Shown: positions 1-16,230 of the stretch, piece by piece
Layout: the number at the start of each line of letters is the position of its first letter
How positions within the stretch are numbered: the stretch's first letter is position 1
From: a virus
Taxonomy: Duplodnaviria > Heunggongvirae > Uroviricota > Caudoviricetes
IMG/VR virus record: IMGVR_UViG_3300045996_004585
Coordinates: 65,334 to 81,563 of that record
DNA: 16,230 bases
Strand: one strand, 5' to 3'
Made by a program: the position numbers and the translations under genes
The notes under the pieces: model-generated
Database searches by the model: none
Seen by the model: only the letters and a program-made list of their open reading frames with translations
Told to the model about the DNA's origin: nothing

Positions 1-1
1 C

Positions 2-337
2 AGGCGTGTTCTCTGTCATCCAGCGGTCTTCCGTCTCTTTTAGCACGGCACCTACAGCCAAGTCGAGCTTGCTCCCGGACGCGGCTGCCTGCTGAATCGC
101 GTGGAACTTCGGTGCAGGAAACTGCTTCAGCAGATTCACGAGAACCGTCTGATTCAGCGCGGACAGAATGTCGCCGTAGCGCTCTGCCAACTCTTTGCCG
201 CCAACACCCTGAGTAAGTGTCTGGGCAACCTTGTCATGTACTATGGACTTCGGGTTCGCCTTAAGAAAGGCTACCACATCCTGTGCATCCTTGGATAGAT
301 CGGCCTGAGTGTACGTGAAGTCTTCTGCCTTGTTCAA
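2..337 (-). CDS. Hypothetical protein, partial (runs off the left edge; not in the supplied ORF track)
   Basis: Hand translation from TTG at 337: MNKAEDFTYTQADLSKDAQDVVAFLKANPKSIVHDKVAQTLTQGVGGKELAERYGDILSALNQTVLVNLLKQFPAPKFHAIQQAASGSKLDLAVGAVLKETEDRWMTENTP..., 112 codons with no stop. RBS GAAAGGA (343-349) lies 5 nt upstream, and a consensus promoter lies at 364-392. Confidence 0.85.
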   Translation of the reverse strand, partial: MNKAEDFTYTQADLSKDAQDVVAFLKANPKSIVHDKVAQTLTQGVGGKELAERYGDILSALNQTVLVNLLKQFPAPKFHAIQQAAASGSKLDLAVGAVLKETEDRWMTENTP

Positions 338-363
338 AATGATCCTTTCGTTGCTGTCTTCTA

Positions 364-392
364 AGTATAACAGAAAGTCCCCGCGCTGTCAA
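364..392 (-). promoter_or_regulatory. sigma70/SigA-type promoter with extended -10
   Basis: Minus strand reads TTGACA (392-387), 17-nt spacer, TATACT (369-364), with TG-n immediately before the -10. It is followed by a short leader, RBS and TTG start at 337. Confidence 0.85.
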
Positions 393-405
393 GCAGCGGG
401 GACTT
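375..405 (-). terminator. Stem-loop (possible intrinsic terminator) overlapping the promoter and the stop codon of 389..592
   Basis: Plus strand AAGTCCCC[GC]GCTG-TCAAG-CAGCGGGGACTT: 12-bp stem with a 2-nt bulge. On the minus strand it is followed by TCTGTTATACTT (imperfect U-tract). Confidence 0.5.
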
Positions 406-592
406 CCTCGACGTAGCGGAGCGAGTAGACCTTGCCCTGTGGATCGCCCAGGTCTGCGAGAAGCTGAAGGCCAGCATTGGTGATGTCCACGGCATCGACA
501 AGATGGCTCACATCCTCACGAGTGACGACCTTGCCGAAGAAGCCATAGCTCTCGTGGGTGTCAACGGCCTCGATAAAAGCGATGTGACTCAA
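389..592 (-). CDS. Small hypothetical protein (67 aa, MSHIAFIEAVDTHESYGFFGKVV...EEVPAA)
   Basis: Start revised from the track's 811 to TTG at 592. RBS GAAAGGGGA is 5 nt upstream, there is a promoter at 621-649, and the longer version would overlap ORF 636..839. Confidence 0.8.
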   Translation of the reverse strand: MSHIAFIEAVDTHESYGFFGKVVTREDVSHLVDAVDITNAGLQLLADLGDPQGKVYSLRYVEEVPAA

Positions 593-620
593 AGTGATCC
601 CCTTTCGTCGGTGTATACAT

Positions 621-649
621 AGTATATCACAACTACTAGAAGAGTGCAA
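621..649 (-). promoter_or_regulatory. sigma70/SigA-type promoter with extended -10
   Basis: Minus strand TTGCAC (649-644), 17-nt spacer, TATACT (626-621), preceded by TG-A. Confidence 0.8.
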
Positions 650-839
650 GTTGTTCGTATACCTCGATGTCCTGGTCGGTGACCCAAACGCGGGTGCCGT
701 CTTCCTTCTCAACGATGTAAATTCCATTGAGGTTGTGCTGTCGGGTGACGAGCGTCTTCTCAATCGTGCCCATCTCATTCTTGCGCCAGTCACCAAAACG
801 TGAGTTTGCAAGGAAACGAACGTGATTACCGTTGATCAT
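636..839 (-). CDS. Small hypothetical protein (67 aa), possibly SH3-like beta barrel
   Basis: The pattern VRF...G.I.K......YIVEKEDGTRVWV...IE is typical of small SH3-like phage proteins. The start overlaps the end of 826..1008 by 14 nt. Confidence 0.7.
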   Translation of the reverse strand: MINGNHVRFLANSRFGDWRKNEMGTIEKTLVTRQHNLNGIYIVEKEDGTRVWVTDQDIEVYEQLALF

Positions 840-1008
840 GATCTAAAATCTCCTGCGCCACTGCGATCATCAGCGCCTTGTTGTTGGCGGGGACACTCTC
901 CCAAGGAACAGCAGACTCTCTGCGCGTTTCATAACCGAAGTCAGGTGCCAGTCGTTCATAAGTCTCGTGGAACAATCTGGCTAGTTGTTCAGCTTCCATC
1001 GCCCTCAT
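826..1008 (-). CDS. Small hypothetical phage protein (60 aa; start may be ATG at 999)
   Basis: AEQLARLFHETYERLAP.FGYETR..SAVPW..VP..NK.LMIAVA resembles, from memory, a recurring actinophage hypothetical family. It lies downstream of the promoter at 1055-1083. Confidence 0.75.
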   Translation of the reverse strand: MRAMEAEQLARLFHETYERLAPDFGYETRRESAVPWESVPANNKALMIAVAQEILDHDQR

Positions 1009-1029
1009 TTCGGGTTAAATGCTCGCCCT

Positions 1030-1040
1030 TAATAGACGAG
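1030..1040 (+). promoter_or_regulatory. Candidate late-promoter motif TAATAG-N-YGAG (copy 1, TAATAGACGAG)
   Basis: One of four intergenic copies; lies 80 nt upstream of the 1121 start. Confidence 0.55.
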
Positions 1041-1054
1041 CAGGGTTTGTACAC

Positions 1055-1083
1055 AACCTATCACATCGCGCCCCGTGTGTCAA
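1055..1083 (-). promoter_or_regulatory. sigma70/SigA-type promoter with extended -10
   Basis: Minus strand TTGACA (1083-1078), 17-nt spacer, TAGGTT (1060-1055; fits TANNNT), preceded by TG-A. Confidence 0.75.
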
Positions 1084-1120
1084 CACTAGAAGGCGGCATG
1101 TAACAAGCGAGGAATTATTG

Positions 1121-4100
1121 ATGTTCGCCTACAACGTATCCAACGCCAAAGTCGCCGCTGCCGGTGAACTTCTGTGGCTTGTCACACTTGACGACGAGGT
1201 TCTAGTCCAGACTCCGGGAACCCGCACGCCCAATCATGCAGCCCTAGCTAAACAGTTGAAGGGCGCAGAATGGGCGAAAGCCAAGATCATGGCGGGCGAG
1301 CCACTAGGTTTTGGTGGCACTATCGCAGACGGCAAGATCACTTACTCTGGCCTCATGGGTAGCGAGGGCAGTGTGCCCAAGGCGTATGATCCGCACGGCT
1401 CTATAGTCGGCGGCAATCGAGTACGAGAGGCTGTCGAGAAGGTTTACATCCAGGCAGAGCAGATGGGCATCCCGGTTGACCCGAGCTACTCACTCAACGC
1501 TGTTGTCCCCGGCCAAGGTCTTGTTCCTCATGAGCGCGGCCTGATTGGCAAGATCGCCACAAGCGGTTCGTTCTACAACGAAGTCTTGGGCAAAGACGTT
1601 GACTTTTTAGATGATGGCATCCTAGAAGATTTCAGGCATAGCACTCAAGCTTGGTCTGTGTACGACAAGGATACGGGAGACTACTACGAGATTCGTGAAG
1701 ATGGCACTGTCTATGATGCCGAGACAGGTGAGCATGTAGGATCATTCGATGCCTTCGTAGACCCAACATCTCGTGAGCCAGACGATGACCGTGACCTTGA
1801 TTGGTACCCAGACTGGCACGGCGCTAAGAAAGAGGCAATTTCATGGGATTTCCGCGCACCCAAAGTGCCCGCAGACGAAGAGATGCTCAGAGCGTTTGCG
1901 GCTGACGTACAAGGACTGTTGGGTGAAGCCGATTCTGGATTTGTCTACCAGCGAGTTTTGGAGATTACTAAGGGTGACATCCCATGGAACACTACACCGT
2001 GGCACTGGAACCGAGCAGTCAAGCGCGTTGCAGAGCAGGTTGGTTCATTCGATCAGCCTCGCGGCCCGCGTGTAGATGATGGCCCTGCGGGCGACATGCC
2101 GTTCGGATCGCCCTCGTCACCACGTCGCATGACCAACATGCAGAAGGGCGCTCCATATCCGGGGCATCACGACGAGGATAAGAGTCACGACAAGGAACAC
2201 ATCAAGGGCGCACCTGAGAAGGTGAATGAAATCTATCACGCTTGCATGCGTGACGGCGAAGGCGATAAGGAAAAGTGCGCCAAGATCGCATGGAGTACAT
2301 ACAAGAAGATGAAGAAAAAGAAGAGCGAGGTCGAGAAGACAGCGGGCACCTTTGAGTATCTAGCTGCACCTATGGGCATTCACGGGCGCACTGGTGAGGT
2401 CATGGGCGCACTTGGGCTGAGCGCCACTGTTACGCTTCCGCCAAATGGCGACTATCCTGAAGGACTGGTTGCCCAGATTCCTGGACAAGCCATGGATATT
2501 GCATGGTGGGGACTTGACTACGAAGACTGGGAGGCAGAAGGAGTCGTTGTTCAGGTTGAAACTGACGCAGACCCTACTGTTGTTACAGCTATCTTCGACG
2601 CACTAGGTGGTCGAGCGCCCGCAAACTTTGAGAGCCTTGATCCTCAAGTTCAGCAAGCCATTAGCGCTATGGTGGATGTAGGTGCTTTCCAGCCTCAAGC
2701 GTCCTTGCGCTTTGGTAATGACGCAGTAGTCTGCCCCAAGTGTGGTTCACACACCCTTCGAGCTTACGATCAAGGTGCGAACAACATCAAGTGCCTGACG
2801 TGCGGCAACGAGTTCCATCGAGAGCTACTCAAGAATCCTGAAGCCAAGGCTGGCAAGTGGACGGTCGAGGGCATGGGCGGACGCGCACAAGGGCCGAATG
2901 CCCGAGACATAATGCGCAGCGAGATTATCCGAGAGCTTGGGCTTCAACGCATCTCACTTGAGCAAAACGACATGATCAACGCCGCGATTCAACGAGCATC
3001 TATTGAGGTCAACAAGGGCAGCACTGCCCTTCCACATCGTGCCCTACAGTCCGTTACGTGGGGCGCAATCAAGGATTTGGCTGTCAGCTATATGGGCGGC
3101 ACCGGCCTTGAAGCAGGTGATGAAGACGTACTTAACATGTGGCCCGACACTCTTCCGTGGGATGAGGCCGAACAGGACTACTACCGCAACGCTCGTACAG
3201 CCGCAGGCTATGGATTTGATGGCGGCGCTGCTGAGGACTTCACGGAGTTTGAGGATGGCGGCATGGATGAGCAAGAGGAAATCCGTCACATTCAGAAGAT
3301 GGTCAATGACGGCATGTGGGGCATGCAGGGTTCCTATGGTCGCGAGATGATGCGAGCTATTGAGAATGGGCTTGTCGCACTTGGCCCTGATCCTGCTCAA
3401 GATTACTACGGCAACCGCATCCCATCTCGCTTTGAGGTACAGCCCGGAACGAAAGGTTCTGTCGAGTTCGTTAACGAGAATTCACCCTACGGCGTGCTTG
3501 ACCCTGAGAGCGTTGACGAGCCAGGCAGCACCACGCTGGATGATCTGGGCGTGCCACCTGAGGGAGAAGATTACTACAGAGGCGCGAAGGTCGCTGCCGA
3601 AGGCAAGTACAATGCGGGCCAGCGTGTTCAAATCGAGCATCAGTCCCATAAGGGGCAAAGAGGAACCATTGTGGAATACAGCGGAAAGCACGAAGACTTT
3701 GACGAAGAACAGTATAAAATCCTGCTGGACAGCGGGGAAGAGTTAGAGAACGTAAATGAATCGTTCTTCAAGAAGATTAAGTCAGCCAAGAATATGAGAA
3801 ACGAAAACCTGCCAGATTCAACTCAAGAGTACTCGTTAGATACGATGCATATCGCTGCACCGGGATACCCGCTAATGCCGGGTGAAACTCCGCAGATGGA
3901 AGACGAGATGTTGCTTCGGGGTTCTGACCCTTACGCTGGTCGAAGCGCACCTGGGGATTTCGAAGACGAGATGGACATCGCCAACTGCCCCGCCTGTGAT
4001 GGGCCGGGGATGCTGTTGGGCGAAATGGCTGGCCGCGTTCACTATCGCTGCCGTAACTGTGGCCTAGACTTCTCTCACAAGGAAGAGCCTGAAGTTCCAG

Positions 4101-4753
4101 CAGAGGTTCTGCCGCCTGAGCCACCGCCTGCCCCTGTAGCACCTGAGCCACAAGGCCCGCCTGCACCGGGCATGCCTGGGCAGTTCATGGGGCACACAGC
4201 CAAGTGGCAAGATTCTAATGGTCAGCCCCTCTCAGCAGGCGCTTGGTACCGAATGCACCACAAGGGCTACAAGGTGCCCGATGTAGTGAGAATCTTGAAC
4301 CTAGAGGACAACAGAATCGAGGCAGCTATCGACACTGATGTTAAGGGTGCATTCCCGATCATCATCAGCGAGAACCACGAGTACAGCTTTGAGCCAATCA
4401 CCAAGGAAGCAGAATGGCTATCTGATTTGTGGCTAGATGATGACGGTGAGTTTGAGACACCCTTCAACGTGCCGACCGAGATTCCCGAGTGGGAGGGCGA
4501 ACCAACAGAGTTCATCCCCACAGTGGGTATCGCACCTGATGTAATTCCCTTCAGCGAGGAAGAGCAAGAGTACTACCGCAGCGCCTCCAATTGGCGCATC
4601 GCGCGCAGGAAGTTCTCGCCCGCTGAGCAGCGAGCCTTGATCGAAGAAAACGTAGACGGGCGCGCTCGCAATATGGACAAGCTAGACTTAACTGGAACCC
4701 ACTACGAACTAAAGGAAGCAGACCTTGATCCTGACTTCCTGTGGGGTATGTAA
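1121..4753 (+). CDS. Large multi-module protein (1210 aa), probably virion/head-associated. Contains a ChaB-like helix pair, two CxxC..CxxC zinc ribbons, a KOW/SH3-like module and a Pro-rich linker.
   Basis: Start revised to ATG 1121 (RBS GAGGA at 1109-1113). Modules read from the translation: ChaB-like 2207-2324, CPKC..CLTC 2732-2803, GQRVQIEHQSHKGQRGTIVE KOW-like 3602-3778, CPAC..CRNC 3986-4060. It heads the + strand structural operon. Confidence 0.85.
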   Translation: MFAYNVSNAKVAAAGELLWLVTLDDEVLVQTPGTRTPNHAALAKQLKGAEWAKAKIMAGEPLGFGGTIADGKITYSGLMGSEGSVPKAYDPHGSIVGGNRVREAVEKVYIQAEQMGIPVDPSYSLNAVVPGQGLVPHERGLIGKIATSGSFYNEVLGKDVDFLDDGILEDFRHSTQAWSVYDKDTGDYYEIREDGTVYDAETGEHVGSFDAFVDPTSREPDDDRDLDWYPDWHGAKKEAISWDFRAPKVPADEEMLRAFAADVQGLLGEADSGFVYQRVLEITKGDIPWNTTPWHWNRAVKRVAEQVGSFDQPRGPRVDDGPAGDMPFGSPSSPRRMTNMQKGAPYPGHHDEDKSHDKEHIKGAPEKVNEIYHACMRDGEGDKEKCAKIAWSTYKKMKKKKSEVEKTAGTFEYLAAPMGIHGRTGEVMGALGLSATVTLPPNGDYPEGLVAQIPGQAMDIAWWGLDYEDWEAEGVVVQVETDADPTVVTAIFDALGGRAPANFESLDPQVQQAISAMVDVGAFQPQASLRFGNDAVVCPKCGSHTLRAYDQGANNIKCLTCGNEFHRELLKNPEAKAGKWTVEGMGGRAQGPNARDIMRSEIIRELGLQRISLEQNDMINAAIQRASIEVNKGSTALPHRALQSVTWGAIKDLAVSYMGGTGLEAGDEDVLNMWPDTLPWDEAEQDYYRNARTAAGYGFDGGAAEDFTEFEDGGMDEQEEIRHIQKMVNDGMWGMQGSYGREMMRAIENGLVALGPDPAQDYYGNRIPSRFEVQPGTKGSVEFVNENSPYGVLDPESVDEPGSTTLDDLGVPPEGEDYYRGAKVAAEGKYNAGQRVQIEHQSHKGQRGTIVEYSGKHEDFDEEQYKILLDSGEELENVNESFFKKIKSAKNMRNENLPDSTQEYSLDTMHIAAPGYPLMPGETPQMEDEMLLRGSDPYAGRSAPGDFEDEMDIANCPACDGPGMLLGEMAGRVHYRCRNCGLDFSHKEEPEVPAEVLPPEPPPAPVAPEPQGPPAPGMPGQFMGHTAKWQDSNGQPLSAGAWYRMHHKGYKVPDVVRILNLEDNRIEAAIDTDVKGAFPIIISENHEYSFEPITKEAEWLSDLWLDDDGEFETPFNVPTEIPEWEGEPTEFIPTVGIAPDVIPFSEEEQEYYRSASNWRIARRKFSPAEQRALIEENVDGRARNMDKLDLTGTHYELKEADLDPDFLWGM

Positions 4754-5338
4754 ATGATCGTATCACCTAACATTGGCCTAGAGATTTGGGATGGACTGGC
4801 AGATCAGTTCAACCATACCCTCTTGGCGACAAACCTAAGCGACATCGATGCCTATTTCGTCGGCTTCGATAACACAACCAAGCTCGCCAAGCGACTTCGA
4901 ACCAGCGCAACAGTGCCTGGTTCGGGCGTACAGGGCGATCTTGTCTTCTTGACGGCAGCCGTTGCTGACACGTACCCGGCGAACATCATCCTCCGGTATG
5001 ACGGTTCAGCATGGCGTCCCGTCAACCACCTTGAGATTCACGGCTCTATCCCGACATCAGGCAACTTCGCAGGACGAGTCGTAATCCTGTCTGCCGCATC
5101 CGGCAGCTTCGATGCTTGGAGCATCATCCGCTATGACGGTTCCACTTGGGGGCTAGTCGGCGGCTGGTCAGCTATCAACACAGGCGGTGGCGCACTCAAC
5201 ATCCAAGGTCTAGTGCAGACCAAGGATGCATTCATCAACGACGCTAACAGAGGTTTCGTCTTGAAAGACCGAGTTACAGGGCTGAACTACAGGCTCTTCT
5301 TCACAAATGGCAACCTCTCTTATGAGGCGGTGACCTAA
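4754..5338 (+). CDS. Putative fibre/minor structural protein (194 aa) with two ~45-aa tandem repeats
   Basis: N-terminus SPNIGLEIWD...N...ID and C-terminus LKDRVTGLNYRLFFTNGNL resemble phage fibre termini. Repeated IxRYDGSxW motif. Its ATG directly abuts the upstream stop (TAAATG). Confidence 0.6.
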   Translation: MIVSPNIGLEIWDGLADQFNHTLLATNLSDIDAYFVGFDNTTKLAKRLRTSATVPGSGVQGDLVFLTAAVADTYPANIILRYDGSAWRPVNHLEIHGSIPTSGNFAGRVVILSAASGSFDAWSIIRYDGSTWGLVGGWSAINTGGGALNIQGLVQTKDAFINDANRGFVLKDRVTGLNYRLFFTNGNLSYEAVT

Positions 5339-5817
5339 TGGCTTACGTAGGCGATCCTCCGGGAACACTAAAGGCGTATGCAGGTGGATCAGCACCTGCT
5401 GGCTACCTCATGTGCGACGGCTCAGCCGTCAGCCGCTCAACGTACTCTGTGCTTTGGAACACCATTGGCACAGCTTACGGTTCGGGTGATGGTTCAACGA
5501 CCTTCAATCTTCCAGATTTGAGAGGCCGTGTGCCAGTGGGCGTTGGCTCACATACAGACGTTGACTCATTGGGCAAGAATGACGGCTCATCATTGGCTGA
5601 TCGTCGTGTCAAGCACAAGCACACGTCCACACACAACCTAACCGCTCCTTACCCACAATCCACAAACAGAAGTGGTGGCGAAGAGCCGACAGGTAGCTTG
5701 TGGCAGGGCACAGGAAGTAGTACAGGGGTTAACGGTAGTGTCAGTGTTGGCCCGCAGACAAATGTGCCCACAGATGGCCCTGCATTCGTAACTTTCAACT
5801 ACATCATTAAGACGTAG
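5338..5817 (+). CDS. Phage tail-collar domain protein (tail-fibre/microcystin-dependent-protein-like)
   Basis: PPGTLKAYAGGSAPAGYLMCDGSAVSRSTYSVLWNTIGTAYGSGDGSTTFNLPDLRGRVPVG is the classic Collar (PF07484) signature, with the typical C-terminal P...FNYIIK. TAATG overlap with the upstream gene. Confidence 0.92.
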   Translation: MAYVGDPPGTLKAYAGGSAPAGYLMCDGSAVSRSTYSVLWNTIGTAYGSGDGSTTFNLPDLRGRVPVGVGSHTDVDSLGKNDGSSLADRRVKHKHTSTHNLTAPYPQSTNRSGGEEPTGSLWQGTGSSTGVNGSVSVGPQTNVPTDGPAFVTFNYIIKT

Positions 5818-5870
5818 TTTCACAACAAATACAGCAAGACCTAACGAAGAATTGGTAGGAGAGTATACAC

Positions 5871-6701
5871 ATGATTGAGATTCTAACAGCATCAAAGGAA
5901 CACAGTGAGGATGCAGTTCGCGCTGGTCTTGCCGAGTCACGTCCTGGTTTCAGGATTGAAGCACTTGAGCTAGTAGGCGACGAGTGGAACATCCGCATTT
6001 CCGATGAGGGTGGCTTCCCCTTCAAGAAGAAGGACGAGGATTCCGACTCATCTGAGAAGTCAGAGAAGCCGAAAGATTCCGAAAAGGATGACGATGACAG
6101 CGACGATGACGACAAGAAGGATTCTGATTCCGAGGATAAGGGCGAGAAGAAGGATGACAACTCATCCGTAGAGAAGCTTCGCAGCCTAGTCGAAGAGCTA
6201 CAACAGAAGGTTGAAGAGGTAGTCAACAACGCAGCCGAGGTAGCCGAGGACGCAGATGGCAAGCAGCAGAAGATGGAGGAAATCCACGATTCTGTCAAGG
6301 AGCATGTCAAGGGTGAAGGCGATGGCGAAGGCGAGTTGCCCAAGGGTGACGAGCTAGCTCCGCTACCTGAGGATGGCGTTGGCCTTGAGGACATCGGCCC
6401 GACTCCTGGCGCACCCGCACCGGGTGGCCCGCCTAAGGGTGGCCCGAAGCCTCCGATGCCGCCTGCTGGCCCTGGCGCAAAGCGCCGACCACCGATGGGC
6501 GCACCGGGCGTTTCCACCTTTGGTCGAGCAGTCGTTGCTAATCATCCTGGCGTAGACGAGAAGGGCGAGAAGATCGAGCTTCTTGCTGCTGCATTGCAGA
6601 TCGCTGATGACCCGGAATTCGCAGAGCTTGAACTAGTCGGCATGGTCAAGAACCGTGACGGCAGCTTCTCTGCAAAGTTGCAACCTAGAAACGCAAGCTA
6701 A
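5871..6701 (+). CDS. Acidic, Pro/Gly-rich hypothetical protein (276 aa), likely head-assembly/internal protein
   Basis: RBS AGGAG at 5857-5861. D/E/K/S low-complexity tract, a coiled-coil-like segment (SVEKLRSLVEELQQKVEEVVNN) and a PGGPPKGGPKPPMPP tract. Lies just upstream of the protease-scaffold gene. Confidence 0.8.
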   Translation: MIEILTASKEHSEDAVRAGLAESRPGFRIEALELVGDEWNIRISDEGGFPFKKKDEDSDSSEKSEKPKDSEKDDDDSDDDDKKDSDSEDKGEKKDDNSSVEKLRSLVEELQQKVEEVVNNAAEVAEDADGKQQKMEEIHDSVKEHVKGEGDGEGELPKGDELAPLPEDGVGLEDIGPTPGAPAPGGPPKGGPKPPMPPAGPGAKRRPPMGAPGVSTFGRAVVANHPGVDEKGEKIELLAAALQIADDPEFAELELVGMVKNRDGSFSAKLQPRNAS

Positions 6702-6710
6702 GGAAGCGTC

Positions 6711-6971
6711 ATGGAAGAAGAAAGGCTCTCGTCAAGAGAGGTCGCCGTGCGAGAATTCAATTCGCTACGTGGGCGACTATGTACGGTAATCGAATCAGCG
6801 GGCCTGCCAAAGGTGCAGGAACGCGCGCTGGTAACTCTGATCAAGAATCTAAGCTATCAGCATCAAAAAGTTATTGCGGAACTGCTTGAGCGCCACGAAG
6901 ATGTGATTGAGCAATTGGGTGGCGAAAACCTAGAGTTCCAATACAACGTGAATAAGTTAGTGGAGAAGTAG
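6711..6971 (+). CDS. Small helical hypothetical protein (86 aa)
   Basis: Fills the gap between 6701 and 6973 in operon orientation. AAGGAAG RBS-like sequence upstream; amphipathic helical pattern. Confidence 0.75.
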   Translation: MEEERLSSREVAVREFNSLRGRLCTVIESAGLPKVQERALVTLIKNLSYQHQKVIAELLERHEDVIEQLGGENLEFQYNVNKLVEK

Positions 6972-6972
6972 A

Positions 6973-9282
6973 TTGTTTACCAAATATGCAACTGTCGAAC
7001 AAATCCTTGAAGTGAAGACAGCGCCACAGCGCTTGACGCATCAATACGGTGAAGAGCCTGGACTGAAGTTCGCTAAGTTCGCAGCGATGGACGACATGAA
7101 GACGGAAGATGGCTATCTTTACGTCCGTTGTCGCGCCATCTCTTCCCGAGTCAACAAGAACAATGATGGTTGGCCCGCAGAAGAGTTGATGAAGGCTGCG
7201 CATACGTTCATCGGTAAGCCCATCTTCGTAGACCACAACAATGATGACCCTCGCAGAACGCGCGGAGTCATCATTGACTCTGTGGTTCACACTGAAGACC
7301 CTGAGAAGGTGTCAGCTTTTGATGAGTACTACGCCTCTGCGCCCGAGAACCACACGCCGCCCACCTGGATCGAGCTACTTCTAGAGATTGATGGCGAGAC
7401 GTATCCTAAGCTAGCTGACGCCATCCGCAAGGGTGACATCGATGCTGTCTCCATGGGAGCTAACATCGAGAAGTCGGTCTGTTCTGTATGCGCCAATGAG
7501 GCTGCTACGCCTGCCGAGTACTGCAACCACATCAAACAGAAGGGCATCGAGTTCGAAATCGAGTCCAACACTGGCGAGCGTGTACGCAAGAAGGCATACG
7601 AGGATTGTTACGGCGTCAGCTTCTTCGAAATCTCCAACGTCTTCGATCCGGCTGACGAAACTGCCGACATCCTACACCATAGTGATGAGAAGATCGAGCA
7701 GCTTGCAAAGGCTGCTGGCGTTCAGTTCGAAGAGATGGCAACCTACCTTGCCTCTAAGGGTGAGTACGCCCCCAGAGAGCTTACACGCTCTCCTGGACGC
7801 CTTGCTGTTGCTGCCGCTACTGGCGAGAAGGTGTCTGTAGAGGATTGGAAGAAGAACGTCAAGGTTGCGATGGAGCATCTCGCTGATAATCCGTTGAGGC
7901 AGTTCATGTCTCCGTTGAATCAGTCCGAGCCTGCCTCCCCTAACCGTAACTACGTTCCACAGCACGATATGGTGACAGCGCCACAAGAAGTCAACACCCT
8001 TCGTGATGAAAACACTTGTCCGACATGTCGCTCTGCGAACATGGAGGCTGACACAGACGGCATCATGTCTTGTCCTGTATGTGGGCATGTACAAGAGCCA
8101 GACCCACTAGATAATCCTGACCTAGGTATGGCACGCGATGTTGACCTACGCCAGAACGTCACAGAGGATGTCACCCCCGAGGGTGATGCCTCAGCGCCAG
8201 CGAGCGACCCGCTGGATTCAATCGAATTCTCAACAAGTCCGCAGGTTGCTGCTAGAAAAGCGGGTATAACAGATGAGGGAATTAGTGAGATGTTCACAAC
8301 AAAACTTCGCACCACGTCAAAGGAAGAGGCCGACAAGCTGTTGCCCGTCAAGGTAGCAAGGCTTGAGACTAAGCTAGGCGCTGGCGTAACTCGCGCCCAC
8401 TACAAGGCCGCTCAGGAAGCTGGCATCAGCGTCAAGTTGTCTTATCCGGCAGCTATCGATGAAGACAGCACGCTAACTGTTCCTGGAAATGACGGTATTT
8501 TCAATCTCTTCTACGCAGAAGAGTCAGCATCACAATTGAAGGTTCCGATGTCAGAGGTACCCATCGTCATTGAGGGTGAGCCTGAGGCAGTCGAGAAGTT
8601 CCAAGAGATTTTGACCACAGTTGCTCCGCGCAAGAGCGCAGCTAAGGAGAAGACCCCGATCCTCGATCAGGAAGCCAAGGTTTCCGATGAGCCGAAGGAT
8701 GAGAAGGTTGTCCAGGATGCCAAGGAGCCTGTTGAGTCTAAGGTAGCCATCACACTTGAGGATGGCCGAGTTGAGCTTGACGGCAAGAAGTACACCCTCG
8801 TTCCAGACGAGGATGAGCCGGAAGAGCCAAAGAGCGAGGCTAAGGATGAGGACGAACAAGAGTCTGCTGAAGAATCTCCTGCTAAGGAAGATGAGAAGGA
8901 AGACAAGCAGGAAGAGCCAAAGGCAGATGAAGCCCCATTCGAAGACCCAAAGTCTGAAGAAAAGCCAGCCGAAGACCGCGAGGCTAAGTTGCTCGCAGCA
9001 TTCAAGCTAGCTGATTTGTCAGTAGAAATGGGCATTGTCGATGTAAATGACAAGATGGCATTCATTGCTGAACTAGAAGAACAAAGCATGGAAGCTATTG
9101 CAGCCCGAGAAGCAACATTGAATTCAGTAAAGACTGCTGGACTTGCTAAGCGCACCGCCAAGGTTCCCGGTGGAATCAAGCGCGTACCTCGTCTCGCACA
9201 TTCAGCAACGCCACTTGGCGTTAGCGGGAGTAATAACGGATCAGTTGGAAATGGCTTAGAGGATAGCGATATCTTTCTTTAA
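6973..9282 (+). CDS. Capsid maturation (prohead) protease fused to zinc ribbon and acidic scaffold-like region (769 aa)
   Basis: TTG start with GGAG RBS. Protease-like motifs RAISSRVNKNNDGW, FIGKPIFVDHN (His), DAVSMG (Ser) and FFEISNVFDPAD fit HK97/assemblin-fold prohead serine proteases. CSVC..YCNH insert, CPTC..CPVC at 8017-8082, E/K/D-rich C-terminal third. Lies two genes upstream of the major capsid gene. Confidence 0.8.
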   Translation: MFTKYATVEQILEVKTAPQRLTHQYGEEPGLKFAKFAAMDDMKTEDGYLYVRCRAISSRVNKNNDGWPAEELMKAAHTFIGKPIFVDHNNDDPRRTRGVIIDSVVHTEDPEKVSAFDEYYASAPENHTPPTWIELLLEIDGETYPKLADAIRKGDIDAVSMGANIEKSVCSVCANEAATPAEYCNHIKQKGIEFEIESNTGERVRKKAYEDCYGVSFFEISNVFDPADETADILHHSDEKIEQLAKAAGVQFEEMATYLASKGEYAPRELTRSPGRLAVAAATGEKVSVEDWKKNVKVAMEHLADNPLRQFMSPLNQSEPASPNRNYVPQHDMVTAPQEVNTLRDENTCPTCRSANMEADTDGIMSCPVCGHVQEPDPLDNPDLGMARDVDLRQNVTEDVTPEGDASAPASDPLDSIEFSTSPQVAARKAGITDEGISEMFTTKLRTTSKEEADKLLPVKVARLETKLGAGVTRAHYKAAQEAGISVKLSYPAAIDEDSTLTVPGNDGIFNLFYAEESASQLKVPMSEVPIVIEGEPEAVEKFQEILTTVAPRKSAAKEKTPILDQEAKVSDEPKDEKVVQDAKEPVESKVAITLEDGRVELDGKKYTLVPDEDEPEEPKSEAKDEDEQESAEESPAKEDEKEDKQEEPKADEAPFEDPKSEEKPAEDREAKLLAAFKLADLSVEMGIVDVNDKMAFIAELEEQSMEAIAAREATLNSVKTAGLAKRTAKVPGGIKRVPRLAHSATPLGVSGSNNGSVGNGLEDSDIFL

Positions 9283-9320
9283 GCCAAGAAACACTATAAA
9301 CCTTATCTCAACACGATTAG

Positions 9321-9331
9321 TAATAGTTGAG
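9321..9331 (+). promoter_or_regulatory. Candidate late-promoter motif (copy 2, TAATAGTTGAG)
   Basis: In the intergenic gap before the decoration/capsid genes; overlaps the RBS GAGGGAG. Confidence 0.6.
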
Positions 9332-9347
9332 GGAGACTTTTAAAACT

Positions 9348-9884
9348 ATGATTAGATCAAATAATGCAGCAAGAGTAGGACAGAAGCGCACGATCCGCCC
9401 GCTATACGCATGGCACAGTGCGGTTCCCTACGCTTGCTTCCTAGACGTAACCACTGGTGCGATTGCGGGTACGAAGGCGATTACGTCTTCTGACTACGTA
9501 TTCCCCGGTCAGGTAGCCGTCAAGACGACAGGCGAGCAGATGAGGCTTGCGATTGGTCAGGCAGCGACACCCGCTTTCGGACTATTCAACAACTTCATCG
9601 GCGGCGTCATGGACGAGCTTGGTGGCGGCACGGAAATCGGCGTATGGGTCGGTGGCCGTGATTCAGTATTTGAGGTTCTCAAAGGCCCGAACGCTTCTGA
9701 GACTCCGCTTGCTGATGGTGTAACATGGACTTCGTTGAACGCGACAGTAGGTGGTGTAGCACTCTTCAGTGATGCATCAGGTCGCCTAACGAACACAGCA
9801 GGTACAGGACTACGAGTCGCTCGACTTATTGAAGCCGTAAGCGATAGCAAGATCATCCTACAGCTTGATCTAGCGACGGCATAA
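9348..9884 (+). CDS. Capsid decoration (cement) protein, Bxz1/cluster C-like
   Basis: Start revised to ATG 9348 (RBS GAGGGAG 9329-9335). QKRTIRPLYAWHSAVPYACFLD, VWVGGRDSVFEVL and VARLIEAVSDSKIILQL match my recollection of the decoration protein preceding the MCP in cluster C mycobacteriophages. Position and size fit. Confidence 0.8.
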   Translation: MIRSNNAARVGQKRTIRPLYAWHSAVPYACFLDVTTGAIAGTKAITSSDYVFPGQVAVKTTGEQMRLAIGQAATPAFGLFNNFIGGVMDELGGGTEIGVWVGGRDSVFEVLKGPNASETPLADGVTWTSLNATVGGVALFSDASGRLTNTAGTGLRVARLIEAVSDSKIILQLDLATA

Positions 9885-9899
9885 GGGAGATTGATAAAG

Positions 9900-10868
9900 A
9901 TGTTTGATCCTAACAGAAAGGCCGTCAAGAGCGATGACTTCGTAGCAAAGCTAGCAGGAGTACCAAAGCTTTCTGACGAGCAAAAGACAGCTAAGCTTCA
10001 GCAAATCTGGAACAGTGACAACGACGCTACCAAGCGCGGAGCATTCCGTCGCATCGGTCAGGGTATGATTGGCCCGATTCAGATCAAGTTGAAGTATGAA
10101 GGAATTGGTCGAAACATTCTAGTGGAAGACCCGCTAGAGCGTGGATTCCCGATGCCATATGAGGTTCTTGACGATCTTGGTCAGGCGTACATTCTTAACC
10201 AGACTGACGCCGAAGTCAAGACGACACCCTTCGAAGGCAAGTGGGTTCCGCCGACGCTCTTCCGCATCGCTTCATTCCCGTACATCCGCAAGGAAGACTT
10301 GTACTTCCTACGTGCCAACCTAGTTGAGCATGCGCAGGAGATGACGCGAGAAGCGATTATGAAGCAGGAGGACGGTCGTCTCTTGACCCTTCTCTCAAGC
10401 GCTATCACGGACTACGGCACCAACGCCGACCACGTAATCACCCCTGATCACGTTGTCGAGATTGGCGCAGGTAACCCGCTCGATATCGTAGACTTCTACG
10501 ACGCAGTTTCACGAATCCAGCTTCACGAGTTGGAGGTAAGCCGAGTCCTCTTGAACCCGGTCGATCTTCGTGACTTGTACACCTGGGATGTCAACGTAAC
10601 TGGTTGGAACTTCAAGGATCGCGTTGTTGGTGGAGACACCATCACGCAGTTCGGTGAGTTTACCTTCCAGACGAGCATCATGGTGCCGCAGGGAACGATC
10701 TTCTTGGTTCCAGAGCCGAACTTCCTAGGCGTCATGCCCATCATGTACAGCCTGGACGTGGAAGAGAACAACCAGATCGAGCAGTTCCGTCGAGGTTGGG
10801 TATTCGATGAGCTTATCGGCATGATGGTTCTTAACCCACGCGGTCTAGCAGCTATCAAGAAGGTGTAA
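9900..10868 (+). CDS. Major capsid protein (HK97 fold), Bxz1/cluster C-like
   Basis: Start revised to ATG 9900 (RBS AAGGGAG 9883-9889). GQGMIGPIQIKLKYEG, VLDDLGQAY, TPFEGK, LFRIASFP.I.KEDLY, MYSLDVEE.N and GWVFDELIGMMVLNPRG closely match the Bxz1-type MCP as recalled. Confidence 0.92.
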   Translation: MFDPNRKAVKSDDFVAKLAGVPKLSDEQKTAKLQQIWNSDNDATKRGAFRRIGQGMIGPIQIKLKYEGIGRNILVEDPLERGFPMPYEVLDDLGQAYILNQTDAEVKTTPFEGKWVPPTLFRIASFPYIRKEDLYFLRANLVEHAQEMTREAIMKQEDGRLLTLLSSAITDYGTNADHVITPDHVVEIGAGNPLDIVDFYDAVSRIQLHELEVSRVLLNPVDLRDLYTWDVNVTGWNFKDRVVGGDTITQFGEFTFQTSIMVPQGTIFLVPEPNFLGVMPIMYSLDVEENNQIEQFRRGWVFDELIGMMVLNPRGLAAIKKV

Positions 10869-10870
10869 TC

Positions 10871-11113
10871 ATGGCTCAAGGTTCTAACAGCGCAGGCACA
10901 CGCGACACCCGAGTAGACCGTCCCAGTGAGGGTCTACCGGGAGTTGCTACCGCCGAGAATCCTACGGCGAACCCTCCCACGAGGGCTACCCAGGACATCG
11001 GTAAGGCACTACCCCGCACGCAGCCTCGTGTACGTGCAAACATTGACACGAGCGGTACGTCAGGACTTCAGCAAGCTGATGACGTAAAGCGCGGAGAACC
11101 GAACGCTTGGTAA
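10871..11113 (+). CDS. Small low-complexity hypothetical protein (80 aa) directly after the MCP
   Basis: Starts 2 nt after the MCP stop, with AAGGTG RBS-like sequence inside the MCP end. Rich in T/R/P/G; ends just before the terminator. Confidence 0.7.
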   Translation: MAQGSNSAGTRDTRVDRPSEGLPGVATAENPTANPPTRATQDIGKALPRTQPRVRANIDTSGTSGLQQADDVKRGEPNAW

Positions 11114-11135
11114 CCCCGAGTGCAGCGAAATGAGA

Positions 11136-11161
11136 AGAGGGGCGGCTTTTGCCGCCCCTCT
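11136..11161. terminator. Probable bidirectional intrinsic terminator between convergent genes
   Basis: Perfect 11-bp inverted repeat AGAGGGGCGGC-TTTT-GCCGCCCCTCT between the stops at 11113 (+) and 11168 (-). Both flanks are pyrimidine-rich rather than pure U. Confidence 0.85.
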
Positions 11162-11167
11162 CTCGTT

Positions 11168-11356
11168 CTACGGTGCGGTGAGGATCAAATCACCGAGTAG
11201 GTCGATGAGGTTGCGAGCGTGCTTCAACTGCGCAAGGTACGCCTCTTCGTCCTCAGTGATGTCCTGCTTCGTGTCAAGGCGCTGATACTCTGCCTCAACG
11301 TTATCGAAGAGTGCATCAAGAGTCTCTACCGTGCTTCTGTAGGAACCTACGGCCAT
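11168..11356 (-). CDS. Small acidic helical hypothetical protein (62 aa), solitary antisense gene
   Basis: Strong RBS AGGAGG (11361-11366), its own extended -10 promoter upstream and a terminator downstream. Confidence 0.85.
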   Translation of the reverse strand: MAVGSYRSTVETLDALFDNVEAEYQRLDTKQDITEDEEAYLAQLKHARNLIDLLGDLILTAP

Positions 11357-11382
11357 CCAACCTCCTATGTAGTGGTCTATCT

Positions 11383-11393
11383 ATTATAGCACA
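11383..11393 (-). promoter_or_regulatory. Extended -10 promoter (TGTGCTATAAT)
   Basis: Perfect TATAAT (11388-11383) with a TG-n extension and no convincing -35. It sits upstream of the RBS and ATG 11356. Confidence 0.75.
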
Positions 11394-11432
11394 AATCGGC
11401 GTTCGCACATAGTTTTCCGGGCCAACGCCCAC

Positions 11433-11443
11433 TAATAGTCGAG
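11433..11443 (+). promoter_or_regulatory. Candidate late-promoter motif (copy 3, TAATAGTCGAG)
   Basis: Lies where + strand transcription must restart after the 11136 terminator; 52 nt before ATG 11496. Confidence 0.65.
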
Positions 11444-11495
11444 ATACGCCTGCCATATCTCAATCCAATTCAGGCAGGAAGTCAGGGAAATTGAA

Positions 11496-12002
11496 ATGGC
11501 ACAGAAGAACGAAGATACGCTATATGTAAGGAACGCACGACCGAATTCACTGGTAATTCGTTACGCAGGAACTCGACAGTTGCTTGGCCATCGAGGAAGC
11601 CGCACCGATTCTTGGGCACTTCCGAGAGAGGCAGAGAACGATCAGACGATTGCACGTTGGTTGAAGAGCGGTCATCTGGAAAAGATTAGCAAGGAATCGT
11701 ACATGAAGTTGAGCGCACGCACGATTGATGTGCTGCCGAACGAGTACCTTGAGAAGCGCCTACGCCAGCGCAATGGCCTAGACGTTAAGATGAGTCCGGC
11801 TGATGCCGACACCACACGTACTCTAACACAGATTACTGACGGCGACGTTCACAAGCAGGTTCGGGACACTGTATCTCCCAAGTGGGCAGGCGAGTTGATG
11901 ACCACTGAGGAAGAGCTAGAGTCCACTGAATTCGAAACACAGCAGGCAGACTACCCGAGTCACCACCGTGACTCAGAAGCCCGTCGCCAGATGGGTTACT
12001 AG
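11496..12002 (+). CDS. Hypothetical protein (168 aa), capsid-neighbourhood
   Basis: Folded-looking N-terminus (LYVRNARPNSLVIRYAG...IARWLKSGHLEKI) with a more disordered C-terminus. In operon orientation, downstream of the late motif. Confidence 0.8.
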   Translation: MAQKNEDTLYVRNARPNSLVIRYAGTRQLLGHRGSRTDSWALPREAENDQTIARWLKSGHLEKISKESYMKLSARTIDVLPNEYLEKRLRQRNGLDVKMSPADADTTRTLTQITDGDVHKQVRDTVSPKWAGELMTTEEELESTEFETQQADYPSHHRDSEARRQMGY

Positions 12003-12009
12003 GAGAAAA

Positions 12010-12942
12010 ATGGCAACTAAGGAAGAGCTACTAGAGAAGAATCTAGACGACCTTAAGGAGATGGCGAAGGAAGCCGACCTTAAGGGTCGTTCTAGCATGG
12101 GCAAGGAAGAGCTAGCCGAGGCGCTTGCTGATGGTGGTTCTTCCGATGAGGCAGAGGTTGAGGCTGAGGCCAAGGCTGATGACGGCGAGGATCATGACGC
12201 ACCTTTGGGTCACGATTCCGCAGCCTCTGATGCATCCGACCAAGACGTAGTTGACGAACTGTCACCGTCAGGCAAGGAAGCATTCGAAGAGATGGGCGAC
12301 GTAGCTGCACATGAGGCTGACCTTGCGCTCGACGCAAGTGGCCCGCTGCACCTACAGTCACCGCATGATCGCATCATGACCGGGGCAGTCTCAGAAGAGC
12401 ATGCCAAGGAGCAAGAGGAAGCGCTTGCAGATCGCCCCGAAGACGGCGCATATGCTGGCGAGGTTACTGAAGCAGGATTCAGCGAAGACGGTTCATTTTC
12501 ACACTTGAAGTCTGAGGACGAGCAAGCTGTCTCTGATCCTGACAAGACCAAGGGTGAGCTTCGCGCCGCAGGCGAGCTTAAGCAGGAAGACGTTATCGAC
12601 TATGAGGCATACCGCGAGGATGCTGATGAGGCCGATGAAGAGTTTGACGCTTCTGCAAAGCTAGCACAAGGTGCAGGCTTCGGCAATTCTGACGTAGCAG
12701 GTGGCGGCGAGTACGCACGCCCGTATGGTCAGAAGGCAGTCTTCTACACGGACGGTCTAGGTGGAGCCGCAGAGCAGAACCTAGAGCGCGCGTATGAGAT
12801 TCCCGAGCTTCTACAGTCTAACGATCCTGTAGTCCGCGAGGCTGGCGATGAGTCAGACTCTGAGGGCAAGGAAATGTCAGACGAAGACAAGCAGGAAGCC
12901 GAGGAAGTCAAGGAAGGCTCACGTCAAGAGTCTGACGAGTAA
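12010..12942 (+). CDS. Rho_N/HeH-domain protein with long acidic tail (310 aa)
   Basis: Start revised to ATG 12010 (RBS AGGAG at 12001-12005). ELLEKNLDDLKEMAKEADLKGRSSMGKEELAEAL fits the Rho termination factor N-terminal (PF07498) helix-extension-helix pattern. About 29% D+E by hand count. Confidence 0.8.
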   Translation: MATKEELLEKNLDDLKEMAKEADLKGRSSMGKEELAEALADGGSSDEAEVEAEAKADDGEDHDAPLGHDSAASDASDQDVVDELSPSGKEAFEEMGDVAAHEADLALDASGPLHLQSPHDRIMTGAVSEEHAKEQEEALADRPEDGAYAGEVTEAGFSEDGSFSHLKSEDEQAVSDPDKTKGELRAAGELKQEDVIDYEAYREDADEADEEFDASAKLAQGAGFGNSDVAGGGEYARPYGQKAVFYTDGLGGAAEQNLERAYEIPELLQSNDPVVREAGDESDSEGKEMSDEDKQEAEEVKEGSRQESDE

Positions 12943-12969
12943 CCTCTCGCACACAGCCAAAAAGAGTTG

Positions 12970-13006
12970 AGGGACGGCCAGGTGCCGTCCCTTACTTGTT
13001 TGTGTT
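12970..13006 (+). terminator. Intrinsic terminator
   Basis: 9-bp stem AGGGACGGC-CAGGT-GCCGTCCCT (12970-12992) followed by TACTTGTTTGTGTT, 27 nt after the 12942 stop. Confidence 0.85.
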
Positions 13007-13020
13007 GATATTCCAGGCCG

Positions 13021-13031
13021 TAATAGGTGAG
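13021..13031 (+). promoter_or_regulatory. Candidate late-promoter motif (copy 4, TAATAGGTGAG)
   Basis: Immediately downstream of the terminator and 54 nt upstream of ATG 13086. Confidence 0.65.
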
Positions 13032-13085
13032 CGGTACCACTTGCGTAGTGGGGCAAACCGAAACTAGACAACGCTCAGAGGAAAT

Positions 13086-13931
13086 ATGCCAACAAATGTA
13101 GACATTAGAGGATTAGACAGGCGCGGCTTCCGTATCAAGAATGCAGGTGGTTCACAAGCTGCCGTCAAGAAGGGCAGCGGCACAGTGTCCGTTGATATTG
13201 ACGACGCCAAGGTGGCGCAGCAGCTAATCCGTAACAAGAGCCAGTGGGTTCGCGCGTCATCTGACAGCGTAACCGTGCGAGGCTTGACGAGTACTAACAC
13301 GGGCGGTTCAGCACAGCCGTTCGCAGGTTTCCGTGGTGGTTCAGCTAACACGCTCACCATCGGTACATCCAACGCGGCAGTAACGTATGCTGCAAAGTCG
13401 AATTCAAGCGGTACGATCAGGGTAGCACATGTCGTCTCTGGTGGTACTGTTGCGCGCTCTATTGTCGTATCCGGCAATGATATCACTGTCAACCCGGCAA
13501 CGACAGCGGGTGCGGTCAACGGATCAGAGACAGCTACGGCAATCGCCGCAGCGGTCAACGCTAATGCTTCAGCTTCTGCCCTTGTAACAGCTACAGCGGG
13601 CGGCACAGGTGCAAGCGTTGTTGTTGCTGGCGCACTCGCCGCCTTGGCTGGTGGCGCTACAGCACGAGTCCGTGCAGGCACTGGCGCAGCGGTCAACATC
13701 GCAGATGCGCAGGAGGCACGTCGCCTTCGCCGCAACCGAGCCAACTTCATCGTAGGCTCTTCTAACCTCATCTCTATCAAGGGTCTTGACGACCGTGGCT
13801 TCCGAGTGAAGAACTCAGGCGGAACGCTCGCAATGGTCAAGCGTGGTGGAGCAGCAGTAACAGTTAACGTGGACGACGGAAACGTACAGCGCGTTCTCCG
13901 CGAACATAACGGACATTGGATCGAGGCGTAA
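13086..13931 (+). CDS. Ala/Gly-rich putative structural protein (281 aa): three ~53-aa repeats with an inserted domain
   Basis: RBS AGAGGA. Repeats share [IV]xGL..(R)GFR. The central insert contains ITVN.AT....TATAIAAAVNANASASALVTA...GTG.......LAGG, which recalls the insertion domains of contractile tail-sheath proteins. Confidence 0.8.
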   Translation: MPTNVDIRGLDRRGFRIKNAGGSQAAVKKGSGTVSVDIDDAKVAQQLIRNKSQWVRASSDSVTVRGLTSTNTGGSAQPFAGFRGGSANTLTIGTSNAAVTYAAKSNSSGTIRVAHVVSGGTVARSIVVSGNDITVNPATTAGAVNGSETATAIAAAVNANASASALVTATAGGTGASVVVAGALAALAGGATARVRAGTGAAVNIADAQEARRLRRNRANFIVGSSNLISIKGLDDRGFRVKNSGGTLAMVKRGGAAVTVNVDDGNVQRVLREHNGHWIEA

Positions 13932-13942
13932 GCCTCGATCCA
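13917..13942 (+). terminator. Stem-loop at the end of 13086..13931 (U-tract-less terminator or RNA structure)
   Basis: Perfect 11-bp inverted repeat TGGATCGAGGC-GTAA-GCCTCGATCCA. The GNRA loop contains the TAA stop; no U-tract follows. Confidence 0.5.
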
Positions 13943-13961
13943 TCTCCCAAGAGAGGAAGTC

Positions 13962-14849
13962 ATGCCAGAGATTTTTTGCAGTCAGATCAAGCTTTTGCCG
14001 CTAGACGTGGTGGAAGTTGAGGATGCTGACGATAGCAAGTACGCAGATAGTAAACTAGGCACTGGGCCAGAGCTACAGCCGACCGAGGAAGAGTTTGCTC
14101 TCTGGGCAAAGATGGATTACGAGGCATCACGCACGCCACGTGCAGTAATCTATGTGCCATTCAAGCGACAGTTGAAGTTGGGAATGGTTGGCCCTGATGT
14201 CAAGGCCGTCCACCGTGCGCTAAGAGTTTCAGCAGGCGAGCGTCCCGGTACGCCGACCAGACTGTTCGGCCCGTACATGAAGAAGCGTCTCATCTCCTTC
14301 CAGAAGAAGCGAGGCTTGAAGGCAGATGGCGTGTATGGCCTAGCCTCACACAGCGCACTCTCTCGTCACTTCGATGACTACGGTCGTTGGCTCATGGGCC
14401 AGACCAAGGTTCTCACCACAGAGCAGAAGAGGCGCGCAGCTATCGTCTCAACGGCGATGCACGGCTACAACATGCGCTACAACATCCACTACACACAGAG
14501 TGGACTTCGTATGTCAGGCGTGCGCGGGCGATTGCGACCACCGGCTTACGGACGTTACGAGGATTGTAGCTCATTCGCAACATGGTGCTATTGGGTTTCA
14601 GGCACACCTGACCCTAATGGACTAGGCTACAGTGGCTATGGCTACACGGGCACGCTGGCACAACACGGCAAGCGTATCTCCACAACGATGATGAAGCCAG
14701 GAGACTTGATCTTCTATGGCAGCTATCCTCATAACCACGTGACAATCTACGTGGGTAATGGTCGTTGCGTTAGCCATGGCTCAGAAATTGGGCCGTTGCT
14801 ATTGCCGTATAACTATCGCATGGTTAATTCAGTTAGAACATACATGTAA
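13962..14849 (+). CDS. Peptidoglycan endopeptidase: PG-binding domain + NlpC/P60 catalytic domain
   Basis: LKLGMVGPDVKAVHRAL...FQKKRGLKADGVYG is the PG_binding_1 pattern. DCSSFATWCY (Cys), KPGDLIFYG, NHVTIYVGNG (His) and SHG are the NlpC/P60 signature. RBS GAGAGGA. Confidence 0.92.
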   Translation: MPEIFCSQIKLLPLDVVEVEDADDSKYADSKLGTGPELQPTEEEFALWAKMDYEASRTPRAVIYVPFKRQLKLGMVGPDVKAVHRALRVSAGERPGTPTRLFGPYMKKRLISFQKKRGLKADGVYGLASHSALSRHFDDYGRWLMGQTKVLTTEQKRRAAIVSTAMHGYNMRYNIHYTQSGLRMSGVRGRLRPPAYGRYEDCSSFATWCYWVSGTPDPNGLGYSGYGYTGTLAQHGKRISTTMMKPGDLIFYGSYPHNHVTIYVGNGRCVSHGSEIGPLLLPYNYRMVNSVRTYM

Positions 14850-15973
14850 TGATCGGGATTGACATATCGAATTGGCAGCCGACAGTCGATTGGCCAAAGG
14901 TAAAGGCGGCAGGAGTCACCTTTGCTTGGTTCAAAGCAACAGAAGGATTGTCGTATGTCGATCCCACATTTTCAAAGCACGCTACAGGAGCATCAACAGT
15001 AGGGATTCGATGGGGAGCTTATCACTTCGCTAGACCGGATAACAATTCACCGGCTGTAGAAGTGGAGCGCTTTCTGTCTGTAGCACAACCAAAGGTGGGG
15101 CAGTTACTTCCAGTACTAGACTTTGAACATAGAGCAGACCTTAGTCCTTCAGCTATGACAACATGGGCGAAGGAATGGCTGCAAGGTGTAGAGAAGGCAA
15201 TTGGAGTTAAGCCCATCTTCTACACCTATCCGTTCTTCTTCTGGAATGACATGGGTGGCCCAACGGACTTGAAAGCATACCCGCTCTGGCTCGCAAGCTA
15301 CGGAGCTAATGACGGGACACGAGGGACAGCAACACCACTTTTCGCTGACTGGCCTATCGCGGCTCATCAGTACACATCGAATGGGTACGTAGATGGGATT
15401 GGTCAGAGGATCGATATGAACTACACCGATGATTTAGAGAAATTGGTCTACACAAAGGCAACGATGACATTACCGACTTGGCTTGAAACAGGGGCAGATG
15501 GCCTCATCTACGTGAAGCAATGGGTCTACGACTTTGTGCGTTGGCGACTAGTAGACGGCGCTGATCCAAATCTACGCCCAGCGAGCGCACCAGCATCTAT
15601 CACGCAGCCTGTGTGGAAGCTCACAGAGGGAGTGCAGAAGATCGCCAAGGAGCAGTTCGCTCCTGTTGTTCGTGAACGCGACACACTAAAGGTTGATCTG
15701 GCAACGGTGACTAACGAGCGCAATGCTCTACAGACAGAGCGTGACTTACTGGCCAAGACTCTCGATGGCCTTAACACCGATCTTGTAGCCATGACAGCAG
15801 AGCGTGATCTGCTACTAGCAGACAGAGATAAGCTGAGGACAGACTTGGCAGATTCACAAGTTGAAGCAACTACAGCGAAGAGCGAACTCTCCGCTTTGAC
15901 TTTACAACTTGAAAAAGCTAAAAGAAACTTTACAAGCTGGGCGGACGAGCTTAGTAACCGTATCTTCGGCTAA
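14849..15973 (+). CDS. Endolysin: GH25 muramidase + Trp/Pro-rich segment + C-terminal coiled coil
   Basis: GIDISNWQ, KATEG, GAYHFARP, LPVLDFE and HQYTSNG...IDMN are GH25 motifs. C-terminal heptads with repeated ERD.L. TAATG overlap with the upstream gene. Confidence 0.93.
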   Translation: MIGIDISNWQPTVDWPKVKAAGVTFAWFKATEGLSYVDPTFSKHATGASTVGIRWGAYHFARPDNNSPAVEVERFLSVAQPKVGQLLPVLDFEHRADLSPSAMTTWAKEWLQGVEKAIGVKPIFYTYPFFFWNDMGGPTDLKAYPLWLASYGANDGTRGTATPLFADWPIAAHQYTSNGYVDGIGQRIDMNYTDDLEKLVYTKATMTLPTWLETGADGLIYVKQWVYDFVRWRLVDGADPNLRPASAPASITQPVWKLTEGVQKIAKEQFAPVVRERDTLKVDLATVTNERNALQTERDLLAKTLDGLNTDLVAMTAERDLLLADRDKLRTDLADSQVEATTAKSELSALTLQLEKAKRNFTSWADELSNRIFG

Positions 15974-15990
15974 ATGGGTAACGATGCGAA

Positions 15991-16230
15991 ATGGATTTAG
16001 AACAGCTACTATCACTAGTCCCCGAGGCGGGAGCCACGGGATTGCTCGTGTTTTTCATTGTGGCCGTATCCAAGGGGTGGATTCTCTTTAAGAGGGAAGT
16101 CGATTCTATTATCGCAGCGAAGGATGAGCTAGAAGCCGAACGCAACGATTGGAGAGAGCTAGCTCTACGAGGAACAGACCTAGCAGAAGGACTTGCTAAG
16201 GTACAACAGAGAAAGTTCGGAGTGAAGTAA
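15991..16230 (+). CDS. Holin-like small membrane protein (79 aa)
   Basis: One hydrophobic segment (AGATGLLVFFIVAVSKGWILF), then a charged amphipathic helix (ERNDWRELAL) and a basic C-terminus. Immediately follows the lysins. Confidence 0.6.
   Translation: MDLEQLLSLVPEAGATGLLVFFIVAVSKGWILFKREVDSIIAAKDELEAERNDWRELALRGTDLAEGLAKVQQRKFGVK

Follow-up and report, generated by a model that had tools for sequence, protein, structure and literature searches.

The question raised by this stretch of viral DNA is what a short word, TAATAG-N-YGAG, does at the starts of successive gene blocks. The window analysed here is 16,230 nucleotides long and corresponds to positions 65334-81563 of G000, an 81.5-kb record that covers about half of the roughly 158-kb genome of an uncultivated soil myovirus. 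No near-identical match to its DNA was found in the INPHARED phage collection. A first-pass annotation had proposed four copies of the word as candidate late promoters, and an exact scan of the window returned precisely these four (1030, 9321, 11433 and 13021), all on the + strand, where 0.04 were expected and none of 200 shuffles reached four. The copies and the features around them are the following.

1030..1040, + strand: motif copy 1, 80 nt before ATG 1121 of a 1210-aa protein and at the head of the block 1121-9282
9293..9300, + strand: ACTATAAA box, 20 nt upstream of copy 2, a candidate -35-like element
9321..9331, + strand: motif copy 2, 16 nt before ATG 9348, which starts the 178-aa gene ahead of the major capsid gene
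9348..10868, + strand: capsid operon behind copy 2, consisting of the 178-aa gene and the major capsid gene
11136..11161, both directions: stem-loop terminating the capsid operon and an antisense 62-aa gene
11433..11443, + strand: motif copy 3, 52 nt before ATG 11496 of a 168-aa gene
11449..11478, + strand: conserved hairpin in the 5' leader, after copy 3 and before the ribosome-binding site
12968..12994, both directions: terminator-like hairpin preceding copy 4
13021..13031, + strand: motif copy 4, 54 nt before ATG 13086 of a 281-aa gene

All four copies proved to be intergenic. Site 1 overlaps a reading frame (1019-4753) only when the longest possible version is taken; the real start is ATG 1121, which is backed by an SD sequence 7 nt upstream and by an N-terminal F-A-Y common to the orthologue in the complete relative G001. 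The gene at 9891-10868 matched PHROG 2522, major head protein (1e-88), and the 281-aa gene behind site 4, with a product whose closest homologue is 88% identical, is followed by two cell-wall hydrolase genes. Hairpins had been described ahead of sites 3 and 4, and both are present: that at 12968-12994 was returned by the terminator scan, while that at 11136-11161, with an 11-bp stem and a TTTT loop, was read off the sequence and fails the T-run rule of the scan. The leaders of sites 3 and 4 also contain conserved hairpins, which begin 3-6 nt after the motif; for the one at 11449-11478, RNAalifold on 7 sequences gave 6 pairs, 3 of them with compensatory changes.

In the whole 81.5-kb record, six exact copies were detected, every one on the + strand and in the structural half, against 0.16 expected under a Markov null with a maximum of 1 in 100. 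Five of the six are intergenic in a record of which roughly 6% is non-coding, and these five head + strand gene blocks of the structural half, placed after terminators or divergent cassettes and oriented with the genes downstream. The exception, at G000 50682, lies within a 3504-aa ORF, and the earlier statement that no copy is found in a coding region holds accordingly for the window and fails for the genome. Between 43.9 and 81.5 kb of the record, six gaps of at least 60 nt stand ahead of + strand genes; five carry the exact motif and the remaining one a copy with one mismatch at G000 60553. When one mismatch was allowed throughout G000, the six extra matches obtained were at chance level (6.2 +/- 2.7).

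A loosened signal, wAAT-N3-YGAG, was identified in relatives at positions orthologous to sites 2, 3 and 4, within flanks that have otherwise diverged. At site 2, orthologous copies were present in L011, L034, L035, L036, L043, L050, L205 and G001, and across the clade an nAAT-N3-TGA motif occupied this position in 64 sequences. At site 3, TAAT-N3-YGAG was retained in L035/L040, L196-L200, L193/L194 and L195, with the variants AAAT-N3-YGAG in L205 and TAATAGATGAA in G001. Site 4, together with the small hairpin after it, was retained in L205; it was not retained in the closest relatives L035/L040, which counts against a promoter. The new relative L205 contained the loosened pattern four times on the + strand, always just upstream of a gene block, namely at the orthologues of sites 2, 3 and 4 and at an amidase gene. 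The gap in G001 orthologous to site 1 carries a related TAATA-type word. The excess of the motif, its orientation, its placement and its conservation are direct observations.

The exact TAATAG-N-YGAG was absent from both G001 and G002, and the variant there emerged from unbiased word counts only. In G001 (complete, 158 kb) the most enriched upstream word was AATAGATGA; the top upstream word AATAGATG(A) had 10 of its 18 copies upstream of ORFs (p about 3e-9), and copies on either strand were oriented as the next gene. TAATAG ranked within the top three upstream words of G002. Some copies in G001 stand ahead of small non-structural genes and of the ribonucleotide reductase block, which makes the label "late" doubtful. 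A matrix built from distant relatives only was too weak in G000 to single out sites 1 and 3, a point against a promoter. Pattern counts in 18 more distant genomes showed no excess over their controls, so that the class is confined to the near subclade. The window phage had been called Bxz1-like; it is only distantly related to that group, with a capsid protein 52% identical, and no such element precedes the gene before the capsid gene in Catera, a Cluster C mycobacteriophage of Bxz1 type, or in Gordonia phage Skog. Our literature search on TAATAG promoters and on Bxz1-type promoters found nothing relevant.

The sigma-70-type -10 box has the form TAnnnT, with A at -11, T at -7 and an optional preceding TG. 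Host-type promoters are present in the same genome as TTGnnn-N17-TGnTATAAT, or as TGnTATAAT or TATACT -10s. The motif differs from them: TAATAG has a G at the most conserved T of such a box, which counts against a promoter, and the alternative frame nnTAAT starts C-rich. As the first reading by eye had suggested, no TTGACA-like -35 was detected 16-18 nt upstream of the copies, the anchored profile being empty at that distance. None of the sites falls on a -35/-10 pair of sigma-70 type either. Conserved information in this profile is confined to the 11-mer, with nothing 7-12 nt or elsewhere close upstream, except for a weak signal at -27..-20 in the region of the ACTATAAA-type box. That box occurs at site 2 only among the window sites, and an upstream box is absent at four of the five intergenic copies in G000. 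In close relatives all 15 copies of the ACTATAAA 8-mer were upstream of ORFs, and ACTAYAAA is found 18-20 nt upstream at site 2 and at several G001 sites. A fixed distance to the start codon is also evident: TAATAG is followed by the ATG of a real ORF at exactly 5 nt in 7 of 89 copies in G001 and 4 of 41 in G002, far more commonly than at other spacings, and this parallels the leaderless promoters of host type, where the spacing is 6 nt.

Given that the motif precedes nearly every block of particle-building and lysis genes, and does so at the same places in relatives, the signal is most probably a promoter of the phage itself, used for genes other than the early ones. We assign a probability of about 60% to the reading that TAATAG-N-YGAG is a phage-specific promoter element at which host RNA polymerase is redirected by a phage factor. 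The earlier proposal of a promoter agrees with the orientation of the motif, its position after terminators and cassettes, its orthologous conservation, the 5' boundary of transcript-like contigs described below and its dissimilarity to host-type promoters.

Several other readings of the DNA were weighed against this one. TAATAG consists of two in-frame stops and is for that reason mildly depleted in genes, so an artefact of chance or composition, such as TAA-TAG stops accumulating in non-coding DNA, might be suspected; it is very improbable with six exact 11-mers where a fraction of one was expected, with positions conserved in several genomes across diverged gaps, and with no ORF of at least 60 aa ending at any copy in the window. 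An operator, or another protein-binding site that regulates nearby promoters instead of positioning the polymerase itself, would fit a short, exact word repeated at operon starts, the leftward host-type promoter that faces site 1 and the inverted repeats around the motif in distant relatives. The motif is not palindromic, however, in G001 its orientation strictly follows that of the gene behind it on either strand, and it occupies gaps with no other promoter-like element, and we regard this role as quite improbable. A stronger rival, if still an unlikely one, is that the sites are weak host promoters with nnTAAT as the -10 for a primary or alternative sigma of the host, assisted by a phage activator that recognises AG-N-YGAG and that would be a DNA-binding or polymerase-binding protein. 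Activation of this general kind is known from the N4 late promoters, activated by the N4 SSB, and from the activated late promoters of the P2/Mu type. Several TAATAG copies in G002 are preceded by TA, which gives an exact TATAAT, or by GA or AA, giving the -10-like GATAAT and AATAAT, and these copies have the leaderless spacing; the conserved YGAG occupies the place expected of a discriminator or of a contact for an activator, and the record of the window has no sigma gene. In G000 and G001, by contrast, the two bases ahead of TAATAG are rich in C and in no case TA, so that the essential A at -11 is missing in the nnTAAT frame; no activator candidate was identified, and the complete relative G001 does have a phage sigma.

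The motif might also act in RNA, at or near the 5' end of the mRNA, as a processing site or as a terminal sequence bound by a factor, with transcription starting further upstream. The factor could be of phage or host origin and serve stability or translation. Contigs that bear on this were taken as assembled mRNAs from their sizes and ends only: about 17 of them (1.56-1.78 kb) span exactly the 178-aa gene and capsid operon in relatives, and the 5' end follows the motif in at least 10 of 14 capsid-operon contigs, lying 13-20 nt from its first base where it can be placed. The operon-sized pair L193/L194, on the other hand, starts 2 nt before the motif, and three capsid-operon contigs (L056, L057 and L092) start upstream of it; the motif would then be inside the RNA, which speaks against a promoter. 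If the RNA started about 6 nt after TAATAG, moreover, little of the GAGGGAG ribosome-binding sequence would be left in the site-2 mRNA, again a point against a promoter. The constant 5 nt between TAATAG and ATG in G001 and G002 is also compatible with a short fixed leader, small hairpins follow the motif, and in distant relatives an inverted repeat around it was paired in 73% of cells compared with 27-39% in slid controls. Against a signal in RNA stand the lack of a conserved candidate promoter close upstream, the information being within the 11-mer; the position of several copies directly after terminators, where little upstream RNA is expected; the absence of a fold common to the five intergenic sites and of any Rfam family among them; and the contigs themselves, most of which start after the motif. 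On balance such a role is unlikely, about as much so as that of an activated host promoter.

A less probable possibility is that the 11-mer is not a -10 box, but rather belongs to an unusual start signal with both conserved boxes in the loops or at the arms of DNA hairpins, or forms an obligatory 5' terminus of late mRNAs, used in either case by a type of phage factor so far undescribed for sigma-dependent transcription. Distant relatives show a hairpin arrangement of this kind ahead of the capsid operon, where the inverted repeats have loops of 10-15 nt; no consensus fold was predicted for the distant capsid-operon leaders.

A search for the reader of the motif, which the first-pass annotation had suggested in the form of a sigma-factor or polymerase gene, gave a divided answer. 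No phage RNA polymerase was detected. The single-subunit polymerase family PF00940 had no match in G000, G001 or G002, the bacterial controls being uninformative for this family, and the 3504-aa protein matched no polymerase family. A sigma gene was present only in G001, at 115031-115549, and encodes a small protein with regions 2 and 4 (Pfam Sigma70_r4 2.6e-11; r2 23-24 bits; PHROG 351 7e-19). The GTG start of the gene has an extended -10, TGnTATAAT, 6 nt upstream, as in a host-type early promoter, and the nearest named relatives of the protein are sigma factors of Bacillus phages, annotated as SigF-like in several records, with 22-36% identity. The gene was not found in the 81.5-kb G000 fragment, a point against the main reading; the fragment does not include the corresponding region, which by synteny falls beyond its right end. 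A single-protein search of 19 relatives gave no homologue and a scan of IMG/VR returned G001 itself only, while the protein database contained seven homologues (42-56% identity) on short contigs and a truncated copy of the G001 protein.

A phage-specific promoter class would then operate as follows. The motif would be the core element, restarting rightward transcription ahead of every gene block for virion proteins, injected proteins and lysis. The phage appears to lack an RNA polymerase gene, and the host core enzyme is therefore the most likely reader, equipped with a specificity factor that the phage supplies. The best candidate for this factor is the small sigma of G001, itself expressed from a putative early promoter of host type. 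The RNA would start a few bases after the motif, with TAATAG as a non-canonical -10-like box, and at the capsid operon the ACTATAAA box may add a -35-like contact. The late timing, the link to sigma and the exact start site are what we infer here.

These predictions map, in a form that can be tested, the transcription units of a large clade of soil myoviruses known without cultivation, with more than 350 capsid relatives in IMG/VR alone. The map comprises leaderless early promoters of host type, a second class that is specific to the phage and serves its virion, injected-protein and lysis genes, and a candidate sigma. If confirmed, it would aid the annotation of gene timing in metagenomic phage genomes, place the operon of the giant polyvalent protein in one class with the virion genes and add a new sigma-promoter pair. 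The finding is useful and of a fairly ordinary kind, and leaves current ideas of phage transcription in place.

Among known systems, a resemblance in letters to T7 and SP6 promoters (TAATA at the start, the TAGGTGA of SP6, and CACTATA within the upstream box) is presumably superficial. A T7-like single-subunit promoter was rejected, as only 11 nt are conserved compared with about 23 bp and no gene for such a polymerase was found in G000, G001 or G002. The promoter of the N4 virion polymerase, a giant enzyme, is a hairpin with a 5-7 bp stem and a 3-nt loop; this model, considered on account of the 3504-aa ORF, was rejected in view of the lack of a common hairpin, the 10-15 nt loops and the lack of a polymerase family. 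The host-type leaderless promoters (TGnTATAAT + 6 nt + ATG) occur in the same genomes and share the fixed distance from box to start codon, whereas TAATAG lacks the TG, the final T and the TTGnnn 17 nt upstream and serves another set of genes.

Closer parallels are found in T4 and SPO1. The late promoters of T4 consist of an 8-bp TATAAATA centred near -10, need no -35 and are recognised by gp55 together with gp33 and the gp45 clamp. The analogy drawn at first with T4 stands in that the element is short, belongs to the -10 region, mostly goes without a -35 box (at four of the five intergenic sites), precedes virion and lysis genes and is unlike the host-type early promoters of the same genome. 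It does not extend to the sequence, which differs from TATAAATA and is longer (11 nt, with a conserved 3' YGAG), to the extra upstream box at one site of the window phage, or to the factor, as the G001 sigma has a region 4 and gp55 does not, and no homologue of gp55 or gp33 was noticed. In Bacillus phage SPO1, middle and late promoters are used by the host core polymerase with the phage sigmas gp28 and gp33/gp34. The phage studied here is likewise a large myovirus with host-type early promoters and no polymerase of its own, and an early-expressed small sigma is encoded in its relative G001, where the link between sigma and promoter is putative. The SPO1 promoters are bipartite with normal spacing and have other sequences, whereas here a -35-like box is present at some sites only, 20 nt from TAATAG.

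Exact scanning of the window for TAATAG-N-YGAG, proposed in the first-pass annotation as a T4-like late promoter of the phage, returned four matches, all on the + strand, against 0.04 expected from shuffles. The positions and the intergenic placement of the copies were borne out, as were hairpins reported at 11136 and 12970. Copy 1 lies inside the longest ORF but is intergenic, because the true start of this ORF is the ATG at 1121, which has a Shine-Dalgarno sequence 7 nt upstream and whose first residues agree with the orthologue in the related genome G001.

Features of the window and, where marked, of the parent record G000
1030, + strand: copy 1, inside ORF 1019-4753 (true start 1121); before the gene of a 1210-aa protein, followed by fibre-like genes and one with a protease domain
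9293-9300: upstream box, present at site 2 only among the window sites
9321, + strand: copy 2; before a 178-aa gene and the major capsid gene
11136-11161: hairpin, read from the sequence
11433, + strand: copy 3; before two unnamed genes
11449-11478: leader hairpin of site 3, directly before the ribosome-binding site of a 168-aa gene
12968-12994: hairpin, from the hairpin scan
13021, + strand: copy 4; before a 281-aa gene, then an NlpC/P60 hydrolase and a GH25 muramidase
13037-13051: small hairpin with arms CCACT / AGTGG, five bases after copy 4
G000 43916, + strand: fifth intergenic copy, after a terminator and before the operon of a 3504-aa protein
G000 50682 (L009:10682-10692), + strand: sixth copy, within the giant 3504-aa polyvalent-protein ORF

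The window forms the right-hand end of G000, an 81.5-kb IMG/VR record of 53% G+C. The capsid protein encoded here shares 52% identity with its counterparts in cluster C mycobacteriophages, Gordonia phage Skog and Rhodococcus phage E3, so that the "Bxz1-like" affiliation given earlier holds, on sequence identity, only as a distant relation. Markedly closer relatives are known solely as uncultivated contigs: G001, a complete genome of 158 kb (capsid protein 87% identical), and G002 of 81.6 kb (59%), together with about 170 further loci around capsid homologues. Synteny with G001 makes G000 roughly half a genome; the record is labelled a provirus, 81% complete, yet about half of its closest complete relative is absent from it. 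The protein database lists an 88.8-kb version of the contig.

The whole of G000 contained six exact copies (0.16 expected from Markov simulations, with a maximum of 1 in 100), all on the + strand between 43.9 and 78.4 kb. Five were intergenic in a record of which only about 6% is non-coding, and the probability of this is about 1e-5 by our own arithmetic; chance is an unlikely source of the motif. The absence of coding copies, claimed earlier, held for the window but not for the full record, given the copy at 50682. From 43.9 kb to the end of G000, five of the six gaps of at least 60 nt preceding + strand genes carried the motif and the remaining one a one-mismatch copy. One-mismatch copies as a class were not enriched in G000. 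The one in the remaining gap (L010:4553-4563, G000 60553) overlaps the start codon of a 1068-aa gene with 3 nt from TAATAG to ATG, compared with the usual 5 nt in the G001 orthologue (46622). The giant polyvalent-protein ORF has one internal copy each in G000 (50682) and G001 (36975), and these may be internal promoters. In the 324-aa protein behind copy 3 (11968-12942), the N-terminal part resembles Rho_N at 24.1 bits, slightly short of the cut-off of 24.9; its L202 counterpart shows this weak match too. The homologue of the 178-aa gene at L205:439-1005 matches Pfam Phage_cement_3, so that the product of the 178-aa gene may be a cement or decoration protein rather than a scaffold.

The exact motif was absent from G001 and G002. 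In unbiased word counts, however, AATAGATG(A) was the most enriched upstream word in G001 (10 of 18 copies upstream of ORFs, p about 3e-9), with copies on both strands oriented towards the next gene, and TAATAG was within the top three in G002. Site 2 was kept in L011, L034, L035, L036, L043, L050 and L205, its first letter being T, G or A. Site 3 was found as TAAT-N3-YGAG in L035/L040, L193/L194, L195 and L196-L200, as AAAT-N3-YGAG in L205 and as TAATAGATGAA in G001, in gaps otherwise diverged around it. Site 4 and its small hairpin were kept in L205 (about 4947-4962, with a different loop) and site 4 was not kept in L035/L040. L205 was chosen for a reason unrelated to the motif, and all four of its + strand matches to wAAT-N3-YGAG lie just upstream of a gene block. 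For the region ahead of the capsid operon, expectation-maximisation on 64 distinct sequences (capsid identity 55-93%) yielded a conserved core, nAAT-N3-TGA. Pattern counts in more distant genomes were no higher than in controls, and Catera and Skog were without the motif in the corresponding gap ahead of the pre-capsid gene.

When 27 sites were aligned on the motif, information was almost exclusively within the 11-mer, with a weaker block, ACTAYAAA, 20-27 nt upstream; ACTATAAA was upstream of ORFs in 15 of 15 copies in close relatives. As had been noted by eye, no host-type -35 accompanied the copies: the promoter scan placed no sigma-70-type -35/-10 pair on any of those in the window. The five intergenic G000 sites shared no common RNA fold, and Rfam gave no match.

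Different phages are represented by about 17 contigs of 1.56-1.78 kb that start 13-52 nt ahead of the first codon of the 178-aa-gene homologue and run to 20-100 nt past the capsid stop. We infer that such operon-sized contigs are assembled mRNAs, because random DNA fragments would not begin and end in this way; they could give a free transcript map of the clade. They come from soil and rhizosphere samples (L049, L056, L060, L065, L067, L070, L071, L074, L076, L079, L080, L092, L102 and L108, all as whole loci; L193, L194, L199) and cover the pre-capsid and capsid genes or the two-gene operon of site 3. When capsid-operon contigs were set against DNA contigs from near relatives, at least 10 of 14 started downstream of the motif, with 13-20 nt between its first base and their ends wherever these could be aligned, and three started upstream. 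In G001 and G002 an ORF-opening ATG exactly 5 nt after TAATAG is far commoner than other spacings, and host-type -10 boxes there have the same habit at 6 nt. Conserved leader hairpins start 3-6 nt after the motif, that of site 3 with compensatory changes in three of six pairs across seven phages. Contig ends, ATG spacing and leader hairpins, three indirect lines, would together put the 5′ boundary of the RNA at the motif and most likely shortly after it.

The site-3 contigs L193 and L194 (1662 and 1594 nt) span their operon and begin 2 nt before the motif, and therefore conflict with its reading as a -10 element. They would agree with a signal that acts in the RNA, either a 5′ element or a processing site, as would the inverted repeat CCGTC ... 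GACGG that brackets the capsid-operon motif in distant relatives (alignment A2; L066, L075, L101, L110, L176, L180 and others). We give this explanation little credence, as no conserved promoter lies upstream of the motif and several copies directly follow terminators. Columns 43-71 and 74-90 of A2 hold this repeat and a GC-rich stem-loop that follows the motif where transcript-like contigs begin, and an upstream ACTTAYTTT box is often in the loop of another hairpin. Weak host promoters dependent on an activator would suit the copies in G002, some of which read TATAAT followed by AG, but in G000 and G001 TAATAG follows C-rich bases, which do not fit and make this rather improbable. An operator is likewise unlikely.

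For a promoter reader, the suggested gene search yielded a sigma factor in G001 but none in G000, and no single-subunit or beta-prime-like polymerase was detectable in G000, G001 or G002. The G001 sigma (172 aa, regions 2 and 4) has its nearest named relatives in large Bacillus phages, whose sigma factors several records annotate as SigF-like. The GTG start of its gene (L030:1372-1890) lies six bases behind an extended -10 of host type, which suits a factor made early that would redirect the host enzyme to the motif. Since G000 lacks a region matching this locus and other sigma homologues are few, the link to the motif is one that we infer. Upstream of the gene (G001 114650-115030) is a ~230-nt tandem duplication including tRNA-like T-arm sequence. 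G001 142565-143080 (L031:1144-1659) encodes a second small protein, whose N-terminus resembles a zinc ribbon and which gives a weak match (20 bits, below cut-off) to a helix-turn-helix like that of sigma region 4; ORFs of about 130 aa in distant relatives have similarly weak matches.

In G000 the copies are restricted to the structural half, while the left half of the record and the small leftward genes are predicted to be under host-type promoters. In G001 some copies stand before small genes and before the ribonucleotide reductase block, and the label "non-early" is safer than "late".

Among known systems, T7-type and N4-type promoters were rejected for the motif, the former requiring a single-subunit polymerase of which none was found in G000, G001 or G002. 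No paper found describes the motif as a promoter, and its sequence is outside the definitions of T4 late and SPO1-type promoters, but in action it would appear to resemble both.

Follow-up and report, generated by a model that had tools for sequence, protein, structure and literature searches.

Several proteins are known or predicted to be carried in phage heads for use in the next host, among them the T4 internal proteins, the N4 virion RNA polymerase, MuF-toxin fusions and polyvalent proteins. To our knowledge, the targeting of such cargo to the head has been worked out for no more than a handful of model phages. In the case of T4, IPI-III and Alt carry a CTS of approximately 10 N-terminal residues ending in L-x-E (L/I-x-E), which is trimmed by the gp21-type prohead protease. 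MuF proteins such as SPP1 gp7 instead combine a constant N-terminal head-incorporation module with variable toxin domains. The polyvalent proteins of phages and conjugative elements contain several enzymatic domains and often their own zincin peptidase; according to a survey, they are predicted to be packaged into the capsid, to undergo processing by a peptidase and to function early during infection of the next host (Iyer, Burroughs, Anand, de Souza, Aravind 2017; PMC5512222). Outside the phages, cleavage after Ala at the pseudorabies virus M-site (VQA-S) removes 37 C-terminal residues, freeing the scaffold from the capsid protein (PMC4498786).

The window analysed here, a stretch of 16,230 nucleotides from an uncultivated soil phage, encodes a protein of 1,210 residues (Table 1). 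The gene is a member of a large unannotated Bxz1 gp94-like family (PHROGs 2940 and 30974) of the Bxz1/Myrna-type capsid lineage, and matches to phrog_2940 (E 6.5e-8) and phrog_30974 (E 4.1e-5) both run C-terminus to C-terminus. The counterparts Bxz1 gp94, ScoobyDoobyDoo gp89 and Skog gp157 (PHROG 2940) are of comparable size (888-1,277 aa) and share with it both the C-terminal tail and a place upstream of the protease-scaffold fusion, cement and capsid genes. The tail is 57-60% identical to that of ScoobyDoobyDoo gp89 and Skog gp157 over approximately 40 aa (tblastn), while BLAST against all three proteins found no similarity beyond it. Cultured gp94 relatives are annotated as 'hypothetical protein', 'LysM-like endolysin' or 'LysM domain protein'; a LysM domain is indeed present in Bxz1 gp94 (E 7.7e-10), in contrast to the 1,210-aa protein.

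The family gene is followed in order by genes for a ~270-aa protein, a ~85-aa protein, the protease fusion, cement and the capsid protein. This order is kept in close relatives (L006, L007) as well as in the distant L008 and L009, with family members of 213 and 1,577 aa respectively, and in cluster C phages. Upstream placement relative to the protease-scaffold fusion, cement and capsid genes was found in L001, L002, L006, L007, L008, L009 and L012. The protease part of the 769-aa fusion is nearest, weakly, to S78/XkdF (PF14550 at E 0.009, below cut-off), and the fusion is presumed to be the processing enzyme. The capsid protein is 52% identical to those of Myrna, Catera and Skog, and its homologues begin MFDPNRK. 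No portal gene was found on this contig. The Myrna capsid has been reported as T=16, in a paper that leaves counterparts of gp94 and gp95 unmentioned (PMC7150772).

A comparison of 154 relatives reveals that the constant part of the family consists only of a C-terminal SH3/Tudor-like barrel and a tail of approximately 55 aa, summarised as SPAEQ..ARN.DKLDL.GTHY..acidic-FLWG. In the 1,210-aa protein the motif [FY]-[ST]-P-x-E-Q-R..ARN.DKLDL.GTHY sits at the extreme C-terminus, as does the tail in the relatives that carry it, with the exception of P0046 and P0106. The last 191 aa are matched by at least 334 clusters at 50% identity in a representative library and, among the listed cluster members (186-1,982 aa), the match ends at the member's own C-terminus, again except in P0046 and P0106. 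The remaining beads are gained, lost and reordered among the 154 relatives, in agreement with the earlier note, which had proposed that a comparison of orthologues should show modules coming and going around a conserved C-terminus. In the smallest members (186-213 aa), hardly anything besides a zinc ribbon accompanies the barrel and tail. A Pfam scan of 51 relatives identified a PEP-utiliser domain in eight and a GNAT domain in one. Among cultured phages, 223 records contain the tail and 229 the capsid protein, and the two sets are distributed over host genera almost identically (209 Mycobacterium, 9 Gordonia and 4 Rhodococcus for each). Between the same relatives, identity is approximately 40% over the last third of the protein compared with 94% for the capsid protein, making the gp94-like gene the fastest-evolving gene of the head module; this disparity fits a host-facing cargo better than a structural part.

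Table 1 Features of the 1,210-aa protein and its head module. Positions are counted from the first letter of the window; the sixth column gives the number of the 154 relatives that carry the feature.
Feature	Position	Strand	Residues	Remarks	Relatives
Candidate late-promoter motif TAATAGACGAG	1030..1040	+		91 nt upstream of the start codon of ORF 1121-4753	
ORF P0002, Bxz1 gp94-like family member	1121..4753	+	1-1210	1,210 aa, open frame	
Bead N1, alpha/beta	1163..1546	+	15-142	AF2 pLDDT ~90 or more	7
Bead N2 (beta-rich) and helical bead	1559..2050	+	147-212; 245-310	AF2	5 (N2)
Helix-pair bead	2207..2317	+	363-399	Two invariant Cys; AF2 helices, pLDDT 67-80	23
K406-T-A-G, candidate protease site	2336..2347	+		Border before ModA; K406 invariant in 8 close homologues	
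Bead ModA, alpha/beta	2339..2683	+	407-521	No recognised family; AF2 pLDDT 80-94	16
Zinc ribbon 1	2720..2830	+	534-570	CPKC...CLTC; weak Pfam zinc-ribbon matches	65
Helical bead	2897..3112	+	593-664	AF2 pLDDT 79-93	11
R692-T-A-A-G, candidate protease site	3194..3208	+		Within disordered linker	
DUF7417-like bead, W..QGSYGR module	3236..3484	+	706-788		0
Barrel 1, KOW/Tudor/SH3-like	3599..3784	+	827-888	AF2 pLDDT 95	35
K887-S-A-K, candidate protease site	3779..3790	+		End of barrel 1; K887 and S888 invariant in 8 homologues	
Zinc ribbon 2	3974..4087	+	952-989	PF14354 Lar-like, E 1.9e-4; AF2 pLDDT 84-93	
Barrel 2, SH3/Tudor-like, part of constant core	4199..4405	+	1027-1095	AF2 pLDDT 90 or more	150
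R1153-S-A-S, candidate site	4577..4588	+		Position of [KR]TAG in most family members	
Constant C-terminal tail	4592..4750	+	1158-1210	FSPAEQRALIEE..ARNMDKLDLTGTHY..DPDFLWGM	152
Prohead protease fused to long scaffold-like region	6973..9282	+		769 aa; phrog_2774 E 2.6e-60, phrog_18299	
Major capsid protein	9900..10868	+		322 aa from ATG 9900; phrog_2522 E 1e-88	

The AlphaFold2 (AF2) model of the 1,210-aa protein (mean pLDDT 65, pTM 0.38) contains approximately ten confident small domains separated by disorder, with 481 of 1,200 residues (40%) at pLDDT <50, all of them lying between the confident domains. The view of the protein as small, largely independent modules on acidic or Pro-rich linkers is thus borne out by structure prediction, which yields separate small domains amid disorder, and each module was found where the earlier note had placed it. 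Two of its labels were not supported. The helix pair, which occupies varying positions among the relatives, had been called ChaB-like; PF06150 was absent from 24 copies of the module at E<=10 and did not match the whole 1,210-aa protein at E<=1 in a Pfam profile search, which leaves the label unsupported at the level of sequence profiles. The description of the beads as effector-sized domains is likewise too strong, since no enzymatic or toxin domain was detected in the 1,210-aa protein, for which Pfam returned only weak zinc ribbons and DUF7417. The four Cys of zinc ribbon 1 are invariant.

Both barrels, which had been recognised from the sequence as a KOW/SH3-like barrel and a second barrel-like module, are placed by AF2 and Foldseek in the KOW/Tudor/SH3-like class: they adopt a five-stranded small-barrel fold (pLDDT 90-95), a likeness at the level of fold only and without a sequence family match. 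Foldseek matches to barrel 1 include Spt5 KOW, Tudor, YorP and PetP, and for the barrels the Foldseek probability is 1.0 against the Spt5/DSIF KOW (8p4e_Z, 8rap_Z), Tudor (2xk0) and YorP (2heq) structures. Comparison of barrel 2 with Tudor, KOW and Hfq barrels gave VIA Z scores of up to 6.8, the highest being for a Tudor domain, while KOW scored 6.1. Stand-alone proteins similar to the barrels include YorP and, in Streptomyces phage Coruscant, a KOW protein of 51 aa; barrel 2 was not detectable by sequence in cultured phages.

The W..QGSYGR module matches PF24192 (DUF7417) at E 1.5e-4 and 21.9 bits, against a gathering cut-off of 27, and phrog_3908 at E 2.7e-6; the precomputed database annotation of the ORF also includes PF24192. 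The suggestion that this module exists elsewhere as a stand-alone phage protein proved correct, as it is 54-62% identical to stand-alone ORFs of two phages (MW202722, OL791268). In the podovirus MW202722 the ORF is 101 aa long and adjoins HTH and exonuclease genes. Among the proteins compared, the 1,210-aa protein is the sole carrier of this bead.

A short motif, [KR]-[TS]-A-[AGSK], links the family protein to its neighbours. All four sites in the 1,210-aa protein are situated at bead borders or in disordered linkers. Within the family, 36 of 56 [KR]TAG sites lie 40-80 aa from the C-terminus, although in the 1,210-aa protein and its closest relatives the pre-tail site is weak, reading RSAS or W-K-I-A-R-R as opposed to KTAG. 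The N-arm of the capsid protein carries K29-T-A-K, and the 769-aa fusion has VKTAG 47-50 aa from its ...DSDIFL C-terminus. Four of the five protease fusions from uncultivated phages (this one, L006, L007 and L009) have VKTAG approximately 45-62 aa from the C-terminus, followed by acidic-hydrophobic C-termini resembling the family tail, and the fifth (L008) has VKGAG at the equivalent position; over all five, the distance of this type of site from the C-terminus is 40-62 aa. Taken together, the family protein, protease fusion and capsid protein contain eight occurrences against 0.62 expected, an enrichment in this genome that is partly circular because the motif was defined after inspection of these proteins. 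The independent parts of the statistics are the depletion in the remaining 17,349 aa of the genome (2 against 6.2 expected) and the counts in relatives, which share sites by descent: the same three proteins hold 5/6 occurrences in L006, 7/7 in L007 and 8/12 in ScoobyDoobyDoo, and in L009 the family protein and protease fusion hold 5/6.

We infer, with confidence evenly divided, that the family protein is a capsid-loaded string of cargo, anchored by its tail, cut by the prohead protease and possibly delivered. Loading and cutting are suggested by synteny, by the address-like C-terminal unit and by the motif common to the protease-scaffold fusion and capsid N-arm. The constant barrel and tail would serve as an address for docking inside the assembling procapsid, comparable to the C-terminal tail by which a scaffold or prohead protease attaches to the capsid protein. 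The S78/XkdF-like, scaffold-fused prohead protease would cut the linkers at [KR]-[TS]-A-[AGSK], detaching the tail and leaving 4-5 pieces of the 1,210-aa protein, in a reaction paralleling herpesvirus M-site cleavage. These pieces would be retained in the head and may exit with the DNA. The mt3 peptidoglycan-hydrolase motif of the TM4 tape measure is found in Bxz1 gp95 (PMC1796659); this motif and the LysM domain of gp94 would make most sense if the pieces leave the head during infection.

A comparison with the systems described above helps to place this arrangement. As with the T4 CTS, non-structural proteins would be brought into the prohead by a short address that can be transferred, but the constant unit is here C-terminal, comprises approximately 180 residues (barrel, linker and tail) and is associated with a candidate [KR]-[TS]-A site. 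Assignment as a T4-type CTS internal protein was considered and rejected, given the C-terminal position of the conserved unit and a protease nearest, weakly, to S78/XkdF. The joining of a constant module to variable cargo recalls MuF and SPP1 gp7; in contrast, the constant part is C-terminal, the gene neighbours protease and scaffold genes, and Phage_Mu_F (PF04233) had no match in the 1,210-aa protein at E<=1 (Pfam). Like polyvalent proteins, the 1,210-aa protein fuses unrelated small domains in variable architectures (PMC5512222); it is phage-encoded in a virion-gene context and its packaging is predicted, but it differs from these multi-enzymatic proteins in that neither an enzymatic domain nor an embedded peptidase was detected. 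No description of a constant C-terminal barrel and tail was found in the parts of the survey consulted (PMC5512222). The 769-aa neighbour resembles herpesvirus UL26/UL26.5 (PMC4498786) in that its protease, of the same fold class, is joined to a scaffold-like region and an x-x-Ala site lies approximately 47 aa from its C-terminal tail; the gp94-family tail comes after a comparable site and has a similar ending. This likeness is one of layout, without sequence relationship.

The same neighbourhood could be read in terms of assembly alone. An accessory scaffold or core, loaded by the tail, might help to build or size a large shell (probably T=16, as for Myrna; PMC7150772) and then be degraded and expelled before DNA packaging or in the course of it, with nothing delivered. 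Adjacent scaffold-like and protease genes agree with such a role, the 186-213-aa members suggest an independent function of the core, and the motif found also in the protease-scaffold fusion would equally serve degradation. Nevertheless, a structural helper is unlikely to be the fastest-evolving gene of its module or to swap beads freely, and the LysM, GNAT and PEP-utiliser domains, together with a bead that stands alone in an early region elsewhere, would be left without a reason. We regard this explanation as unlikely. A placement on the outside of the virion, as a Hoc-like decoration or a head/neck fibre with a C-terminal anchor and a variable string exposed for adhesion, appears distinctly improbable. 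Hoc itself has a variable N-terminus and a constant C-terminal anchor, the cell-wall-binding domain LysM occurs in cluster C members, and two genes directly downstream of the ORF, here and in L007, encode a 194-aa fibre-like protein and a tail-collar-domain protein. Cluster C phages and L009, however, lack these fibre genes at that site. Furthermore, zinc ribbons, KOW/Tudor-like barrels and helical pairs on long acidic disordered linkers differ from the Ig, FN3 and beta-helix domains usual on virion surfaces, and a motif common to the internal scaffold and capsid N-arm points inward.

The best fold matches, namely Spt5 KOW arrays, Spt4-type zinc ribbons and Tudor proteins, could also indicate a late protein outside the virion, for instance a regulator or chaperone binding nucleic acids or proteins, whose only link to the head genes is a common operon. 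We consider this very improbable: the matches reflect a generic small-barrel and zinc-ribbon likeness with low TM scores and Z of at most 6.8, and such a role leaves unexplained the strict co-occurrence with one capsid lineage, the fixed site beside the protease-scaffold gene and the constant tail at the extreme C-terminus. Returning to the capsid-loaded cargo string, a broader and more tentative possibility is that the Bxz1/Myrna-type lineage, with its cultured cluster C mycobacteriophages, has its own, undescribed capsid-loading system, in which a portable barrel-plus-tail address is combined with interchangeable host-directed beads and the protease-scaffold fusion reads [KR]-[TS]-A-[AGSK] as a four-residue code for their release. 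The capsid N-arm and the scaffold release site would carry this code as well, as perhaps would the giant polyvalent protein of 3,504 aa encoded by this genome, and the set of injected proteins could in that event be predicted from sequence.

The outcome of the analysis is a large unannotated family in which hypervariable cargo is joined to a constant C-terminal unit, together with a candidate cleavage code common to the family protein, scaffold and capsid protein. As phages with family members, such as Bxz1 and Myrna, are readily cultivated on Mycobacterium smegmatis, the idea is directly testable. If true, it would explain two long 'hypothetical' or 'LysM-like endolysin' genes in >200 sequenced actinophages and would supply a rule predicting the packaged proteins of these phages. 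The tail would in that case provide a handle to load foreign proteins into capsids.

With respect to the gene itself, ATG 1121 is preceded by a GAGGAA ribosome-binding site and agrees with the 'M-x-YAY' N-termini of homologues, to which N-terminal conservation is limited. Both observations favour 1121 over a longer start at 1019 (database cluster P0001), which is unlikely. The proposal that the gene heads the head-assembly operon holds, as it is the first after a strand switch and shares the upstream motif TAATAG-N-YGAG with the cement and capsid genes. Four copies of TAATAGNYGAG occur in the window (1030, 9321, 11433 and 13021), compared with 0.04 expected.

The source is one contig of 81.6 kb, of which the window is the final 16.2 kb; the bead protein is encoded near the window's start. 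ATG 1121 is favoured as the start codon over an upstream ATG at 1019, because it is preceded by a GAGGAA ribosome-binding site, because the resulting N-terminus (MFAY...) fits the M-x-YAY starts of homologues, and because transcription, judged from a TAATAG-N-YGAG element between the two, would probably begin downstream of 1019. Residues 11-1210 were modelled in AlphaFold2 from an alignment with 29 relatives; the model reaches a mean pLDDT of 65 and a pTM of 0.38. It contains approximately ten confident small domains, and 481 of the 1,200 residues, lying between these domains, fall below a pLDDT of 50. The 'string of beads' that the earlier note had described from the sequence is therefore correct, and every module it had listed was found where it had placed it. 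Its observation is confirmed; its interpretation, that such domains are packaged in the prohead as one precursor, cut by the maturation protease and possibly delivered with the DNA, is partly supported.

A word-indexed search with the bead protein returned eleven relatives of 678-1,233 aa, and the blocks common to them stand in differing order according to BLAST (for example in the family protein P0010). When 1.84 billion representatives were queried with the C-terminal 191 residues alone, 334 clusters matched at E ≤ 1e-3, of which 72 reached E ≤ 1e-10. Family members are 186-1,982 aa long, and the match reaches the protein's own C-terminus in all listed members except P0046 and P0106. The tail has the consensus [KR]-T-A-G-[KR]-x-[FY]-[ST]-P-x-E-Q-R-x-[FL]-I-[DE]-E..G.ARN.DKLDL.GTHY, after which come 10-30 variable, mainly acidic residues; the end reads [DE]-x-F-L-[FW]-G. 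The earlier note had suggested looking for module gain or loss around a conserved C-terminus, and this is the pattern obtained: among 154 relatives, beads vary and are reordered, with the tail present in 152 and Barrel 2 in 150. The remaining beads are zinc ribbon 1 type (65), Barrel 1 (35), zinc ribbon 2 and the helix pair (23 each), ModA (16), the helical bead (11), N1 (7), N2 (5) and the DUF7417 bead (0). Depending on the relative, the helix pair stands on either side of Barrel 1 or separates Barrel 2 from the tail. A Pfam scan of 51 relatives found a PEP-utiliser mobile domain in 8 and a GNAT domain in 1, the other matches being zinc ribbons; in two uncultivated relatives, L006 and L007, the PEP-utiliser domain is encoded by a separate upstream gene. 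Among cultured phages the tail is present in 223 records (209 Mycobacterium, 9 Gordonia and 4 Rhodococcus by host genus) and the capsid protein in 229, with agreeing host counts. The tail forms the C-terminus of Bxz1 gp94, ScoobyDoobyDoo gp89 and Skog gp157, annotated as 'hypothetical protein' or 'LysM-like endolysin'. The nearest family is the unannotated Bxz1 gp94 group, both defining features of which are present. The bead protein is very probably a head-module protein of this family, with beads that vary and a C-terminal unit that stays constant.

Barrels 1 and 2 are predicted to be small, five-stranded and of the KOW/Tudor/SH3 kind. The models match KOW domains of Spt5/DSIF, a Tudor domain and YorP with a probability of 1.0 (Foldseek), in addition to PetP, and VIA gives Z 6.8 for a Tudor domain and 6.1 for KOW, an assignment of fold class and not of function. 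The helix pair, 45 residues long, is well conserved and has two invariant Cys residues; the 'ChaB-like' label it had been given is not supported, since a Pfam search at E ≤ 10 finds ChaB in none of 24 copies. The DUF7417 bead shares 54% identity with a stand-alone 101-aa ORF of podovirus MW202722 that adjoins helix-turn-helix and exonuclease genes, and therefore a small early/replication-region gene of another phage has here become part of a late protein of the head operon. The whole 1,200-residue model retrieved only generic KOW/Tudor/zinc-ribbon or disordered-protein matches from the PDB, BFVD, AFDB clusters and ESM Atlas, and neither these searches nor a feature search gave an assignable fold for N1, ModA or the helical beads. 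In the ESM Atlas feature search ModA found nothing, and N1 found only unnamed clusters of hypothetical proteins of ~135 aa (score 0.90), which is no more than a lead. Searching the sequences of solved structures with the tail profile, the protease domain and the helix-pair profile gave no match, and no bead paralogues were found elsewhere in this phage's genome.

Features of the head module and downstream genes, in window coordinates
Feature	Position	Strand	Match or remark
Bead protein ORF	1121-4753	+	open frame, 1,210 aa
Fibre-like protein, 194 aa	4754-5338	+	no family match
Tail-collar-domain protein, 159 aa	5338-5817	+	PF07484, E 1.8e-22
Acidic protein, 276 aa	5871-6701	+	no clear family
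86-aa protein	6711-6971	+	no clear family
Protease fusion, 769 aa	6973-9282	+	phrog_2774, E 2.6e-60; phrog_18299
Cement protein	9327-9884	+	PF23968
Major capsid protein	9900-10868	+	phrog_2522, E 1e-88
Two lysins	farther downstream	+	NlpC/P60 with PG-binding domain; GH25
281-aa product	13086-13931	+	
TAATAG-N-YGAG, four copies	1030-1040, 9321-9331, 11433-11443, 13021-13031	+	0.04 expected

The bead gene heads a conserved order of family gene, ~270-aa protein, ~85-aa protein, protease fusion, cement protein and capsid protein. This order is kept in the close relatives L006 and L007, in cluster C phages, and in two further uncultivated relatives: L008, with a 213-aa family member, and L009, with a family member of 1,577 aa and a capsid protein only 51% identical. 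The capsid protein shares 52% identity with its counterparts in Myrna, Catera and Bxz1 (cluster C), Gordonia phage Skog and Rhodococcus phage E3; the Myrna capsid is T=16, with gp98 as the cement-protein homologue (PMC7150772). In the protease fusion, the N-terminal ~230 aa correspond to a prohead protease and the remainder is long and scaffold-like; the match to PF14550 (XkdF-type S78) is below the cut-off (E 0.009). Identity to L006/L007 falls from 94% for the major capsid protein to ~70% for the 86-aa protein, ~65% for the cement protein, 52-55% for the protease fusion and ~40%, over the last third only, for the bead protein; judged by these identities, the bead gene is the fastest-changing of the head module. 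The TAATAG-N-YGAG copies, probably a phage late-promoter element, precede the bead gene, the cement/capsid genes and two later gene groups, so the bead gene is probably co-regulated with the capsid genes. As the second copy overlaps the listed cement start (TTG 9327), an ATG 21 nt downstream is the more likely start. The capsid gene probably begins at ATG 9900 (MFDPNRK..., as in all close homologues) and not at the listed TTG 9891.

A short motif, [KR]-[TS]-A-[AGSK], is shared by the bead protein, the protease fusion and the capsid protein as a candidate cleavage site. In the alignment of close homologues, K-T-A or K-S-A occurs at four borders of the bead protein (before ModA, before and after Barrel 1, and before the tail), with K406, K829 and K887-S888 invariant. 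The bead protein's four sites of the full motif are all in linkers or at bead edges. In the 154 family members there are 56 copies of [KR]TAG, where shuffled sequences give 4.4; 36 of the copies are 40-80 aa away from the C-terminus, the other 20 at other positions. The three head proteins contain 8 occurrences of the full motif where 0.62 are expected, a count that is partly circular because the motif was defined on them. This does not apply to the remaining 17,349 aa of the genome (2 observed, 6.2 expected), nor to a 3,504-aa polyvalent giant encoded upstream of the window (C1:44168-54682, where C1 is the contig) and its three nucleotidyltransferase neighbours (7 observed, five of them in the giant; 1.2 expected). 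The giant may therefore be a substrate of the head protease, although only as a lead, because the neighbours' counterparts in L006 and L007 have no sites. Relatives were not used to define the motif, and there the share falling within the family protein, protease fusion or capsid protein is 5/6 in L006, 7/7 in L007, 5/6 in L009 and 8/12 in ScoobyDoobyDoo, where one more lies 16 residues into the portal.

The position of the motif is also conserved in the other two proteins. VKTAG occurs 45-62 aa from the C-terminus in four of the five uncultivated-phage protease fusions examined (this phage, L006, L007 and L009), with VKGAG at the corresponding position in L008. All five end in acidic, then hydrophobic residues (DSDIFL, DEALFL, DEALYL, IEAVFTL, DSALFSR), resembling the D-x-F-L-W-G of the family tail; cluster C fusions end in NDSLLFG or NDSLMFG and have [KR]TAG-type sites elsewhere. 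In the capsid protein, K-T-A-K occupies residues 29-32 in this phage, L006 and L007, and residues 33-36 in L008; K29 is invariant in 36 homologues. Reading L-I-E-E in the tail as a T4-type L-x-E cleavage site was set aside, because no search found the protease to be gp21-like and because [KR]-[TS]-A accounts for more sites.

In the mechanism we propose, by analogy with herpesvirus UL26, the constant barrel and tail would dock the bead protein in the procapsid, and the protease would cut it at the [KR]-[TS]-A sites, detaching the tail and leaving the beads as pieces of ~45, 31, 21 and 29 kDa. A predicted complex of the capsid protein with Barrel 2 plus tail scored 0.00, which speaks neither for nor against binding. 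We give even chances to the bead protein being packaged and cut by the prohead protease, and lower ones to delivery of its pieces to the host. A cargo that meets the host is favoured over a purely structural helper, because the bead gene evolves fast and exchanges beads freely, and because cell-wall domains occur in cultured relatives: Bxz1 gp94 has LysM (E 7.7e-10), and Bxz1 gp95 is reported to have the mt3 peptidoglycan-hydrolase motif of the TM4 tape measure (PMC1796659). No literature on virion proteomics of Bxz1 gp94/gp95 or their counterparts was found.

Capsid cargo as an idea is old. The T4 capsid-targeting tag and the MuF family follow a similar head-cargo principle; the bead protein differs from each in position, size and sequence, and belongs with neither. 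The nearest concept is that of polyvalent proteins (PMC5512222), which are defined by enzymatic domains, but neither an enzymatic domain nor an embedded peptidase was detected in the bead protein. The protease fusion recalls, as an analogy of layout, herpesvirus UL26, in which protease, scaffold, a cleavage site after Ala and a short tail holding the capsid protein follow in order; cleavage at the pseudorabies virus M-site (VQA-S) takes off 37 residues and frees the scaffold (PMC4498786). A prior description was not found for the putative C-terminal address unit, for how widely it occurs (in at least 334 clusters and more than 200 cultured phages) or for the candidate cleavage code.

Extra modules also occur outside the family gene. 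PF25735, otherwise the small mycobacteriophage L5 protein gp82, is found in Bxz1 gp95 (L012:4689-8798, E 3e-22) and Skog gp158 (L001:10167-13412, E 6e-16), L012 and L001 being the respective phage records; the protease-scaffold fusion therefore has extra beads in this lineage too. A 1,068-aa nucleotidyltransferase-type protein (C1:60562-63768) contains, within residues ~748-910, a ~130-aa block ~26% identical to blocks in ScoobyDoobyDoo gp89 and Skog gp157 (E 4e-6 to 7e-6), and the large proteins thus use one shared module pool. This upstream protein was considered as a portal and dropped, having no similarity to cluster C portals; the contig, which is probably incomplete, showed no recognisable portal or terminase among the large ORFs inspected. 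Upstream of the family gene in the 124-kb relative L007, a 1,354-aa protein (L007:2177-6241) has intein/homing-endonuclease Pfam marks on record, Hom_end_hint being weak and Intein_splicing and LAGLIDADG_3 faint.

The fibre-like genes within the head module could encode either head fibres or tail fibres. The 194-aa protein has an N-terminal motif, P-N-L-x-L-x-I-W-D ... F-N ... L-A-x-N-F ... I-D, that is also present in two larger paralogues (L008:2135-4336), and it is followed by the tail-collar-domain protein both here and in L007. Farther downstream, the 281-aa product has two similar ~45-aa segments at its start and end, I-[RK]-G-L-D-x-R-G-F-R-[IV]-K-N-x-G-G ... V-x-V-[DN]-[IV]-D-D, separated by an Ala/Gly/Thr-rich middle; the long opposite-strand ORF overlapping it is probably spurious.
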